The notes under the pieces were generated by a model. That model was not told the origin of the DNA. It worked only from the letters and a program-made list of their open reading frames with translations, and did not search any database. Shown piece by piece: positions 1 through 64,000 of a stretch of DNA of 64,000 nt. This DNA is from a bacterium (GTDB lineage Bacteria; Patescibacteriota; Minisyncoccia; Phycocordibacterales; Zambryskibacteraceae). A program made the position numbers and the translations under genes. Numbering within the stretch: the stretch's first letter is position 1; each line of letters begins with the position of its first letter. The stretch lies in contig JAHFOF010000001.1 of assembly GCA_023266935.1 (NCBI GenBank), positions 27 to 64,026 of the forward strand, in the 5' to 3' direction.

Positions 1-89
1 TCAATACGTTTAATAATTTCTCCGACCAATCCTCTTTGTACTCCATCGTGCTTTACTGCGACAAATGTTCTTTCTTTTTTTGGATGCAT
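1..89 (-). CDS. ndk: nucleoside diphosphate kinase, N-terminal fragment (gene runs off window start)
   Basis: Reverse-complement translates [29 protein letters not shown], matching the conserved NDK N-terminus (ERTF..KPDGVQRGL.GEII). Confidence 0.6.
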
Positions 90-123
90 AAATTAATTGT
101 TATTGAAAAATGATTATAGCAGA

Positions 124-891
124 TTAAGCTGTGAGCACAATGTGTCCTTCCTCGGTGATAGCCACAGTGTGTTCAAAGTGGGCTGAGCGAGAACCGTCCT
201 TTGTTTTAATCGTATAACCATCCTTAGAAAGTTTTATTTTCCCCGAACCTGTATTCAACATCGGCTCTATGGCTATAACCATTCCAGGAATTAATTTTTC
301 TCCATCACCGCTCACTCCAAAGTTTGGAACAAACGGATCTTCATGTACTGCGTATCCGACTCCATGTCCAGCAAGGTCTTCGGCCAAAGAAAATTTGGTT
401 TCATCAACTATTTCTGAAATAGCTTCGCCTATATCTCCAACGGTATTGTTAGGCAAAGCTTCCCTAATCCCCGCTTCTAAAGCACGTCTAGTGGCTTCTA
501 TTAATTTCCTCGCCTCGTCGTCTATCGCTCCAACACCCACAGTAATCGCCGAATCGGTGATTAAACCCTTGTGTATAAGCCCTAAATCAATTGATACGAT
601 ATCTCCACCATTTAAAATCCTTTCAGCTTCGTTTGGTATGCCGTGAACAATTTCATCATTAATAGAAACACACAAAGCCGCTGGGAAGGCTCTTTTGGCT
701 CCTGCAGGAGTATAACCAAGGAAAGCTGGTTTATCTCCACTCTCTTTTATTAGTCGCAGAGCTTCTTCTTCTAAGATAAGAGTGGATGTGCCTGGAGTAC
801 AAAGCTTGGCTAGCTCACGCAAAATTTCTGCGTGCCTTTTCCCTCCTTCTTTCATCGTTTTTATTTCTTCTTCTGTTTTAAGCTTTATCAT
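124..891 (-). CDS. map: methionine aminopeptidase type I
   Basis: 255-aa ORF with MAP-I pita-bread fold motifs (FLGY, VHGIP, metal-ligand D/H/E pattern); sits at the typical position after adk. Confidence 0.9.
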   Translation of the reverse strand: MIKLKTEEEIKTMKEGGKRHAEILRELAKLCTPGTSTLILEEEALRLIKESGDKPAFLGYTPAGAKRAFPAALCVSINDEIVHGIPNEAERILNGGDIVSIDLGLIHKGLITDSAITVGVGAIDDEARKLIEATRRALEAGIREALPNNTVGDIGEAISEIVDETKFSLAEDLAGHGVGYAVHEDPFVPNFGVSGDGEKLIPGMVIAIEPMLNTGSGKIKLSKDGYTIKTKDGSRSAHFEHTVAITEEGHIVLTA

Positions 892-1477
892 ATGCTTTCA
901 TGATATCTCTATGCACATTTTCAATCGTTTGTTCACCATTCACTCGAATATAGTTATACATCGGAGTTTTTTTGAAATATTCTATGGCTGGAGAAACATC
1001 CGCATCAAACCAATTCAACCTTTTGATAATTTTGGCGATGGTCTTGTCGTCCGATCTGCCTCTGGCCAATAATCTTTCTTCTGACCACTCACGAGAAACA
1101 TCAATATAAATTATTGTTGGTTTGTTTCGTTTATAAAATTCAAATGCGGTCGTGACCATATAGGCTTCTTCTAGTGAACGAGGAGCACCGTCGAAAACAA
1201 TATGCATGTTTTCTTCAAGTTCCTCGACGAGCATGCCGGCCCACATATAGCACCCAAGGAAATCTGGCTGTCGTTTGTCTGTGCTGTAATCTTCTTTAGA
1301 AAGCTTGGAAGAAAAACTTTCTCCTTCTATGAATTTTCTAAATTTATCTCCTGTTTCAACATAAAGAATTTGTTTCTTCTCGTGATCTTCTTTATGAAGC
1401 CAATCCTTAAACAACCCGGCTTGAGTTCCTTTGCCACATCCTGAACGTCCTATAAAAATAACTGTTTGTGGATTCAC
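878..1477 (-). CDS. adk: adenylate kinase (short form)
   Basis: P-loop GRSGCGKGTQ; conserved secY-adk-map order. Confidence 0.85.
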   Translation of the reverse strand: MNPQTVIFIGRSGCGKGTQAGLFKDWLHKEDHEKKQILYVETGDKFRKFIEGESFSSKLSKEDYSTDKRQPDFLGCYMWAGMLVEELEENMHIVFDGAPRSLEEAYMVTTAFEFYKRNKPTIIYIDVSREWSEERLLARGRSDDKTIAKIIKRLNWFDADVSPAIEYFKKTPMYNYIRVNGEQTIENVHRDIMKAYDKA

Positions 1478-1491
1478 TCTTCTATTCTACC

Positions 1492-2763
1492 TTAATATTC
1501 TCGAGCAGAAACTTGAGCGTCAACTTTCTTTACCAAATCAATCACTACAGAAACAACGATGAGCAGGGCCGTACCACCGATAGCCAGAGACTGAATACCT
1601 GTTGTCGCTCGAAGAATAAGTGGAAGGACAGCGATAAGTCCAAGGAAAAGAGCTCCGACAAGGGTTAATCGGGTCAGCACTTTAGAAAGATACATAGAGG
1701 TTGATTCTCCAGGACGAATACCAGGTATAAAGGCACCGGATTTCTGCAGATTTGTTGCTATCTGGTCTGGATCAAAGGTAATCGCAGTATAGAAGTAAGT
1801 GAAGAGAACCACCAAAATAAAGTAAGCTATTCCATAGAATAGTTGATTAGTAAGAAGAGCAAGGAGAGATGTGGCTATATGAGCAACTGCAACTACTTTC
1901 GCTGAAGTAAGAAACTGTAGAATCATTTGTGGGAACAAAAGAATCGAAAGGGCAAAGATAATAGGAATCACTCCCGCCTGATTCACTCGAAGAGGAAGAT
2001 AAGTAGAAACACCGCCCGAAGCAGTATTGCCTCTAATTTGTTTAGCATATGTTACTGGGATGGGTCTCTCGGCTTCAGAAACAAACACGACACCGAAGAT
2101 AACAGCGAGGATGAGAACAAGTGAGACCAAATAAATCGGAAGTTGAACAATATCAAAAGTGAAGATTAATTGGCCAATGTTCGTTGGGAGTCTGGAAACA
2201 ATACCAGCAAAGATAATAAGAGAAATACCATTACCAATACCAAATTCCGAAATTAATTCTCCAACCCAAACTAGAAGCAATGAACCAGCTGTGATTACAA
2301 TCAAGTCAAGAAAAAGATGTGAAGGGGTAAGGCCGGCCAAGACTCCTTGTTTTTGGAAAAGAGTAATAAAAGCAAATCCCTGAAGGAGAGCGAGGGGAAC
2401 GGTTAAAAGTCGAGAATATTGGGCAAAGCGACGACGACCAGCGTCCCCTTCTTCTTGGTACATGGCTTTTAGTTTCGGGATCATCAAAGTAAGAAGTTGC
2501 ATGATGATAGAACCTGTGATGTATGGTCCTACTCCGAGCATGACTATGGAGAGATTAGACAAACCACCGCCAGAAAAAACATTCAAAAGACTGAGAAATT
2601 GGTTGCCTGAAAAGAGTGTTTGAAGATGGGCCGAATCAATCCCAGGAATAGGAATGATGGCCAGAATCCTTGAAACAACAAGAAGTCCGAGGGTGATGAG
2701 AATGCCCTTTCGGATGACTCTGTCTCCGAAAATCAATCTTAACTTGTCTCTAAACTCTTTCAT
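1492..2763 (-). CDS. secY: preprotein translocase SecY
   Basis: 423 aa, 10 TM segments, conserved SecY motifs; follows rplO. Confidence 0.95.
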   Translation of the reverse strand: MKEFRDKLRLIFGDRVIRKGILITLGLLVVSRILAIIPIPGIDSAHLQTLFSGNQFLSLLNVFSGGGLSNLSIVMLGVGPYITGSIIMQLLTLMIPKLKAMYQEEGDAGRRRFAQYSRLLTVPLALLQGFAFITLFQKQGVLAGLTPSHLFLDLIVITAGSLLLVWVGELISEFGIGNGISLIIFAGIVSRLPTNIGQLIFTFDIVQLPIYLVSLVLILAVIFGVVFVSEAERPIPVTYAKQIRGNTASGGVSTYLPLRVNQAGVIPIIFALSILLFPQMILQFLTSAKVVAVAHIATSLLALLTNQLFYGIAYFILVVLFTYFYTAITFDPDQIATNLQKSGAFIPGIRPGESTSMYLSKVLTRLTLVGALFLGLIAVLPLILRATTGIQSLAIGGTALLIVVSVVIDLVKKVDAQVSAREY

Positions 2764-2764
2764 G

Positions 2765-3205
2765 TTATTTTATACTACCCCCGATTTTGAGAATTTTGGC
2801 TTCAGCACTCTTAGAAACAATCACCTTCTCAAACGATAGGGGTTTAGTTAGTTCGCCTGTGCCTAGAATTTTAACTCCTAGAACAGAAGCGTCTTTGGCC
2901 GAAATAATTTTCTTTTCTAAAAGAGAAATCTTGTTCACCATTTCTCCAGATTTATAATTTTTATCTATAAACCCTAGATTAAGAACAAAAGGTTTCGATT
3001 GAATTGATTTGAAAGAAGAAACTCCTCTACCTCGGAGCTTGGGAAATCTCTTGATAAAGTCTCGAAGCTCCGGACGATTTTTATGTCCAGCACGAGCATT
3101 CTGCCCTTTGGTTCCTCGACCAGAAGTTTTTCCTCGAGTACCTCCTCGTCCAACTTGTTTTGAGAGCACTCGTTTTGTTTTCGCTTTTAGAGTATGGAGT
3201 TGCAT
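2765..3205 (-). CDS. rplO: 50S ribosomal protein L15
   Basis: Gly/Arg-rich N-terminus GRGGTRGKTSGRGTKGQ; operon position. Confidence 0.9.
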   Translation of the reverse strand: MQLHTLKAKTKRVLSKQVGRGGTRGKTSGRGTKGQNARAGHKNRPELRDFIKRFPKLRGRGVSSFKSIQSKPFVLNLGFIDKNYKSGEMVNKISLLEKKIISAKDASVLGVKILGTGELTKPLSFEKVIVSKSAEAKILKIGGSIK

Positions 3206-3209
3206 AAAA

Positions 3210-3827
3210 TTATTTTGAATTTCTTATTTTGGTTCTCTCTAATTGACGAAGAGCAGAGACCGCAGCAAGGGCATTGTTCATGCTATTCTTGCTTCTTGAA
3301 AGCAGTTTGGCTGAAACTTCTCGAAGACCAGCAAGTTCAAGTACTGTTCGAACAGAGCTTCCTGCGAGGATACCCTTACCAGGAGCAGGACGAATAATAA
3401 CTCGTGAAGCGCTAAATTTGGCTTCAATATCATGAGGCACAGACATGCCTTTTGTGGTATTCACCGTTATCATATTCTTCTTCGCATCACGAAACGCTTT
3501 TTCTATAGCCAAAGGAGTATCTCCGGCCTTACCTAAACCAACTCCCACACTGCCCTTTCTGTTTCCTGCGACAACACAAACAGAGAAAGCGAATCGACGT
3601 CCTCCTGAAGTCACACGAGTCACTCGACGAAGACTCACAATTTTCTGATCAAATTCAGGTTTAGTTCTAGTATCGCGTCGAGGTCCTCGGCGGTTTGGTT
3701 TCCTTCCCCCACGGCTATCACCTCTTGTATCCCTAGATTGAGGGCGAGTATTAGGAGCAGGAACAACCGCAGGAGCTCCAACTACTGTTTCAGCTATGCT
3801 ATCGTTTATGATTATTGGTTCGTCCAT
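3210..3827 (-). CDS. rpsE: 30S ribosomal protein S5 (with N-terminal basic extension)
   Basis: S5 dsRBD and C-terminal domain; no rpmD (L30) lies between it and rplO. Confidence 0.9.
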   Translation of the reverse strand: MDEPIIINDSIAETVVGAPAVVPAPNTRPQSRDTRGDSRGGRKPNRRGPRRDTRTKPEFDQKIVSLRRVTRVTSGGRRFAFSVCVVAGNRKGSVGVGLGKAGDTPLAIEKAFRDAKKNMITVNTTKGMSVPHDIEAKFSASRVIIRPAPGKGILAGSSVRTVLELAGLREVSAKLLSRSKNSMNNALAAVSALRQLERTKIRNSK

Positions 3828-3829
3828 GT

Positions 3830-4144
3830 TTAGAATTTAAGTCCACCCTCTCGAGCGGCGTTGGCTAATGATTCAACCTTGCCTGTATAAATATAACCCC
3901 CTCTGTCGAAAACCACTCGACCAACTTTTTTAGACAAACCAAGCTTGGCTATCTCTGCTCCAACTTTTTTTGGATCTTTACCTTGAGCAGCGGCCAAAGT
4001 TACTCCCTTATCATCATCAATGAGTTGAGCATACAGAGCAATGTTTGATTTAAAAACAGAAAGTCTTGGACAATCCGAAGTACCAGAAATCTTCGCTCGG
4101 ATTTTTTTGTGGTTTCTGTTTCGTTTTAGAGTTTTTGTAGACAT
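3830..4144 (-). CDS. rplR: 50S ribosomal protein L18
   Basis: 104 aa L18 family; operon context. Confidence 0.9.
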   Translation of the reverse strand: MSTKTLKRNRNHKKIRAKISGTSDCPRLSVFKSNIALYAQLIDDDKGVTLAAAQGKDPKKVGAEIAKLGLSKKVGRVVFDRGGYIYTGKVESLANAAREGGLKF

Positions 4145-4168
4145 TTTATTTATAGTGAGATTGTCGAA

Positions 4169-4702
4169 CTATGCTGATTTTTTACCCTGTTTTCGTTTGA
4201 TAACTTCATCACTGTATCTCATTCCCTTGCCTTTATAAGGTTCAGGTTTTTTTAGTGAACGAAGCTTCGCTGCAAATTCTCCTACTACTTCTTTATTCGA
4301 ACCTGAGATAGTGATGTTGTTTTTTTCTGCAGTTACCTGTAGTCCTTTGGGAATCTCGATATTGACTGGGTGAGAAAAACCGAGAGCAAAGACGATTGAA
4401 TCACCCTTTACTTCTGATTTATAACCAATACCTTCGAGAATAAGTTTTTTCTCAAAAGCTTTATTCACTCCAGAAACCATGTTTTTCAAATGAGAAGCAT
4501 AGGTACCCCAAAGTGCTCTGGACTCGAGGGTTTCCTTTTTTGGATGTATCGTCACTTCATTGCCATTCACCTTTATCTCTATCATCGGATGCACACTTTT
4601 AGAAAGTTCACCCAAAGGACCTTTGACCAACACCGAACCAGCGGAGAGAACAATCTCTGTTTTTTCTGGAAGCGTGATGATTTGTTTTCCTATGCGTGAC
4701 AT
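4169..4702 (-). CDS. rplF: 50S ribosomal protein L6
   Basis: 177 aa two-domain L6. Confidence 0.9.
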   Translation of the reverse strand: MSRIGKQIITLPEKTEIVLSAGSVLVKGPLGELSKSVHPMIEIKVNGNEVTIHPKKETLESRALWGTYASHLKNMVSGVNKAFEKKLILEGIGYKSEVKGDSIVFALGFSHPVNIEIPKGLQVTAEKNNITISGSNKEVVGEFAAKLRSLKKPEPYKGKGMRYSDEVIKRKQGKKSA

Positions 4703-4729
4703 ATGTTTATTTATAGTGAGCCTGTCGAA

Positions 4730-5116
4730 TTACCAAATGGTGAATAGAATTTCTCCTCCGACCTTTTCTTTGCGGGCGTCTCGGCCACTAAGGATTCCTT
4801 TCGGTGTAGAAAGGACTACTGCTCCGTATCCATTCTTCACCAAACGAATCTCTGAAGCTTTCTTGTAGATTCTTTTTGAAGTTTTAGAAATGCGAGCCAC
4901 ACCCTTAACCTTTGGGATTCGATTCTCCATAAGAAGGCTGACGATGAGTGATGGTTTGCCTCCTACAACTTTCTTTTCGGCACCCTTAATAAATCCTTCT
5001 TTTTTTAGAACATTGGCTATATTTTCTTTAATCTTTGAATATGAAAGTACGACATGATCCCTGCCGGCATTACCTGCATTCTTTATCCCTATAATCATGT
5101 TTGCGATTGGATCCAT
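4730..5116 (-). CDS. rpsH: 30S ribosomal protein S8
   Basis: 128 aa S8. Confidence 0.9.
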   Translation of the reverse strand: MDPIANMIIGIKNAGNAGRDHVVLSYSKIKENIANVLKKEGFIKGAEKKVVGGKPSLIVSLLMENRIPKVKGVARISKTSKRIYKKASEIRLVKNGYGAVVLSTPKGILSGRDARKEKVGGEILFTIW

Positions 5117-5129
5117 TTGAAAATTTAAT

Positions 5130-5348
5130 CTACCAAGATGCTTTCTTCACACCAGGAATTTTGCCTTCATTCGCCATTTCTCTAAAGCATATTCGACAAA
5201 GGTCAAAATCCCTCATATAGCCCCGCCCTCGACCACATTTGAAGCAACGATTAGTAGCCCGAGTCTTGAACTTTGGGGTCTTTTTTGATCTTGCGACTAC
5301 TGAAGTTTTGGCCATATTTACGAAAAAAGCTTTGAAAAAGCTAGGCAT
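5130..5348 (-). CDS. rpsN: 30S ribosomal protein S14, zinc-binding type (S14Z)
   Basis: CxxC...CxxC motif (CFKCGRG...CRIC) typical of type-Z S14. Confidence 0.85.
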
Positions 5349-5405
5349 TTAGCTTATCAAGATAGAGAGGGGTTGTCAAATAAGGCTTAAATGGAGACTT
5401 ACGGG

Positions 5406-5939
5406 CTATTTCTTGAACGGGAAACCTAGATGTTCAAGAAAGGCTTGGACTTCTTTCTTTGATTTGGCTGTAGTCACTACCGTGATAGCAAGACCGAAAA
5501 CATCCTTCAATTCCTCATCGGCTGTTTCTGGGAAGATATTATGCTCTTTGATACCCAAAGTATAATTCCCCATCTCATCTGCAGAGTTTATAGAAATACC
5601 ACGAAAATCTTTGGTTCTAGGGAGAGAAATATGAATCAACTTTTCCAGAAAATCATACATTCTGTTGCCTCGAAGGGTGACTTGATATCCGACCACATCA
5701 CCTTGTCTTGATTTAAAGTTAGCGATAGCTACCTTGGCTCCACGAGGAGCAGCTTTTTGTCCAGTGATGCGAGCCAGTCTGTCTGCAATCACTTTCATCT
5801 TGTTTTTATCTTTGAGTGATCCGACTCCAACAGAAATAACCACCTTTTGGATTCGAGGTGTCTGCATTTTATTCTTATAACCCTGAGATTCTTTTAGAAC
5901 CTTGAACGCATTATTGATTTTTGTTTTTAAGTTTTCCAT
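5406..5939 (-). CDS. rplE: 50S ribosomal protein L5
   Basis: 177 aa L5. Confidence 0.9.
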   Translation of the reverse strand: MENLKTKINNAFKVLKESQGYKNKMQTPRIQKVVISVGVGSLKDKNKMKVIADRLARITGQKAAPRGAKVAIANFKSRQGDVVGYQVTLRGNRMYDFLEKLIHISLPRTKDFRGISINSADEMGNYTLGIKEHNIFPETADEELKDVFGLAITVVTTAKSKKEVQAFLEHLGFPFKK

Positions 5940-5963
5940 TTTATTTATAGTGAGTTCATCGAA

Positions 5964-6182
5964 CTATTTTGCCAATTTTACTGTCGAAGCATAAATCGGC
6001 ATGGCTTTCTCTATGATTTGACCTTTGCCATCTTTCTTTTTGGCTTTCTCATGAATCTTTTTGATATTTATTCCTTCAACCACAACTTTCATTTCTTTAG
6101 GAATAGATTTCAAAATCTTGCCGGACTTACCTTTGTCCTTGCCTGAGAGTATTACCACATTGTCGCCTTTTTTTACGTGCAT
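5964..6182 (-). CDS. rplX: 50S ribosomal protein L24
   Basis: KOW motif KKGDNVVILSGKDKGKSGKI. Confidence 0.9.
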   Translation of the reverse strand: MHVKKGDNVVILSGKDKGKSGKILKSIPKEMKVVVEGINIKKIHEKAKKKDGKGQIIEKAMPIYASTVKLAK

Positions 6183-6191
6183 ATATTTATA

Positions 6192-6563
6192 TTAAACAAC
6201 CTCTGGAGCCAAGGAAATAATTTTTTGGAAACCTTTTTCACCAATTTCTCGAGGAATCGGTCCAAAAACACGTCCCGCCTGTGGTTCGCTCTTCGCTTTG
6301 TCCAAAATCACTACCGCGTTCTCATCAAATCTAAGATACGAACCATCTGCTCGACGAAAAGGGGCTCGTTGTCGAACTACCACGGCATACAAAATATCCT
6401 TCTTTTTCACCGTTTTTCGAGGCTCGGCTTTTTGCACAGAAAGCACTACGATGTCTCCGATTCCCGCTGTTCTTTTCTTTGAAGCTCCGAGCACTTTAAA
6501 AATACGCCCGATTTTACCTCCGGAGTTGTCAGCTATTTGAACGATTGTGCGAGGTTGAATCAT
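6192..6563 (-). CDS. rplN: 50S ribosomal protein L14
   Basis: MIQPRTIVQIADNSGGK start is the L14 signature. Confidence 0.9.
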   Translation of the reverse strand: MIQPRTIVQIADNSGGKIGRIFKVLGASKKRTAGIGDIVVLSVQKAEPRKTVKKKDILYAVVVRQRAPFRRADGSYLRFDENAVVILDKAKSEPQAGRVFGPIPREIGEKGFQKIISLAPEVV

Positions 6564-6569
6564 GGTGGC

Positions 6570-6818
6570 TTATACTATCATAAAGTGCTTATCCTTTGAT
6601 ATGGGTTTGGTCTCGATAATTTTTACCTTATCACCAATCTTTTTAGTGTTTCCTGCATCGTGAGCTTTAAATTTTTTCCTATACTTGATGAACTTATCGT
6701 ACTTTGGATGTTTCTCATATCTTTCAACTGAAACTACCACGGTGTCTTTCATCTTGTCAGATGTCACAACGCCAGAGAGAACTTTGCCTTTTTTAATTTT
6801 TGTTTCTTCTTTTTTCAT
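6570..6818 (-). CDS. rpsQ: 30S ribosomal protein S17
   Basis: 82 aa OB-fold S17. Confidence 0.9.
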   Translation of the reverse strand: MKKEETKIKKGKVLSGVVTSDKMKDTVVVSVERYEKHPKYDKFIKYRKKFKAHDAGNTKKIGDKVKIIETKPISKDKHFMIV

Positions 6819-6819
6819 A

Positions 6820-7005
6820 TTACTTGAGTTTATGAAGCTCGGTCATAATGCGAGCAATATCTTTTTTGTGTTTGATTCCTTCTTTCACATTTTTCATCTT
6901 CGAACCAGCCGTGCCAAATCGAAACTCTCGAAGAGCTGTTCTCTTTTCTATAAGAGCTTTTTTAAGTTCTACCGCTGATTGTCCGATGAATGAGGTTTTT
7001 TTCAT
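6820..7005 (-). CDS. rpmC: 50S ribosomal protein L29
   Basis: 61 aa helical L29. Confidence 0.85.
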   Translation of the reverse strand: MKKTSFIGQSAVELKKALIEKRTALREFRFGTAGSKMKNVKEGIKHKKDIARIMTELHKLK

Positions 7006-7009
7006 ATAT

Positions 7010-7429
7010 TTACATTCGGGGAACGATTTTTGTCTTTACTGGAAGCTTCGTGCCTGCCTTACGAAGAGCTTCTCTACACACAGCTGCATCTGGACCATCT
7101 ACTTCGAAAATGATGCGCCCCGCTCGAACTGGGGCTACATAGCCCTGGAGGTCTCCTTTACCCTTCCCCAATTTCACTTCAGCTGGCTTCGCAGTATAAG
7201 GCATATCAGGGAAGATGCGAATCCAAAGACGACCAGATTTGCCCATTGAACGAGAAAGGACTTTTCGAGCAGCTTCAATTTGATTTGATCTGATACGAGC
7301 TTGATCGAGAGCTTTTAATCCAAACGAACCAAAAGCCACCGTCACCCCACGAGTAGCTGGCCCCACCTTCAGAGGATTTTTCCTCATCGTTTGCCACTTT
7401 CGATATTTAACTTTTTTTGGAGCCAGCAT
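7010..7429 (-). CDS. rplP: 50S ribosomal protein L16
   Basis: 139 aa L16. Confidence 0.9.
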   Translation of the reverse strand: MLAPKKVKYRKWQTMRKNPLKVGPATRGVTVAFGSFGLKALDQARIRSNQIEAARKVLSRSMGKSGRLWIRIFPDMPYTAKPAEVKLGKGKGDLQGYVAPVRAGRIIFEVDGPDAAVCREALRKAGTKLPVKTKIVPRM

Positions 7430-7467
7430 AGTATTTGATAATAATTATTTATAGTGAGCTTGTCGAA

Positions 7468-8145
7468 CTATTTTTGAGTTGGAGCGTCCTTCTCAAAGAT
7501 GTCTCCTTTATAAATCCAAACCTTCACTCCGAGTGTCCCATAAGGCATAACTGCTTTGGTTGAACAATAATCCACATCAGCGCGGAAAGTTTGGAGCGGG
7601 ATTCGTCCGAGGTGACGATCCTCTGTACGGCTCATGGTTGCTCCTCCGAGTCGTCCTGCAAGGAAAAGACGAACTCCTAAAACATCTCTGTTCGCCATCA
7701 CCTTTTCAAGAGTAGACTTGGCCACACGTCGGAAAGGTAAACGCTTTTCTAGACCTTCAACCACCATTTGAGCAACAATTGTCGCATTTGATTCTGGAGA
7801 TTTGATTTCTTTAATATCAAGCTTCACTTCAACTTTTGGATTCAACAGTTTATGCTTGGCCAAAAGTTTTTTTATATCAATGAGAAGCTTTTGAGAACCA
7901 TCTCCGCTTCGACCAATAATCATACCTGGGCGTGAAGTAGAAACGATAATACGAAGAGCCTTTTCGCTTCTCTCAATTTCCAAATCAGCCACATAAAATC
8001 CCTTTAACTTTTTTTCCAAGAATTTGCGTATTAAAATATCTCCCCGAAGATTCTCTTGGTATTTGCCTTTAGGAGAAAACCATCGACTTTTCCAGTCTCT
8101 GAGAATTCCTAATCTATGTGAATATGGGTGAACTGTGTGTGACAT
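7468..8145 (-). CDS. rpsC: 30S ribosomal protein S3
   Basis: KH domain plus S3 C-terminal domain. Confidence 0.9.
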   Translation of the reverse strand: MSHTVHPYSHRLGILRDWKSRWFSPKGKYQENLRGDILIRKFLEKKLKGFYVADLEIERSEKALRIIVSTSRPGMIIGRSGDGSQKLLIDIKKLLAKHKLLNPKVEVKLDIKEIKSPESNATIVAQMVVEGLEKRLPFRRVAKSTLEKVMANRDVLGVRLFLAGRLGGATMSRTEDRHLGRIPLQTFRADVDYCSTKAVMPYGTLGVKVWIYKGDIFEKDAPTQK

Positions 8146-8149
8146 AAAA

Positions 8150-8536
8150 TTAGCTTTTAGGTTTTAGTTTCTGGCTTTTAGCTTTCGACTTTTTAACTTT
8201 CGGAGTTTTTTCTCCGAGAACTACATCAACATGACTAGTACGCTTTCGAATAACAAACGCTCGACCTCTAGACATGGGCAATCTTCGATAAAGAATCTTG
8301 CCTCCATTAACACTCACTTCCTTCACAAACAAATTTTCAAGAGGAATAGAGAGTGATTTGGCATTTGCAATAGCTGAAGCGAGAAGTTTCTGAACTGGAC
8401 CAGCTGAACGCTTTGGCACGAACGCGAGGATGTTTTGAGCATCTTCAATCGACTTGCCTCGAATTAAATCCGCCACACCTCGAACTTTGCGGGGAGATTG
8501 TCTGTAGTTTGAAAGTGTAGCTCGAGCGTCAGTCAT
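8150..8536 (-). CDS. rplV: 50S ribosomal protein L22
   Basis: 128 aa L22. Confidence 0.9.
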   Translation of the reverse strand: MTDARATLSNYRQSPRKVRGVADLIRGKSIEDAQNILAFVPKRSAGPVQKLLASAIANAKSLSIPLENLFVKEVSVNGGKILYRRLPMSRGRAFVIRKRTSHVDVVLGEKTPKVKKSKAKSQKLKPKS

Positions 8537-8541
8537 ATAAA

Positions 8542-8883
8542 TTATTTTTTACTTTCAGTGGCACCCTTGGCTGCTTGAGCAGCACTGATTTCTGCTTCTT
8601 TTTTCTTTTGTTCGAGATCCTTCTGCATCTTACCTCCGTGTTTGGTGAACTTGCGAGTTAAAGAAAATTCACCGAGCCGGTGTCCAACCATATCCTCGGT
8701 GATAAATACTTCTATGTGATCTTTGCCGTTGTGTACTCCGAAGGTAAATCCGACCATTTCTGGAGCTATCTGGCATGCTCTGGACCAAGTCTTAATAACA
8801 CCGGTAGTACCGGGTTTCTTGCCCTCAATCTTTTTCAAGATTCGTGGGTCAACATATGGACCTTTTTTACTAGATCTGGTCAT
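8542..8883 (-). CDS. rpsS: 30S ribosomal protein S19 (C-terminal extension)
   Basis: S19 core GHRLGEF; lysine-rich C-terminal tail. Confidence 0.9.
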
Positions 8884-8918
8884 TAGAAATAAAGAAGCTC
8901 AAGACGAGCTGTCGAGAT

Positions 8919-8947
8919 ATAGTATAGAAATCAAGGCATATTGTCAA
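8919..8947 (-). promoter_or_regulatory. sigma70-like promoter for rpsS and downstream operon
   Basis: Minus strand reads TTGACA, 17-nt spacer, TACTAT; lies just downstream of a terminator hairpin and upstream of the rpsS ATG. Confidence 0.55.
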
Positions 8948-8956
8948 TAAATTCAA

Positions 8957-8982
8957 TGAAAAAGCCAGGAATGAATCCTGGC
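8957..8982 (-). terminator. rho-independent terminator after GC-rich gene 9010..9630
   Basis: Hairpin GCCAGGA-atgaa-TCCTGGC followed by a T-run on the minus strand. Confidence 0.6.
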
Positions 8983-9009
8983 TTTGGACTAGTACAGTCC
9001 CTTTTGTCG

Positions 9010-9630
9010 CTAGATCCCCTCGAGTTCCTCGAGAAGAACTGTCGCGATCCTCGCGTCTTCTTCTTCCTCAGCAATGAGCCGGTCGGTCTTGACGATTATC
9101 AACTCGCCCTTTCGTGTGACGAGAGCCCCCAACGGTTCGACGCCGGGCTGACGTTGAACCAGGTCAACACATACCAACCCATTCGGGTTCAGCCATGTGT
9201 GACAGGTCCAGACCGCGTCAGTCGCCAGAGTTCGAAGACCGGCTCGTGCCTCGATCGGAATCTCCGGCGCCGTCTCACCCTCAGCGAGCCGACGGTACTG
9301 AAGCACCGTTGCATGCCTGGTGGGCTTGCCCTGACAAACCAGATTGAAACTGTGCCCATCCACGAGATGCAGACCGTTCGCGGTGAGCCCAACTCGGAGC
9401 ATCGCCACCTGAATCTTCTGCATGTTGTTCATGGCCTGAACACCGCGTCCTACTCCGTTCTCGCGACGACGAGCAAGAAGTTCCTGCTCAGTTCTGCGCT
9501 CAATCGAGCGAATGCCCGGAGGAATTGATCTCAAACTCGGTGAAATGAATTTCACCGTGAGATCATCGATCATCCCAAGAGGAATGGGGTGGCTCTCGCC
9601 CGGTCGAGCCGAAGCGATTCGATCAAACAT
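9010..9630 (-). CDS. hypothetical protein; GC-rich (~58%), probable foreign origin
   Basis: 206-aa ORF; GC content far above surroundings; GGAGAG Shine-Dalgarno before the ATG; own promoter and terminator. Confidence 0.6.
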   Translation of the reverse strand: MFDRIASARPGESHPIPLGMIDDLTVKFISPSLRSIPPGIRSIERRTEQELLARRRENGVGRGVQAMNNMQKIQVAMLRVGLTANGLHLVDGHSFNLVCQGKPTRHATVLQYRRLAEGETAPEIPIEARAGLRTLATDAVWTCHTWLNPNGLVCVDLVQRQPGVEPLGALVTRKGELIIVKTDRLIAEEEEDARIATVLLEELEGI

Positions 9631-9703
9631 TTGATACTCTCCGTGGTGTTGAAGGGAAAAAGGAGACTTGGAACGAACACTGGATACTACTTATCTACTT
9701 TGT

Positions 9704-9732
9704 AGAGTAGCACACTTGATTTAAAAAGTCAA
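9704..9732 (-). promoter_or_regulatory. promoter/operator, copy 1 of duplicated element
   Basis: Minus strand TTGACT-TTTTAAATCAAGTGTGC-TACTCT; near-identical to the element at 10507..10535, including the downstream AAGTAGATA(A/G)G. Confidence 0.55.
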
Positions 9733-9750
9733 ATGGAGAATTTATTTATA

Positions 9751-9781
9751 TAAACAAAAGCCGCCCGATGTTTTGGGCGGC
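9751..9781 (-). terminator. rho-independent terminator after gene 9826..10449
   Basis: GCCGCCC-gatgtttt-GGGCGGC hairpin followed by TTTTGTTTAT on the minus strand. Confidence 0.6.
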
Positions 9782-9825
9782 CAGACTTTTAAGAAAAGTC
9801 TCTAACCTACTGCTCGCTGACTATA

Positions 9826-10449
9826 CTAGGCAGCGATGTCCTCGAGTTCCTTGGACAGGTCCTCAGCGAAACCTTCGTCCATCACCTGCTCCTGCAGAGC
9901 GACGACTTGCTTGACCTCGCTCTGAAGAGCAATGAGGTACTGATTGATCTCGTTGTAAGCCACAACGAGATCCTCGTAGGTGGCGTTCGACTTCGGGTCC
10001 AGAAGGTCGCGAAGCCGTGTCTGCAGAGAGAAAATCTCGTCGGCCTTGGCTTCCAGCACCTCCGGTGCCGTTTTTCGGATCACTTGCATCACGTTGTCCT
10101 GATGATCAAAGGTTCCTGAAAGGAACCCCTCGAACTTGTCATACAGCTCATCCGTGATGCTCTGCGCCATAGAAATGACGCGAAGGATCTGGCCGTCATC
10201 TGTCTTCTGCTTCGCTCGGACCTTGTCCACCTGCGCATTGCAGAACAGAACGAGCCTCTTGATGCTGTTGTCGGGGCCAGAGGGAAGCCGGAACCCGCCG
10301 AGCAACTTCAAGATGCCAAGGATGTACTTCATGTTCTTGATCGCGACGACGAGTTGCGCAAGCGGACGATCTTCCGGCTTTGGCTTGGACGTCTTTCCCC
10401 TACGGGTGATCCTTGCCTTCTTCTGATGTTTCTGCGCACTCGGGGTCAT
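9826..10449 (-). CDS. hypothetical protein; GC-rich; lysine-rich N-terminal tail and C-terminal coiled-coil
   Basis: 207-aa ORF; strong AGGAGG Shine-Dalgarno 5 nt before the ATG; GC ~58%. Confidence 0.6.
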   Translation of the reverse strand: MTPSAQKHQKKARITRRGKTSKPKPEDRPLAQLVVAIKNMKYILGILKLLGGFRLPSGPDNSIKRLVLFCNAQVDKVRAKQKTDDGQILRVISMAQSITDELYDKFEGFLSGTFDHQDNVMQVIRKTAPEVLEAKADEIFSLQTRLRDLLDPKSNATYEDLVVAYNEINQYLIALQSEVKQVVALQEQVMDEGFAEDLSKELEDIAA

Positions 10450-10506
10450 GATGCCCTCCTGGGCAATGTGTGTAGAGCGGTAGGCGTTTTTGCCTATCTA
10501 CTTACC

Positions 10507-10535
10507 ACGCTAGCACACTTGATGTAAAATGTCAA
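10507..10535 (-). promoter_or_regulatory. promoter/operator, copy 2 of duplicated element
   Basis: Minus strand TTGACA-TTTTACATCAAGTGTGC-TAGCGT. Confidence 0.55.
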
Positions 10536-10552
10536 GCATTTTATTAGACACA

Positions 10553-10580
10553 GAAAAGGGCTCTGTTTAGAGCCCTTTTC
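10553..10580 (-). terminator. terminator after the membrane-protein gene
   Basis: GGGCTC-tgttta-GAGCCC hairpin flanked by A-run and T-run. Confidence 0.55.
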
Positions 10581-10615
10581 CAAACTAATTTGAGTATTAT
10601 CTAGCGAATACTCTC

Positions 10616-11305
10616 TTAATTCTTTCCACCCATTTCTCCACGAAGTCGTTCGATGAATCGGCCAGCTGCTTCCTGTCCCCCGAGACCAAATGAAAGGCCA
10701 AGAGCGAGAGAGATAGCAATCACTATACCAGTGAAGAGAGTTTGGCTGAATGCTGCTGCAATACCAAGCTGAGAAAGAGCGACGAGTACTGCGAAAATCC
10801 AAACTGCCCACTTGGCCAAAGTTCCTGCGAAATGCGCAGAACGAACTTCAGCAGTCTTTGCTGCAGTAACCACGATTCTTTCTGTGACATCACCCACAAC
10901 ACCTCCAACCAATAGGATGAGGGCTGCGACGATAACACGAGGAAGATACGCGATAACTACTTGTTGAAGGAAAAGGTTAACTTGTGTGAGGCCTAAGATA
11001 TCAAAGGCTGCCACAAGGAAAACCAATATCACAAACCACTTGACCAAACCACCGATGAAAGCACCTGAATCGAGATTTACTCCACCTCGTCTTAGGAAAC
11101 TCTCAAATCCTGCTCGGCGAAGTGCCTCGTCCACACGAAGTGAACGGAAAACTTGCCAGATTGCTCGGCCGAAGAGTGCACCGATAAGCCATCCGAGGAT
11201 GACGATGATAAGGGCGATAACAAGGTTCGGCACAAAGTTCACTACTCCCAACCAGAGATTCTGGAAAGAAAGAGTCAACACTTGTTGCCATGTGTTTAGA
11301 ATCAT
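10616..11305 (-). CDS. membrane protein with conserved TM-helix repeats (MscS-associated TM_helix type, no channel core)
   Basis: 229 aa; repeated hydrophobic helices with AxxLG/FG motifs resembling the pfam TM_helix repeat; no Shine-Dalgarno. Confidence 0.65.
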   Translation of the reverse strand: MILNTWQQVLTLSFQNLWLGVVNFVPNLVIALIIVILGWLIGALFGRAIWQVFRSLRVDEALRRAGFESFLRRGGVNLDSGAFIGGLVKWFVILVFLVAAFDILGLTQVNLFLQQVVIAYLPRVIVAALILLVGGVVGDVTERIVVTAAKTAEVRSAHFAGTLAKWAVWIFAVLVALSQLGIAAAFSQTLFTGIVIAISLALGLSFGLGGQEAAGRFIERLRGEMGGKN

Positions 11306-11428
11306 ATGTTCTTAACTGAAAAATACTTTAAGCTTTTAAATACCACTATATAGGGAACGTATTTATTATATACCTCTTTATTTCTAAAAAATGGCTTAAC
11401 CGTGTGGACTGTGGATAGAGAAACAAAT

Positions 11429-11989
11429 TTAAATGCCTAATTTATTGAGGATTTTGTGATTTTGAGAGTCTAGTATGTCTAAAATAAGCTTGTCATACAT
11501 CCCAAATCTATAGTGGAAATCTGCTGTTTCAAACGCGGCATAGCGAATCTCTTTACCTAATTCAGCTTCTATCCCTGAAATGGCTTTGGTAATCTTGGGT
11601 TTCTTCAAATGATCCCCTACTATTAAAAGATCCACTCGTGCTTCATTATCATGAAGAAAAATGCCTGAAACTAAAATAAGTTTTACTACTCCGACCTTTG
11701 CTAATCGTTTAACTATTTCTTTATCAGAAATGGGGCCTACATCAATTAGAAAATCTTGGAGAGGTTTAAGATGCGGATAATCTTTATTCAATGAATATCC
11801 TCGAGAACGCTTCTTTAAAAGTTTGGCTTTAATTAATTCGTTTAAACTTCTTCGAACAGTATTAGTTCTTTCTTTCGTACGATCAGTTACAGTTCTAAAC
11901 TCATAGGTGCTATCAGGATTAAAAACAAACATACGAATAATCTTCACCTTGGCCTCCCCTCCGAATATGCTAGATACTGATTTAGTCAT
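11429..11989 (-). CDS. hypothetical protein with N-terminal winged-helix (TrmB/MarR-like) domain
   Basis: 186 aa; N-terminal wHTH pattern; C-terminal domain unassigned. Confidence 0.55.
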   Translation of the reverse strand: MTKSVSSIFGGEAKVKIIRMFVFNPDSTYEFRTVTDRTKERTNTVRRSLNELIKAKLLKKRSRGYSLNKDYPHLKPLQDFLIDVGPISDKEIVKRLAKVGVVKLILVSGIFLHDNEARVDLLIVGDHLKKPKITKAISGIEAELGKEIRYAAFETADFHYRFGMYDKLILDILDSQNHKILNKLGI

Positions 11990-12008
11990 GCGCCCATTCT
12001 ACACTTAT

Positions 12009-12035
12009 AAAAAAGCAAAAACCACCCGAGGATGG
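12009..12035 (-). terminator. rho-independent terminator after rplL
   Basis: CCATCC-tc-GGGTGG hairpin followed by TTTTTGCTTTTTT on the minus strand. Confidence 0.6.
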
Positions 12036-12060
12036 CTTTGCTAATTCAACGATTTATGGC

Positions 12061-12450
12061 TTATTTTAATGTAACCTTCCCCCCTGCTTCCTCGATTTTC
12101 TTCTTGAGTTCTGCTGCTTCTTCTTTCTTCATGCCTGCCTTGAGCATCGAAGGAGCTGCATCGACGAGGTCCTTGGCTTCTTTCAAACCGAGTCCGAGGA
12201 CTTCCTTCACTACCTTGATGACTGCAATCTTCGCTGCTCCACCATCAGTAAGTTCAACATCTGCTGTTGACTTCTCATCCTCTGCTGGACCGGCTACTGC
12301 TGGGCCTGCGGCTGCAACAGCTGTAGCTGATACGCCGAATTTGTCTTCGAATACCTTGACCAATTCGTTTAACTCTAGGACGGACATCTCTTCGATTTCC
12401 TTCACTATCTTTTCGAATTTAGCTGGTACTGCTTTTGTTTCGTCTGACAT
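12061..12450 (-). CDS. rplL: 50S ribosomal protein L7/L12
   Basis: Ala/Gly-rich hinge; C-terminal domain [19 protein letters not shown]...GGKVTLK. Confidence 0.92.
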
Positions 12451-12461
12451 ATTTTTAATGA

Positions 12462-12950
12462 TTAATTTTTAGTTTGAGCAATCTGACTAAGCGCGACTGC
12501 GAAGCGCTGAATTGGAGAATTGATGATATTCACAAACTTACCTCGCAAAACTTCGAGCGTAGGAATGAGAGCGATGTCTTCCATCTCTCTCTTGGTCATG
12601 TATCGTCCTTCGAAAACTCCACCAAGAATGTTTAATCCTTCTGGAAATTTTTTCTGGAAACCATATACTCCGCGAGCTGGTGCAACGAGGTCTTCTGACC
12701 ATGCGACTGCGAGTTCGCCTGAGAGTTCGGGTTGTTCACCACCAAACTTTTCATCGGCGAGCACTCGTTTGGTCAAAGATTTCTTGGCCACAGTATATGA
12801 GACACCGTCACCCTTTAAGGCTCGGCGCATGGCTGAAGCTTCAGAAACTTTGAGTCCGTGGAAGTTCACGAAAACTAGAGACTTGGCTCCTTTGAGCGCG
12901 CTCTTTAGTTTATCTACAATTTCTCCTTTCTTGATTCGTGATATTGCCAT
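12462..12950 (-). CDS. rplJ: 50S ribosomal protein L10
   Basis: 162 aa L10 family; immediately upstream of rplL. Confidence 0.9.
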
Positions 12951-13135
12951 CTGATAAATAGCTTCTAGCGACTAGGTTTTAGCTGCTAGCTTAACTAATA
13001 AAAAAACACCCCTGTAAGGCGCCGACAATGTAAAACATTGAGAGTTAGTCTCGGCAGGACCTCTTGGGTTTCCTAGAAGCTTAAAGCTTGTACCTAGAAA
13101 CTACCCACGCCTGCTGTCTTTGACCTTACCTGCAC
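12951..13135 (-). promoter_or_regulatory. putative rplJ leader (L10 autoregulatory region) with weak upstream promoter (TTGACA at 13159..13164)
   Basis: ~180-nt untranslated leader with CAATGT-aaa-ACATTG hairpin and a T-run; position equivalent to known L10 leaders. Confidence 0.35.
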
Positions 13136-13253
13136 CACTTTATAGAAAAACAGAATTTTGTCAATTATTTTTCAACCTTGATTTTTTCTACTAATACAGT
13201 TCCTTTATACATATTGTTTTCAAATTCGGTCTCTTGTTTAAGAACTTTGGTAG

Positions 13254-13281
13254 ATAAAAAACCCGACTTTCATGTCGGGTT
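13254..13281 (-). terminator. rho-independent terminator
   Basis: ACCCGAC-tttcat-GTCGGGT hairpin followed by a T-run on the minus strand, directly after the stop of ORF 13283..13564. Confidence 0.6.
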
Positions 13282-13282
13282 G

Positions 13283-13564
13283 TCAGCGCTCTTTCTTGAG
13301 TCTAGAGGCGTGGAGTTTTTTGGGAAGTAACCTGCACACATTGGCAACTCCAGAAATAGCCCACGGAACTGCCACAATGCGATTGGTCACAACCCACCGA
13401 ATATAGACTGGTGACATTCCCACCATCCGATCAAATACGTCACGGTTATTGTGCTGAACAATCCTCTCACGAATGACTTGGAGAATCAGAACATTCTCCC
13501 TCTCTGCGTCATTCAACACTGTGCCGAAGAAGTTATCTGTCAGCACTCTCTTACCTTTGAGCAT
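13283..13564 (-). CDS. hypothetical small protein (93 aa) between rplB and rplJ
   Basis: ORF bounded by a terminator; no recognisable family; could be non-coding. Confidence 0.3.
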   Translation of the reverse strand: MLKGKRVLTDNFFGTVLNDAERENVLILQVIRERIVQHNNRDVFDRMVGMSPVYIRWVVTNRIVAVPWAISGVANVCRLLPKKLHASRLKKER

Positions 13565-13623
13565 TAATCCCCCAGAAAGAAGTATCTATCCACATCCTAC
13601 ATTTAGGATTAAGTCTGTCAATC

Positions 13624-13647
13624 AAAAAACTCCTTCGGGAGTTTTTT
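13624..13647. terminator. hairpin after rplB
   Basis: AAAAAACTCC-ttcg-GGAGTTTTTT palindrome. Confidence 0.5.
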
Positions 13648-13674
13648 GATTTTACTTGTAGTAAGCTTGTCGAA

Positions 13675-14514
13675 CTATTTCTTGCCAACTTTTCTTCGGC
13701 GGACAATGTGTTTGTTTGAGTATTTCTTGCTTCGGCGAGATTTCTGACCCTTGCCTGTTGGCTTCCCATATACAGAAATAGCACGTCGGCGACCACGACC
13801 CTGACGACCTTCTCCTCCTCCGTGTGGGTGGTCTACTGGGTTCTGAGCTGTTCCTCGAACCGTTGGACGAACTCCAAGCCATCTGTTTCTTCCGGCTTTC
13901 CCAAGATTGATCAGTCTGTTTTCATCATTTGAAACTTCTCCAACAGAGGCCCACGCTGTTTCAAGAACCTTGCGAACTTCGGTTGAAGGCATTTTCAAAT
14001 CCACATAACCTCCATCTTTAGCAGAAACTTCTACATAATTTCCACCACTTCGAGCAATTTTCGCTCCGCCCTTTGGTTTGAGTTCCACATTATAAACAAA
14101 GGTTCCAACAGGAATATTTTTTAGAGGAAGGCGATTTCCGGCAGTCAAAGGTGCTGTTTCTGAAACTACATATGTATCTCCCACTCGGGCAGATTTATGA
14201 AGCAACACATAGCGTCTTTCACCATCTTTATAAGCGACCAAACCAATAAATCCACTTCTGTTTGGATCATATTCAACTGTTTTCACCGTGAAGGGCACAT
14301 TGATTTTGTTGTAAACGAAATCAATTTCACGAAAGAGTCGTTTGTGTCCACCTCCTTTGTGTCGAGTGGTGATTCGGCCTGTATTGTTTCGACCATTCGC
14401 TCGGCGAAAACCTTTGGTTAAAGATTTAGTAGGTTCATTTGTAGTGATGAACTTACTAAAATCAATCGATGAGTTCTGTCTCTGAGATGGTGATGTTGGT
14501 TTGTGTCGCTTCAT
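13675..14514 (-). CDS. rplB: 50S ribosomal protein L2
   Basis: 279 aa; conserved L2 C-terminal GGGEGRQ region. Confidence 0.95.
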   Translation of the reverse strand: MKRHKPTSPSQRQNSSIDFSKFITTNEPTKSLTKGFRRANGRNNTGRITTRHKGGGHKRLFREIDFVYNKINVPFTVKTVEYDPNRSGFIGLVAYKDGERRYVLLHKSARVGDTYVVSETAPLTAGNRLPLKNIPVGTFVYNVELKPKGGAKIARSGGNYVEVSAKDGGYVDLKMPSTEVRKVLETAWASVGEVSNDENRLINLGKAGRNRWLGVRPTVRGTAQNPVDHPHGGGEGRQGRGRRRAISVYGKPTGKGQKSRRSKKYSNKHIVRRRKVGKK

Positions 14515-14528
14515 ACAATTTATATTAT

Positions 14529-14822
14529 CTACATTACTTCAATTTTGTCTCCCTTTTTCAAGTAAACATAGGCTTTCTTGCCCCCGCCAGTAACACCGCT
14601 TTTACCTCGACGAAACACTTTTTTTGTTGGAATAGCCAATAGATGGACACGAATAGGAGTGACTTTGTATTGATCTCTAATCGAAGCAATAATCGATTTT
14701 TTTGTAGCTTCTTTGGTCACTTCAAACACATATGTGTTTTCTGCATTCGCTTTTAAAGCAGCCTTCTCGGTCACACGAGGTCGGAGGAGGACTGTTGGAT
14801 TTTTTAAATTAAGATTAGTCAT
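14529..14822 (-). CDS. rplW: 50S ribosomal protein L23
   Basis: 97 aa L23. Confidence 0.9.
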   Translation of the reverse strand: MTNLNLKNPTVLLRPRVTEKAALKANAENTYVFEVTKEATKKSIIASIRDQYKVTPIRVHLLAIPTKKVFRRGKSGVTGGGKKAYVYLKKGDKIEVM

Positions 14823-14847
14823 GATTATTTATAGTGAGCTCATCGAA

Positions 14848-15534
14848 CTATTTTGAAGTTTGGCCAGGCAACACTTTGAGCGAAGCTTCAGGATTTTCTA
14901 TTACCACATATTTATATTTGAGCAGAGCAAGAGGATGAAGGTTTCGAGCTTCGAGTACTTCATAATTCCCCAGGTTTGACATCGCTCTCTCTACTTCTTT
15001 ATTTTTATGGGCCAGAGCAACAATGGCTGAATTTCTTTTTTTAGAAAAAATATTTTCAAAACCTTTAATCTTTGATAGATCTACAAAAGTTTGCTTGGCA
15101 ATTTTTGTTTTTGGTTCAGAAAAATTAATTGAATCGATGAACAACACTTCTCCATCTCTGAATTTTCTAGAGAGGATAGTATAAAGTGCCTTGGCTTTCA
15201 TTGATTTTGAAACTTTGCGTTCAAAACTTTTTTCGTTCCTTGGCCCATGAGTGATACCTCCACCAACCCAAATAGGCGAACGACGAGAACCGTGTCTGGC
15301 TTGTCCGGTTCCTTTCTGTTGCCACGGCTTTTTGCCTCCTCCACGTACTTCTGCGCGGTTCTTCGTATGAGCAACGGCTTTTCTAATGCTCGAAGTAAGA
15401 GAGGTGGAAACCTGGTGAACCAAATCAGAATTCCAACGCAAGTTAAAAAGCTTTTCAGGAAGTTTGATGCTTCCACTTTCTTTTCCTTTTGTGCTGTAAA
15501 TTTTAGCTTCCATTTTATTTTGACTTGATTTCAA
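14848..15534 (-). CDS. rplD: 50S ribosomal protein L4
   Basis: 228 aa L4. Confidence 0.9.
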   Translation of the reverse strand: MKSSQNKMEAKIYSTKGKESGSIKLPEKLFNLRWNSDLVHQVSTSLTSSIRKAVAHTKNRAEVRGGGKKPWQQKGTGQARHGSRRSPIWVGGGITHGPRNEKSFERKVSKSMKAKALYTILSRKFRDGEVLFIDSINFSEPKTKIAKQTFVDLSKIKGFENIFSKKRNSAIVALAHKNKEVERAMSNLGNYEVLEARNLHPLALLKYKYVVIENPEASLKVLPGQTSK

Positions 15535-16147
15535 CCAAAGTTCCGCGTCGTCCAGGAACAGCTCCCATGATTAGAATTTCATTTGTTTCGGGCAGAATCT
15601 TCATGATCTTTAAATTCTTGAAGGTCACACGATCGTTACCCATTCGACCAGCCATGCGCATACCTTTAGCCACACGACCTCCAGCTCGCGCTCCTCCTCC
15701 AATAGATCCCGGTTCTCGTTCAGAGTGTTTTTGCCCGTGTGAACGACGACCTCCTCCGAAACCATGTCGCTTCACTACTCCTTGGAAACCTCGACCTTTA
15801 GAGATAGCCGTCACAGTCACTTTCTCTCCTTCTTTAAAGATTGAAGAATCTATTACATCCCCCACATTCATTTCTGTATCTCTTTCATCCAATCTGTACT
15901 CTTTCATATGAGCAAACTTTTCGCCCTTCAGGTGTCCGGTCAAAGCTTTGTTGATGTTTTTTTCTTTCTTCTCACCGAATCCAATTTGATGTGCTTTATA
16001 ACCATCTCGAGTGATAGTTTTCACTTGAGTAATCTTCGAAGGAGTAGCCGAGAGGACAGTCACAGCGAAAGACTTCCCGACTTCGTCGAAAATTTGGGTC
16101 ATATTCACTTTTTTAGCAAGAAGAAATTTCATTTGTTTCATCGGCAA
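15515..16147 (-). CDS. rplC: 50S ribosomal protein L3
   Basis: 210 aa L3. Confidence 0.9.
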   Translation of the reverse strand: MPMKQMKFLLAKKVNMTQIFDEVGKSFAVTVLSATPSKITQVKTITRDGYKAHQIGFGEKKEKNINKALTGHLKGEKFAHMKEYRLDERDTEMNVGDVIDSSIFKEGEKVTVTAISKGRGFQGVVKRHGFGGGRRSHGQKHSEREPGSIGGGARAGGRVAKGMRMAGRMGNDRVTFKNLKIMKILPETNEILIMGAVPGRRGTLVEIKSK

Positions 16148-16165
16148 TGAACCGACAGTTCGAAC

Positions 16166-16564
16166 TTAAACTAACTTCACATCAATGTTCACGCCCGAAG
16201 GCAAAGACAAGTTTGTGAGAGCTTCGATAATCTTTGGTGTGGGATTAATGATATCGATCAACCTGTTGTGGATTCGCATCTCAAATTGTTCTCGCGCATT
16301 TTTGTAGACGAATGCCGCACGGTTCACCGTATATTTCTTAATCGCAGTGGGCAAAGGAATCGGCCCTTGAATCTGCGCATCATAGCGCAGAGCAGTGTCG
16401 ATAATTTGCTTCACCGAAAGATCGAGTATCTTTGACTCGTAGGCACGAACACGGATGCGGAGTAACGATGTCTCCACTTCGGCTGATGCTTTAGGTTTAG
16501 ATACTTTTTTTACCTTTTCTCCTTCAATTTTAGGAGTTTTGGTTTTTGTGGCAATTTTGGCCAT
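16166..16564 (-). CDS. rpsJ: 30S ribosomal protein S10 (N-terminal basic extension)
   Basis: S10 core follows a ~30-aa lysine-rich extension. Confidence 0.9.
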   Translation of the reverse strand: MAKIATKTKTPKIEGEKVKKVSKPKASAEVETSLLRIRVRAYESKILDLSVKQIIDTALRYDAQIQGPIPLPTAIKKYTVNRAAFVYKNAREQFEMRIHNRLIDIINPTPKIIEALTNLSLPSGVNIDVKLV

Positions 16565-16591
16565 TGTAAGGTACTTCGGTTTAATTAGATC

Positions 16592-17785
16592 TTATTTGAC
16601 GATCTTGGTAACCACACCCGCACCCACAGTCTTGCCTCCTTCACGGATAGCGAAGCGCTGTTGGTCTTCGAGAGCAACTGGGGCTACAAGCTTCACTTGG
16701 AAAGTGACTGTGTCTCCTGGCATAACCATCTCTACTCCTGCAGCCAAAGTTACTTCTCCAGTCACATCTGTTGTTCGGATATAGAACTGTGGTTTATATC
16801 CAGTGAAGAATGGGGTGTGTCGACCACCTTCCTCTTTTTTAAGAATATAGACTTCAGCTGTGAATTCAGTATGAGGAGTAACTGAACCGGTCTTGGCAAT
16901 AACCTGACCTCGGTGGAGGTCTTCTTTCTTCGCACCGCGAAGAAGAATACCTGCATTGTCTCCTGCTTGACCTTCTTGAAGGTTCTTGTTGAACATTTCA
17001 ATACCAGTCACCACTGTCTTCGAAGTGTCTTTGATACCAACGATTTCTACTTCTTCACCAACCTTTACTCGACCTCTTTCGATACGGCCAGTAACCACAG
17101 TTCCTCGACCTTCGATTGAGAAGATGTCTTCAATCGGCATGAGGAATGGTTTGTCCAAATCTCGAACTGGAATTGGGAAATAAGTATCGAGAGCATTAAC
17201 CAAATCAAGAATCTTCATTGACCATTCGTCTGTGTTGTCCTTGGCTTCAAGAGCTTTGAGAGCTGAACCTCGGATAACTGGAGCATTTTCTCCATCGAAT
17301 TCGTATTTCTTTAGAAGATCACGAACTTCTTCTTCAACAAGGTCGATGAGTTCTTTATCAGGAACCATGTCACATTTGTTGAGGAAAACAATAATCTTTG
17401 GTACTCCAACCTGCTTTGCAAGAAGGATGTGTTCACGAGTTTGAGGCATCACTCCGTCTGTAGCTGCAACCACGAGGATAGCACCGTCCATTTGAGCGGC
17501 ACCAGTAATCATGTTTTTGATGTAGTCAGCGTGTCCAGGAGCGTCTACGTGTGCGTAGTGTCTTGTGTCTGAATTGTATTCAGAGTGAGAAAGGGAGATA
17601 GTAATACCTCGGGCCTTTTCTTCAGGTGTCTTATCTATATCATCCACGCTCTTAACCGTCGCTTCCTTGCCTGCGCGGTGAAGCACATTCAAAATTGCTG
17701 CGGTGAGAGTCGTCTTGCCGTGGTCAACGTGTCCGATGGTACCAACGTTGATGTGTGGCTTTGTACGATTAAATTCTCCTGCCAT
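16592..17785 (-). CDS. tuf: elongation factor Tu
   Basis: [14 protein letters not shown] and NKCD GTPase motifs; 397 aa. Confidence 0.97.
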
Positions 17786-17964
17786 AAAATTAGTAAATTA
17801 TTGTATTTAATTAAGTAATGTAAGTTTTGAAGCGAAGGGAGCGCGCGAGAACGGCTCTCTTCGACTCAGAACGGAAATTCTGCGAAAAGTGTTGTGTTTA
17901 TTGGATTTTTTAGATTTTTAGACTAAAAAAGGCCGAACAAAAATGCACCTAACGCGTAGGCACT

Positions 17965-17993
17965 ATCTTACGCAAAAGAGTGAAAATAGTCAA
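17965..17993 (-). promoter_or_regulatory. sigma70-like promoter upstream of tuf (leader ~180 nt with hairpin)
   Basis: Minus strand TTGACT, 17 nt, TAAGAT. Confidence 0.5.
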
Positions 17994-18010
17994 CTAGTAA
18001 GCCCTTATAA

Positions 18011-18045
18011 AAAGAAAAACCCGACTACCATTTGGTGTCGGGGTT
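18011..18045 (-). terminator. terminator of the ncRNA
   Basis: CCCGAC-accaaatggta-GTCGGG hairpin followed by TTTTTCTTTTTAT on the minus strand. Confidence 0.6.
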
Positions 18046-18420
18046 GCTTTGAAGCAAATGATTGAAACGAAAGAGCTCGCGTGAGCCCGGGGCGGCGACG
18101 GGTTGCGTACCGTCTACCGCGCCCGAGTCACGCTCCCGCGATGTGCCAAGCGCTTGGCCGACAACCACGGGGGTCGTACCAATGCCCTCTTGATTTTCGC
18201 TTTCTGCCTGGGGCCCGGGCTAAAGCTAGTTCCAATTTTTAACTACAATCACGAATGGGAGGTCTGGAACGAATGTTCCCTTTCCATCCGGCGGTACTGA
18301 TGCTTTTGGGGTTCTGCAGAACCCTACTAGGCTCCGCGATTCCTCTTTGGTTTGCTCCGCTTTTCTTTTGCTCGATGATCTTCGCTCAATTACACGGATG
18401 TCGAGCCACACCCGCTTCTA
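18046..18420 (-). ncRNA. unassigned structured, GC-rich non-coding RNA (~375-400 nt)
   Basis: Bounded by a TTGACA-16nt-TATTAT promoter (18427..18454) and a terminator (18011..18045), both on the minus strand; ~60% GC island in a 40% GC genome; no credible ORF. Confidence 0.45.
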
Positions 18421-18426
18421 TCTTCC

Positions 18427-18454
18427 ATAATACACCTTTCGGGTCTTTTGTCAA
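18427..18454 (-). promoter_or_regulatory. promoter of the ncRNA
   Basis: Minus strand TTGACA, 16-nt spacer, TATTAT. Confidence 0.55.
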
Positions 18455-18508
18455 GCGGTTTTATCATTTCATTTATCTAAATCCTAAAATACCCATAATT
18501 TTAGCCAT

Positions 18509-18533
18509 AAAAAAGCCCCGCGGGTGCGGGGTG
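18509..18533 (-). terminator. terminator after gene 18536..18826
   Basis: CCCCGC-accc-GCGGGG hairpin followed by CTTTTTT on the minus strand. Confidence 0.6.
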
Positions 18534-18535
18534 TA

Positions 18536-18826
18536 TCATTGATTGTTAGTGACGAGGTCTCGAGATTCGTATTTGGTCTTACGAATGGGTTCAAGGAGAC
18601 TCACTGCCACAATCCTGAACTTTTTGTCTTTGGACCTGTAGAGTACGAGTTCGATTCTACAGCGAAACTTCGTTCGACCGTCGCTTGGTTGCATATCTGA
18701 GGCATGAGCAACCACGTACTTCGTCACCATCCCATGCAAATGAAGTACAGATTGCCAATGAAAGTTGTCTTGGCTCCTATCACGCTCGTATCGAAATACG
18801 AGCTCGATAATCTTGCCCTTTTTCAT
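18536..18826 (-). CDS. hypothetical protein (96 aa), weak RelE/ParE-like pattern
   Basis: Basic small protein; C-terminal motif FRCRIELVLYRSKDKKFRIVAV loosely resembles the RelE/ParE toxin core. Confidence 0.4.
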   Translation of the reverse strand: MKKGKIIELVFRYERDRSQDNFHWQSVLHLHGMVTKYVVAHASDMQPSDGRTKFRCRIELVLYRSKDKKFRIVAVSLLEPIRKTKYESRDLVTNNQ

Positions 18827-18906
18827 ACGTTCCGAGAGTTGAAGGTATGAGAAACCGTGAACGTCTTATTTAAATCTGCCCCAAAGCAAGAAAATAGTCA
18901 ATAAAA

Positions 18907-19398
18907 TTATTCCTTTGCTGTCTTTACATAATCGACCACTCTATCCATATTGTTATTGATGTAGGCAATCCTATTGTATTTAGTCCACAATTCTTTTGCT
19001 TCTTCGTAGGAAATGGCTACCCCATCAACTTCACCAGTGATCACATCTTCATGAGTAGGTGACAAGCTGTTTATTTGTAATTCAGGTATAACATTGCCTG
19101 CGCTATCCAAATCTGTAAAACCCAATTTTGAACCCGATCTTGCAAATATATTTTTTAAAATAATTTTCTTACCATCTATTTCTCCAGTTATCACGGCTTC
19201 TTTCTGAACATCTCCGTTTTTTAAGTATGTTGGTTCGCTGATTTCTAATTTTAGATCTGTAGTTTTCAGTAATTCTCTTTCTTCGTTAGATAAATTGTTA
19301 AAGGCGTTTTCTCTCACAACAGAGCTTACTACTTGCTGTTCGTTCGCATTTTCGTGCAACATTTGCTGTGACTCTGCCCATGTTTTTGGTTCTTCCAT
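18907..19398 (-). CDS. hypothetical protein (163 aa)
   Basis: ORF between fusA and tuf; acidic; no family assignable. Confidence 0.45.
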   Translation of the reverse strand: MEEPKTWAESQQMLHENANEQQVVSSVVRENAFNNLSNEERELLKTTDLKLEISEPTYLKNGDVQKEAVITGEIDGKKIILKNIFARSGSKLGFTDLDSAGNVIPELQINSLSPTHEDVITGEVDGVAISYEEAKELWTKYNRIAYINNNMDRVVDYVKTAKE

Positions 19399-19489
19399 AA
19401 AATTTAACTATTTTTTAATTTATAAATTATAACATTAATAAAAAATCCCCGATTGGAGATTTTTTATTCTTCCGAGGAGACTCTCCGGA

Positions 19490-21655
19490 TTAGGCCTTCA
19501 CTCCTGTTCTCTGTTCAATAATAGTTGTGGCAACGTTTGGAGGAACGATAGCATAATGATCAAATTCCATAGTAGAAGAACCTCGACCTTCGGTCATGCT
19601 TCGAAGATTGGTGACATAGCCGAACATTTCAGAAAGAGGAACCATCGCTTTAATCACCTTTAATTCGTTTCTATCTTCCATCGCTTCGATCTGTCCACGT
19701 TTTGAAGAAAGGTTTCCAGTGATGTCTCCCATGAACTTTTCTGGGACAACAACTTCTACTTTCATAATTGGTTCGAGGATAACTGGTTTAGATTTTTTAG
19801 CCGCTTCTTGAAAAGCTTGTGAGGCTGCGATTTTGTAAGCGATTTCCGAAGAGTCCACATCGTGATACGAACCGAAATTGAGTTCACAAGAAATATCCAC
19901 CATCTTGTAGCCAGCGAGAATTCCACGTTCCATCGCTTCCTTCACCCCCTTTTCAACTGCAGGAATAAATTCTTGGGGAATAACACCTCCTTTGATCGCA
20001 TCGATGAATTCAAACCCTTCTTCTCGATGAGCATTCTTGGGAACTTTTTCTTCTGGATCATATTTTGGAAGAGGTTTAATTTTTATCTTGACGTGACCGT
20101 ACTGACCCTTACCTCCTGTTTGTTTAATGTATTTGTTTTCTACTTCGGCTTCACCAGTGATAGTTTCCTTATAAGCTACTTGAGGTTTGCCTACATTTGC
20201 TTCTACACTAAACTCGCGTTTCATACGATCAACGATAATTTCTAGATGGAGTTCTCCCATGCCCATGATAACTGTCTCGCCCGTCTCTTGATCTGATTTA
20301 ATTTTAAAGGTTGGGTCTTCATCCGAAAGTCGTTTGAGCGCCATACCCATTTTCTCTTGGTCAGCCTTGGTCTTCGGTTCGATGCGAAGAGAAATAACTG
20401 GTTCAGGAAAAGTGATTTGATCAAGAATTATTGGATTGTTCTCATCAGCAAAAGTGTGTGAAGTCTTTGCATCCTTCAAACCTACTGCAGCTGCGATCTC
20501 TCCGGCGAAAACTTTTTTCACTTCCTCACGTTTATCTGCTTGGAGACGAACGATTCGACCAAGTCTCTCTTTGTTTCCTGTAGTTGCATTATAAATATAG
20601 CTTCCAGATTCAATCGTTCCTGAATAAACACGAAAGAAAGTAAGTTGTCCGACGAATGGATCAGCTTGGAGTTTAAATGCGAGTGCTGAAAATGGTTCTG
20701 AATCAGAAGCGTGTCGAAAAACTTCTTCGCCTGTGTTCGCGTCAATCGCTTTAATAGGAGGGATGTCGAGTGGAGATGGGAGATAGTCAACCACAGCATC
20801 GAGCACGAGCTGAACACCCTTGTTTTTTAACGCAGAACCAGCCATGACTGGGAAAATTTTGTTGGCGATCACCGCTTTGCGCAGAGTTTCTTTGAGTGCT
20901 TCGATTGAAATTTCTTTCCCTTCCAAATAAGCATTCATCAGACCTTCATCGTTTTCTACTATTCGTTCAACCAATTCTCTTCGATATTTTTCTGCATCAG
21001 CTTTTAAATTATCTGGGATTTCTTTCTCAATGACTTGATTACCCATATTGCCTTCGAAGTAATACGCTTTCATTTTCAAAAGGTCTACAATCCCATCATG
21101 TTTTTCTTCTTCGCCAATTGGGATTTGGAATCTTACTGCTTTTTTTGAAAGTCTGTCGAGAATTGATTTGTATGAACGTTCGAACGATGCACCGGTTCGG
21201 TCAAGTTTATTGATAAAACAAATTCGAGGTACTTGAGCCTCTTCTGCGTAGCGCCAGTTGGTTTCAGATTGAGGCTCAACGCCAGCTACTCCATCGAAAA
21301 CCACAACCGCACCGTCGAGTACACGCAGAGAGCGTTTAACTTCTACGGTAAAGTCGATGTGCCCAGGAGTGTCAATAATATTAAAACGATATTTTTTTTC
21401 TTTATTCTGTCTATCAGCTTCAGGAAGATATGTTGGACCCCAGAAACAAGTGATGGCGGCAGCGGTGATGGTGATGCCCCTCTCTCGTTCTTGCTCCATC
21501 CAGTCAGTAGTAGTGTCTCCTTCGTGCACTTCACCGATTTTGTGTTGAGAACCAGTATAAAAAAGCACACGTTCAGAAGTAGTTGTCTTCCCAGCATCAA
21601 TATGCGCGATGATTCCAAAGTTTCGTACTCGTTCTAAAGGATAGTCTCGTTCCAT
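19490..21655 (-). CDS. fusA: elongation factor G
   Basis: 721 aa; AHIDAGKTT and DTPGH G-domain motifs; EF-G domains II-V. Confidence 0.97.
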
Positions 21656-21774
21656 ATAAGGTTAATTTTGGGCTAAAAATAAAAAGCAGTACCTGCTTAA
21701 GTAGGACTAGAATACAGGATCCAAAGGGAATAATCAAACAAAAACTCTCTTTCGGGAGATTTTTCTAATTATAG

Positions 21775-22044
21775 TCAGGGGGCTCTTTTTTCTTCTATAA
21801 ATGTTAAGAGTTCATCCAATTCACGAGCATCATTCAATGACGGGCCACCCACTATTTCTCTTGTACCCTCTTTCATAGCGCGCAACATCTCTTCAAATTT
21901 TTCAGAATATATACCTTTCTCGACCTCTTGAATAACTGACTCGTCTTCGGTTAACCTAGCCCAAAGAGATAATGCTGATGCCTTTTTTTCGTCAGACTCG
22001 TATAACTGTTTTTCAGGTTTTGGTATTTCTTCAGTTCCCATCAT
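21775..22044 (-). CDS. hypothetical small acidic protein (89 aa)
   Basis: ORF between the retropepsin gene and fusA. Confidence 0.4.
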   Translation of the reverse strand: MMGTEEIPKPEKQLYESDEKKASALSLWARLTEDESVIQEVEKGIYSEKFEEMLRAMKEGTREIVGGPSLNDARELDELLTFIEEKRAP

Positions 22045-22137
22045 TTTTATATTAAGCTACTATAATTAAATTATAACACGTAAAAACTCCCTCTCGGGAG
22101 TCTTCTGTTTACCAAGCGAAGTGAGTGAAAGCTTTGT

Positions 22138-22542
22138 TTATTTAAAATCTCTTTGTTTTAACTCGACCTCTTCTTTCAAGAGATCGAACTTAACTATAAA
22201 AATATCAAAGAATCTCCTTTGCCCAACCACCCCCCAGGGCATCACCCGACCAGCTACATCAGGCATAAACCCGGCCTCTATATCATAGGACCAACCGCCA
22301 ACTTCAATTTTAACTTTATGAAGAAAGTACAAAGAAGCTTTACCTCCAATACCAAACACTTCATTTTTCTTACCCTTTTCAATATCTATTCCAATAGCTC
22401 TGCCTATTTCTGCATCAAAAATGCAGAGATCTGCTCCAGAGTCCACGAGAACTTCATAGCCTATCTCTTTATCTCTTAACTTGAGTTTTATTGGTATGAC
22501 TGGTCGTAGAGTACTTCCGTATTTTGCATACCTAAATTTCAT
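22138..22542 (-). CDS. retropepsin-like (clan AA) aspartic protease
   Basis: VLVDSGADLCIF catalytic D-S-G-A motif plus GIGG flap-like motif; 134 aa. Confidence 0.75.
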   Translation of the reverse strand: MKFRYAKYGSTLRPVIPIKLKLRDKEIGYEVLVDSGADLCIFDAEIGRAIGIDIEKGKKNEVFGIGGKASLYFLHKVKIEVGGWSYDIEAGFMPDVAGRVMPWGVVGQRRFFDIFIVKFDLLKEEVELKQRDFK

Positions 22543-22544
22543 AG

Positions 22545-22757
22545 TTAAAAAGAACCCACAAATGCTGACAAATTTTCAGGTATGCGAGTGAGAAATGGAG
22601 TTTTTTCAGTTTTCTTCTGTGCTTTTAATAGAGCTTCTTTTAAGGTTTTTCCAAAACCAAGAACTGTCTCTTCGTCTTCTGCAAGAGCAACCCATTGCCC
22701 TTTATATTTTTTATATAGTGTAGTCCAATCTTTTGCCATACATATATTATTACACAA
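22545..22757 (-). CDS. small protein (DUF5678-like), partner of the retropepsin gene
   Basis: Motif YKKYKGQWVAL..ET..GFGKTLKEALLKAQKK resembles DUF5678-type small proteins; its stop is 3 nt from the protease start. Confidence 0.5.
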   Translation of the reverse strand: MCNNICMAKDWTTLYKKYKGQWVALAEDEETVLGFGKTLKEALLKAQKKTEKTPFLTRIPENLSAFVGSF

Positions 22758-22772
22758 AAACAGATGTAGGTG

Positions 22773-23243
22773 CTACCACGCAAAATGCGCGAAGGCTTTG
22801 TTTGATTCAGCCATCTTGTGAGTATTTTCTCTCTTACGAACTGCATCTCCTTCATTCTTTGAAGCAGAAATAAACTCTTCGGCGAGTTTCATATGCATCG
22901 GTTTGCCCTTCTTGGCTCTTGCTGCTTCTATAATCCACTTCATCGAAAGGAATTGTCGTCTTTCAGGACGAACTTCACGAGGAATTTGATAGTTCGCACC
23001 TCCAACACGACGAGAACGAACTTCCATAGTAGGTCCAGTGTTCTTCAAAGCTTCTTCGAAAACTTCCAAAGGATCTTTAACTTTCGCAAGTTCTTTAATG
23101 GCGTCGAGGGAACGATAAACCACAGCACGAGCAGTAGTCTTCTTGCCTTCGAGCATTAAATAATTAATAAACTTCGCGATCTTTTCAGAATTATAAACTG
23201 AATCTGGGGTTAATTTTGGTTTGGCTTTAAGTTTGCGTCGCAT
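22773..23243 (-). CDS. rpsG: 30S ribosomal protein S7
   Basis: 156 aa S7. Confidence 0.92.
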   Translation of the reverse strand: MRRKLKAKPKLTPDSVYNSEKIAKFINYLMLEGKKTTARAVVYRSLDAIKELAKVKDPLEVFEEALKNTGPTMEVRSRRVGGANYQIPREVRPERRQFLSMKWIIEAARAKKGKPMHMKLAEEFISASKNEGDAVRKRENTHKMAESNKAFAHFAW

Positions 23244-23270
23244 AAAATTATATATAGTGAGTTTATCGAA

Positions 23271-23684
23271 CTATTTTGCCTTAGGTTTCTTCATTCCGTA
23301 CTGGCTTCTTGATTGTCGGCGAGTCTCGACGCCGGTTGCATCCAAAACTCCTCGGACAATAGTGTATCGAAGACCAACATCCTTCACTCTTCCCCCTCGA
23401 AGCATAACCACGGAGTGTTCTTGAAGACCATGACCAATACCAGGAATATAGGCTGTCACTTCTAGGCCGTTCGTAAGACGAACACGAGCGATCTTGCGAA
23501 TAGCGGAGTTAGGTTTCTTCGGAGTCTTGGTGGTTACCTTGGTGCATACCCCTCGTTTAAAAGGAGAATTAAAGTAGGTAGGACGGTTTGTAATAGTATT
23601 AAACCCACGAGTAAGGGCCACCGCCTTGGATTTGCGAGTGAGTTTGTTCCTTCTTCGTCTTATTAATTGGTTTATTGTGGACAT
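23271..23684 (-). CDS. rpsL: 30S ribosomal protein S12
   Basis: [40 protein letters not shown] signature. Confidence 0.95.
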
Positions 23685-23735
23685 ACTATAGACAAAACTG
23701 GCCTCTAATGAGGTGCGCTAACAATACTAAAAACT

Positions 23736-24353
23736 CTAGATTAAAGCAATACCGGTGATAATTCTAAACAAAACATCTATAACTGGAGCGACGAATTGCC
23801 AGATAAAGAAAATGAAGAAAAAGACAAGGATAAGACCGTATCGTTCAAAAAACCCCCGTATTTGAAAGGTTTTCTCTGGGAAGAAGGCAAAAAGAATTTT
23901 TGAACCATCGAGCGGAGGTATGGGCATCAGGTTAAAGACCATTAATAGAATGTTCACGAAAACTATGAGGGAGGAAATGTGAAGGGTGGCCTCATTAAAT
24001 CCGTGGCCTATCCCATATCTCACAAATAAACCGAAGATAACAGCAAGAATAAAGTTTGAAGCCGGACCAGCGAGGGCAACACTCGCTTCGCTCCATCTCC
24101 CTGGACGAAGATTATACGGATTATAAGGAACTGGTTTCGCCCAACCAAAAATAAATCCCCCTAGGAAATATGAGAGGGCTGGTACGATGACCGAACCGAA
24201 TAGGTCTAGGTGTTTAAGGGGGTTGAGGGTCAGCCGTCCAGCGAGTTTGGCCGTTGGATCACCCAGTTTGTCTGCCACAAGACCGTGCGAAACTTCATGA
24301 ATCACCACAGACATAATAAGAATCGCGATTTGAAAGATAAATTCTACTTGCAT
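23736..24353 (-). CDS. site-2 protease family (M50) zinc metalloprotease
   Basis: HEVSHG HExxH motif within a TM helix; polytopic membrane protein. Confidence 0.8.
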   Translation of the reverse strand: MQVEFIFQIAILIMSVVIHEVSHGLVADKLGDPTAKLAGRLTLNPLKHLDLFGSVIVPALSYFLGGFIFGWAKPVPYNPYNLRPGRWSEASVALAGPASNFILAVIFGLFVRYGIGHGFNEATLHISSLIVFVNILLMVFNLMPIPPLDGSKILFAFFPEKTFQIRGFFERYGLILVFFFIFFIWQFVAPVIDVLFRIITGIALI

Positions 24354-24398
24354 AGACGAATTATAACATGTGTGCTACGATAAACCCCTAATAAATAT

Positions 24399-24641
24399 AT
24401 GGCGAAGATTTGCCCAATCACTAAAAAAGGTTCAATCATGGGTGGAGGTTACTCCAACCGAACTCGTGCTACCCAGTTCAACCCAACAGGTATGGTTCGC
24501 AAATATCCAAACCTCCAAAAGAAGCGCATTTATGTACCAGAATTAAAGAAAACCATCACTCTCACCCTTTCAACCAAGGCCATCAAAACTATTCAGAAAC
24601 GCGGTGCTCACTCTGTCTTGAAAAAAGCTGGGATTATTTAA
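24399..24641 (+). CDS. rpmB: 50S ribosomal protein L28
   Basis: 80 aa; MAKICPITKK..G..SN start typical of L28. Confidence 0.85.
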   Translation: MAKICPITKKGSIMGGGYSNRTRATQFNPTGMVRKYPNLQKKRIYVPELKKTITLTLSTKAIKTIQKRGAHSVLKKAGII

Positions 24642-25509
24642 TCTCTATAGTTTCACCGTCGGTTTCAAATTCAATAGTACCTAAGCCAGCAAGACCGCCG
24701 GCTGACTCGGTTGAAACAATTTTTATATTTAGTTTGTTGAAAATATCTAAGACATCTTTGTGTGGATGACCATAAGTATTATCCTTGCCCACAGAAATCA
24801 CTGCATATTCTGGAGCAACTGCTTCAACATAAGGAAATGATGAGGATGTGTGCGAACCATGGTGCCCAGCTTTCAGAACATTTGATTTTAAAATTGTTTT
24901 ATCCAAACCAAGTAAAATATATTCGGCTTTCTTCGTAGAATCTCCGGTTAACAAAAATGATTCGTCTCCATAAATTAATTTAGCCACTACAGACGCGTCA
25001 TTAGTCTCCCAATTTGAGACATCTTGATTGGGGAAAAGTATTTCAAGTCGTACACCATCACCCAAATCAACCGTCATCCCCCTTCGTGCGAGGACATCAC
25101 TGATATTTTTCTCACCAATTAATTCATGAATTATATTATCAATTTTATTTGGTGATTCAACACCGGGCTCCATGAACACGCCCACTTCGTATTGTTCTAA
25201 AACATCTACCAATCCTCCGATGTGGTCTGCGTCGGGGTGAGACTCAATCACCACATCTATCCGTCTGTCTCCAAAGGGCAAAACCTTACCCAATTCTGTG
25301 AGCACCTTTGAATTCGGTCCTCCGTCTAGGAGTATCCGTTTATGCGTTGGAGAGTCTATGAATATAGAATCGCCTTGGCCAATGTCTAAAAAATACACAT
25401 GGAGCAGGTTTGAAGGTTGGTCTGCCCGCACACTCCCCCAAACGAAAACATTGGCGAGCAGGAGCCCAACAAGGATGGATTCTCTCCAATAGTTTTTAAG
25501 AAATTTCAC
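24634..25509 (-). CDS. standalone ComEC-type metallo-beta-lactamase domain protein with signal peptide
   Basis: HxHxDH motif (ESHPDADHIGG), AGHHGS, downstream HPH; N-terminal signal/TM. Confidence 0.75.
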   Translation of the reverse strand: MKFLKNYWRESILVGLLLANVFVWGSVRADQPSNLLHVYFLDIGQGDSIFIDSPTHKRILLDGGPNSKVLTELGKVLPFGDRRIDVVIESHPDADHIGGLVDVLEQYEVGVFMEPGVESPNKIDNIIHELIGEKNISDVLARRGMTVDLGDGVRLEILFPNQDVSNWETNDASVVAKLIYGDESFLLTGDSTKKAEYILLGLDKTILKSNVLKAGHHGSHTSSSFPYVEAVAPEYAVISVGKDNTYGHPHKDVLDIFNKLNIKIVSTESAGGLAGLGTIEFETDGETIEIK

Positions 25510-25538
25510 CTCTTTATTATAAATGATAGAATATTAGG

Positions 25539-26141
25539 ATGATAAAACAATTTGAAGAAAAGAAATTTTCTATCCCAAAATTAAAAGGCATCTCAACGAA
25601 GATGATCGAGGAGCATCTAAAACTTTATGCTGGCTATGTGAAGAACACGAACCTGATTAACTCGATGATAGATATGTATTCTAAGGTGGATGATGAAGGG
25701 GGTAAATATTCTGTTTCAGAAATCACTCGTCGATTTTCTTTTGAATACAACGGGATGAGGAATCATGAGATTTATTTCTCTCATTTTGAAGGTGGACCAA
25801 AAGAGATTTCAAAAGATGGAGAACTGTATAAATCGATTGAATACATTTGGGGCTCATTCGATGTGTGGCTCACTCGATTTAAAACTATAGCCACCACTCG
25901 TGGAGTCGGTTGGGCGATTCTCTATTTTGATAAGAAAGAAAAAGTGCTCATAAACGCATGGGTAGATGAGCAACACCTCGGTCAACTCCAGAATTGTGAG
26001 GTGATTCTCGCTTTGGATATGTGGGAACATTCATTCGTCGCAGATTATCAACCTAGTGGCAAGAAAAATTATATTGAAGATTTCTTCGTTAATTTAAATT
26101 GGCAGACTTGTGAACATAACCTCGCAAACGCACTAAAATAA
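25539..26141 (+). CDS. Fe/Mn superoxide dismutase family protein (divergent)
   Basis: LDMWEHSFVADY matches SOD D-x-WEH-AYY; NHEIYFSHF matches NHTFYW; the first N-terminal His ligand appears replaced. Confidence 0.7.
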   Translation: MIKQFEEKKFSIPKLKGISTKMIEEHLKLYAGYVKNTNLINSMIDMYSKVDDEGGKYSVSEITRRFSFEYNGMRNHEIYFSHFEGGPKEISKDGELYKSIEYIWGSFDVWLTRFKTIATTRGVGWAILYFDKKEKVLINAWVDEQHLGQLQNCEVILALDMWEHSFVADYQPSGKKNYIEDFFVNLNWQTCEHNLANALK

Positions 26142-27660
26142 CTCCATAGAAAACATAAACCAATACCATTCCCCATATTGGGAACGAGGAAATTTTTAGA
26201 CTGGCCCAAGAAAGATTGCCGAGTATATGGGCCACGCCGAGTATCCAAGAGAGAAAAATGTGAGCAACAAGTGTGAATGGAAGCGAGATAATCGTTGAGA
26301 CATAGGAAAGAGTTGTAGAAACAAATCCAATGAGCATGGTGAATGGGACAAAGGCTAAAATCAAAATATTAGAAAGGAGAGAAACGACAGAAACACTACC
26401 CATACTGTATAAGAGAAACGGTAAAACAAATATTTGAGTAGAAATTGTGGCTGAAAGAATCTGTCTCATCCCCCACCTCTCTGTGATTTTAGTTAAATAT
26501 TTATCAACTACTGGAGAAACATAAATCATCGCGATAGTGGCGAGCATTGAAAGTTGAAACGATGGATCAAAAACTAAAATTTTAGGATTTTGAATAAGCA
26601 TCATAAATCCTGCGACGAGCAAAGCACGAGAAACAGAATAACTTCGCCCAAACATCTTGCCCGAGATAGCTATGAGAGCCATAATCCCCGCTCGAACGAT
26701 GGTCGCACTCGCGCCGGTCATCAAAACAAACAAAATGACACCGAAAATTGAAATACTCGAAGCGATTCGGAGAGAAAGAAAACTTAAAATCCTACGGAAA
26801 AATTCTGCGACTATCATAATGTTGTATCCAGAAAGAACTACAATATGAATCACTCCCGCGTTTTTGAATTCATCCAAAATAGATTTAGGCAAGGCCTGTT
26901 TACCTGAAACAAGTAACCCCGCGAGGAGAGATGCTTTGGGCTCTTCTAAAATACTCTTCATTTTAGCCACAAAACTACCTTTGACCCATAGTAGAGAGGA
27001 TATAATTGGATTCGCCTTGTTATATGAATCGATGCTAGTTTGAGCAAAACTCATCGTGTAATAAATATCATCTTTAGATAAATACTGCCCATAATCAAAA
27101 CTTCGCCCCGCATCACTATCAATTATTCCTGGCTTTTCTAATTTTCCTGAAATCCTTATTTCATCACCATATTTAATCTCTGAATATAAATCTGTACTGA
27201 CTAAAATTCTTTCTTTGCCCTCCGAAGCCTTGGCAAAGGTGGGTCGTTCAACCTCAATCACAAACCTCGTATCTTTTTCTCTTTTCTCTGGTTCAGTCAC
27301 GACTACACCATTTAAATTTATTTTTGTACCAACGCTTTGTTCAAACTCTGCATCAACTTCATGAAAATCCTTTATATCAAAACGTAAAATCCCAAAACTA
27401 AAAGCGACTAGTCCTAAAATTATTATAAAAACTAATTTTGATACATTTTTATTCCAGATTTTTTCTGAAAAATAAATACCGAGGGAAATAATAAAAAATA
27501 AAAGCGACCAAATCGGTCGTATTTGAATAATCGATGAAACAAAGATTCCAAAAATAAAACTCCAAATGAAAACAAAGATGCTTAAATGCTTATGCTCGTA
27601 AAGAAATTTTATATTCGTGCTTGGGTCCATTGTACAAATATGGTTTGGCTCCATCAGCAA
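26089..27660 (-). CDS. comEC: ComEC/Rec2 DNA-uptake channel, membrane domain only
   Basis: N-terminal DUF4131-like region and competence polytopic domain; no fused MBL domain (encoded separately at 24634..25509). Confidence 0.8.
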   Translation of the reverse strand: MLMEPNHICTMDPSTNIKFLYEHKHLSIFVFIWSFIFGIFVSSIIQIRPIWSLLFFIISLGIYFSEKIWNKNVSKLVFIIILGLVAFSFGILRFDIKDFHEVDAEFEQSVGTKINLNGVVVTEPEKREKDTRFVIEVERPTFAKASEGKERILVSTDLYSEIKYGDEIRISGKLEKPGIIDSDAGRSFDYGQYLSKDDIYYTMSFAQTSIDSYNKANPIISSLLWVKGSFVAKMKSILEEPKASLLAGLLVSGKQALPKSILDEFKNAGVIHIVVLSGYNIMIVAEFFRRILSFLSLRIASSISIFGVILFVLMTGASATIVRAGIMALIAISGKMFGRSYSVSRALLVAGFMMLIQNPKILVFDPSFQLSMLATIAMIYVSPVVDKYLTKITERWGMRQILSATISTQIFVLPFLLYSMGSVSVVSLLSNILILAFVPFTMLIGFVSTTLSYVSTIISLPFTLVAHIFLSWILGVAHILGNLSWASLKISSFPIWGMVLVYVFYGVILVRLRGYVHKSANLN

Positions 27661-28069
27661 AGCTGGTGGCTATCTCATCACACCTCTCGTTCGCTTGAAC
27701 ACCCGCGTGACCTTCAACCAAGCTCCAATGAATCTTTTTATCCACGCTCGCTTCATACAAATCCATCCATAAATCTTTGTTCTCTACTGGTTTCTTTTGA
27801 CTTGTGCGCCAATTATTTTTCATCCAACCATGTATCCATTCGGTGATACCCTTCACCACATAAGTCGCATCAGAATACAGAGTGACTTCCACACCTACAG
27901 GCAACGATTCTAGGGCTTTAATACAGGCCATAAGCTCCATTTTATTATTCGTCGTGTGTTCGTCTCGACCCCCTATTTCTTTCACCTCATCACCATGCTG
28001 AATAACCGCCCCCCAGCCTCCGGGTCCAGGATTCCCTTTCGAAGATCCGTCTGTGAAGATAATTATCAT
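27590..28069 (-). CDS. rnhA: ribonuclease HI
   Basis: TDGS...E...D...HxGxxxNExxD catalytic pattern; ATG overlaps the RT stop (TAATG). Confidence 0.9.
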   Translation of the reverse strand: MIIIFTDGSSKGNPGPGGWGAVIQHGDEVKEIGGRDEHTTNNKMELMACIKALESLPVGVEVTLYSDATYVVKGITEWIHGWMKNNWRTSQKKPVENKDLWMDLYEASVDKKIHWSLVEGHAGVQANERCDEIATSFADGAKPYLYNGPKHEYKISLRA

Positions 28070-29049
28070 TATGAAAGTATATCATTAACTAATTTTGTAA
28101 TTTTATAAGCATCTCCGTGCTTAAGTAATCCTAAATAAGACTCAATGGTTTCCGGCTTAACATCTTCTTTCTTCAGATTCTTAAACATCCTCTTCTTAGT
28201 CGAAGTCCTCAATACTCTGTGGTTAAAAAAGTTCACCCAACCCAGAAAATCCACTCCTGAAGCAAGAGTTTTAATAAAAACCTTATCCGGGTGCAGTTGT
28301 AGTTTTAATTTATTATTTAAAAATTTATTTATTTCCACCAACAAATTCTCCAAATATTTCTTATCTTGAGACATAGTCACAAAATCATCGGCATATCGAA
28401 TATAATATTTCACCTTTAATTTATGCTTCAGATATTGATCAAATTCATTCATATGGATATTCACTAGAAGTTGAGAGGTTAAATTTCCTAATGGTAGGCC
28501 TGTATTTTCCTTTTCTGAACTAAAGCTTCTAATGATTCTTTCCAAAAGCCAGATGGTGTCTAGGTCTTTAATATGTTTCCTCAATATGGTTAGGAGTATT
28601 CGATGATCAATACTGGCAAAGAATTTCCTGATGTCACACTTCAGAATCCAACATTGCTTAGTATTATTTTTGGATACTTTATGTCCAAATACTCTAAATC
28701 TGTTTATCGCTCTATGTGTTCCTTTGTTTAGTCTGCAGGAATATGAATCATGGATAAACTTTTTGTCGAAATATGGATACAAAACTCTATATAAGCAATG
28801 ATGAAGTAATCTGTCTCGGACTAAAGCTTTGTGAATATTTCTTGGTTTTGGGTCTGAGATATTGAAGGCGTGGTAGGAGCTATGGATATAGGATTTATTT
28901 ACTAAATCTTCATGTAGTTGGAAGATGTTTGAAGAAAGGTTGTCAGCAAACAACATTACATCTTTTCTTTTGCGTTTACCTTTTAAAAACTCCCGCCAAG
29001 CATCCAATAGATTTTCGATTGATATGATATTCTCATACATATGTATCAA
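28069..29049 (-). CDS. diversity-generating retroelement reverse transcriptase
   Basis: LPLGNLTSQ (DGR-specific motif 4) and YIRYADDFV (YxDD); 326 aa; adjacent TR/VR pair. Confidence 0.9.
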   Translation of the reverse strand: MIHMYENIISIENLLDAWREFLKGKRKRKDVMLFADNLSSNIFQLHEDLVNKSYIHSSYHAFNISDPKPRNIHKALVRDRLLHHCLYRVLYPYFDKKFIHDSYSCRLNKGTHRAINRFRVFGHKVSKNNTKQCWILKCDIRKFFASIDHRILLTILRKHIKDLDTIWLLERIIRSFSSEKENTGLPLGNLTSQLLVNIHMNEFDQYLKHKLKVKYYIRYADDFVTMSQDKKYLENLLVEINKFLNNKLKLQLHPDKVFIKTLASGVDFLGWVNFFNHRVLRTSTKKRMFKNLKKEDVKPETIESYLGLLKHGDAYKITKLVNDILS

Positions 29050-29431
29050 TCTAATACTATCAGTACCCCCCCCCGCAAAAGTACCTGCGGTACTTTTTAG
29101 AACAAAAAATATATATTCAATTTGGTTAAATCTTTATAGAAAATTTCCTAAACCGGAGCGATTTGGTATCGGTGAAAAAATAGATATTTTGTTTCTTGAT
29201 ATTCTAGAACTCGTTTTTATATTTAAATTTGCCAAATTATTCGAGAAAATTTCATATACAGAATCAATTATTTTAATAATAGATAAATTAAAATTTTTTA
29301 TGGAAGTTGCTTGGGAGAATAAACTGATTTCAAGCAAGCAGTATAGTGAAATTCTGATAAAACTCGAAGAAATCGGAAAAGAGTTTGGTGGATGGAGAAA
29401 ATCATTAACAAAAACTCCTACCTTTCGATAG
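29024..29431 (+). CDS. Avd-like four-helix-bundle accessory protein (start uncertain)
   Basis: FPKPERFGIG...EEIGKEFGGWRKSL matches the Avd/23S-IVS four-helix-bundle family pattern (FPKEERYGL...EIGKML.GLIKSL); unusually on the opposite strand to the RT. Confidence 0.5.
   Translation: MIFSYICINLILSVPPPAKVPAVLFRTKNIYSIWLNLYRKFPKPERFGIGEKIDILFLDILELVFIFKFAKLFEKISYTESIILIIDKLKFFMEVAWENKLISSKQYSEILIKLEEIGKEFGGWRKSLTKTPTFR
29066..29074. repeat. homopolymeric C(9)/G(9) tract
   Basis: Nine consecutive C on the plus strand, between the RT start and inside the putative avd 5' region; followed by the hairpin at 29077..29097. Confidence 0.8.
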
Positions 29432-29449
29432 GAGAAACTACAATAGTAA

Positions 29450-29562
29450 CGAGAAACCACATGGTTGTCTGCATTCCACCTGTTCGGATTCTCGACGGAG
29501 TTCGCGTTCAAGTTCCAACCGTCGTTGTTGGCGTTCCAGTTCGCGTTCACAGCCCAGAGTCG
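29450..29562 (-). repeat. DGR template repeat (TR)
   Basis: 113 bp homologous to 29824..29936; every one of 21 mismatches is a minus-strand A in this copy. Confidence 0.88.
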
Positions 29563-29785
29563 TTTCGTGTGAGAAACCATCTATGCCACCATCCCTTGAA
29601 TACTCTCGGGGTTGAATTTTATTCGGCATCATAATGCCAGAGTATCTCACACCAACTATTTTTGTTTTTTGGTCGAAAAAATATCGACACTATCTGCCAC
29701 CCCAAACCTTGGTCGGGAATGCCAGCAGACTTGTTTTTATTATATATGAAAATGGGCACCCTTTCGGAATGCCCATTCGTCCATC

Positions 29786-29804
29786 ATCCCGCCCATGGCG
29801 GGAT
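29786..29804 (-). promoter_or_regulatory. GC hairpin flanking the VR 3' end
   Basis: ATCCCGCC-cat-GGCGGGAT, 8-bp stem, immediately after the target stop codon. Confidence 0.5.
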
Positions 29805-29816
29805 TTCAAGGGAACA

Positions 29817-30365
29817 TCAGTTGCGAGAAACCACACGGTCGCCCGCACCCCACCCGTGCGGATTCCCGACGGAGTTCGCGCGCAAGCCCCAACCGTCGCG
29901 GCCGGCGCTCCAGTCCGCGCGCACAGCCCAGAGTCGACCATCCTTACCACGAAGGTAAAAGATGAACCACTCGGTGCTCCCGCGGTTGTCCGCAAGGAAC
30001 TGCTTGAATTGGGATACCGATGTTTCCGCCTTGTCCCCCAGCTCGGTGAGGATGGGAGCATCGAGTGACGACTGCTCGAGCTTCCTTACAGCAAGCTCGG
30101 CCACATCGGTGACGGGAACTTCGAGGCCAAGGAACTGGCTCTCAAAATTGTTCCCGAACCACTTGGCCCCAGCTTCTGCAAAATACTGCTTCGAGGTGGT
30201 GACTGCCGGTTGGGCAGGCATCCTCACCGTGCGGAGAAGGGTGAGGAGGGTCTTGAAGACGATCTCGCCCTGACCACCGATAAAGCGAAGGAAGTTCTCC
30301 CAACCGCCCATACGGTTGATGCAAGCTTCCGTCTGCCCAGCGGTTACATCGTTGTACTTGGCCAT
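29817..30365 (-). CDS. DGR target protein (variable C-terminus)
   Basis: 182 aa; GC-rich; GGGGAG Shine-Dalgarno; last ~40 codons (RLWAVRADWSAGRDGWGLRANSVGNPHGWGAGDRVVSRN) overlie the VR; the TR-frame translation has Asn at the varied positions. Confidence 0.8.
   Translation of the reverse strand: MAKYNDVTAGQTEACINRMGGWENFLRFIGGQGEIVFKTLLTLLRTVRMPAQPAVTTSKQYFAEAGAKWFGNNFESQFLGLEVPVTDVAELAVRKLEQSSLDAPILTELGDKAETSVSQFKQFLADNRGSTEWFIFYLRGKDGRLWAVRADWSAGRDGWGLRANSVGNPHGWGAGDRVVSRN
29824..29936 (-). repeat. DGR variable repeat (VR)
   Basis: Copy with G or C where the TR has A (minus strand); lies inside the 3' end of the target gene. Confidence 0.88.
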
Positions 30366-30592
30366 TGTGTTCTCCCCAGCTCAAAGCTGAAGTCATCCCT
30401 CTATCCGAGGTTGTAGGAGCTTGGCAACCGAGTGTCGCCATAGCACTAGAGAAATAAAATTTACATCCCTAAGGCTATGGCGAATTGCAACTGATTTAAA
30501 TGAACTTTTAACTGTATATAGTATATACCTAAATTAGTAGTTTGTCAAATGATTCATGCCAAGGCCTTGCCTCGTCAGATTATAACCTTATT

Positions 30593-32260
30593 TTAAGGCT
30601 TTATTTCAATAATCCTTAATCGAAGCTCCGGGCGATTTCTAAAATATGATTTTTCAAGATGGGCAGTAATGGTGCAAGAGATGCCTGGTGTAGGAAGCAC
30701 AGAATAGGAAGTGGGGGAAGAAAAAAAGGAAATAGCTTTAATGTTTTTTCCTTCTTCGGTTGAGAAGGTTAATTCGAGGTGATTGTTTTCTTTACCAAAT
30801 TGTTTGGCTGATTTAATTTTTGCTTTTGGGATTTCAAAAATTGGTTTTGGATTCCCTGTGCCGAACGGACCGAAAGCGGAAATTGTTTCCCAAAGTGTTT
30901 CTCCGATATGACTAAGTTCTATGATTATATTTTTGTTTTCTCTCTGCACTTCTCTCTTTGAATTTTCTCTAACTTTATCTACAGCGAGTGATAATTGTTT
31001 TTCAAGAGTTGTAAGTTGTTCAAGGGTTACAGAAAACCCCCCTGCACCTGCATGTCCGCCGAATTCTAAAAATAATCCAGGCACTTCACTCATAAGCATG
31101 TGCAAATCTATATCATCTGTTGTTCTACACGAACCTTTGAGGATATTATCTCCGTCCCTCCCCCACACGAACACTGGACGGTTATATTCTTCGACAAGTG
31201 AGTTGGCCACGAGTCCAGCGAGTGATGGTCGCCATTCTGGATTGCCAACGACAATTACTTTTTTTATTTCCACACGTTCGGATAAATGTTTCTTGGCCTC
31301 TTTTACCAACGCAGCCACAGTTCCCTTGCGTTCATTGTTTATTTTCTCAAGGTGATCAGCGAGTCTGTCCGCTTCTAATAGATTAGTAGTAGAGAGTAGT
31401 TTGAAAGCATCTTCTGGTTTCCCCATCCTCGACGCCGCATTTATACGTGGAGTAATCATAAAGGCCACATCATCTTCGGTTAAAAATTTCTGCTCAATAT
31501 TTAATTTATTTAAAAGCCTTACCAATCCTGGTCGAGGAGATTTCCTCAAAACATCCAAACCAAATTTGGCCAGAATTCTATTTTCATCAACGAGAGGCAC
31601 CATGTCCGAAAGGGTGGCTATACCCACCATATCCAAAGACCATTTTTCTTGACCTTCTTTAATCCCAAAATTTTCCTTTTCCAAAATCGCTTGAACAAGT
31701 TTATAAGCGAGAGCTGCTCCGCATAATTCTTTAAATGGATACTTGGAATTTTTTAATTTTGGATTGACTATCGCATAGGCTTTGGGCAAATTTTCCTGCT
31801 TGCCCGTCAGAAGGGAGGGCTCGTGGTGGTCAGTAATTATCACATCCATCTTTTTCTTATTCGCATGAGCCACTTCTTTGATATCAGCCGTACCGCAATC
31901 AACTGTGATAATAAGTTTCGTGCCTCGTTCTGCGATCTCATCTACAGCTTCAGTATTCAAACCAAATCCTTCGTCGTGTCTATGAGGAATATAGAACGAA
32001 ATATTTTTATAATTCGCCCGATTAAAAAAGTCTGAAAGTACTACCGCCCCAGGAATTCCGTCCGCATCATAATCTGAAAATACGACGATGTGTTTATCAT
32101 TCTTCATTACTTCTATAACCCTATCTCTCGCTTTCCCCATATCAGGCAAAAGTAGTGGGTTATGAAGTTTTTTATAATCAGGTTGAAGAAATTCGTCTCT
32201 AGATTCCCCCACGAGACCTCGTTCAGACAGAAGAGCTTCGAAGATTTCAGGGAAGTTCAT
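30593..32260 (-). CDS. recJ: single-stranded-DNA-specific exonuclease RecJ
   Basis: DHH (DYDADG, ITDHH) and DHHA1 domains; 555 aa. Confidence 0.9.
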   Translation of the reverse strand: MNFPEIFEALLSERGLVGESRDEFLQPDYKKLHNPLLLPDMGKARDRVIEVMKNDKHIVVFSDYDADGIPGAVVLSDFFNRANYKNISFYIPHRHDEGFGLNTEAVDEIAERGTKLIITVDCGTADIKEVAHANKKKMDVIITDHHEPSLLTGKQENLPKAYAIVNPKLKNSKYPFKELCGAALAYKLVQAILEKENFGIKEGQEKWSLDMVGIATLSDMVPLVDENRILAKFGLDVLRKSPRPGLVRLLNKLNIEQKFLTEDDVAFMITPRINAASRMGKPEDAFKLLSTTNLLEADRLADHLEKINNERKGTVAALVKEAKKHLSERVEIKKVIVVGNPEWRPSLAGLVANSLVEEYNRPVFVWGRDGDNILKGSCRTTDDIDLHMLMSEVPGLFLEFGGHAGAGGFSVTLEQLTTLEKQLSLAVDKVRENSKREVQRENKNIIIELSHIGETLWETISAFGPFGTGNPKPIFEIPKAKIKSAKQFGKENNHLELTFSTEEGKNIKAISFFSSPTSYSVLPTPGISCTITAHLEKSYFRNRPELRLRIIEIKP

Positions 32261-32290
32261 GGGGCTAGTTTACCATGCTAGAATAGATTT

Positions 32291-33271
32291 ATGAGAAAAA
32301 AGCATCAAGGAGGTTTCATAGAAGGCCTTATTATGGCTCTCGGATTATTGGCCATATTTCTCCTCTTTATTTTGCCCAAAACTCCTCCCGGACCAACAAC
32401 AAATTTGCCCAGTTTATCTGGAAAGACATACCCCACAGAATATCAATCTCCTAATACGAATGAGCCAAATACAAATAATGTGGTGAAAAACTCATCCTTC
32501 TCAAACACGATATCTATCTATAGTGGCAATGCTCCATATTCGTATCAACCAGCTGATGAATATATCACCTTGACTAACAATAGTGATAAACCAATCACCC
32601 TTACTGGCTGGGCACTTCAAAATGCGAAGGGAGACAGAACCTACGTTCTGGGCGGATCAGTTCAAAGATATGTTTCAGATTCAGTAGTCATCCCCACAGG
32701 AGTTCATATTCTTTCCCCAACAGGAAATAACCAATTAGAAAACATTGTTTTGAAACCAAGTGAATCAGCCGTGGTGACAACTGGTTCGATTGGGGTTGTC
32801 ACTCCTTATAAAATTGTGAGTTTTAAGGAAAATCTCTGTACAGGATATATTCAAAATCTTCCAGATTATTCTTTCACTCCCCCACTTCAATCCAACTGTG
32901 TTTCGCCGAGGAACGAACCAGGTGTGAGAAACCTCGACACACAGTGTCAGGACTATATCTCCAGTATGTCGAGTTGTCATACTCCCAAATATGATACCGT
33001 CGATACACAAGGTCGAACAGCAGATAGACAAGGTAACACTTGCAACGGATGTGTGGATGGTAATAACACTCTGTCTAATTCTTGTATTTCCTTCATTAAA
33101 GCTCATTTCAGCTATCAAGGATGCTTGGCTTATCATCAGAATGACTCAAACTTTTCAAGTCGTAATTGGAGAATATATTTGAACAAGCAATGGGAACTGT
33201 GGGCCAAGAGTTATGAAACCATTTCTCTCTTTGATGCGTATGAAAAACTGGTTAATTATCAATCGTACTAG
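32291..33271 (+). CDS. membrane-anchored secreted Cys-rich protein with lamin-tail-like domain
   Basis: N-terminal TM; EYITLTNNSDKPITLTGWAL resembles the LTD motif; many Cys in the C-terminal half. Confidence 0.55.
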   Translation: MRKKHQGGFIEGLIMALGLLAIFLLFILPKTPPGPTTNLPSLSGKTYPTEYQSPNTNEPNTNNVVKNSSFSNTISIYSGNAPYSYQPADEYITLTNNSDKPITLTGWALQNAKGDRTYVLGGSVQRYVSDSVVIPTGVHILSPTGNNQLENIVLKPSESAVVTTGSIGVVTPYKIVSFKENLCTGYIQNLPDYSFTPPLQSNCVSPRNEPGVRNLDTQCQDYISSMSSCHTPKYDTVDTQGRTADRQGNTCNGCVDGNNTLSNSCISFIKAHFSYQGCLAYHQNDSNFSSRNWRIYLNKQWELWAKSYETISLFDAYEKLVNYQSY

Positions 33272-33295
33272 TTTCATTACCTCTTTCTAAATAAA

Positions 33296-33706
33296 ATGCA
33301 CGATCCAAATTGTATTTTTTGTAAGATTGCCAAGGGCGACATCCCTTCTCATAAAATTTATGAGGATGAAGATGTTTTTGCTTTTCTGGATATTGAACCA
33401 GTAAACATAGGTCACGCGTTGATTATCCCTAAAAAACATTATGTTTCGATGGAAGAAACACCCGACGAACTTCTATCAAAAGTATTCATCGTTTCCAAAA
33501 ATCTTCGCCCAAAAATTAAACAGGCTCTTGATGCCAACGTTGTTGCCCTTACAGTAATTGGTCTCCACGTTCCTCATTTCCATGTTCAATTAATCCCCAG
33601 ATTTAAAGACGATGGTCTTGGTGGTTTTTGGCCCACTAAAAAATATAAAGACTCGACCGAAGCAGAAACCACCGCAAATAAAATCCGCTCAGCTATATCC
33701 TCTTAA
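33296..33706 (+). CDS. HIT family hydrolase
   Basis: Histidine triad HVPHFHVQLIP. Confidence 0.85.
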   Translation: MHDPNCIFCKIAKGDIPSHKIYEDEDVFAFLDIEPVNIGHALIIPKKHYVSMEETPDELLSKVFIVSKNLRPKIKQALDANVVALTVIGLHVPHFHVQLIPRFKDDGLGGFWPTKKYKDSTEAETTANKIRSAISS

Positions 33707-34727
33707 GAGCTTCTATACCCACGAGTGTGCCGGTGGCCAGAAAATCTAACATCGCCCCTCCTCCAGTAGAAACAAAACTAAATTTATCCAACAAACCAAG
33801 TTCCTTTATAGCTGAAAGTGTATCTCCCCCACCAACAATCGTTTCTGCTTCAGAGTTCGCGATTAATTTAGCTAATTCAAGTGTCCCAGTTTTATAACTT
33901 TTCTCAAATTCTCCGAGAGGACCGTTCCATAAAATAAATTTTGAACTTTCAATTCTTAATTTTAAATTTTCAATCGTCTTTGGTCCTGCATCTTCTATTC
34001 GTGTCCCATCTAAAACAGTGTCTATCGGCAAAATGATTTTCCCTTCCTGAATTTTTTCTTTTAACCCAAAATCTCCATCTGATACTAATGAATCTCCCAC
34101 ATCTTGACCCATCGCTTTAAAAAAATTATTCGCCAGTGCTCCCCCAATAAAAATATCGTCAGCAATATTTAAAAATTTATCTATTAATGAAAGTTTGGTT
34201 TCAAACTTCGCTCCTCCAAGAATAAAAAGGAAGGGGTGTTTCGGATAAAAAGCATTAGAAAGTCGTTTTACTTCCTCATTAAATTGGAGCCCCGCAAATG
34301 AGGGCAAAAGTTTGGGCAAACCAACAATAGAAGCATATTCTCTGTGTGATTCTGAGAAAGCTTCGTTCACAAACAAATCTACTCCGGAGGCCAGTTTGAC
34401 CGCCAAGTCGCGCAAATTTTCTTTTTCTCCTTTCTCCATTCGCAAATTTGGAAGTAGCATTAAATCACTTGGTTCTATGAAAGTCAGCGGGAGAAAACCT
34501 TTGACATATTCGTATACAGTCTGCAGATTTTCTGATTCTGAATCATGATGACTAATTAAAATTATTTTCGCACCTGCTTTTTGTAAATATTCAATTGTCG
34601 GTAAGGTCTTTTTGATACGAAAATCATCTACTACTTTGCCATTTTCTATAGGGACGTTCCAATCCACACGGACCAAGACTGTTTTACCTTCAATATTTCC
34701 TGCTTCAAGGATAGTTTTGAAGTCCAT
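33693..34727 (-). CDS. pgk: phosphoglycerate kinase (short)
   Basis: N-terminal VLVRVDWNVP; Rossmann C-domain GGGDT... Confidence 0.85.
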   Translation of the reverse strand: MDFKTILEAGNIEGKTVLVRVDWNVPIENGKVVDDFRIKKTLPTIEYLQKAGAKIILISHHDSESENLQTVYEYVKGFLPLTFIEPSDLMLLPNLRMEKGEKENLRDLAVKLASGVDLFVNEAFSESHREYASIVGLPKLLPSFAGLQFNEEVKRLSNAFYPKHPFLFILGGAKFETKLSLIDKFLNIADDIFIGGALANNFFKAMGQDVGDSLVSDGDFGLKEKIQEGKIILPIDTVLDGTRIEDAGPKTIENLKLRIESSKFILWNGPLGEFEKSYKTGTLELAKLIANSEAETIVGGGDTLSAIKELGLLDKFSFVSTGGGAMLDFLATGTLVGIEALKRI

Positions 34728-34728
34728 A

Positions 34729-35493
34729 TTATTTTTTTAATAAAGCTTGGGCAATTTTTCCAAAATTTTCTGGATCGAGTGACGCCTGACCAACCAAAAA
34801 ACCATTAATACCTGTTCGTACCAAACCTTCAACTCCACTTTTTTCTACTGAACCTCCATAAAGGATAGGAATCTTGTCGGCCGTTTTTCTATCATAGATG
34901 TCCGTCAAAACTTTTCTAATAAAAATAATCATTTGGGCTAAATCTTCTGGGGCCATCGCATATTTCGCTCCTTTGTCTATAGCCCAAACTGGTTCATAAG
35001 CCACAACTAGCTTTGTTGCATTTTCTTTTTTCTTTATACCACCAAGAGATAGTCGAATTTGGTGTCTAATGAATTCTAAAAATTCTCCTTCTCTATCCCT
35101 TTCATTCTCCCCCACACAAACCAAAGGGGTAATCCCCGCTTTTAAAGCTACTTTTATTTTTTCTGTCACTTCTTCATTGGTTTCCCCAAGGGCTCTGCGG
35201 TCAGAGTGACCAATAATAGAAAGCCGAACACCGAAACCCTGTAGAATATCTACCTCTACTGCTCCAGTCGTGGTCTTTTTGCCTATAGAAATGTCTTGGG
35301 AAGCTAATTTTGAGAAAGTTTTTGTTTTTTTGGATACAGACTCAAAATATGCAAGCGGTGGAGCAATGAAAGTGTTGAGTTTTTTATAAACATCGGATTT
35401 TTTAGAGAAACCCTTAAGTATTTCATTCGCTTTCCCAAGTGAATCTGGACGGTTTTTCCAATTTGCAACCAATATCGGTTTTGTCATTCTCAC
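34729..35493 (-). CDS. tpiA: triosephosphate isomerase
   Basis: VANWKN, VAYEPVWAI, GGSV motifs. Confidence 0.85.
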   Translation of the reverse strand: MRMTKPILVANWKNRPDSLGKANEILKGFSKKSDVYKKLNTFIAPPLAYFESVSKKTKTFSKLASQDISIGKKTTTGAVEVDILQGFGVRLSIIGHSDRRALGETNEEVTEKIKVALKAGITPLVCVGENERDREGEFLEFIRHQIRLSLGGIKKKENATKLVVAYEPVWAIDKGAKYAMAPEDLAQMIIFIRKVLTDIYDRKTADKIPILYGGSVEKSGVEGLVRTGINGFLVGQASLDPENFGKIAQALLKK

Positions 35494-35523
35494 TATTATA
35501 GCAAACTAGACCAACTAACGTCT

Positions 35524-36039
35524 TTATTTCTTCTGAACGACCATTATGTGAACGGTGGTTTGCTTATTCTGAACTGAAACAAGAACAGAGAGTTCCTGCC
35601 CTCCTTTTTCTCCATATAAAGTTCCTTGGGCTTGAACACTTTCTTCTTTTTTAAGTTGAAAACCATCTTTAATCATAAAATCACTATATTCTTTCCATTT
35701 TTGAACAACTGTTTTCTGACTTGTGTAACCAACTGTATATTGAACATACCCTGCGTTCCTGTATTCGGTATTATAGCTTTCAAAAATGTTTGAAAGTTCA
35801 ACAGGAATGGTGTTAGGAAATCCCGTGGGAAGGTTCAGGGCAGAAGTTGAGGTGCTCTGACTCGACTGATTAACGACAACATCGCTTACTGGTGCAGAGT
35901 TAACTATTGGTGCAGGGGCAGAAATGAGGGTTGGGGCAACATAAATCTTTGTGCTGGTATACCAAAAATATCCGCCGATAAACAAAACAAGGATAAGAAG
36001 CCCGAGCAGTCCTCCTTCAACTTTTTGTTTTTGATCCAT
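35524..36039 (-). CDS. membrane-anchored hypothetical protein
   Basis: N-terminal TM; Ser/Thr-rich linker. Confidence 0.45.
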   Translation of the reverse strand: MDQKQKVEGGLLGLLILVLFIGGYFWYTSTKIYVAPTLISAPAPIVNSAPVSDVVVNQSSQSTSTSALNLPTGFPNTIPVELSNIFESYNTEYRNAGYVQYTVGYTSQKTVVQKWKEYSDFMIKDGFQLKKEESVQAQGTLYGEKGGQELSVLVSVQNKQTTVHIMVVQKK

Positions 36040-36119
36040 AGATTTAAAGAAAAGATAAGTTTCTATTTAACTTTTCAAATTATATCATGTATATAGTCTC
36101 ATTGTGGTAGCATTAGTTT

Positions 36120-36899
36120 ATGGCAAAAGATTTTTCTATCATTAGCTGGAACGTAAACGGCCTACGAGCAGTGCACAAAAAAGGTGCTTTCGATCAAATT
36201 CTCGAAGAAAAACCTGACATTTTGTGCATTCAGGAAACGAAAAGCTTGCCAGAACAACTTCCCGAAGAAGCTCGCTCTCCTGTTGGTTATCACTCTTATT
36301 TTCACTTCCCTGTCATAAAGAAGGGCTACAGTGGTGTAGCCATATATTCTAAAGAAGAACCACAAGGAGTCGTGAATGACCTTGGGATAAAAGAGATGGA
36401 CCAAGAAGGACGCTTAATCGTGGCTCATTATAAGGACTTTTCTCTTATTAATATCTATTTCCCTAATGGTGGAGGTGCTCCGGAGAGATTACACTATAAG
36501 CTTGATTTTTATGATCATTTTCTTGAATTTGTGGACAAATTACATAAAAAACAACCTAATATTGTGTTTTGCGGAGATGTAAATGTGGCACATACAGCCA
36601 TCGATCTCGCCAGACCGAAAGAGAACGAAACTCATGTTGGGTTTTTACCCATTGAGCGAGCTTGGATGGACAAACTAATTTCTCATGGTTGGACAGATGT
36701 TTTTAGACATTTTTATCCAAAGAAAATTGAGGCTTATACATACTGGGATATGAAAACTTTTGCTCGAGAAAGAAATGTTGGATGGAGAATTGATTATTTT
36801 TTTGCTTCTCCAGAAATGCTAAAAAAAATTAAAGATATAAAAATACTTGACAACATTTTAGGTTCAGACCACTGCCCTATCAAAATAACCCTTAAATAG
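36120..36899 (+). CDS. xth: exodeoxyribonuclease III (AP endonuclease)
   Basis: SWNVNGLRA start; EEP-fold catalytic residues; ends ..GSDHCPI. Confidence 0.9.
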   Translation: MAKDFSIISWNVNGLRAVHKKGAFDQILEEKPDILCIQETKSLPEQLPEEARSPVGYHSYFHFPVIKKGYSGVAIYSKEEPQGVVNDLGIKEMDQEGRLIVAHYKDFSLINIYFPNGGGAPERLHYKLDFYDHFLEFVDKLHKKQPNIVFCGDVNVAHTAIDLARPKENETHVGFLPIERAWMDKLISHGWTDVFRHFYPKKIEAYTYWDMKTFARERNVGWRIDYFFASPEMLKKIKDIKILDNILGSDHCPIKITLK

Positions 36900-37064
36900 A
36901 GCCATATAATAAAAGGACAAAATAATTTCGTTATCCACAGTTTTTATTTAGTACATTGTCCTTTATGGGTATATACTATTCACAGACGCAATTCGGTGAA
37001 AGTATTCCCCTCTGGAACGCAAGATCCGATAACAGCATTGGTACAAATGTCGACACCTATATTT

Positions 37065-37290
37065 TTGGGAGTCGGCCGACTCCCCCGAAAGGAGTGCCTG
37101 GTTTGAACCCGTGTTTGGTGGAGGCTACCTTTCCTCAACCTTTAAATTTGCGATAGCGTTTAGCTTTCGCCACTCGAGTTCGTTCTGGGACTTACTTTTA
37201 TTCGAGCATTGTCACCGCCTTTGGCGGGACCTCGCAAAATGCGATGGCTCGACACACGCCCGCGGATCGCCCCGCCGGCGTTTTTGTTTA
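37065..37290 (+). ncRNA. candidate small RNA / structured leader (low confidence)
   Basis: GC-rich island in an AT-rich intergenic region; mutually exclusive hairpins (GGGAGTCGGCCGACTCCC versus ACTCC-cccgaaa-GGAGT); GC hairpin plus TTTTTGTTT at ~37262..37290. Confidence 0.25.
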
Positions 37291-37489
37291 TAAATTGATT
37301 AAATGTCTCTCATTCGTCCCTTAACTTTTGATGTTAAAATATAAAAAGTGCTAAAAACTCTTTGTTATAGGCACAATTATGACACAAAATTTTAAAACTG
37401 TGGATAAGTGTGTGGAATGTGTGTATTAAAGACATGTCTCTAATAATATATAGTCTAATTGTCTCTAATTTGAGCCATATTTTAATAAA

Positions 37490-37933
37490 TTGTCTTCACG
37501 TGAAACATTTAACTATTTGTTATTCATGAAACTAGATAATCGCACCGAAAAACGAAAATTGGGCGATATTGGCGAAAACATCGCTTGTGATTATTTGATT
37601 AGACACGGATTTGAAGTTATAGAAAGAAACTATCTTAGAAAATGGGGGGAACTAGATATTATAGCTAAAAAGAAGGGGACTATTCGTTTTGTGGAGGTAA
37701 AATCAGTTTCATGTGCAACTTTACCAAATAATGTTACTCATGTAACAGATAACTACCGTCCTGAAGAAAATGTTCATCCACAGAAGTTAAAAAGATTATC
37801 CAGAGCCATTCAAACTTATATACTCGAAAAACGTTTGGATAATGTGGATTGGCAATTAGACATCATCACGGTAAAAATCGATCAGACTAACAGAAAAGCA
37901 AGAGTTGAGATGCTTGAAAACATTATCATCTAG
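37490..37933 (+). CDS. yraN: YraN-family (UPF0102) endonuclease
   Basis: GE.IA..YL...G..I..RN.R...GE.DII motif; true start probably an internal Met. Confidence 0.75.
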   Translation: MSSRETFNYLLFMKLDNRTEKRKLGDIGENIACDYLIRHGFEVIERNYLRKWGELDIIAKKKGTIRFVEVKSVSCATLPNNVTHVTDNYRPEENVHPQKLKRLSRAIQTYILEKRLDNVDWQLDIITVKIDQTNRKARVEMLENIII

Positions 37934-37996
37934 GTGCCCCTGGCAGGAATCGAACCCACATCACTTGTTCCGAAGACAAGTACTTTATCCATTAAG
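37923..37996 (-). tRNA. tRNA-Arg (anticodon TCG)
   Basis: Cloverleaf on the minus strand: acceptor GCCCCTG/CAGGGGC, anticodon loop CTTCGGA, T-loop TTCGATT; 3' CC encoded. Confidence 0.8.
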
Positions 37997-38023
37997 CTAC
38001 AGGGGCATGCCTCGCCAACAGGC

Positions 38024-38096
38024 TACGGCCGAGGGTGCGACCAGGGAGAATCGAACTCCCATCTCATCCTTGGCAAGGACGTGTTCTACCACTAAA
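38024..38096 (-). tRNA. tRNA-Gly (anticodon GCC)
   Basis: Acceptor GCGACCA/TGGTCGC, anticodon loop TTGCCAA, T-loop TTCGATT. Confidence 0.8.
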
Positions 38097-38201
38097 CCAT
38101 GGTCGCGAACTAAATGATAATAACTTATATCGCTCAAAAAATCGAGTATTAATCGAGTGAAATTGGTAATTAGTTTTCCTCGTGTTAGGATACTTATCTA
38201 G

Positions 38202-38272
38202 CGGGCTGTATTATAGAGGTATTATTCACGATTCGGGTTCGTGGGACCCGGGTTCGATTCCCGGCAGCCCGA
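38202..38272 (+). tRNA. tRNA-Pro (anticodon CGG)
   Basis: C1:G72 acceptor (CGGGCTG/CAGCCCG), A73, anticodon loop TTCGGGT with G37, T-arm CCGGG-TTCGATT-CCCGG; D-arm atypical. Confidence 0.6.
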
Positions 38273-38288
38273 AAGTGAATAGGACAAA

Positions 38289-38359
38289 CGGGGCGTAGTA
38301 TAGTGGTAGTATACTTGCTTTGGGAGCATGTGGTCCGAGTTCGATTCTCGGCGCCCCGA
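38289..38359 (+). tRNA. tRNA-Pro (anticodon TGG)
   Basis: C1:G72 acceptor (CGGGGCG/CGCCCCG), A73, anticodon loop TTTGGGA with G37, T-loop TTCGATT. Confidence 0.6.
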
Positions 38360-38371
38360 AAGAATACCAAT

Positions 38372-38442
38372 GCGGGATTAGTTTAGTGGTAAAACGACAG
38401 TTTTCCAAACTGTAGTCGGGAGTCCGATTCCCCCATCCCGCA
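38372..38442 (+). tRNA. tRNA-Gly (anticodon TCC)
   Basis: Acceptor GCGGGAT/ATCCCGC, D-arm GTTT-AGTGGTA-AAAC, anticodon stem ACAGT/ACTGT, loop TTTCCAA. Confidence 0.65.
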
Positions 38443-38476
38443 CAAAATTTCTTGTGCGTACCGTATACTAAATACA

Positions 38477-39940
38477 ATGGATAAATTAGTTATCCCCAAG
38501 TCGATTAAAAATGTTTCTAAAATTCTCTCGGATGCTGGGTTCGAGAATTTTGTTGTGGGAGGATGCGTTCGAGACATAATCATCGGCAGGGAACCAAAGG
38601 ATTGGGATTTAAATACAAATGCTACCCCAGAACAAATTATTTCTCTGTTTTCAAAAACATTTTATGAAAATGAATTCGGCACGGTCGGAGTAGTAAATGA
38701 AGAAGAAGAAAATGAGGCCTTAAAGATTGTTGAGATCACTCCATACAGAATTGAATCTGGATATTCTGATTTTCGTCGACCAGATAAGGTTGAATGGGGT
38801 AAAACACTTGGACAAGACCTCGCTCGTCGAGACTTCACGATTAATGCACTTGCTTATGATGTTCAAAACGAAAGATTAATTGATCCTTTTGATGGGAAAA
38901 AAGATATCGAAAAGAAAATGATTCGCACAGTAGGAAAGCCCGAAGAAAGATTTCATGAAGATGCTCTTCGAATGCTTCGCGCATTACGCTTTGCTTCAAC
39001 TTTAGACTTTGTCATTGAACACGAAACTCAAGAAGCTATAGAAAAAAATGCTTACCTCCTCGAACACATTAGCAAAGAACGAATTCGGGATGAGTTTATA
39101 AAAATAATAATGTCTGATTCTCCGGCTATTGCTCTTGATTTATGTGCTCGGCTCAAACTTTTAAAATTTATCTCTCCAGAATTTGAAAAGGGGATAGGTG
39201 TTGAACAAAACAAGGCTCATGCTTATACCATTTGGGAACATCTTCTTCGTTCACTCGATCATTCAGCCAAGAAAAACATGCCATTGCATGTTCGCTTATC
39301 AGCTCTTCTTCATGACATAGCCAAACCACACACGAAAAAATGGCTAAATGGTCAGTGGACTTTTTATGGACATGAAGTAGTGGGTGCGAAAGTTGCTAAA
39401 AACATTTTGGTCGACCTCAAATTCCCCAAGGAAATCATAGATAAAGTGGTTAAATTGGTTCGTTGGCACATGTTCTTCTCTGACACCGAAGAGATATCAC
39501 TTTCGGCTGTCCGCAGGATGGTTAAAAATGTCACCCCTGAACTAATTTGGGATCTCATAGATGTTCGCACGGCAGATAGAATAGGGACTGGTCGTCCAAA
39601 GGAGACACCCTATCGTCTTCGAAAATATAAATCGATGATAGAAGAGGTGATGCGTGATCCGATATCTGTTAAACAGCTCAAGATTGGCGGAGGGGAGATA
39701 ATGAAACTAACAGACGCTCCTGCTGGTCCTCATATAGGTTTCATACTTGAAATTCTCTTGTCTGAAGTACTAGAAGATCCAACTCTCAATACAAATGATT
39801 ACCTCGAAAAGAAAGTTCTCGAGTTATACACACTCAAACTAGAAGAATTAATGGGGCTCGGGAGAGAAGCAAGAATGAAGAATGAATCAGAAGAGGAGAA
39901 AGAAAGTGAAAGGGTAAAAGAAAAATATGGTGTAAGGTAG
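38477..39940 (+). CDS. cca: CCA-adding enzyme / tRNA nucleotidyltransferase with HD domain
   Basis: GGCVRD..G....DWD nucleotidyltransferase head; HD domain (HDIAK); 487 aa. Confidence 0.85.
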   Translation: MDKLVIPKSIKNVSKILSDAGFENFVVGGCVRDIIIGREPKDWDLNTNATPEQIISLFSKTFYENEFGTVGVVNEEEENEALKIVEITPYRIESGYSDFRRPDKVEWGKTLGQDLARRDFTINALAYDVQNERLIDPFDGKKDIEKKMIRTVGKPEERFHEDALRMLRALRFASTLDFVIEHETQEAIEKNAYLLEHISKERIRDEFIKIIMSDSPAIALDLCARLKLLKFISPEFEKGIGVEQNKAHAYTIWEHLLRSLDHSAKKNMPLHVRLSALLHDIAKPHTKKWLNGQWTFYGHEVVGAKVAKNILVDLKFPKEIIDKVVKLVRWHMFFSDTEEISLSAVRRMVKNVTPELIWDLIDVRTADRIGTGRPKETPYRLRKYKSMIEEVMRDPISVKQLKIGGGEIMKLTDAPAGPHIGFILEILLSEVLEDPTLNTNDYLEKKVLELYTLKLEELMGLGREARMKNESEEEKESERVKEKYGVR

Positions 39941-39949
39941 TTTCATAAA

Positions 39950-39977
39950 CAAAAATCCCGACATTGGTCGGGATTTT
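39950..39977. terminator. bidirectional terminator between cca and hup
   Basis: ATCCCGAC-attg-GTCGGGAT hairpin flanked by A-run and T-run. Confidence 0.6.
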
Positions 39978-40020
39978 TGTGAGTGGACGAAACAAAATCT
40001 ATTCTAGTGATTCATAAATT

Positions 40021-40308
40021 TTATTTTACTGCGTCCTTGAGAGCTTTCGCCGGGCGGAACTTCGGTACTCGCATCGAAGGGACCGAGATAGATTCGCCTG
40101 TGCGGGGATTCCTAGCTTGCCTTGCAGCGCGAACTTTGGTCGAGAAGATTCCGAGACCTGCAATCGAGACTTCACCGCCCTTCTTCAAAGTTTGGACGAT
40201 AGATTCGATCACTGTGTCTACGACTTCTTCTGCTTGCACTTTCGTGCTGCCAAGTTTGCCGTGCACTGCGTTTGCGATGTCTGTCTTGTTCATTTTAATT
40301 CTCGTCAA
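40021..40308 (-). CDS. hup: DNA-binding protein HU
   Basis: GFGxF and RNPxTG motifs (GLGIFSTKVRAARQARNPRTGE). Confidence 0.9.
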   Translation of the reverse strand: MTRIKMNKTDIANAVHGKLGSTKVQAEEVVDTVIESIVQTLKKGGEVSIAGLGIFSTKVRAARQARNPRTGESISVPSMRVPKFRPAKALKDAVK

Positions 40309-40398
40309 ATTATTTCTAAAGTTCTTAGCGCCCGGTCAAGGGGTGTAAGACAATAATAATTATATCCTAAGCCGTATTTTCTCGCCAGTAGGTCCGGG

Positions 40399-41928
40399 TT
40401 ATCGAGCAAACTCTATTGCCCGTGCTTCACGGATAACATTCACTTTTATCTCTCCTGGATACTTGAGGTCTTTTTCTATTCGGATGGCTATTTCTCGAGC
40501 CAAGTTCTTCGCTTCTAGGTCTGTGACCTTCTCTGGAGTAACAAAAACCCTTATTTCTCGACCTGCCTGGAGGGCATAGGCCTTCTCAACACCATTAAAG
40601 GACAAAGCGATGGCTTCTAGGTCTTCTAGACGCTTTAGATAGTGTTCTACAGTATCTCGTCTGGCTCCTGGTCGTCCGCCAGAGATAGCATCAGCTGTTT
40701 GCACAATGATGGATTCGATAGTTTCATAAGGATATTCACCATGATGAGCTTGCATGGCCTTTATCACTTGTTCATCAACATTAAACTTTTGGAGTATTCG
40801 ACGACCAATTTCTACGTGTGTCCCTGAGACCTCGTGATCAAGGGCTTTACCTATATCGTGAAGAAGGGCACCTGTCTTGGCAATAGTTACATTCGCTCCT
40901 AGTTCTTCGGCCAACATACCCGCAAGGTGAGTCATCTCTACAGAGTGGGCCAAAACATTTTGACCATATGAGGTACGAAAATGAAGTCGCCCGAGAATTG
41001 CTAGGAGTTTCGGGTCAAGGTTATAGACTCCACACTCAAAAGCAGCAGCTTCACCTTTTTCCTTTATGATTTTATTAACCTCGGCTCGAGCTTTTTCTAC
41101 AAACTCTTCTATTTTCGCCGGTTGAATTCGTCCGTCTGTAATTAAATTCTCCAAAGACATCTTGGCCACTGCTCTACGGACAGGGTCGAAGGAGGAAAGG
41201 GTAATAGAGCCAGGAGTATCATCCACAATAACTTCTACTCCCGTGGCTCGTTCAAAGGCTTTGATGTTTCTTCCTTCCTTGCCGATTATTTTGCCTTTCA
41301 GCTCGTCAGAAGCAAGAGGAACTGAAGTAGCCATCACTTCTCCAGTCACAGAAGAGGCGAGACGTTGAATCGTGGTCGCAAGCATGTGACGAGCTTTCTC
41401 TTCTATTTTTTCTTCACTTTGAGTCTCCAGCTTTTGCATTCGGATAAGAATATCTTCTTCAGATTGTTTCTCTATCATATTTAAAAGTTCTTCACGAGCT
41501 TCCTTTGGAGAAAGTCCGGCCACTTTAGCCAACTCTTCGTTTCTTTTTTGGATTAATTCATCGGCTTTTTCTCTGATAGCTTTGATTTCACTGACTTTCT
41601 CTTTCACATATTCAACTTCTTTGTCTATATCGACCTGCCTGTTGTCCAAAAATTCTTCTTTTTTTATTAAACGATCTTCGTTTTTCTTCGCTCTATCCTC
41701 TCGTTCAGCAACAGTGTCTTCAGCTTTCTTTAAAATTTCCCCTGCTTTAGTTTCTGCATTAGAAATAACTTCTTGGGCTTCCTCACGAGCTTTGAGCTCC
41801 ATCTGTTTGATGTCCAACTCCATTGAACCCTTCTTGCCCAAAGAGATAATGACACGCAACAAATAACCGAGACCAATCCCGGCTGATGCAGCAAGCAAAG
41901 CTAGCAAAAAGGCTAATTTAAGTGACAT
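40399..41928 (-). CDS. rny: ribonuclease Y
   Basis: N-terminal TM plus coiled-coil, KH domain, HD domain (LLHDIGK). Confidence 0.9.
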   Translation of the reverse strand: MSLKLAFLLALLAASAGIGLGYLLRVIISLGKKGSMELDIKQMELKAREEAQEVISNAETKAGEILKKAEDTVAEREDRAKKNEDRLIKKEEFLDNRQVDIDKEVEYVKEKVSEIKAIREKADELIQKRNEELAKVAGLSPKEAREELLNMIEKQSEEDILIRMQKLETQSEEKIEEKARHMLATTIQRLASSVTGEVMATSVPLASDELKGKIIGKEGRNIKAFERATGVEVIVDDTPGSITLSSFDPVRRAVAKMSLENLITDGRIQPAKIEEFVEKARAEVNKIIKEKGEAAAFECGVYNLDPKLLAILGRLHFRTSYGQNVLAHSVEMTHLAGMLAEELGANVTIAKTGALLHDIGKALDHEVSGTHVEIGRRILQKFNVDEQVIKAMQAHHGEYPYETIESIIVQTADAISGGRPGARRDTVEHYLKRLEDLEAIALSFNGVEKAYALQAGREIRVFVTPEKVTDLEAKNLAREIAIRIEKDLKYPGEIKVNVIREARAIEFAR

Positions 41929-42037
41929 TTGGGTGTTTCGGAACCGTCAGGCAGGGGAGGGAAAAAGCAGAAAAAGTCAGGCGGAAAGTTAACGTTTCAA
42001 ATTTAATATAAATTGGAACACCCGAAGTGTACTATTT

Positions 42038-42613
42038 CTACAAAATCTTGTCAATTATGCCGTATTTTTTGGCTTCTTCGGAGTCCATGAAGAAATCTCT
42101 GTCACCATCCTTTTCTATCCTTTGTAACGTTTGACCAGTATTTTTAGCCAGTATTTTATTAAGAACCTCTTTTCTTCGGAGAATCCTCTTAGCACTTATT
42201 TCTATATCTGAGGCCATACCCTCTGCACCTCCTGATGGTTGGTGAATCATTACTTCTGCGTTTGGAAGGATGAATCTCTTGCCTTTTGCCCCTGCAGAAA
42301 GAATAACTGCGCCCATTGATGCTGCGAGCCCAACACACACAGTAGAGATATCACATTTAAGATGATTCATTGTATCAATAATAGCCAACCCCGCAGTGAT
42401 AACCCCACCTGGAGAATTTATGTAGAGAGAAATATCTTTCTTTGGATCTTCAGATTGGAGAAATAGAAGTTGGGCTATGACAATGTTTGCTGAATCATCA
42501 TCTATGGGACCGGCAAGGAAAATAATGCGTTCCTTAAGTAGACGAGAGTAGATGTCGTACGCTCTTTCACCATTTTGGCTCTTCTCTATGACTGTAGGGA
42601 TAAGATAACTCAT
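42038..42613 (-). CDS. clpP: ATP-dependent Clp protease proteolytic subunit
   Basis: GxSxG-type Ser-His-Asp triad region (GLAASMGA); 191 aa. Confidence 0.9.
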
Positions 42614-42649
42614 GCGGATAGATTATATTAAACCAATAAAGGAATCAAG

Positions 42650-43615
42650 CTATTTCAAACCTTCCAGAAACTCAAAAACTTTTTCGTTGCGCATCATAGT
42701 GAACACATAAATTCGGGCCCGAAGAGGATCGGCATCCTTATAATGTTCGAGTAGGTGAGTGACTTCATGATTTAGTTCAGCTTCAGTTGGTTCTATTTTC
42801 TCTTCAACTGCAATTTTTGAAACGATTAATTCTGCTTTCGCCCGTTTCACTGCGTTTTCCTTCCACTCTTCTCGGATATTCTCTTCAGTTTTTTTAATAT
42901 TCTTTAAATAATCTTCCCATTTCATTCCCGCATGAGCGACATCATCTTTAAATTGTCCCATCATCTTCAGCAATTCTGATTCAATGAGTATTTTTGGCAC
43001 TTCTATCTCTGTTTCTTTAATCAAAGTGTCGATAATAGACAATCTTTTCTTCTCTTTGTTTTTTATTTCCTTTTCTTTCAGTAAATTTTCTTTAATTTTT
43101 GTTTCGATTGTTTCTCCTTCTTTAAGTTCTACTTTTATATTTTGCTTTTTTACCTCTTCGACCACTTCTGTCACTTCACCATCTTCTACTTTTGTTTCTA
43201 AAATTTCTGCATTTATTTTTTCTGCGATTTTTTTGTAGTCTGGAAGTTTAAATTCTGGTTCAATGGCCACAACCATCTTGAATTCTAGAGGAATGTTTTC
43301 GGCTAGTTTGGTGATGGAGACCGTTGGTCGTCCAACAGCAGGAATCTTTAATTCTTTGATGATGTTTGGATATTCTCTACCCAAGGCAATCTCAGCAGAT
43401 TCTTCGAGTACTCCGAGTTCACCTACTTTTTTTACCAAAACATCTTCAGGAATCTTGCCTGGGCGAAACCCGGCTACTTCTGAGCGATTGTTTAATTCTT
43501 TCAGAGCTTCTTTTCTACATTCGACCAAAAAGGAGAGTGCTATCTCTCCAGTGATTTCTACTTCCGAATCGGGAAGCTTTTTGGTCTTTAGTTGATCGAA
43601 GTGTTTATGAGGCAT
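42650..43615 (-). CDS. tig: trigger factor (short form)
   Basis: N-terminal ribosome-binding signature GFRPGKIP; 321 aa, apparently lacking a full PPIase domain. Confidence 0.7.
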   Translation of the reverse strand: MPHKHFDQLKTKKLPDSEVEITGEIALSFLVECRKEALKELNNRSEVAGFRPGKIPEDVLVKKVGELGVLEESAEIALGREYPNIIKELKIPAVGRPTVSITKLAENIPLEFKMVVAIEPEFKLPDYKKIAEKINAEILETKVEDGEVTEVVEEVKKQNIKVELKEGETIETKIKENLLKEKEIKNKEKKRLSIIDTLIKETEIEVPKILIESELLKMMGQFKDDVAHAGMKWEDYLKNIKKTEENIREEWKENAVKRAKAELIVSKIAVEEKIEPTEAELNHEVTHLLEHYKDADPLRARIYVFTMMRNEKVFEFLEGLK

Positions 43616-43886
43616 TGATCTGTGAACCGAGATTGTTCGTATCTGTATTCTTTAGGTCACTCTGGATTGAAGCTGGATTATCAGAAGTTGATTGGGTGTC
43701 GATATTTGAAGTATCTACCGTTGGTTCTGCAGTAGGAGAAACCTGGTTGCCATAGATATCCGTGGTGGTATCTGTGCTTCTCTGTCCCCAAAAATACAAT
43801 CCCCCAAGGACTACTACCGCCAGGATGATGATGGTTGCGATAACTGGTCCTATTGAACCCTCACCGTTATTCATGTTTGTATCCAT
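43605..43886 (-). CDS. small membrane protein
   Basis: Single TM; Thr/Ser-rich. Confidence 0.35.
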   Translation of the reverse strand: MDTNMNNGEGSIGPVIATIIILAVVVLGGLYFWGQRSTDTTTDIYGNQVSPTAEPTVDTSNIDTQSTSDNPASIQSDLKNTDTNNLGSQINAS

Positions 43887-43892
43887 GTTGGT

Positions 43893-44522
43893 TTAGTTAG
43901 TGCTTTTAGTAGTGGTTGCTTCTTCGCTATCATTATCCTTCACTTTCACTTTCTTCTCTACTCCTTGTATTAAAGTAGTGGCCTTTATCAAATATTCTTG
44001 AGTAGCCTTCAAGTCTGTTTTCGCTTTCTGTGCATCAGCTTTAATACTATCCAGAAGAGTTCTCACGGTAGTACTTGATGTAGCACTAGTGAGGTCTATA
44101 GCAGAGAAAGCAGCAATGTCTGATCGTCCGAGAGCGAGAGATGCTTTGCCCAAAGTGAGTTGAGCTTCAATGTCCGTAGTTGTTCCTCCGGCCGCTTTTA
44201 TTTTGGTTACTCTTGATTCTATTCTGGTAACAATTTTATCTAATCTGTCAGCAGTGGCAGTGAAAACTTTTATATCTTGTCGAACTTTGTTGTTTAGTTC
44301 TCTGCTTCGAAGTTCAGCCACCTTATCTTTCACTTCACTCCTCTTATCTGCTATTTCTTGTTTCTTTTGTTCAATATCTTTTTTTAGATTGTCTCGAAGA
44401 GTTTTTACTTCAACCCTTGGTTTGGTTGGTTGTTCTGTAGTGTTTGTTGTTTGAGCGAAAACAGGAAGGGTAATTAACGTTGACATCATGAGGATTGCTA
44501 GGGCGATTCTTTTGCGTGACAT
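43893..44522 (-). CDS. secreted coiled-coil protein
   Basis: Signal peptide; heptad-rich. Confidence 0.45.
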   Translation of the reverse strand: MSRKRIALAILMMSTLITLPVFAQTTNTTEQPTKPRVEVKTLRDNLKKDIEQKKQEIADKRSEVKDKVAELRSRELNNKVRQDIKVFTATADRLDKIVTRIESRVTKIKAAGGTTTDIEAQLTLGKASLALGRSDIAAFSAIDLTSATSSTTVRTLLDSIKADAQKAKTDLKATQEYLIKATTLIQGVEKKVKVKDNDSEEATTTKSTN

Positions 44523-44640
44523 TTTGAGTATATTAATTAACTTTTATTGTCTGCCGTTCCCGTATTAACTTTTACATTTTAACATATTTCTCCTTAGAGA
44601 ACCAAATTAGATAAGACTGGTTGGTAAGGTCAGAAAAGCC

Positions 44641-45780
44641 TTATTTTACTTCACTAATTGCCTCTGAGGAAGCCAACTCTTCTCCTTTCGCAGATTGAAC
44701 ATCGATTTTCCAACCCGTGAGCTTCGCAGCGAGACGAACGTTTTGACCGCCCTTGCCAATCGCAAGAGATTGCTGGTCTTCGGAAACATTTACCACAGCG
44801 GTTTTTCCTGATTCATCTTCTTTAAGATCGATGCTCATTACTTTCGCTGGAGACAAAGCTTCTTCGATAAACTTTTTAGGGTCTTCATTCCATTCGATCA
44901 CATCAATCTTTTCTCCACGGAGTTCGCTCATCACTGTCGAAACTCTAACTCCGCGTTGTCCAACGAGTGAACCGACCGGGTCGATGTGACTATCTTTGGC
45001 CTCTGCAGCGATTTTTGAACGATATCCTGCTTCTCTGGCAATCGCTTTGATGGTGACTGCACCGTTTTGTAATTCAGGAGCTTCAGCTTCAAAAAGCTTT
45101 TCCAAAAACTTTGGATGCGAACGAGAAAGTCGGAGGAATACTCCACGAGGAGATTCTTCTACGCGATAGAGGTATGCGCGGACTCGCTCACCTTGGGCGA
45201 AGTGTTCTCCGGGAATTTGTTCTTCATAAGGCAGAAGGCCCGTGGCTCGTCCCATGTCTACGAAGATGTTGCCTCGTTCGATTCTTTGGACCGTACCAGA
45301 AACAATCTCACCTTCTCGTTTACCGAATTCGGCGACCACAGAGGTTTTTTCTGCTTCACGAATCTTTTGCATAATCACTTGCTTCGCAGTTTGAGCAGCG
45401 ATGCGACCATAGTCACCCTTGGATTCAATAGGGAAGATGATTTCTTCACCAACTTGCGCGTCTCTTTTAATTTTCTTCGCATCTTCAAGGAGAATATGTT
45501 TTTCTGGGTCATAAATCGCTCGCTCGTCTCCTTCTTCAAGTTCTGCATCTTCGTCGAAGACTACAGTGGATTTATCTACAACTTCTTTCACTTGAAAAAA
45601 TTCAACCGCACCATTCTTCACATCAAAAGTGGTTCGAATAATCTGTCCACGCTTGCCGTATTCCTTTTTGTAAGCAGTTGCGAGTGCAGCTTCTATAGCT
45701 TCTAAAATTTTCGCACGAGGAATACCTCGAACTTCTTCGAGCTCACCGAGTACTGAATTGATGACTTTTAGATCAAACAT
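44641..45780 (-). CDS. nusA: transcription termination/antitermination factor NusA
   Basis: N-terminal domain, S1 domain, two KH domains; 379 aa. Confidence 0.9.
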   Translation of the reverse strand: MFDLKVINSVLGELEEVRGIPRAKILEAIEAALATAYKKEYGKRGQIIRTTFDVKNGAVEFFQVKEVVDKSTVVFDEDAELEEGDERAIYDPEKHILLEDAKKIKRDAQVGEEIIFPIESKGDYGRIAAQTAKQVIMQKIREAEKTSVVAEFGKREGEIVSGTVQRIERGNIFVDMGRATGLLPYEEQIPGEHFAQGERVRAYLYRVEESPRGVFLRLSRSHPKFLEKLFEAEAPELQNGAVTIKAIAREAGYRSKIAAEAKDSHIDPVGSLVGQRGVRVSTVMSELRGEKIDVIEWNEDPKKFIEEALSPAKVMSIDLKEDESGKTAVVNVSEDQQSLAIGKGGQNVRLAAKLTGWKIDVQSAKGEELASSEAISEVK

Positions 45781-45949
45781 ATTAATGATTTTCTTGAGCA
45801 GAGCGATTAGAAAATCTTAATCCCGCCTTGGCGGGATGTAAGAAATTTATACTCGTATACTCGTTAAATTTCTAATCATTCTACTAAAGAAGTCCGCCTT
45901 TCGGCGAACTTCTATTTACTCGTTTAGTATACACGATTGGTGTTTTTTG

Positions 45950-46882
45950 TCAAGAATTATTTCCCCTTGAATGAAACTTCTTATGCGTATCTCGTAGAGC
46001 TTTGTCGGTCACGTGGGTATAGATTTGAGTAGTAGCGATGTTTGCGTGGCCCAAAAGCATCTGGACTGAACGAAGGTCTGCGCCGTTAGAGAGTAAGTCT
46101 GTGGCGAACATATGCCTGACCACATGGGGAGTGACTCGTTTAGATATTCCTGCTTTAATCGCCAATTTTTTTATAATGCGTTCAACCGAGCGGGAAGTGA
46201 GTCGAGTTGGTTCTTCACTCTCATTCACAAACAAAGCATCGTCCATATCTTTTCTTTTTTCCAAATATTTTTTTATAGCATCTTTTGATTCATCAGATAA
46301 GAAAACTACTCGCACTTTCTCACCCTTACCTCGAACAGAAAATTCATCACTCTTTAGATTGATATCTCTGGGTAGGGAACAGAGTTCAGACACACGCAGA
46401 CCGGTGGAAAAAAGAGTTTCTACGATGGCTTTGTCTCTCAACCCTTGGAGAGTCGCAGTATCTGGCACTTCGAGAAGTCGAAGAAGTTCTTCATGAGTGA
46501 TTAAATCAATCTGCCTCTCTCCAACTTTGGCCAATTCAATCACTTCTGGAGAGATGACCTTTTCACCCCTCTTGGCCAAATATTTCAAGAATGCCCGCAA
46601 AGCGATGAGGTAATAGTTTTGGGTTTTTTTCTTCAGTGTGTTTTCTCCAGAATAAGAACTGCGCTCTCGCGTGCCTTGTCTGTTCAACCACAACCTAAAC
46701 TCTCGAATCAAATCCTGAGTGATGTTTTTAGGATCCTTGACCTTTGCAAACCCAAGAAACCGAGTGAGGTAGTGGTCATAGTTTTCTACCGTTTTCAAAC
46801 TGCGTCCTCTCTCTATTTCTGTATATTCGAGGAATTCTCGCTTCAATCGTTCAAGTTCTGTAGTAGTTGCCATGTCGCACAA
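45950..46882 (-). CDS. xerC: tyrosine recombinase XerC/XerD family
   Basis: R..H..R..Y catalytic residues (HVVRHMFATDLL, LLGHANIATTQIYTHV). Confidence 0.85.
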   Translation of the reverse strand: MCDMATTTELERLKREFLEYTEIERGRSLKTVENYDHYLTRFLGFAKVKDPKNITQDLIREFRLWLNRQGTRERSSYSGENTLKKKTQNYYLIALRAFLKYLAKRGEKVISPEVIELAKVGERQIDLITHEELLRLLEVPDTATLQGLRDKAIVETLFSTGLRVSELCSLPRDINLKSDEFSVRGKGEKVRVVFLSDESKDAIKKYLEKRKDMDDALFVNESEEPTRLTSRSVERIIKKLAIKAGISKRVTPHVVRHMFATDLLSNGADLRSVQMLLGHANIATTQIYTHVTDKALRDTHKKFHSRGNNS

Positions 46883-46930
46883 TATTATACCTCACTTGAT
46901 TAAAAATGGCTTGTATGCTATCATTATTCG

Positions 46931-47197
46931 GTGATTTCAAAGACCAAAAAAGCCAAAGTTATCAAAGAAGCCCAGATCCACGATAAGGATACGGGTTCTG
47001 CAGCTGTACAAATTTCAATACTTTCGAAGCGCATAGAAGAGCTCGCTGCTCATTTAAAGAAGAACAACAAGGACAACCACTCTCGCCGAGGATTACTCGC
47101 GATGGTTGCTGACCGACAGGCGCATATGAAATACCTTGAGAAGAAAAGCCCTAAAACAGCCTTGGCTCTCCAAAAGAAAATCGGTCTGAAGAAATAA
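46931..47197 (+). CDS. rpsO: 30S ribosomal protein S15
   Basis: 88 aa; HLKKNNKDNHSRRGLL motif. Confidence 0.9.
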   Translation: MISKTKKAKVIKEAQIHDKDTGSAAVQISILSKRIEELAAHLKKNNKDNHSRRGLLAMVADRQAHMKYLEKKSPKTALALQKKIGLKK

Positions 47198-47292
47198 GAA
47201 ACAGCTTCAAGCTGTCAGCTTCTAGTGATTAGCTTTGATTCTAAATTCAAAAGCTATAAGCTAGCACCTAAAAGCTAGAACCTATTTAAATA

Positions 47293-47853
47293 ATGACAAT
47301 CATTAAACATAAAGCCCAACGTGTCGGCGTATTCATAGACACTCAAAACATTTATCATAGTGCGAAGAATCTTTATCATGCGAAGGCGAACTTCGGCGCG
47401 ATTTTAAAAGATGTCCTCGATGGACGAACTCTCGTTCGAGCCATCGCTTATGTAGCCACTACCGAAACAGGTGAAGAGAAAAACTTTTTCGACGCTCTTT
47501 CAAAGGTTGGGATAGAAACTCGCACTAAACCTCTCCAAATTTTCATCGGTGGAGCCAAGAAAGCTAACTGGGACATCGATCTGGCCATGGATGCAGTCAA
47601 ACTCGCGGGACATTTAGATACTGTGGTTATCGCTTCTGGTGATGGTGACTTCGTTTCGCTGGTAGAATATTTACAAAACACTCACGGCACTCAAGTAGAA
47701 GTTGTAGCTTTCGGCAAATCTTCATCAGCCAAATTGATTGAATCCGCTGACGATTTCTTCGATCTCGATGCCAATCCAAAAAAATATTTAATGGGTTTAG
47801 AAGATAGGCGTCCTCGTGAAAGATCTGTTAAATCAGGTAATATAGGGTTATGA
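47293..47853 (+). CDS. NYN-domain (LabA-like) protein
   Basis: VGVFIDTQNIYHSAK and SGDGDF motifs. Confidence 0.8.
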   Translation: MTIIKHKAQRVGVFIDTQNIYHSAKNLYHAKANFGAILKDVLDGRTLVRAIAYVATTETGEEKNFFDALSKVGIETRTKPLQIFIGGAKKANWDIDLAMDAVKLAGHLDTVVIASGDGDFVSLVEYLQNTHGTQVEVVAFGKSSSAKLIESADDFFDLDANPKKYLMGLEDRRPRERSVKSGNIGL

Positions 47854-48755
47854 ACCCTGAGGAAAATTCCCCTTTAAAACAAATCCGCACCTTCCAAGGA
47901 GATGTGGCTGAAGCCTTGAAAAATCAAGGTGAATCGGTCATGTCTATTCGCCGAGCTGAATTAACCAAGCAAGGCGGTGGAAACGAATTCGCACCACAAC
48001 CAACTCCTCAAGAAGAGTTGGAGAAAAAATCTAGAGAAAAAATAATTCTTCTTATTGTTGGAACATTTATTCTCATTGCCCTTGGTGGAGTAGGGATGTG
48101 GTATGCCTATAGTGGTTATAAAGAAAAAACTGCCCTTCCTACAGTCATAGTTATTCCAAATAAATTTATTTCAACCGAAACTTCTTCAGAAATAAATGTC
48201 TCTGGACTCGCTCGAGAAACTTTTTTCTCTGCTTTTAATTTAGAGAAAAATACTGAGGTAAAAAATGCAACTTTGAAACAGGTACAACTCATAAAAGATT
48301 ACGCGACGACTACCAGACTAATTAAAACCACAGAATTTTTTGATATTTTGAATACCAAAGCACCTTCGAGTCTTATTCGTGCCCTTAATCCGATGTTTAT
48401 GTTTGGAGTGATAGGAGACACATCGGATGCAAGCTCGACGCCTCATACTTTTATTATTTTTAAATCCGATTCATTTGAAAATACTTATGCAGGCATGCTT
48501 GGTTGGGAGAAAAACATGTCAGAAGATTTGCTTCCACTGTTTGTTTCTGAAGATATCTCTTTGAACTTCCCATCAGATACACCTTTCATAGATTCAACCA
48601 TCCAAAACAAAGATGCTCGAACCTTAAAAGACACAAGCGGGAAGACAGTAATGCTGTATTCTTTCTTCGACAACAACATCCTCATTATCACAGACAACGA
48701 ATCCAGCCTTAGAACTCTGGTAATCAAACTAAATGCAGATAAACTCTCTCGCTAG
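47850..48755 (+). CDS. membrane-anchored hypothetical protein
   Basis: Single TM after a ~60-aa cytoplasmic N-terminus. Confidence 0.45.
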   Translation: MNPEENSPLKQIRTFQGDVAEALKNQGESVMSIRRAELTKQGGGNEFAPQPTPQEELEKKSREKIILLIVGTFILIALGGVGMWYAYSGYKEKTALPTVIVIPNKFISTETSSEINVSGLARETFFSAFNLEKNTEVKNATLKQVQLIKDYATTTRLIKTTEFFDILNTKAPSSLIRALNPMFMFGVIGDTSDASSTPHTFIIFKSDSFENTYAGMLGWEKNMSEDLLPLFVSEDISLNFPSDTPFIDSTIQNKDARTLKDTSGKTVMLYSFFDNNILIITDNESSLRTLVIKLNADKLSR

Positions 48756-48787
48756 GCGACACCCGAACGTTTTGATACAATACTCGT

Positions 48788-49147
48788 ATGATAAAAGATG
48801 CAAAATATTTCAAAGAAAAACTTCTAGCAGAAAAAGCTACTCTTGAAGAAGATCTGATAGATGTGGCCAGAGAAAATCCTGATCAACCCGGAGATTGGGA
48901 AGCTATTCCAAACGAACATGACACAGCTGCTTTTGAAGAAAATACTGCTGGTGATGCTGTGGACGGATACGAAACCAACAATGCAGTAGTGAACACCCTC
49001 GAACCAAGACTTCGAGATATAAACGCTGCTCTAGAAAGAATCGAGAAGGGAACTTATGGTGCTTGCGAGATTTGCGGAGAAGAAATAGATAAGGACCGAC
49101 TCGAAGCCAACCCAGCTGCCACGACCTGCAAAGATCACATGAAATAA
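48788..49147 (+). CDS. DksA/TraR-family C4 zinc-finger protein
   Basis: CEICGEEI...CKDH zinc finger at the C-terminus. Confidence 0.75.
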   Translation: MIKDAKYFKEKLLAEKATLEEDLIDVARENPDQPGDWEAIPNEHDTAAFEENTAGDAVDGYETNNAVVNTLEPRLRDINAALERIEKGTYGACEICGEEIDKDRLEANPAATTCKDHMK

Positions 49148-49157
49148 TTTTAACGGG

Positions 49158-50681
49158 ATGAGCTTTTCAAAAGTTTATAGCGCTCAAACCCAACTCCTCT
49201 CAGTCACCCCTATTTCTGTTGAGACAGACATCTCTCGAGGATTATACGCCTTTGCCGTTGTTGGTTTACCTGATAAGGCAGTCGAGGAAGCACGAGACAG
49301 AGTAAGTGCAGCGATTAAAAATTCTGGATTCACTTCTCCTAAGTCTAAAAATCAAAAAATAGTTATTTCCCTTGCCCCAGCGAGCGAGAAAAAAGAGGGT
49401 CCAGCATTCGATGTAGCTATCGCCCTTTCGTATTTACTCGCGTCAGAAGAAATAAATTTTGATCCTGAGAAAAAATTGTTTCTTGGAGAACTTTCACTCG
49501 ATGGCAAACTTCGTTCAGTACGAGGAATTCTCCCCGTAGCCAGATTTGCAAAAAAAACTGGGGTAAAAGAATTGTATGTACCGATTGAAAATGTCGAGGA
49601 AGCATCTTTAATAGAAGGGATAGAAGTATTCGGAGCGGATTCTCTTGTAACTCTCATTAAACATTTAACCAAAGAGAAATTAATTAAAAAATCAGAAACC
49701 ACCAAAATAAATAGAAGGGGAAATAATACACAAGTTGATTTCTCTGATGTCCGTGGACAAGAAAGAGCAAAAAGGGGATTACTCATCGCTGCAGCCGGTG
49801 GTCATAATGTGGCCATGTATGGCCCTCCAGGAACAGGAAAAACGATGTTGGCCAAAGCTTTCGCGGGGATACTGCCCGAATTAACTTTCGATGAAATGCT
49901 CGAGGCTACGTCGATTCACTCTGTAGCCGGCATACTTTCTGAATTCATTACCGAACCTCCGTTTCGTTCTCCGCACCATACTGCATCATATGTCTCGCTC
50001 GTCGGTGGAGGAGCAACTCCGAAGCCTGGAGAAATCACCCTCGCACATAGAGGAGTACTTTTTATGGATGAATTTCCAGAATTCGAACGACGAGTCATAG
50101 AAAGTTTACGCCAACCGCTTGAGGAAAAAACTATTTCGGTCGCCCGAGCAAAGGGTACGGCTCATTTTCCTGCAGATGTTCTCCTGATCGCAGCGATGAA
50201 TCCGTGTCCATGTGGAAATTATGGGTTCAGAGGAAAGCAGTGCATCTGCACCCCAACTTCTCTACAGAGATACAGAAGGAAAATGTCTGGGCCAATCATT
50301 GATCGTATAGATATTTGGCTTGAGGTAGACAGGGTGAACACAAATGATTTGAGTGGAGAAAGTTTAGGAGAAAAAAGTGACTATTTTAAAAGAAAAGTAG
50401 AAAACGCTCGCACCCTACAAAGAATTAGATTTGATAAAAACAAAAAACTTTCAAAAAATTCTGACATGGGTGCACGAGATTTGGTTACGATGGTAAATTT
50501 AGATAATGATGCTCGTTCTGCCTTGAACCTTGCTTCTGAACGACTTGGATTTTCTCCCCGTGTGTATCACCGTATGATTAAGGTCGCTCGCACCATAGCC
50601 GATTTAGATAATTCCAAAGAAGTCACTCGTGACCATATCTTAGAAGCGGTAGAATATAGACCAAAGAAATTCGACGTTTAA
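49158..50681 (+). CDS. YifB/ComM-family Mg-chelatase-like AAA+ ATPase
   Basis: Lon-like N-terminal domain; Walker A GPPGTGKT; 507 aa. Confidence 0.85.
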   Translation: MSFSKVYSAQTQLLSVTPISVETDISRGLYAFAVVGLPDKAVEEARDRVSAAIKNSGFTSPKSKNQKIVISLAPASEKKEGPAFDVAIALSYLLASEEINFDPEKKLFLGELSLDGKLRSVRGILPVARFAKKTGVKELYVPIENVEEASLIEGIEVFGADSLVTLIKHLTKEKLIKKSETTKINRRGNNTQVDFSDVRGQERAKRGLLIAAAGGHNVAMYGPPGTGKTMLAKAFAGILPELTFDEMLEATSIHSVAGILSEFITEPPFRSPHHTASYVSLVGGGATPKPGEITLAHRGVLFMDEFPEFERRVIESLRQPLEEKTISVARAKGTAHFPADVLLIAAMNPCPCGNYGFRGKQCICTPTSLQRYRRKMSGPIIDRIDIWLEVDRVNTNDLSGESLGEKSDYFKRKVENARTLQRIRFDKNKKLSKNSDMGARDLVTMVNLDNDARSALNLASERLGFSPRVYHRMIKVARTIADLDNSKEVTRDHILEAVEYRPKKFDV

Positions 50682-51545
50682 CTAGAAAGGATTCTTTGCT
50701 CCACGGATTTCGAAGTGGACATGAGGACCGGTAGATTTACCAGTGTTACCAACAGCACCGATGATTTGGCCTTGTTCAACATGCTGACCAACCCTAACTA
50801 TATCCTTAGACATATGCCCATATACGGTTTGTGTTCCGTTAGTGTGACTGATAACCACATATGTTCCATATCCACCGTTGTATCCACCCACTTTCGAAAC
50901 GATAACTACACCATCCGCCGATGCATAAATAGGTGTGCCCACAGGAGCCGCGAGGTCAACAGCGTTGTATCCATGCAAACCTTGAGATTTATGACCCCCA
51001 TTGATTGGTCTCTGATAATACCCAGCGAATGAAGGAAAATTGTTCACGTTTAACAATAAAGGTTCTTTAGACGACCCAGAGGATGACGGAGAAACGGTAG
51101 CCAATTCTCCATCTGGAACGATAACCACATCCCCGATGTTTAATTTCGTATCAATCGTGATGTCGTTATAAGAAAGAATGTCGTTCGTGTCTGCTTTATA
51201 AAGCTTGGCTATAGATTGGATAGTATCTCCCTTCTTTACTGTATGTTTGATACCAGAAACAGGGAGAATAACGAGCTGATCACCTTCACTTATCACTCCA
51301 CCCCTTAAACTATTCGCCCAAACAATGGTATTCGAAGAAACACTAAACATTTTAGCTATGCTTGCAAGTGTGTCTCCCTTTCTTACAACATAAATACTGA
51401 TTTGACCTGTGCCAGCCTTGCCTGCATCGATAAATGATGTCCCCACGTCTCCCTCAGAAGATATCGCGCTGTCATCCACAATAGCCAACGGAGCACTTGG
51501 GGTAATACTTGGATCAATATTTAAATGAGCCTCAAGGAGAGCCAT
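50682..51545 (-). CDS. LysM-domain M23 peptidase
   Basis: Two LysM repeats; M23 HxxxD and HxH motifs (GPHVHFE). Confidence 0.85.
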   Translation of the reverse strand: MALLEAHLNIDPSITPSAPLAIVDDSAISSEGDVGTSFIDAGKAGTGQISIYVVRKGDTLASIAKMFSVSSNTIVWANSLRGGVISEGDQLVILPVSGIKHTVKKGDTIQSIAKLYKADTNDILSYNDITIDTKLNIGDVVIVPDGELATVSPSSSGSSKEPLLLNVNNFPSFAGYYQRPINGGHKSQGLHGYNAVDLAAPVGTPIYASADGVVIVSKVGGYNGGYGTYVVISHTNGTQTVYGHMSKDIVRVGQHVEQGQIIGAVGNTGKSTGPHVHFEIRGAKNPF

Positions 51546-51824
51546 GGTTTGAGAATTTTTGGCCTCAACAACGTCTGGGATTCTCGAAAAAATAGTGTTT
51601 TTGGCTGTAGCAAAAACAGGAACAGCAATTAAAATAGCCCCCAGGAGAGCAATAAAAACACCTTTTGGTCTTATTTTCTTATTAATAAACGAGAGTTAAA
51701 TTTGTATGGTTTCAAACAGTGGCTCTGTATAGCCCTTTTTGGGCTGACCGGATTAATCTGAATTACCCATTCATTATACGCCTACCCCCAAACCCCGCAA
51801 TCGACATATCCCCCATGCTATAGT

Positions 51825-53777
51825 GTGAGAATAATGTTAAATGATAAGCAAAAAGAAGCCATTTCTACAACCGAAGGTCCTCTTTTAATCCTCGCGGGAG
51901 CCGGTGCGGGTAAAACTAAGACTATTGCTGAAAGAATAAAGCATCTTGTTCAAAACGGAGTAGCTCCATCAAAAATTTTGGCTATCACTTTTACCAACAA
52001 AGCTGCTCGAGAAATGAAAGAAAGGGTGGAAAAAATGCTCGATGAGGACAAGGTATTAAACAGACCGGTTTCGATGAATGAAAGACCTTTCGTTTCTACC
52101 TTTCATTCTTTGGGAGTTCACATCATCAAAGAACAATCTTCAAAATTGGGTTTAAGACGACATTTCACTATCTTTGATAGAGACGATAGTAAAAAAGCCA
52201 TAAAGGAAGCTCTTGAAAAGTGCGGACTTGATGTCAAAACTCATGATCCTAATCGTGTCTTATCTATTATCTCTAAAGAAAAAGGACGAGGATTAACTGC
52301 GGAAGATTACGAGAACCGAAGTGAGAGGGGATATTTTTCTGATGTGGTTGAAATGGTTTGGAAAGAATACGAAAAAATTTTAAAACGTGATGGAGCATTG
52401 GACTTTGATGATTTGCTTCTAAAAACCGCCCGATTACTTCGTGCTGATTTAGATGTTCGACATTATTATCAAAAAACTTGGGACTACATTCATGTAGATG
52501 AATATCAAGATACTAGCGGAGTACAGTATGAGATCTGTAAACTTCTCGTTGGGCCAAAAAGAAATTTCTGTGTGGTGGGGGATATAGATCAAAATATTTA
52601 CTCTTGGCGAGGAGCAGACATAAAAAATATTCTTGATTTTGAAAAAGATTATCCTGAAGCCAAAATTATTTTACTCGAAGAAAATTATCGCTCGACCAAA
52701 ACAATTCTTGATGCAGCAAATGTAATAATAGAGAAAAACAAAATTCGCAGAAAGAAAACTTTGTTTACTTCTCAGGGCACTGGAGAAAAGATTGGCATCT
52801 TTCAAGGATTCGACGAATCGGCCGAAGCAGAATTTATCGCCTCTAAGGTTGAACAGATGATAGACGAGGGTGCCGAGCCTAGGGACATCGCCGTTTTATA
52901 CAGAGCCAACTTTCAGTCTCGAGTATTGGAAGAAGCATTTATGGGGCATCGTATTTCATACCAGCTTCTTGGTACGAGATTTTTTGAAAGAAAAGAAATA
53001 AAAGATATTTTATCTTATCTTCGAGCAGGATTAAATCCCGAAAGTCTCTCTGATATAAAAAGAATAATCAATGTTCCCACACGAGGGATCGGTAAAAGTT
53101 CTGTAGCCAAATTATTCTCTGGTGCTGAGGTAGATGTTTCAAACTCCACTCAAGAAAAAATAAAAGATTTTTATAAGTTGCTCAAAAAAATAAAATCCTG
53201 CGCAGAAGAAAAAAATCCGAGTGAAACGATCCAGTTTATTCTTAAAGAATCTGGTCTAGAGGATGAATGGAAAGAAAAGAAGGGAGAAGAATTAGATAGA
53301 CTCGAAAACGCTTATGAATTGATAGCCTTTGCGAAGAGATATGACAGCTTATCTCTTGGCCAGGGGATAGAAGAGCTTCTGTCAGATTCGGCCTTAAATA
53401 GTGACCAGGATGAGTTAAGAGAAGAGAAAAATGCTGTAAGGTTAATGACAGTTCACGCTTCAAAGGGTCTAGAATTTGGTACGATTTTCATCGCCGGCCT
53501 TGAAGATGGTTTGTTCCCTCATCAAAAAATCACAAAAGAAAATATCACCCCGGAAGAAGCCGAGGAAGAAAGAAGGTTGTTCTATGTAGCTCTCACCAGA
53601 GCCAAGAAAAAAATATTTCTCTCGTATGCTCAACTTCGAACTGTTTTCGGCTCGAGACAGGTGAACATTCCTTCAGAATTTATCTTCGATATCCCCGAAG
53701 AATTGACTGAAGAGGAAACATTTGAAGGCGAAGATAGCTGGAAAGAAAAACCATTACTTGATATATCATTTGATTAG
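51825..53777 (+). CDS. pcrA: ATP-dependent DNA helicase UvrD/PcrA family
   Basis: Walker A AGAGAGKT; helicase motifs through VI; 650 aa. Confidence 0.9.
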   Translation: MRIMLNDKQKEAISTTEGPLLILAGAGAGKTKTIAERIKHLVQNGVAPSKILAITFTNKAAREMKERVEKMLDEDKVLNRPVSMNERPFVSTFHSLGVHIIKEQSSKLGLRRHFTIFDRDDSKKAIKEALEKCGLDVKTHDPNRVLSIISKEKGRGLTAEDYENRSERGYFSDVVEMVWKEYEKILKRDGALDFDDLLLKTARLLRADLDVRHYYQKTWDYIHVDEYQDTSGVQYEICKLLVGPKRNFCVVGDIDQNIYSWRGADIKNILDFEKDYPEAKIILLEENYRSTKTILDAANVIIEKNKIRRKKTLFTSQGTGEKIGIFQGFDESAEAEFIASKVEQMIDEGAEPRDIAVLYRANFQSRVLEEAFMGHRISYQLLGTRFFERKEIKDILSYLRAGLNPESLSDIKRIINVPTRGIGKSSVAKLFSGAEVDVSNSTQEKIKDFYKLLKKIKSCAEEKNPSETIQFILKESGLEDEWKEKKGEELDRLENAYELIAFAKRYDSLSLGQGIEELLSDSALNSDQDELREEKNAVRLMTVHASKGLEFGTIFIAGLEDGLFPHQKITKENITPEEAEEERRLFYVALTRAKKKIFLSYAQLRTVFGSRQVNIPSEFIFDIPEELTEEETFEGEDSWKEKPLLDISFD

Positions 53778-53801
53778 TTCAACATATTCATTATAAATAA
53801 C

Positions 53802-54602
53802 ATGATGTACGCAAAAAAATCCTTGGGCCAACATTTTCTCACCTCAGAATCTGCGGTGGATGTAATCATTGACGCAGGAGATGTCACAGCAGATGACATT
53901 ATTCTCGAAGTCGGTCCGGGAAAGGGAATGCTAACCAAAAAGCTTTTGTTTTTTGCTAGAAAGATAATCGCTGTAGAAAAAGATGCCCAGCTTGTAGAAA
54001 CATTGAAAGAAAAGTTCAAAAAAGAAATAAAAAACAAGAAATTAATTCTAGTCCATGATGATATTCTTGATTACAAGTTACAAATTAAAAACTATAAACT
54101 AATCGCCAATATTCCTTATAACATCACTGGTGTTTTGATTCGAAAATTTCTTGAAACTAAACATCAACCAGAAATAATGGTTTTGATGCTCCAAAAAGAA
54201 GTAGTAGAAAGGATTGTGGCCAAAAATAAAAAACCATTCGACTCAGCTCATGGCAAGGAAAGTATTTTGTCTATTTCAGTCAAAGCTTACGGTGAGCCCA
54301 AATATGTTCAGATGGTCAAAGCGGGTTCATTTAGCCCGGCACCCAAAGTCGATTCGGCCATTCTTCTAATACAAAATATTTCTAAAAAATTTTTTAAAGA
54401 TTTCCCTGAAAAAGAATTCTTTGGAATATTACACGCAGGATTTAAATCAAAGCGCAAAAAACTTTCTTCAAACTTATCTGTAGTAATAAAAAAAGAAAAA
54501 GTACTCGAGGTTTTTAAAAAATTAAACTTTGACCCAAACCTTCGAGCAGAGGATTTGAGTTTGGAAGGCTGGAGAAAATTATCGGAAGGATTATTCTACT
54601 AA
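53802..54602 (+). CDS. rsmA: 16S rRNA (A1518/A1519) dimethyltransferase RsmA/KsgA
   Basis: LGQHFL start; SAM motif EVGPGKG; NIPYNI. Confidence 0.9.
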   Translation: MMYAKKSLGQHFLTSESAVDVIIDAGDVTADDIILEVGPGKGMLTKKLLFFARKIIAVEKDAQLVETLKEKFKKEIKNKKLILVHDDILDYKLQIKNYKLIANIPYNITGVLIRKFLETKHQPEIMVLMLQKEVVERIVAKNKKPFDSAHGKESILSISVKAYGEPKYVQMVKAGSFSPAPKVDSAILLIQNISKKFFKDFPEKEFFGILHAGFKSKRKKLSSNLSVVIKKEKVLEVFKKLNFDPNLRAEDLSLEGWRKLSEGLFY

Positions 54603-54961
54603 AGCCCTGTTCCTACTTTTGTCATCAAACCCAAGGATGGAAGCGGGCAACAAGCAGGCCCACAAACAATCCAACACGCCTGAACTCCTGGTATGTAACC
54701 TCCGAGTTCCCAAGTAGAAGGAACCCCTATAGCATATTGGGCGAAAAGAATTGTCGAAAATGGTGAATAAACCAAAGGCCCAGTTATAGGCACATTACTC
54801 AAATAAAGTGGGGTAAAGTAAACCCATAGGGTTCCAGAACAGGTACAAGGTATTGAAAAATTTACAAAACCTCCAAAGGGTGAGCCAGGAACTTGAGCAA
54901 ATGTTGCAATAGGAAAGCCGAGAGTAACTACTGCAAATAATACCAAGATAAATCTTTTCAT
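54599..54961 (-). CDS. small Cys-rich secreted/membrane protein
   Basis: Signal peptide; several Cys. Confidence 0.35.
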   Translation of the reverse strand: MKRFILVLFAVVTLGFPIATFAQVPGSPFGGFVNFSIPCTCSGTLWVYFTPLYLSNVPITGPLVYSPFSTILFAQYAIGVPSTWELGGYIPGVQACWIVCGPACCPLPSLGLMTKVGTGL

Positions 54962-55632
54962 TGTATTTTTATATTAACAGAATAGGCGGTTTTAGAAACA
55001 CCGTGTTCGTTTTGGATAAATATCCAAATAGGTAATGATAATGATGCGGTTTTTTTGGTATTTTTCACTTTTAAATAATCTGATAAATCAGAAACCTTAA
55101 ACGAAAGTTCTGTCCCTGTAGTAGAGATTGCTCCGTTTAGGTTACCCATAGTGGTAATCAGGCCGTTTGTTGAAGTAAATCCTTTGCCTTTTAAAGTAAT
55201 GGTGTCGATGTTGAAAATTGCACTGGTTATTATTGGCTCACTAATCGGATTGGAGGTTATCTTTACAGAAACGGGGATGTTTGGGTTTTCTGAAGATCCT
55301 AGGATATTTGAAACAGAAAGTTTGTATGTGCCTTCGGAAAGCGTATTCGGAACCATGACTTTAAGATTAAAACCGTTTGTGGAAGTGGCTTCCACTTTTA
55401 TACCACCTCCAAATGAAACTGTATTACTTTTTGTACTAAAGCCTGAACCAGAAAGGTTTAAACTGCCTCCGGGTTTAACCTCATAAGGAAAAGCTTGAAA
55501 AAGTACTACTTTATTTGAAAGCATCCCGGGAATAGAGATCGTGTTCTTAGAAGAAGGGAGAGCAAAAGAGGGGATGGAAAGAGGAACAAAGGCAAATATT
55601 AGAAAAGGGAGAATACGAAGTCTCATAAGCAC
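54958..55632 (-). CDS. secreted beta-rich protein
   Basis: Signal peptide; Ig-like repeats. Confidence 0.45.
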   Translation of the reverse strand: MLMRLRILPFLIFAFVPLSIPSFALPSSKNTISIPGMLSNKVVLFQAFPYEVKPGGSLNLSGSGFSTKSNTVSFGGGIKVEATSTNGFNLKVMVPNTLSEGTYKLSVSNILGSSENPNIPVSVKITSNPISEPIITSAIFNIDTITLKGKGFTSTNGLITTMGNLNGAISTTGTELSFKVSDLSDYLKVKNTKKTASLSLPIWIFIQNEHGVSKTAYSVNIKIQ

Positions 55633-55675
55633 GATTATACCCTAAATGTTCTTAAAAATCTGATATACTTTATCT

Positions 55676-56464
55676 ATGTCGCGTCTGCAACTCAAACTTG
55701 CGATTCTTATTTCTGTTGTTCTGATCGGTGGAGCAACTGCTAATAGATTAATAAACTCTACTAAGGAGGCATCGAACCTGATAGCTCTAAAAAACACGGG
55801 TTCTGTTCAAAACAACGATACTTCTTTGCAAGACATCTCGCCGGCATATTCCACTTCTACTCCTTCTAGTATAAAAACAGAAACCTTAACCCAAACCGAC
55901 CTCATCGGTCGTCAATTGTTTTCTGATTATTTAAGTTTGTCTTCGAGTGGCCAGGCTACAGACGATAATATCAACGCCTTGGCTGGCTCATACGCAGAAA
56001 ATCTTTCTAACCTTAGTACTATAGCTGACATCTCAACCGACAAAATCACTCCAGAAGAAGACACGGTTGATAATCTTAGCGCTTACGGAGACTCCGTCAT
56101 CGCCATACACACAAAATATCAAAATCTCGCTTCTGCTCTTTCTACCAAAGGTGTCTCCGACATTAAAAGCGTGGCTTTTGTCTCTTTCGCCAATTCGATG
56201 AGTAGTTTGTACAGTCGAGCAGCATCAGAACTTTTGTTATTAAAGGTGCCTGCCTCTTTAGTCGAAAATCATGTGGCTCTTGTAAATAATTATTTATCTA
56301 GTGCCGACGCAGCGAAAACTTTAAGCACAATTTCAAAAGATCCTGCTGGAGCATACTCTGCACTCGTCACTCAACAAAAAAATTCTCAAGAAGAAATAGC
56401 TTTGTTCGAAAATATTCATCGAACTCTTATGTCTAATGGTATAATTACTAACAGCGGAACATGA
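55676..56464 (+). CDS. membrane-anchored hypothetical protein
   Basis: N-terminal TM; first gene of the plus-strand block leading into the secretion-like cluster. Confidence 0.45.
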   Translation: MSRLQLKLAILISVVLIGGATANRLINSTKEASNLIALKNTGSVQNNDTSLQDISPAYSTSTPSSIKTETLTQTDLIGRQLFSDYLSLSSSGQATDDNINALAGSYAENLSNLSTIADISTDKITPEEDTVDNLSAYGDSVIAIHTKYQNLASALSTKGVSDIKSVAFVSFANSMSSLYSRAASELLLLKVPASLVENHVALVNNYLSSADAAKTLSTISKDPAGAYSALVTQQKNSQEEIALFENIHRTLMSNGIITNSGT

Positions 56465-58197
56465 TTACGCGATGCAATATTTTTTTAGTTATTCCTCTCC
56501 TTGCGGTGTTTTTAATGCCGATACGAACACATGCCTTTGTGACAGAAGCTGCATGGGCAGCCCTTACAGCAACCCAGGCTTCATCAAATCTTTTTGTCCC
56601 AACAGTTAGCCCAACCCAAGATGTGAAGAATGTTGGTATAAAGTTCTGGGGATTAACCTTCCCCCCACTTGACCAAATAGCCATAGATATAGCCAAATTT
56701 GCCATAGAAAAGATAGTTGATTCAACAATCAATTGGATAAATACAGGAGCAGATGGAGGGCCGATATATGTTACTGATTCTCAACAATATTTTAAACAAC
56801 TTGGGGATGGTTATGCTGGTGAATTTATTCAAAAAGTGGTTGGAGCAGGGAATCTTTGTGCTCCATTTCAAGCTCAAATAGTGCTTTCTCTTAAACATTA
56901 CTATGCTCCGACCTATACACCTCAATGTACCTTCACTGGTATACAAAACAATCTAGAAAATTTTTATAATCATTTTTCAGAAGGCGGATGGCAAGGTTGG
57001 CTTTCGATGACCCAAGACAATGCGAACAATCCATATGGTTCATACATGGATGCAAAGATTTTGTTGGATACCAATTTACAAAACAAACTCGACCTGGCAG
57101 GGAAAAAACTTGATTGGAGCAGTGGATTCAAAAGCAAAGGCGACTGTCTTAAGACAAATCATTGGCCTCCCAACGAATTGCTGATTCAATATGAAAACGG
57201 AGAAATTAGTAACTATCCCGCACCATATAACGACACCGACTATTACAGTGAAGCCTACCCAGATGGCGCTTGTTTAAAATATGGCCCAGACAAAACTCCT
57301 GGAGTGGTCATAAAAGATACCCTTAATAAAGTTCTACCTTCTGGTTTTGATCAGCTTGTAAATGCTAAACAATTTGATGACCTTGTTAGCTCTTTGATGA
57401 GTACTGTGCTTCAAAAATATGTTTTTGGTTCAAAAGGACTGTTCACCACCAGTCCTGGAAAAGTGAGCGGGGGAGGAACCACCGTTGGTGGAGGGACAGC
57501 ATCAACTCAGTCGCCAGTAACTTGCGGAGTTTCTGTTCAAAAAGCGACAGTTGGAATAGATAGTGTAAATTGGATTGCCAACAGCACATTTGGTGGTGCT
57601 ACTACTTATTCTTGGTCTGGAGATGAAATACCAAATGGATCAGAGGGGTTGAACGTCTCCGTTGTTTATAAAACACCTGGGACAAAAAAAGCCAGTGTCA
57701 CAGCAACTAACATTGGTGTTGATGCTGAAGGTAACCCTGATCCAAGCACCCAGAAAACCGTCACCGCCACTTGTAGCAGTAGTGTTTTAGTCGCTCAATA
57801 TCAACCTCTCAACGTTTCTTGTAGTGTGGGTGTGGCTCATGCTCAGAAAGGAGAAAACGTTACTTGGACGGCCACGATTAGTGGTGGCTCAGGAGAATTT
57901 CTTCTCCAAAACACCATTTCGGCTCTCGACGGCATTAATGTAAATGTGCCTGTTTTATGGGATGGGGATGAAGCTTCGTATCCAAAAACAGACATCGCGA
58001 TGTATCCACGAATAAATGCCAATCAAGTTATTTCAAAAAATGGAAATGTAATCACCTCAAAGATAATTCGTTCTTATACAGACGATAAAAAGATTCCTGG
58101 AGCAAAAAGTGCGAAGGTGACAATCATAGACAAAGACCCGATGGTTGATCCTGTGGTAGGAAAGGCTTGTGATAATTCTGTCTATATCACCAACTAG
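56461..58197 (+). CDS. large secreted protein with PKD-like repeats
   Basis: Signal peptide; repeated TxxxTATN..G PKD-like segments. Confidence 0.5.
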   Translation: MITRCNIFLVIPLLAVFLMPIRTHAFVTEAAWAALTATQASSNLFVPTVSPTQDVKNVGIKFWGLTFPPLDQIAIDIAKFAIEKIVDSTINWINTGADGGPIYVTDSQQYFKQLGDGYAGEFIQKVVGAGNLCAPFQAQIVLSLKHYYAPTYTPQCTFTGIQNNLENFYNHFSEGGWQGWLSMTQDNANNPYGSYMDAKILLDTNLQNKLDLAGKKLDWSSGFKSKGDCLKTNHWPPNELLIQYENGEISNYPAPYNDTDYYSEAYPDGACLKYGPDKTPGVVIKDTLNKVLPSGFDQLVNAKQFDDLVSSLMSTVLQKYVFGSKGLFTTSPGKVSGGGTTVGGGTASTQSPVTCGVSVQKATVGIDSVNWIANSTFGGATTYSWSGDEIPNGSEGLNVSVVYKTPGTKKASVTATNIGVDAEGNPDPSTQKTVTATCSSSVLVAQYQPLNVSCSVGVAHAQKGENVTWTATISGGSGEFLLQNTISALDGINVNVPVLWDGDEASYPKTDIAMYPRINANQVISKNGNVITSKIIRSYTDDKKIPGAKSAKVTIIDKDPMVDPVVGKACDNSVYITN

Positions 58198-60343
58198 TAT
58201 GAAAAAATTCTTCTCACATACAATTACTTTCCTCCTCTTCTTCTCTATGATTTTCGGAGCAAGTGGAATTCTCTATCACTCAAGTATCCATGCGCAAACA
58301 CTACCAATAGTTACTGGTGCTGCAGCCACTATAGGCGCAAAAGTAGCGACATCTGGAGATGGTGTTCTGACAAAATTTTTAGGCGATGTTGTCGCAACAT
58401 TTATTGCTCCTATTGCACTCTTTGTCCTTAAACTTGTTTCTCTAATCACTGCACTTTCAGGAATAATTTTAAACTATGTCGTCAAATACACCGTTGTAGA
58501 TGTAGCAAAAAATTATGGAGATATAAAAACCATAGACATCGCTTGGACAACGGTTCGTGATGTGGCAAACATGGGTTTTATTTTTGTTCTTCTCTACGCT
58601 TCAATCGAACTAATTTTAGGAATTGGAAAAGATACTAGAAAATTGATTGTGAGTATGATTATTGCCGCTCTTTTAATCAACTTTAGTTTATTCTTTACAA
58701 AAGTAGTCATAGACTCATCAAATATACTCGCCATTACTTTCTATAATGCTATCGTCCCCGGAGGAACAGCGGGAGACGGTGGAGTATTAAATGCAGGACT
58801 TTCGAATGCATTGATGGAACCATTAAACCTTGCTTCCATTTTCAAAGCACCTGGTAGTCTTGACCTATCAAACGCAACAAATCTCGCAACCATCGGGGTT
58901 ATGGGGTCAATCGTCGCTCTGATTGCTGCCTTTGTCTTTTTCTCCATCGCTTTGATGTTTGTTATTCGATATGTGGTACTGATTCTTGTTCTCATACTTT
59001 CGCCGATTGCTTTTGTTTCAGGAATTATCCCTGGACTCGATGGAGCAGCAAAACAATGGAAAGAGGCTTTGTTCAATCAAGCATTCTTCGCTCCTGTTTA
59101 TATGTTGTTAACTTGGATTACTATAATAATTTTCCAGGGGTTACCCCCAAGCACAGGTTCCTTCTCTTCTGCACTTACAGCAACAGGAGGAAGTGCCAGC
59201 ACATACACGTCAAGCACCATGGGAATTTTGTTTAATTTTGTTGTAGTGATTGTCTTCCTAATAGCTACACTTCTCATTTCAAAAAACATGGCTAACAAAG
59301 CTGGCCCAGCAGTGAGCAAGCTTACTGGTGCTGCACTTGGGTTTGCTGGTGGTGCGACACTTGGCCTTGCTGCATCAGCTGGTCGAAGGACGATTGGTGG
59401 ATTTGGTGCCGCTGTGGCAAGTAGTGAGGGATTGAAAAAAGCAGAAGCACAGGGAGGTGTAAAGGGAATGGCTGCTCGTTTGAGCTTGATGGCCGGACAA
59501 AAAACAGCAAAACAGAGTTTTGATTTTAGAGGCACCGACTTGGGTGGTACTTTAGGTGCCGGCAAAGCAGGAGGTAAGGATGGCTATAATGAGATGGTTA
59601 AACAACAAGCAAAAAAGAAAGAGGAGTTTGCAAAATCTCTTGCCCCTTCGGATATTGTTGTTGACAGAGCAAAGCAAAATTTGGAAAAGGCCAAGGGTAC
59701 TCCAAACGAAGCCGCGGCTCAAGCTGAAGTTTGGAGACTTGAAGGAAATAAAAAAACGATTGAAGAAAATACTAAAAAAGAAGAGGAAAATAAGAAAAAA
59801 GAGATAGCCAAGATTAGAGAGGATGTTGTTTTAAAGGAAACACTAGAGAATGAAAAAACCCTTCGAGACCTGACGGCCAAACTATCTGTCGATATGCAAA
59901 GTGCGTCTGGGTCTGACAAAGATACAGCCCGAACTAAATTAAATGCGGCGGAACAACAACTCGAATCTGCAAAAGCAAAAACTGCTGAAGAAAGAACTCG
60001 TGTTGAAGAAAAAGTGAAGAAAGTAGAAAAAACATCTGAAGAAAGGGTTAAAGGGATTAAAGAGGGTGAAATCAAAGGTTTAGGAGAAATCAGATCTAAA
60101 GCGAGAGCAGAAGCTATATCTAACCCAGGTCCTGTCAGCCTTGATCGAGTATTTCTTGTTGGAAAAGTTAAGCGTGCCTCTCTTCAAGCGGCAGCCAACA
60201 TAAGAAAGGATAAAAAGGATGCCAAGAAACTGATGGAAGAGGTGCTAAAAACGACTGGCGAACTGAAAGAAGAAAAACCAGAAAAAGAATCTACAAGCTC
60301 AGAAACTCCACCAAAAGAAGCTGAGAAAAAATCTACTTCATAA
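58169..60343 (+). CDS. VirB6/TrbL-like polytopic membrane protein with long K/E/A-rich C-terminal tail
   Basis: ~6 TM helices in the first 400 aa, then a ~300-aa low-complexity coiled-coil. Confidence 0.55.
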   Translation: MIILSISPTSMKKFFSHTITFLLFFSMIFGASGILYHSSIHAQTLPIVTGAAATIGAKVATSGDGVLTKFLGDVVATFIAPIALFVLKLVSLITALSGIILNYVVKYTVVDVAKNYGDIKTIDIAWTTVRDVANMGFIFVLLYASIELILGIGKDTRKLIVSMIIAALLINFSLFFTKVVIDSSNILAITFYNAIVPGGTAGDGGVLNAGLSNALMEPLNLASIFKAPGSLDLSNATNLATIGVMGSIVALIAAFVFFSIALMFVIRYVVLILVLILSPIAFVSGIIPGLDGAAKQWKEALFNQAFFAPVYMLLTWITIIIFQGLPPSTGSFSSALTATGGSASTYTSSTMGILFNFVVVIVFLIATLLISKNMANKAGPAVSKLTGAALGFAGGATLGLAASAGRRTIGGFGAAVASSEGLKKAEAQGGVKGMAARLSLMAGQKTAKQSFDFRGTDLGGTLGAGKAGGKDGYNEMVKQQAKKKEEFAKSLAPSDIVVDRAKQNLEKAKGTPNEAAAQAEVWRLEGNKKTIEENTKKEEENKKKEIAKIREDVVLKETLENEKTLRDLTAKLSVDMQSASGSDKDTARTKLNAAEQQLESAKAKTAEERTRVEEKVKKVEKTSEERVKGIKEGEIKGLGEIRSKARAEAISNPGPVSLDRVFLVGKVKRASLQAAANIRKDKKDAKKLMEEVLKTTGELKEEKPEKESTSSETPPKEAEKKSTS

Positions 60344-60348
60344 AATTT

Positions 60349-60957
60349 ATGGAAGATATAAAAATACTAGAACAACAAATATTAGACTCTCCTGAGCAAA
60401 TTAGAAAATTTGTTATGGAAAAAAAATGGGTTCCCATAGTTGAAGATATCTCTAAAAAAAATAATTTTTCCCTTGAACAAAAAGCTGCTTTAGAAAACGA
60501 AACCATATTTGTGCTCGTTGGATTAGATTTGCTAGATAACTTAGAAAAGAATCTCCTTGAATCTTTGGGAATTGAACTAGTTTTAGTTAAAGTGATAGTA
60601 GCTGAATTGAATGAAAGAATCTTTTTTGAAATAAAATCATTTCTTCCAACCGAAATAGAAGAGGTTCTGCCCCAGACTGAACAGCAAAAATCTACTTCAA
60701 ACTCCATCTCTGACTTTCAAAGTCTTCCTTCAGTTAAAACCACCGAACTTGAAGTTCTTCCACAAATGAGTGTGGTACCGGAGGGCAAGGTAATGGACCA
60801 CCTTCCGCCCATAACACCAACCCAACCAAAAGTCACCGCCTCTGGCGGGACCCCGCAAAATGCGGTGGCTCCTACTCCAGAAACAATCGTTCCTTTCAAA
60901 CCAATCATCACGGGGTACGACAAGGGTAAAGACCCTTATCGTGAGCCAATCGAGTAG
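60349..60957 (+). CDS. hypothetical protein
   Basis: ORF within the cluster. Confidence 0.4.
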   Translation: MEDIKILEQQILDSPEQIRKFVMEKKWVPIVEDISKKNNFSLEQKAALENETIFVLVGLDLLDNLEKNLLESLGIELVLVKVIVAELNERIFFEIKSFLPTEIEEVLPQTEQQKSTSNSISDFQSLPSVKTTELEVLPQMSVVPEGKVMDHLPPITPTQPKVTASGGTPQNAVAPTPETIVPFKPIITGYDKGKDPYREPIE

Positions 60958-60980
60958 ATTCTGGTGTAGAATAAATACTA

Positions 60981-61406
60981 ATGCGATTCCAAGTTCCTCA
61001 ATTTATAGAGGTTGAAGACAAACTATTCGGACCTTTAACCTTCAAACAATTTATTTATGTCGCCGGGGCGATCGGCCTATCTGTTATCTTTTTTATCCTT
61101 TTGCCCACCTTTGTGGCTATCCTATTGTCTATTCCTGTCCTTATATTTGGAGCGGCACTTTCGTTTTTTAGAGTGAACGAGCGACCTTTTATACAAGTCG
61201 TCGAGGATTTCTTCCACTACACCCTTTCTTCCAAGCTTTATGTTTGGAAAAAAGAAGAAAAACAGCCAGAAACAAAAGTGGTTGAGCCTGGTCAACCAAC
61301 ACCTCAGATTTATGTGCCCAAACTATCTGAATCCAAACTTAAAGATTTGTCTTGGAGTTTAGATATAAAAGAAAATCAGAATCCGATAACCAAAGACACT
61401 GTATAA
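60981..61406 (+). CDS. VirB3/PrgI-like small membrane protein
   Basis: Two-TM hairpin immediately upstream of the VirB4-like ATPase. Confidence 0.5.
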   Translation: MRFQVPQFIEVEDKLFGPLTFKQFIYVAGAIGLSVIFFILLPTFVAILLSIPVLIFGAALSFFRVNERPFIQVVEDFFHYTLSSKLYVWKKEEKQPETKVVEPGQPTPQIYVPKLSESKLKDLSWSLDIKENQNPITKDTV

Positions 61407-61413
61407 TACACAC

Positions 61414-62055
61414 ATGGCTTCGAGCAAAAATTCAACTCAACAATTTGTTCCTATAAAAGAGGTCCGTGAAGGCATCCTTATGTTAAAAGACGGGGGAATG
61501 CGTGGAGTACTACTCGCTTCTTCCCTAAATTTTTCCTTAAAATCAGAAGATGAGAAGAATGCGATTATCTTTCAGTTCCAAGATTTTCTAAACTCCCTAG
61601 ATTTTTCTGTCCAAATCGTTATCCAGTCAAGAAAGCTCGACATCCGTCCGTACATCGCCCTCCTCGAAGAGCAAGAGAAAAAACAAATGAATGATTTGAT
61701 GAAGATTCAAACCAAAGAATACATAGAATTCATAAAAAGTTTTACCGAGACGACAAATATTATGACTAAAAACTTTTTTATCGTTGTTCCTTATTCCCCA
61801 GTTAGTCTTTCGGTAGGGAAGGTTCCTGGGATAGGTAACATTTTTGCCAATAAAACCAAGAAAGAAGAGGTCGCGGCAAACGAAGCCACTTTCGAAGAAA
61901 ATCGAACTCAATTAGAAGAAAGGATGAGTGTAGTAGAGCAGGGCCTTATTCGTACAGGCATTAGAGTCGCCAGGTTGGGCACAGAAGAGGTGATAGAGTT
62001 GTTCTACAAAGCCTTTAATCCGGGAGAAACAGAAAAACCCCTTAAAGCAAAATGA
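61414..62055 (+). CDS. hypothetical protein, VirB4 N-terminal-domain-like
   Basis: FVPIKEVREGILMLKDGGMRGVLL... parallels the N-terminus of the 627-aa ATPase (ILPQEIFEAGVLELKD...). Confidence 0.4.
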   Translation: MASSKNSTQQFVPIKEVREGILMLKDGGMRGVLLASSLNFSLKSEDEKNAIIFQFQDFLNSLDFSVQIVIQSRKLDIRPYIALLEEQEKKQMNDLMKIQTKEYIEFIKSFTETTNIMTKNFFIVVPYSPVSLSVGKVPGIGNIFANKTKKEEVAANEATFEENRTQLEERMSVVEQGLIRTGIRVARLGTEEVIELFYKAFNPGETEKPLKAK

Positions 62056-62079
62056 TTCGACAAGCTCACCATAAATAAT

Positions 62080-63963
62080 ATGAGTATATTTGATAAATTA
62101 TTAGGAAGGGAAGAGAAGAAACCAGACATCGCTTCTATCTTGCCCCAAGAAATATTCGAAGCGGGTGTTTTGGAGTTGAAAGACATTATCGCCCCGAGCG
62201 CCTTGTCCGTTTCTCCAAAAGAAATCAACCTTGGAGAAAAGGTTCTCCGCAGTTTCTTCGTCATTTCTTATCCGAGGTTTCTTTCTGAGAGTTGGTTTGC
62301 TCCGATTATTAATATGGATAAAGTTTTTGATGTTTCTATCTTCGTCCACCCAGTTGAAACTTCAAAAGTCCTTAGACAATTTCAAAAAAAGGTTGCCGAA
62401 GTTCAAAGCCAAATTCACACCAGAGAAGAAAAAGGCCTCGTACGTGATCCGATGCTCGATGTAGCCTATCAAGATCTCGAAAATCTTCGTGATCAACTTC
62501 AACAAGCTCAGGAAAAACTTTTTGATGTTGGTTTATACATCACTATCTATGCAGATAACGACGCTGAATTAGACAAAGTAGAAACGGAAATAAAATCAAT
62601 CCTCGATGCGAAGTTGGTTTATATCAAACCGGCCCTCTTTCAACAAGAACAAGGTTTTCAAAGCACTCTTCCTCTCGGAAACGATCTCCTCGAGGTTCAT
62701 TCAAAACTAAATTCATCGCCCCTCTCATCACTCTTCCCATTTACTTCATTCGACCTCACTAGTGATAAGGGAATTCTATACGGTATAAATAGACACAACT
62801 CGTCTCTGGTTCTCTTCGATCGATTCTCTCTAGAAAACTACAACTCAGTGATGTTTGCCAAGGCGGGTGCAGGAAAATCTTATGCCACCAAACTCGAAAT
62901 TCTCCGCACACTAATGTTTGATACAGATGTTATCGTGATAGACCCAGAAAGAGAATATGAATATATGGCCGAGGCCACGGGTGGAAGGTATTTTAAAATT
63001 TCTCTTAACTCTGAACATCACATCAATCCATTTGACCTCGCCCCTCCCGCAGAAGGGGAATCGGCCGCAAATGTCCTCCGTTCAAACATCATTAACCTCG
63101 TAGGTCTTTTCCGTTTGATGATGGGAGGATTAACGGCAGAAGAAGATGCAATTATCGACCGAGCCATCACCGAGACATATGCCCTGAAAGACATCACTGC
63201 TGATTCTGATTTTAAAACGATTGAACCACCTTTGATGTCAGACTTTGAACTCGTGCTCTCTGGACTCGAGGGTGGAGAATCTTTGGCTCAAAGATTAACT
63301 AAGTACACAAAGGGAACTTGGGCTGGTTTTATAAACAAACCAACAAATGTAGATATAAACAGAAAATTTATTGTCTTCTCTCTTCGAGACATGGAAGATG
63401 AATTGAAACCTATCGCAATGTACATCGTCACTCACTATATTTGGAATGCTATAAGAAAGGAGCTGAAAAAAAGATTGCTCGTGATAGATGAAGCTTGGTG
63501 GATGATGAAAACAGACGACACGGCGTCTTTTTTAATGGGTCTAGTTAAACGCGGGAGAAAATACTACCTCGGAGTAGCCACAATAACCCAAGATGTGAAC
63601 GACTTCTTAAAATCTCCGTATGGATTACCAATTATCACAAACTCTTCGATTCAAATACTCCTCAAACAATCTCCGACAATTATAGATAGCCTACAAAAAA
63701 CTTTTAACCTCACGGATGAAGAAAAATACCTCCTCCTCGAATCAGATGTGGGGGAGGGAATATTCTTCGCTGGATTAAAACATGTGGCTATTAAGAACAT
63801 CGCTTCATACACCGAAGACCAAATCATCACCTCCGATCCATCCCAAGTACTCGCGATGAAAAAAGCTCGTCAAGAGCTTGAAGCAGAAAAAGAAGTGCCC
63901 GCTGTGCCTCCTAATCCGATAAATAATGCCGAACCAAACCCAACAACCACAACAGGGCAGTAG
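62080..63963 (+). CDS. VirB4/TraE-family type IV secretion ATPase
   Basis: Walker A AKAGAGKSYAT; Walker B LLVIDEAWWMM (DEAW); 627 aa. Confidence 0.8.
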   Translation: MSIFDKLLGREEKKPDIASILPQEIFEAGVLELKDIIAPSALSVSPKEINLGEKVLRSFFVISYPRFLSESWFAPIINMDKVFDVSIFVHPVETSKVLRQFQKKVAEVQSQIHTREEKGLVRDPMLDVAYQDLENLRDQLQQAQEKLFDVGLYITIYADNDAELDKVETEIKSILDAKLVYIKPALFQQEQGFQSTLPLGNDLLEVHSKLNSSPLSSLFPFTSFDLTSDKGILYGINRHNSSLVLFDRFSLENYNSVMFAKAGAGKSYATKLEILRTLMFDTDVIVIDPEREYEYMAEATGGRYFKISLNSEHHINPFDLAPPAEGESAANVLRSNIINLVGLFRLMMGGLTAEEDAIIDRAITETYALKDITADSDFKTIEPPLMSDFELVLSGLEGGESLAQRLTKYTKGTWAGFINKPTNVDINRKFIVFSLRDMEDELKPIAMYIVTHYIWNAIRKELKKRLLVIDEAWWMMKTDDTASFLMGLVKRGRKYYLGVATITQDVNDFLKSPYGLPIITNSSIQILLKQSPTIIDSLQKTFNLTDEEKYLLLESDVGEGIFFAGLKHVAIKNIASYTEDQIITSDPSQVLAMKKARQELEAEKEVPAVPPNPINNAEPNPTTTTGQ

Positions 63964-64000
63964 GATTAGTAATACAGAATGGGGTTTGGTCATAGGGGCC

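Follow-up and report, generated by a model that had tools for sequence, protein, structure and literature searches.

An inserted two-gene cassette pairing a retropepsin-like protease with a DUF5678 protein at the rpsG 3' end of a patescibacterial genome: a possible toxin-antitoxin-like module

Introduction

What is a retropepsin-like aspartic protease, together with a small partner protein, doing between rpsG and fusA? The question is raised by a patescibacterial contig, of which a stretch of 64,000 nucleotides (hereafter the window) was analysed. Patescibacteria are episymbionts that have not been cultured; with genomes as tiny as theirs, any accessory gene that has been retained is informative. 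The original prediction placed the two genes inside the str operon and envisaged either a protease with its cognate substrate or inhibitor, or a toxin-antitoxin (TA)-like module. In the literature searched, no publication deals with this pair, DUF5678 being mentioned in a single, unrelated plant study; nothing joins "retropepsin-like" with "toxin-antitoxin", and no toxin activity of a retropepsin is described.

Results

Gene organization between rpsG and fusA

The features of the locus are collected in Table 1. Both ORFs were found on the minus strand where they had been predicted, the protease at 22138..22542 and the small ORF at 22545..22757 when it is read from a TTG codon (70 aa). A range of 64-70 aa had been proposed for the small protein, of which the lower value, from the ATG at 22739, is retained here. 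Indeed, nearly all of its 100 homologues begin with MAKDW and measure 62-66 aa, which argues for the ATG, and the TTG start is disfavoured because the conserved -10 box described below falls inside that extension. The stop codon of the DUF5678 gene and the ATG of the protease gene are separated by 2 nt (TAA-CT-ATG), and not by 3 nt as first counted. The acidic 89-aa ORF noted beside the pair is present in the sequence, and it is not conserved with the pair: it has relatives in none of the 86 loci and no Pfam match, and was rejected as a third component. This ORF appears to be a separate neighbouring insertion. Searches of NCBIfam and PHROGs gave no match for any of these three ORFs.

Table 1. 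Features of the window around the protease/DUF5678 pair.
Feature	Position	Strand	Description
rpsG	22773..23243	minus	flank of the pair
Direct-repeat copy 1	22774..22803	minus	functional rpsG 3' end: final 9 codons plus most of the stop, NKAFAHFAW*
Extended -10 element TGTAATAAT	22746..22754	minus	ends about 6-8 nt before the DUF5678 ATG; consensus match
DUF5678 small protein gene	22545..22739	minus	64 aa, MAKDW... start, YVG-type C-tail; proposed antitoxin-like partner/inhibitor
Retropepsin-like aspartic protease gene	22138..22542	minus	134 aa, ATG start; proposed effector/toxin, putative homodimer
Direct-repeat copy 2	22110..22139	minus	rpsG-end relic, NKAFTHFAW*; right edge of the insertion
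G+C-rich hairpin, then T-rich sequence TTTTACGT	22086..22101	minus	stem ACTCCCTCTCGGGAGT
Acidic 89-aa ORF	21775..22044	minus	between the protease gene and fusA
fusA	19490..21655		flank of the pair

A retropepsin-like protease and a DUF5678 protein

The families foreseen for the two ORFs were borne out by Pfam profiles, both being matched above the gathering scores. The protease matched Asp_protease_2 (PF13650; 26.5 bits for a gathering cut-off of 24.3, E 1.1e-5), with further matches to PF13975 and PF00077 below their cut-offs, and no Pfam match was found outside these three families of clan AA. The motifs VLVDSGADLCIF and GIGG, on which the first assignment relied, are present in the ORF. The catalytic motif (L32-V33-D34-S35-G36-A37) occurs once per chain; D34-S35-G36 are invariant in 81 sequences, G64, G67, H75 and Q108 are invariant too, and the flap G64-x-G-G67 is conserved. 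An AF2 model (pLDDT 87.8) displays the retropepsin fold. Foldseek retrieved 85 PDB matches to this model at E<=1e-3, led by the proteases of HIV-1, FIV and EIAV (E ~1e-4 to 1e-5), and the best full-length structural match was Rickettsia APRc (5c9f, TMq 0.67), while a sequence search of the PDB yielded FIV protease matches that were marginal only. A retropepsin with a single catalytic aspartate per chain works as a homodimer; because the window protease has one such residue per chain, it is predicted to require homodimerization for activity. Its homologues form 829 clusters, the best 120 of which show 66-80% identity, have a length of about 132 aa and come from Patescibacteria.

The small protein, which had been likened to DUF5678 on the basis of its core, indeed matched PF18929 (DUF5678) with 38.6 bits for a gathering cut-off of 23.2 (E 9.2e-10). 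Its AF2 model (pLDDT 79.8) has an alpha-beta-beta-alpha-beta core, followed by a low-confidence tail made of residues 53-64. This tail matches the core in conservation: P54 and G62 do not vary, [YF]60 and V61 hardly do, and only 2-3 variable residues follow the [YF]-V-G motif. Pandoravirus proteins annotated as DUF5678 can be superposed on the model (TMq 0.68, rmsd 1.6 A). Among solved structures, none resembles the model, so that a known antitoxin fold cannot be claimed for the DUF5678 protein, and a PDB sequence search gave nothing meaningful. A scan of 1.84 billion representatives found at least 819 clusters of DUF5678 proteins; the best 150 of these 819 matches are all short (47-169 aa), and no natural fusion of DUF5678 with the protease occurs among them.

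Strict pairing in variable surroundings

The adjacency of DUF5678 and retropepsin-like proteases, described in the original prediction as frequent, proved to be general in the loci surveyed, which comprised 80 species-representative genomes, six further contigs and the window (87 loci). A DUF5678 ORF lies directly upstream of the protease gene, on the same strand, in 87/87 loci; the two genes overlap by ATGA in 70 of them and are otherwise spaced by -17 to +15 nt. Divergent pairs follow the same rule. Two divergent DUF5678 proteins that keep a P...[YF][VI]G tail (P0364 and P0329) are followed by divergent proteases of the same family, the downstream proteins of these pairs (L092, and L093/L094, two contigs with an identical pair) scoring 75-86 bits against the protease profile. 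In close pairs of loci, dN/dS is 0.03-0.12 for both genes, and both are under strong purifying selection. Taken together, the family matches, the adjacency in all 87 loci and these dN/dS values are far beyond chance. Covariation between the protease and the small protein (MI with APC correction on 81 pairs, an underpowered sample) showed no pattern, its top pairs being scattered. An NJ tree built for the pair was poorly resolved.

The surroundings of the pair are diverse. Pfam assigns its 149 upstream neighbours to 115 families, and this neighbour survey, which is based on crude ORF calls, revealed no third gene that recurs with the pair. About three quarters of the loci lie in unrelated contexts. 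About a quarter of them (~19/84) lie in ribosomal-protein or elongation-factor operons, between S7 and EF-G (6), between L5 and S14-S8 (10) or after EF-G (3), and could instead point to a translation-linked role. In such a role, the protease would be a regulated housekeeping enzyme, with DUF5678 as its adaptor or chaperone, in line with the three different positions occupied within translation operons and with the strong purifying selection and invariant catalytic residues reported above. Prp, for example, trims L27. Within the retropepsin-like enzymes, a precedent is provided by RimB, which is cytoplasmic and acts on a ribosomal protein, trimming polyglutamate from S6 (PMC11957791). This explanation is nevertheless improbable in our view, considering first the three quarters of loci found elsewhere. 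Moreover, a ribosome-modification protease of the RimB/RimK type was rejected as a candidate: Pfam matches of the protease are confined to clan AA, no ATP-grasp family is found among the 25 commonest families of upstream neighbours, and none is present in the flanks of the pair in the window, where a RimK-type neighbour would be expected. Further points against the housekeeping role come from the boundaries of the unit and from the other contents of the same junctions (see below).

An own promoter

An extended -10 element precedes the DUF5678 gene. Its consensus in 83 loci reads T-15 G-14 n T-12 A-11 n A-9 A-8 T-7, and the distance from the end of the box to the ATG is 5-9 nt in 72 of these 83 loci, compared with 70 of 304 control genes. 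A Shine-Dalgarno-like motif is absent in 75/81 loci, and in the window too. A -10 box at a fixed distance from the start codon, with no Shine-Dalgarno sequence, implies that the pair has its own promoter and suggests that its transcript is leaderless or near-leaderless. Inverted repeats were not enriched around the promoter, where the best perfect arm had a mean length of 5.4 nt versus 5.0 nt in shuffled sequences.

Promoters of the leaderless type seem to be the rule in this genome. The ribosomal-protein cluster contains 6 copies of a 31-nt promoter-like repeat, at least three of which (5937, 7441 and 14821) extend into the start codon of a listed ORF.

An inserted cassette bounded by target duplications

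The pair had been regarded as an integral part of the str operon. This view has to be abandoned: the pair is an autonomous cassette of ~635-665 bp, inserted at the rpsG 3' end with its own promoter and bracketed by a duplicated rpsG 3' end, and does not belong to the str operon proper. The two copies of the repeat (30 nt, 80% identical, with a spacing of 664 nt) bracket the unit exactly, copy 2 beginning 2 nt inside the protease stop codon. The G+C-rich hairpin is probably the original rpsG terminator, which would now close the cassette transcript, since it comes directly after the rpsG-end relic.

Similar boundaries were found elsewhere. Repeats of 20-79 nt, each particular to its locus, flank the unit in 13/78 loci, and their scores exceed the 99th percentile of a null made of mismatched pairs. 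The distance from the end of the upstream copy to the ATG is 19-55 nt in 12 of these 13 loci (122 nt in L001), and nine of the 13 have a downstream copy that begins -4 to +9 nt from the protease stop. In L042 the rplE 3' end is repeated; in L023, L082 and L050 it is the 5' start of the gene that lies downstream. The flanking repeats are copies of the local target sequence, different in every locus. In L029, L032 and L046, the motif found after rplE begins at the protease stop codon, and L055 contains three copies of this motif, which enclose the pair and a second block of ~2.1 kb. The exact junction of rpsG relic and hairpin seen in the window was absent, as an empty site, from the metagenomes searched.

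The comparison of two close relatives, L027 and L031, indicates turnover of the cassette. Their EF-G sequences are 94% identical and their flanking DNA 78-92% identical, whereas the proteins of the pair located at the same junction share only 66% and 62% identity (DNA 55-74%), with differing extra ORFs on both sides of the pair. Judging from these sequences, the cassette has been replaced between close relatives and is horizontally mobile. Searches of phage and plasmid collections (tblastn) and a scan of IMG/VR found no copy; these collections include few Patescibacteria elements, and their silence is therefore weak evidence.

Such a structure was compared with known routes of insertion. An integron gene cassette was rejected as a candidate, the repeats being locus-specific copies of the target and no integrase being present in or next to the window unit. 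To our knowledge, no insertion mechanism, transposon, integron or att-site system can be named that combines long and variable target duplications with arrays of rpsG ends. The structure of the cassette points to an insertion mechanism that is so far undescribed.

The rpsG|fusA junction as a hotspot

The same junction receives other cargo. A degenerate search for the C-terminal codons of S7 provided, among other loci, L095, and 28 metagenome loci from this search had a detectable EF-G. In L095, three tandem copies of the rpsG 3' end, spaced by 542 and 541 nt, enclose two two-gene units, each with a TGnTAnnAT box ~7 nt before the ATG and an ATGA overlap. The first unit encodes HicB-like and HicA proteins (HicA_toxin, E 1.7e-14; HicB_lk, 26 bits for a cut-off of 27). 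The second was not assignable to a family, a resemblance to RelE/ParE being visible only by eye. Likewise, the rpsG|fusA gap of L009 also carries a ParE_toxin gene, upstream of which lies an ORF weakly similar to RelB. In the 28 metagenome loci, the gap from S7 to EF-G measured 6-160 nt in 15, 162-326 nt in 4 and 560-2510 nt in 9, the longest class containing assorted cargo. This spread of gap lengths, together with the cargo, makes the junction a hotspot, of which the pair is one of many possible cargos.

These observations bear directly on the housekeeping explanation. A translation-linked protease would hardly be expected as an inserted unit with duplicated target sequence and a promoter of its own, at junctions that carry unrelated cargo such as HicAB and ParE. 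Furthermore, the S7|EF-G gap is empty (6-160 nt) in most genomes sampled through the S7 C-terminus, and near-identical hosts harbor very different copies.

Relation to candidate defence systems

Hotspot behaviour and quick replacement between close relatives would also suit an anti-phage abortive-infection or defence module, in which DUF5678 would hold the protease in check until infection releases it. This possibility overlaps with the TA mechanism proposed below and differs from it mainly in trigger and benefit; we regard it as rather unlikely, albeit less so than the housekeeping role. In its favour, the protease matched the PADLOC candidate-defence model PDC-M08B (PDLC04405; E 1.5e-7, residues 14-83) and, more weakly, further PDC-M08B and PDC-M52B models. 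In Sulfolobales, in addition, type III CRISPR systems have been reported to include genes for small proteins with a retropepsin domain among their accessory genes (PMC3973734). However, the small protein had no match to PDC-M08A at E<=1, which indicates that the pair is not the same two-gene system, and membership in PDC-M08 was rejected on this ground; nor did any other PADLOC partner model match the small protein. PDC systems have the status of candidates only, PDC-M08 was not mentioned in the literature searched, and no other recognised defence genes recur beside the pair.

DUF5678 with other partners

The DUF5678 domain also occurs next to other candidate partners. Three DUF5678 proteins whose acidic C-tail is longer (P0372, P0374 and P0375) lie upstream of YafQ/YoeB-like genes of ~70-100 aa, with a spacing of 1 nt in L087, L089 and L090 and of 72 nt in L088, and the same promoter arrangement precedes them. 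The downstream genes matched YafQ_toxin on three independent contigs with E-values of 3e-5, 1.6e-3 and 1e-3, all below curated cut-offs; the toxin profile was covered whole in two of the three genes and over its C-terminal two-thirds in the 71-aa ORF of L088. As the toxin matches are sub-threshold, the link between DUF5678 and YafQ is consistent, not proven. One of the contigs is plasmid-like (ParB, Replic_Relax) and another adjoins a HicA toxin gene. In a further protein, P0303, a PIN_3 domain is merged with DUF5678 in one ORF, which is followed by a 130-aa gene.

The type of tail follows the type of partner, with the YVG tail accompanying the protease and the acidic extension accompanying YafQ/RelE-like proteins. 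This is what would be expected if the tail recognises the partner, as in type II antitoxins. Retropepsins commonly accept aromatic-hydrophobic residues around the scissile bond, and the conserved aromatic-hydrophobic [YF]-V-G end of the tail may also suggest that the small protein is the protease's own substrate or precursor, cut near its C-terminus with peptide release or self-activation as a result; the joint production and strict linkage of both genes would fit such a relation. But with 2-3 residues past the motif, any released product would be trivial, and neither a signal peptide nor a modification enzyme is found nearby. The reuse of the N-domain with non-protease partners fits a binding or neutralising role better, and for this reason the substrate reading is the least likely of those considered here, with little to be expected from it.

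Discussion

A TA-like reading of the pair

Among the functions proposed earlier, the new evidence favours a TA-like module or, equivalently for the small protein, a cognate inhibitor. We propose that the pair may be a type II TA-like module in which the disordered C-tail of the DUF5678 protein restrains the protease, a reading drawn from genomic context and to which we give about even odds (a probability near 0.5). It is favoured because DUF5678 is reused, with another C-tail, upstream of YafQ/RelE-like toxins, and because the pair has a cassette structure and occupies a hotspot also used by HicAB and ParE modules. In line with this, the pair presents features by which type II TA modules are recognised: adjacent, co-directional and coupled small genes that form an autonomous unit in variable contexts, and horizontal mobility, as indicated by flanking duplications and by turnover between relatives. 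The strict pairing, the fixed position of the promoter, the PDC-M08B match of the protease and the low dN/dS with invariant catalytic residues also count in favour of this reading.

From a mechanistic point of view, the extended -10 promoter, 6-8 nt before the ATG, would drive a probably leaderless transcript, from which the 64-aa DUF5678 protein and the 134-aa protease would be co-produced through translational coupling. The protease, a single-domain retropepsin, would homodimerise to form a two-aspartate active site. The conserved and presumably intrinsically disordered tail of the DUF5678 protein (P-x5-[YF]-V-G) would then bind the protease and keep it inactive, either by filling the substrate cleft or by blocking dimerisation. 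If the small protein were lost or degraded, free protease could cut cellular proteins, leading to growth arrest, which would in turn stabilise the cassette or abort a phage infection. Gene architecture, families, pairing, selection and mobility are observed, whereas binding to the protease, inhibition by the tail, toxicity and trigger are all steps that we infer.

Some observations weigh against a TA reading, namely the sub-cut-off matches to YafQ/YoeB, the lack of an enriched palindromic operator, the lack of a copy on phage, plasmid or viral contigs (in collections poor in Patescibacteria elements), the lack of a PADLOC partner match, the uninformative covariation, the lack of a solved structural relative for the small protein, and the location of about a quarter of the loci in translation operons.

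Implications

A broader proposal combines two elements, a new TA family (a retropepsin toxin with a DUF5678 antitoxin whose tail is swappable) and a new route of cassette insertion. Both holding jointly is a tentative proposition, to which we give appreciably less credence than to the TA-like reading itself. If it holds, the C-tail of DUF5678 would set the partner, YVG for the protease and an acidic helix for YafQ/RelE-like toxins. TA modules of Patescibacteria would travel as minimal units consisting of a promoter and two ORFs, and such units would enter conserved genes such as rpsG and rplE at their ends, duplicating 20-79 nt of the target, with arrays arising where a gene end serves as a repeated spacer.

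The pair is widespread in Patescibacteria. The cassette illustrates how streamlined genomes may take up accessory genes in their most conserved operons without breakage, by means of a promoter carried by the unit, boundaries tight around the ORFs, long duplications of the target and arrays of rpsG 3' ends. Should the protease be a TA or abortive-infection effector, proteolysis of the HIV-protease type would join the short list of toxin mechanisms, and DUF5678, with its at least 819 clusters, would gain a role. A natural protein inhibitor of a retropepsin, if confirmed, would also be of interest to protease biochemists.

Comparison with known systems

The pair resembles type II TA systems such as DinJ-YafQ, RelBE and HicAB in its two small co-directional genes, with the small partner first and an ATGA overlap, in its own promoter, variable context and cassette-like mobility, and in the predicted architecture of the partner, a folded N-domain followed by a disordered C-tail. 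The DUF5678 domain also occurs upstream of YafQ/RelE-like toxins, and the type of insertion site is common to HicAB (L095) and ParE (L009). By contrast with these systems, the effector is an aspartic protease, and not an RNase, a kinase or another known class of toxin, the fold of the partner has no match to a solved antitoxin, and an operator palindrome was not found.

With HIV-1 protease, the window protease shares the fold, the single D-[ST]-G per chain, the GIGG-type flap and, as predicted, the obligate homodimer, although sequence identity to viral retropepsins is only ~15-25%. In HIV-1, a peptide encoded just upstream (transframe p6*) restrains the protease until it is released; here, unlike in HIV-1, the upstream element is a separate protein, and there is no Gag, reverse transcriptase or integrase. 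As for candidate-defence systems, the likeness to PADLOC PDC-M08 concerns gene B, matched by the protease, and does not extend to gene A, which the DUF5678 protein does not match.

Like integron cassettes and elements integrating at 3' ends of genes, the pair belongs to compact units of promoter and ORFs, arranged in series between repeats. As in cassette arrays, TA modules are frequent cargo, and the duplicate restores the end of the interrupted gene. Unlike in integrons, the repeats are the local target (rpsG end, rplE end or start of the downstream gene), measure 20-79 nt and are specific to each locus, and are neither cassette-borne attC sites nor a single fixed att site.

Finally, single-domain enzymes of clan AA are already known in bacteria, as exemplified by RimB, RloA and APRc. 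RimB is cytoplasmic and acts with a partner protein (PMC11957791), while APRc is membrane-anchored and RloA secreted (PMC4140852, PMC12239564). RimB and RloA have ATP-grasp partners, RimK and RloC respectively, and cut glutamate-rich sequences, which distinguishes them from the window protease, and all three lack a DUF5678 partner and a cassette structure. Because the characterised retropepsin-like enzymes differ in this way, the pair would be best described as a type II TA-like module whose effector and partner domain are both new.

Direct repeats and cassette arrays around the pair

In L060, L023, L042, L028, L001, L013, L082, L055, L032, L050, L074 and L017, all loci on other contigs, the pair of DUF5678 small protein and retropepsin-like aspartic protease lies between direct repeats that are specific to the locus and 20-79 nt long; they are copies of the 3' end of the upstream gene or of the 5' start of the downstream gene. 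None of the transposon, integron or att-site mechanisms known to us makes long, variable target duplications of this kind. At one of these loci, L055, a 20-nt motif that trails rplE is present three times (5752, 6400 and 8495), with the pair and another block, about 2.1 kb long, lying between its copies ahead of rpsH; the L5–S14 junction here carries an array of two units.

In the metagenome contig Ga0209542_10054231 (L095:153-1265), TA-type cassettes form an array in which the end of a gene serves as the spacer that recurs. Three tandem copies of the rpsG 3' end (NKAFAHFAW*), spaced by 542 and 541 nt, enclose there a HicB-like/HicA cassette and a second two-gene unit that could be placed in no family. 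Both units have their own -10 box about 7 nt 5' of the ATG, their genes overlap by ATGA, and a terminator hairpin lies 3' of the units, with the fusA start at 2692, about 1.4 kb downstream.

Other contents of the rpsG–fusA gap

The str operons of L027 (999-2230) and L031 (5572-6840) are near-identical in the two hosts, with EF-G 94% identical; at the same rpsG–fusA junction, their copies of the pair are very different, and the extra ORFs differ as well. In a Taylorbacteria genome (L009:4543-5056), the rpsG–fusA gap holds a ParE_toxin gene (E 1.1e-6) with a weakly RelB-like ORF ahead of it; the protease pair follows about 750 nt downstream.

In the window, an 89-aa acidic ORF has TATAAT-like boxes ahead of it and lies between two copies of a hairpin sequence that resembles a terminator; the copies are 19 nt long, 89% identical and spaced by 342 nt. 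The ORF had no family match and no relative in the 86 other loci. Possibly a cassette with a single gene was inserted here beside the first one.

Features of the window (minus, minus strand).
Feature	Position	Strand	Remarks
89-aa acidic ORF	21775..22044	minus	flanked by hairpin-sequence copies at 21740-21758 and 22082-22100
163-aa ORF	18907..19398	minus	between fusA and tuf
31-nt repeat copies	4142-4172, 4703-4733, 5937-5967, 7441-7471, 13648-13678, 14821-14851
123-nt direct repeat	29440-29562 and 29814-29936		80% identical, spacing 374 nt

Other features of the window

The str operon region has a further non-canonical insertion, with the 163-aa ORF, which had no family match; the roughly 1.1 kb between it and tuf (17786-18906) contains no ORF of at least 110 aa. 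The 123-nt direct repeat is situated where ORF calls overlap. Within the ribosomal-protein gene cluster, the six copies of the 31-nt repeat are promoter-like on the minus strand (TTCGACA, spacer, TATAAAT), and at least three of them (5937, 7441 and 14821) reach as far as a listed ORF and include bases of its start codon. This suggests that internal promoters and leaderless starts are numerous in the genome.

DUF5678 in Pandoraviruses

DUF5678-annotated proteins were also matched in BFVD among Pandoraviruses (A0A2U7UG46, S4VV29 and A0A2U7UD66). Their predicted structures superpose on the AF2 model of the window's 64-aa small protein with TMq 0.66-0.68. Pandoraviruses are hosts in which the domain was not to be expected.

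Follow-up and report, generated by a model that had tools for sequence, protein, structure and literature searches.

Diversity-generating retroelements (DGRs) are known to be enriched in the Patescibacteria (CPR), so that one more element of this kind is no news in itself. In 90% of CPR DGRs the template repeat (TR), the accessory gene and the reverse transcriptase (RT) gene follow the B3 architecture, i.e. TR-(avd)-RT (Wu et al. 2018, PMC5758913). CPR DGRs form a clade of their own, are encoded by cells and have targets without recognisable domains, and whether these targets are truly non-membrane has been left open (Roux et al. 2021, PMC8144416). On the RNA level, Handa et al. (preprint) predicted, for 207 of 278 DGRs, a stem-loop immediately 3' of the TR that binds Avd, and RT-16 belongs to a set of 19 motifs detected in the vicinity of RT genes, some of which were speculated to act in DGRs (Weinberg et al. 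2017, PMC5737381).

The locus described here lies in a window of 64 kb, i.e. the whole stretch of DNA that was analysed, and its parts are listed in Table 1. We regard it, with a probability of about 90%, as a chromosomal DGR of a Patescibacteria lineage whose mechanism can be proposed from that of the Bordetella phage element; the DGR is real and, judging from the sequence, apparently working. The locus has the gene content and the layout of a DGR, TR/VR differences at adenines only and conserved RNA structures. The order target-VR / TR / reversed avd / RT is shared by every related Patescibacteria locus that contains both RT and avd (n~30). Positions 27590-28069, which the earlier note had counted as part of an element spanning 27590-30365, are a separate housekeeping RNase HI gene (rnhA) that is linked to the RT in no related locus and lies outside the element.

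Table 1. Features of the DGR locus (positions within the 64-kb window)
Feature	Position	Strand	Basis or remark
DGR reverse transcriptase, 326 aa	28069..29049	-	RVT_1 6.2e-24
C9 homopolymer between divergent RT and avd	29066..29074	+	only C or G run of at least 7 in the window
9-bp hairpin AAAAGTACC-TGC-GGTACTTTT adjoining the C-run	29077..29097	+	compensatory changes in L008 and L068
avd, conserved body	29102..29431	+	Pfam bAvd 5.8e-10
8-bp stem-loop CUCCUAUC-GAAA-GGUAGGAG, GNRA loop, then UUUUU	29410..29434	-	15 nt after TR; terminator-like match
Template repeat (TR)	29450..29562	-	repeat search, ungapped TR/VR comparison
Structured RNA domain, three helices (three-way junction)	29567..29652	-	closes 5 nt before TR; RNAalifold, 31 sequences
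Upstream part of putative DGR RNA	29653..29744	-	TATAAT (29744-29739), subgroup-conserved hairpins, conserved A-rich run; alignments A3, A4
Second hairpin then T-run, terminator-like, at target gene end	29751..29777	-	folding; same arrangement in relatives
GC-rich 8-bp hairpin ATCCCGCC-ATG-GGCGGGAT	29786..29804	-	19 nt downstream of VR; folding
Target (variable protein) gene, 182 aa	29817..30365	-	GC3 0.72
Variable region (VR)	29824..29936	-	last 38 codons of target (codons 144-181 of the 182-aa ORF)
Target 5' leader	30366..30519	-	inverted repeat 30435-30483, CCTCGG..AGAGGGA / GCTTT.AG block, GGGGAG Shine-Dalgarno site
Target promoter-like site TTGACA-17-TATACT	30520..30548	-	consensus scan, 11/12

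In an ungapped comparison at an offset of 374, TR and VR are 113 bp long and differ at 21 positions, and an independent repeat search of the window recovered the identical pair. Tabulated by base, all 21 mismatches have a T on the plus strand of the TR (A on the minus strand) and a C (17) or a G (4) in the VR, i.e. 17 A-to-G and four A-to-C changes on the coding strand, exactly as claimed earlier. Of the 31 adenines in the TR, 21 are changed, and all 82 other positions agree (hypergeometric P = 1.3e-15 for 21/21 mismatches on the 31 adenines); the absence of non-adenine differences is consistent with homing having occurred recently. The VR is in frame and located at the target gene's 3' end, its 38 codons agreeing with the approximately 40 estimated in the earlier note, and in frame 0 of the ORF the previously given translations are reproduced, RLWAVNANWNANNDGW... 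for the TR and RLWAVRADWSAGRDGW... for the VR. Codon positions 1 or 2 hold 29 of the 31 TR adenines, and ten TR codons are AAC.

The same logic can be seen in the relatives. Compared in a fixed 113-nt frame, 441 of the 518 TR/VR differences in 25 related loci with both repeats are located at TR adenines, an alignment of 31 related loci shows the core 18-mer of the TR, GTGAACGCGAACTGGAAC, without any change, and among 29 target homologues VR columns have an entropy of 2.59 bits where the TR codon contains an A at position 1 or 2 as compared to 0.74 bits elsewhere (p = 1e-6). [quoted passage not shown] This is the GC hairpin already recognised at the VR flank, which is real and whose position, but not its sequence, is kept in the relatives L001, L008, L010 and L002. 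Within the 64-kb window a single VR was found, in agreement with the one target seen before. A second paralogue, P0022, which apparently lies on the same contig of 148,912 bp, is identical in a core of 104 aa but has a different VR; this, like the variability at TR-adenine codons across the family, lends indirect support to mutagenic homing that may be ongoing.

The RT is most similar to the bRT of the Bordetella phage, its best PDB match being 8ub7_A (a 328-aa RT, E = 3.1e-39). Both motifs named in the earlier note are present, LGNLTSQ aligning with IGSLTSQ and YADD with YMDD of 8ub7_A, and the profile search confirms an RT domain (Table 1); the assignment to the DGR clade is by the motif-4 signature [ILV]GxxxSQ, the catalytic YxDD and the closest solved structure. 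Related RTs are 58-73% identical to the RT of this locus. The neighbouring Avd-like gene is recognised by Pfam bAvd at 40.1 bits, marginally above the cut-off of 40, and by NCBIfam DivGenRetAVD (E = 3.6e-15) at 56 bits, i.e. under the cut-off of 80. Its identification stands, with marginal scores and an uncertain start codon, the sole canonical in-frame start being the ATG at 29024, 42 nt upstream of the C9 run. However, it is encoded on the plus strand, opposite to RT, TR and VR. This orientation relative to the RT is found in all relatives, and wherever a related locus has the RT, avd adjoins it. The canonical parts list is hence complete as far as sequence can tell, although with avd inverted and in a B3 layout rather than in the Bordetella order.

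Sequences 5' and 3' of the TR point to a structured template RNA. For the 20 pairs of the three-helix domain 5' of the TR, 96.1% are paired in the alignment as compared to 28-51% in slid controls, there are 146 compensatory cells versus 19-30, and none of 500 shuffles was equally good, i.e. the support for this RNA structure by covariation is strong. The domain resembles RF03019 (RT-16 RNA), as in both an outer helix encloses two hairpins and the junction sequences AUAAAAU.CA and GGUG are common. Nevertheless, its RT-16 score of 19 bits (E 0.7-2.2) remains below the gathering score of 50, not one of 20 related loci reached any Rfam threshold, and when 15 related loci were scanned, RT-16 did not appear among the matches at E<=1. 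Thus, by the Rfam criterion the domain is not a member of RT-16. On the other side of the TR, the stem-loop fits the Avd-binding stem-loop described by Handa et al., and a hairpin followed by a T-run, differing in sequence, is located at the equivalent site in every related locus examined. Transcription of the putative DGR RNA would start in its upstream part, although no -35 element was recognised there and a clear promoter is lacking for the TR RNA.

If the element works like that of the Bordetella phage, a non-coding RNA would be made from the minus strand, consisting of the 5' domain (29652-29567), the TR of 113 nt, a short linker rich in pyrimidines and the GNRA stem-loop with its U-run. 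RT and the divergently encoded Avd would bind this template RNA, the TR would be copied into cDNA with misincorporation opposite adenines, and the cDNA would take the place of the VR in the target gene. The common 3' segment and the hairpin that follows the VR would guide homing. Avd may bind to the stem-loop 3' of the TR, whereas the 12-bp helix that closes 5 nt upstream of the TR may stop cDNA synthesis. In the target, some 17 predicted surface positions of a putative C-type-lectin-like domain, for most of which the TR has an AAC codon, would be randomised.

This target belongs to a family of ~180-aa proteins restricted to Patescibacteria, with homologues that carry the names Zambryskibacteria or Parcubacteria. 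The protein has no Pfam match, no signal peptide and no hydrophobic segment, and its architecture comprises a conserved N-terminal module of ~40 aa and a predicted divergent C-type-lectin-like domain. The AlphaFold model is confident, and its structural matches to C-type lectins, FGE and TvpA, although low in score, are weak but consistent, suggesting that the fold may resemble a divergent C-type lectin. The earlier statement that the target has no homology that can be named holds for Pfam and is refined by the family and the predicted fold; the comparison with CLec/FGE-fold targets, which the note had called for, gave weak matches in structure and none in sequence. Upstream of the gene, CTTGACA-N17-(TG)TATAAT is kept in nine loci (alignment A5), and the leader blocks are invariant in these nine, including loci without an adjacent RT.

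Two other readings of the locus have to be considered. The RT might belong to a different class, either a group II intron, a retron or a defence RT, with the repeat stemming from an independent duplication of the end of a gene. The best NCBIfam matches of the RT are indeed a group II intron RT/maturase and Drt3a, but both are below the cut-offs (147 bits against 300 for the maturase, 81 bits for Drt3a), and the RT is closer to 8ub7_A than to group II intron RTs (5e-23). Rfam at gathering thresholds detects neither a ribozyme or other intron RNA nor an msr/msd RNA in the 64-kb window. With an Avd gene present, mismatches restricted to adenines at a chance of 1e-15 and equivalent TR/VR logic in ~25 relatives, this reading is effectively refuted and its probability negligible. 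The element might also be an inactive relic, i.e. its diversification of the target would belong to the past and homing would have ceased. An avd whose conserved body has no canonical start codon beside it, relying on the ATG upstream of the C-run, and a TR RNA without clear promoter would fit such a decay. Yet all ORFs are intact, the catalytic YADD is present and the RNA structures are preserved, and a dead element would have gathered ordinary substitutions, whereas non-adenine TR/VR differences are absent. We thus consider inactivity improbable and prefer the functional DGR.

How this DGR came to its place is a related question, as the earlier note took GC content and Shine-Dalgarno site as signs of acquisition, and the whole cassette might have been acquired recently by horizontal transfer, e.g. 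on a phage. The observations as such are correct: target gene, VR and TR have a GC content of 57-64% in a window of 41% and with flanks of ~37%, and among the ORFs of 150 aa or more in the window only three have a Shine-Dalgarno-like motif, the target being one of these. The interpretation is not borne out, however. GC3 is 0.33 for the RT and 0.21 for avd, i.e. host-like or lower, and in 16 related loci the GC3 of the target is high whatever the composition of the host (mean 0.70, as compared to 0.47 for the RT). High GC thus characterises the target cassette throughout the family, but not the rest of the element, and does not demonstrate a recent acquisition of the latter. Moreover, two unrelated genes in the window likewise combine high GC3, a Shine-Dalgarno site and a strong promoter, which argues for a class of genes rather than for one import, and the element is flanked by housekeeping genes, being located between recJ and rnhA/comEC. 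Taken together, recent import of the whole cassette appears unlikely; it is possible that the target cassette alone is mobile.

Between RT and avd, a C-run of 7-12 nt is located at the equivalent site in every member of this DGR lineage, the comparison covering 32 non-redundant relatives, and the lengths differ by numbers of nucleotides not divisible by three. The adjoining hairpin shows compensatory changes in the relatives L008 (GCACC/GGTGC) and L068 (GCGCC/GGCGC). We tentatively speculate that the C-run may be a contingency tract that, by slipped-strand events, switches Avd (or RT) and renders hypermutation of the target phase-variable, and that, separately, the 5' RNA structure may carry RT-binding and cDNA-stop functions; we consider this reading doubtful.

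The value of the locus lies in the fact that, together with its ~30 relatives, it represents a compact and well-defined lineage for direct tests, with the template RNA and the variable C-run beside avd as the points that deserve the attention of specialists. Concrete targets for mutation are available in the covarying domain 5' of the TR and in the stem-loop 3' of it, and one may ask how cDNA synthesis is organised with avd inverted and no spacer RNA between TR and RT, whether DGR activity is gated by a hypermutable homopolymer, and which ligand is bound by a cytoplasmic-looking, lectin-like variable protein of 182 aa in an organism with a minimal genome.

Among known systems, the variable proteins with C-type-lectin fold, i.e. 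Mtd, TvpA, archaeal AvpA and Thermus TaqVP, share no sequence similarity with the target and give low structural scores, and the target is much smaller and has an unrelated conserved N-terminal module. The DGR of Bordetella phage BPP-1 (mtd-avd-TR-brt) is alike in the RT motifs I/LGxxxSQ and YxDD, in Avd, in the adenine-specific transfer from TR to VR, in AAC-rich TR codons, in the hairpin after the VR and in the stem-loop just 3' of the TR. However, that element is phage-borne and its target is a tail fibre, whereas the element described here is chromosomal and its target lacks a signal sequence. Moreover, the large conserved RNA structure is located 5' instead of 3' of the TR, and the IMH is less GC-rich than that of Bordetella. 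From the B3 DGRs of CPR bacteria (Wu et al. 2018, PMC5758913; Paul et al. 2017 as cited there; DGR clade 2, Roux et al. 2021, PMC8144416) the locus does not differ in any essential respect, as gene order and orientation, the encoding by a cell, the single adjacent target without recognisable domain or transmembrane segment and the host lineage are all alike, i.e. it is an ordinary DGR of the type already known from CPR bacteria.

The locus is a genuine, complete diversity-generating retroelement (DGR) of the type known from the CPR (Patescibacteria). Its template repeat (TR) and variable region (VR), recovered independently by a repeat search of the window, form the pair described in the earlier note, i.e. 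they align without gaps over 113 bp (29450-29562 versus 29824-29936) with 21 mismatches and a fixed offset of 374 bp. At 21/21 mismatches the TR carries plus-strand T, i.e. minus-strand A, and the VR C (17) or G (4). The adenine-only pattern proposed there is borne out, with 21 of the 31 TR adenines changed and the 82 other positions all identical; for 21 mismatches placed at random, the chance of all landing on the 31 TR adenines is 1.3e-15. The VR covers, in frame, the final 38 codons of the target, a variable protein of 182 aa, and 29 of the 31 TR adenines are found at codon position 1 or 2, the TR containing ten AAC codons. Searches with the TR, the target protein and both invariant ends yielded no extra copy in the window, in line with the single target reported before.

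Of the 133 homologues of the target, all that are named stem from MAGs of Zambryskibacteria, Parcubacteria or Patescibacteria. A genome scan based on a narrow alignment gave 11 related loci, and an invariant 18-mer of the TR retrieved about 120 further stretches from metagenomes. In every RT-bearing related locus the layout is target with VR, TR, accessory gene avd on the opposite strand, and reverse transcriptase (RT). In the 25 loci with both repeats TR adenines account for 441 of 518 differences within a fixed 113-nt frame, part of the non-adenine differences resulting from this frame overrunning the repeat ends, and the adenine changes in these loci lead to G (51%), T (29%) or C (20%). Moreover, in an alignment of 29 target homologues the mean entropy is 2.59 bits for VR columns with an adenine at the first or second position of the TR codon versus 0.74 bits for the others (Mann-Whitney p 1e-6). 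Thus, the high entropy at TR-adenine codons together with the TR/VR differences in the 25 loci reveals a signature of DGR diversification that is family-wide. The DGR of the window is probably active.

In the VR of the window 17 changes are A->G and four are A->C, whereas A->T is absent, as compared to the 29% among the relatives. If each change is taken as independent, the chance of finding none in 21 is ~7e-4, and the missing A->T may stem from selection on this particular VR allele. In one relative (L008, 6001-6494) the target gene is apparently truncated or frameshifted just before the VR, with TR, avd and RT intact; the alignment of its target breaks at residue 129 and picks up again at residue 147. 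Two other loci, L002 and L105, closely resemble each other in DGR RNA and RT, but have targets that are 72% and 31% identical to that of the window, the scaffold ahead of the common VR apparently having been swapped.

The interval 27590-30365 that had been called as the element contains or adjoins four ORFs. The nearest solved relative of the RT is a 328-aa RT (8ub7_A, 3.1e-39), which, judging by its sequence, we take to be bRT from the Bordetella phage and which ranks ahead of group II intron RTs (5e-23). The RT hallmarks previously recognized are confirmed by this alignment, with LGNLTSQ opposite IGSLTSQ and YADD opposite YMDD. Against PDB sequences Avd gives nothing but chance-level matches. 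The segment 27590-28069 had been counted as part of the DGR, but encodes ribonuclease HI instead (NCBIfam equivalog, 193 bits versus a threshold of 160). The RNase HI gene begins on the RT stop codon with an ATGA overlap at 28069, which suggests that it is co-transcribed with the RT, and the RT itself is without an RNase H domain. As a conserved DGR partner RNase HI was rejected, an RNase H gene adjoining the RT in 0 of ~30 related loci, and because of this absence the linkage looks specific to the locus of the window. The flanking genes, recJ and a ComEC-like gene, together with ribosomal protein genes and a tRNA cluster elsewhere in the window, place the locus in a chromosomal setting.

Features of the DGR and of the hypothetical genes sharing its target's style (window positions; for minus-strand RNA elements from 5' to 3')
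Feature	Position	Strand	Remarks
Hypothetical gene	9010-9630	minus	GC3 0.61; beside rpsS and rplV
Hypothetical gene	9826-10449	minus	GC3 0.74; beside rpsS and rplV
RNase HI gene	27590-28069	minus	
RT	28069-29049	minus	326 aa; Pfam RVT_1 6.2e-24
C9 run	29066-29074	plus	
avd	body 29102-29431	plus, opposite to RT, TR, VR	Pfam bAvd 5.8e-10; NCBIfam DivGenRetAVD 3.6e-15, under curated cut-off
Stem-loop 3' of TR	29434-29410	minus	8-bp stem, GAAA loop, U-run; 15 nt past TR
TR	29450-29562	minus	
RNA helix 1	29652-29641 with 29578-29567	minus	12 bp, outer helix
Enclosed hairpin 1	29637-29626	minus	RNAalifold
Enclosed hairpin 2	29612-29591	minus	RNAalifold
Target ORF	29817-30365	minus	
VR	29824-29936	minus	
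Target promoter and leader	30366-30548	minus	CTTGACA-N17-TGTATAAT, long hairpin, CCTCGG.AGAGGGA and GCTTT.AG blocks, AAGGAG

The target protein has no match in Pfam or NCBIfam and no significant one in the PDB by Foldseek, nor any by profile search against the PDB, and inspection of its sequence by eye reveals no signal peptide or hydrophobic segment. The N-terminal ~40 residues show strong conservation, although the confidence of the model is low there. This N-terminal module (30246-30365; …TAGQTEACINRMGGW.NFLR.IGGQG…) also heads a different protein of 190 aa in another Patescibacteria genome (L011, 5881-6558), and the target can be regarded as modular because some family members carry other N-termini in its place. 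A protein homologue of the target, P0022, has a 104-residue core identical to that of the window's target, whereas N-terminus and VR differ. From the identical core, a contig of equal length (148,912 bp) and NCBI as common source we infer that P0022 is probably a second, remote target in the same genome. Both copies have the same last five variable codons (GAGDR), and P0022 has one change (W->G) at a codon without TR adenine; the comparison suggests gene conversion between the two.

The GC-richness of the target, which the earlier note had read, along with the Shine-Dalgarno (SD) site, as a sign of acquisition, is real, the non-VR part having a GC3 of 0.70, but its interpretation is doubtful. 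GC3 is 0.33 in the RT, 0.21 in avd and 0.35 +/- 0.08 in the 39 long ORFs of the window, and in 16 related loci the mean is 0.70 for the target versus 0.47 for the RT, the target being high regardless of host composition. Adenine avoidance is ruled out as cause of the target's composition: A (0.21) and T (0.22) are both depleted, i.e. there is an enrichment of GC and not an A-specific avoidance. Of the window's ORFs with 150 aa or more exactly three carry an SD-like motif, and these are the three GC3-rich genes, i.e. the target and the two unrelated hypothetical genes 9826-10449 and 9010-9630; the GC3 of the ribosomal protein genes in the window is 0.31-0.40. Each of the two hypothetical genes forms a GC-rich island without a Pfam match, has both an SD site and a terminator, and is headed by a similar promoter-like leader, TTGAC(A/T)TTTTA.ATCAAGTGTGCTA. 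Promoter, structured leader and SD site of the target are kept in the upstream regions of nine loci (L001-L008, L010), where both sequence blocks of the leader are invariant; some of these loci are without a DGR RT within 6 kb. The leader, which has no Rfam match, may be regulatory. Taken together, the low GC3 of RT and avd, the high GC3 of the target across the related loci and the leader in loci without a nearby RT imply that the GC-rich, SD-led style is characteristic of the target cassette and of a small gene class, not of the whole DGR; cassette mobility, conversion between paralogues or mRNA selection are possible causes.

The C9 run separates the RT start (29049) from the conserved avd body; it is the sole run of at least seven C or G in the 64-kb window, and a 9-bp hairpin follows (to 29097). 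At the same site 32/32 non-redundant relatives, one of which has an RT that is just 48% identical, have a C-run of 7-12 bases (in most of them 9 or 10), and the length differences between loci are not multiples of three. A start codon in frame with avd can be found upstream of the run in 13 of the 32 loci, including the window (ATG at 29024, overlapping the RT 5' end on the other strand); in many other loci a GTG or TTG follows just past the run, with none there in the window, L001 and L010, and the true avd start codon is uncertain. A conserved, length-variable C-run between divergent genes has the appearance of slipped-strand phase variation, which may operate via translation or promoter spacing. 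Alternatively, the run could be a UTR or promoter element, e.g. a UTR element drifting freely in length. Near-identical locus pairs differing in C-run length alone, sought as a proxy for phase variation, did not occur among the related loci compared. Among the papers listed by a literature search none links DGRs to homopolymer phase variation.

The stretch between the terminator of the target and the TR is conserved and has a predicted three-helix structure 5' of the TR (RNAalifold, alignment of 31 non-identical sequences). Standard pairs make up 96.1% in this domain versus 28-51% after a shift of the partners by 1-3 columns, 146 cells are doubly changed versus 19-30 in the slid controls, and 0/500 shuffles equal its pairing. 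At gathering thresholds Rfam has no match for the RNA of the window or 20 relatives; below threshold RT-16 comes closest (19 bits versus 50), agreeing with the domain in topology and in two junction sequences, AUAAAAU.CA and GGUG. RT-16 is one of 19 motifs found near RT genes by Weinberg et al., who linked RT-10 to the Bordetella spacer. Downstream of the TR the stem-loop at 29434-29410 fits the description by Handa et al., who predicted an Avd-binding stem-loop at this place in 207 of 278 DGRs, and a hairpin plus T-run follows the TR in every relative examined, with differing sequences.

In the Bordetella element priming site, stop duplex, thumb ring and RT-binding stem all reside in a 140-nt spacer 3' of the TR, whereas here the antisense of avd occupies this space. 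Since the 3' spacer position is thus filled, we propose that the 5' RNA domain might supply some of the functions of the spacer. By analogy, its outer helix, which ends 5 nt ahead of the first TR base, might be the block that ends cDNA synthesis. Pairing of an A-rich run upstream of the domain with the U-run/pyrimidine linker after the TR, sought as analogue of the Bordetella cPRT-stop duplex, is undemonstrated in 21 sequences, the segments being of low complexity. The search for a promoter of the DGR RNA gave nothing convincing beyond a conserved TATAAT at 29744-29739.

RNA domain, C-run and composition of the target cassette are worth specialist follow-up, interest in the locus being otherwise modest. 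In the survey by Wu et al. (PMC5758913) architecture B3, i.e. TR-(avd)-RT with avd reversed, comprises 90% of CPR DGRs and is nearly absent elsewhere, DGR RTs lack RNase H domains, and few CPR targets have any motif, many VRs falling into "unknown" classes or being ungrouped. The DGR clade reported by Roux et al. (PMC8144416) is cell-encoded and confined to Patescibacteria, with targets typically without transmembrane or other recognisable domains, among which these authors expect new C-type lectin variants. The locus of the window agrees with both descriptions of CPR DGRs in all respects tested.
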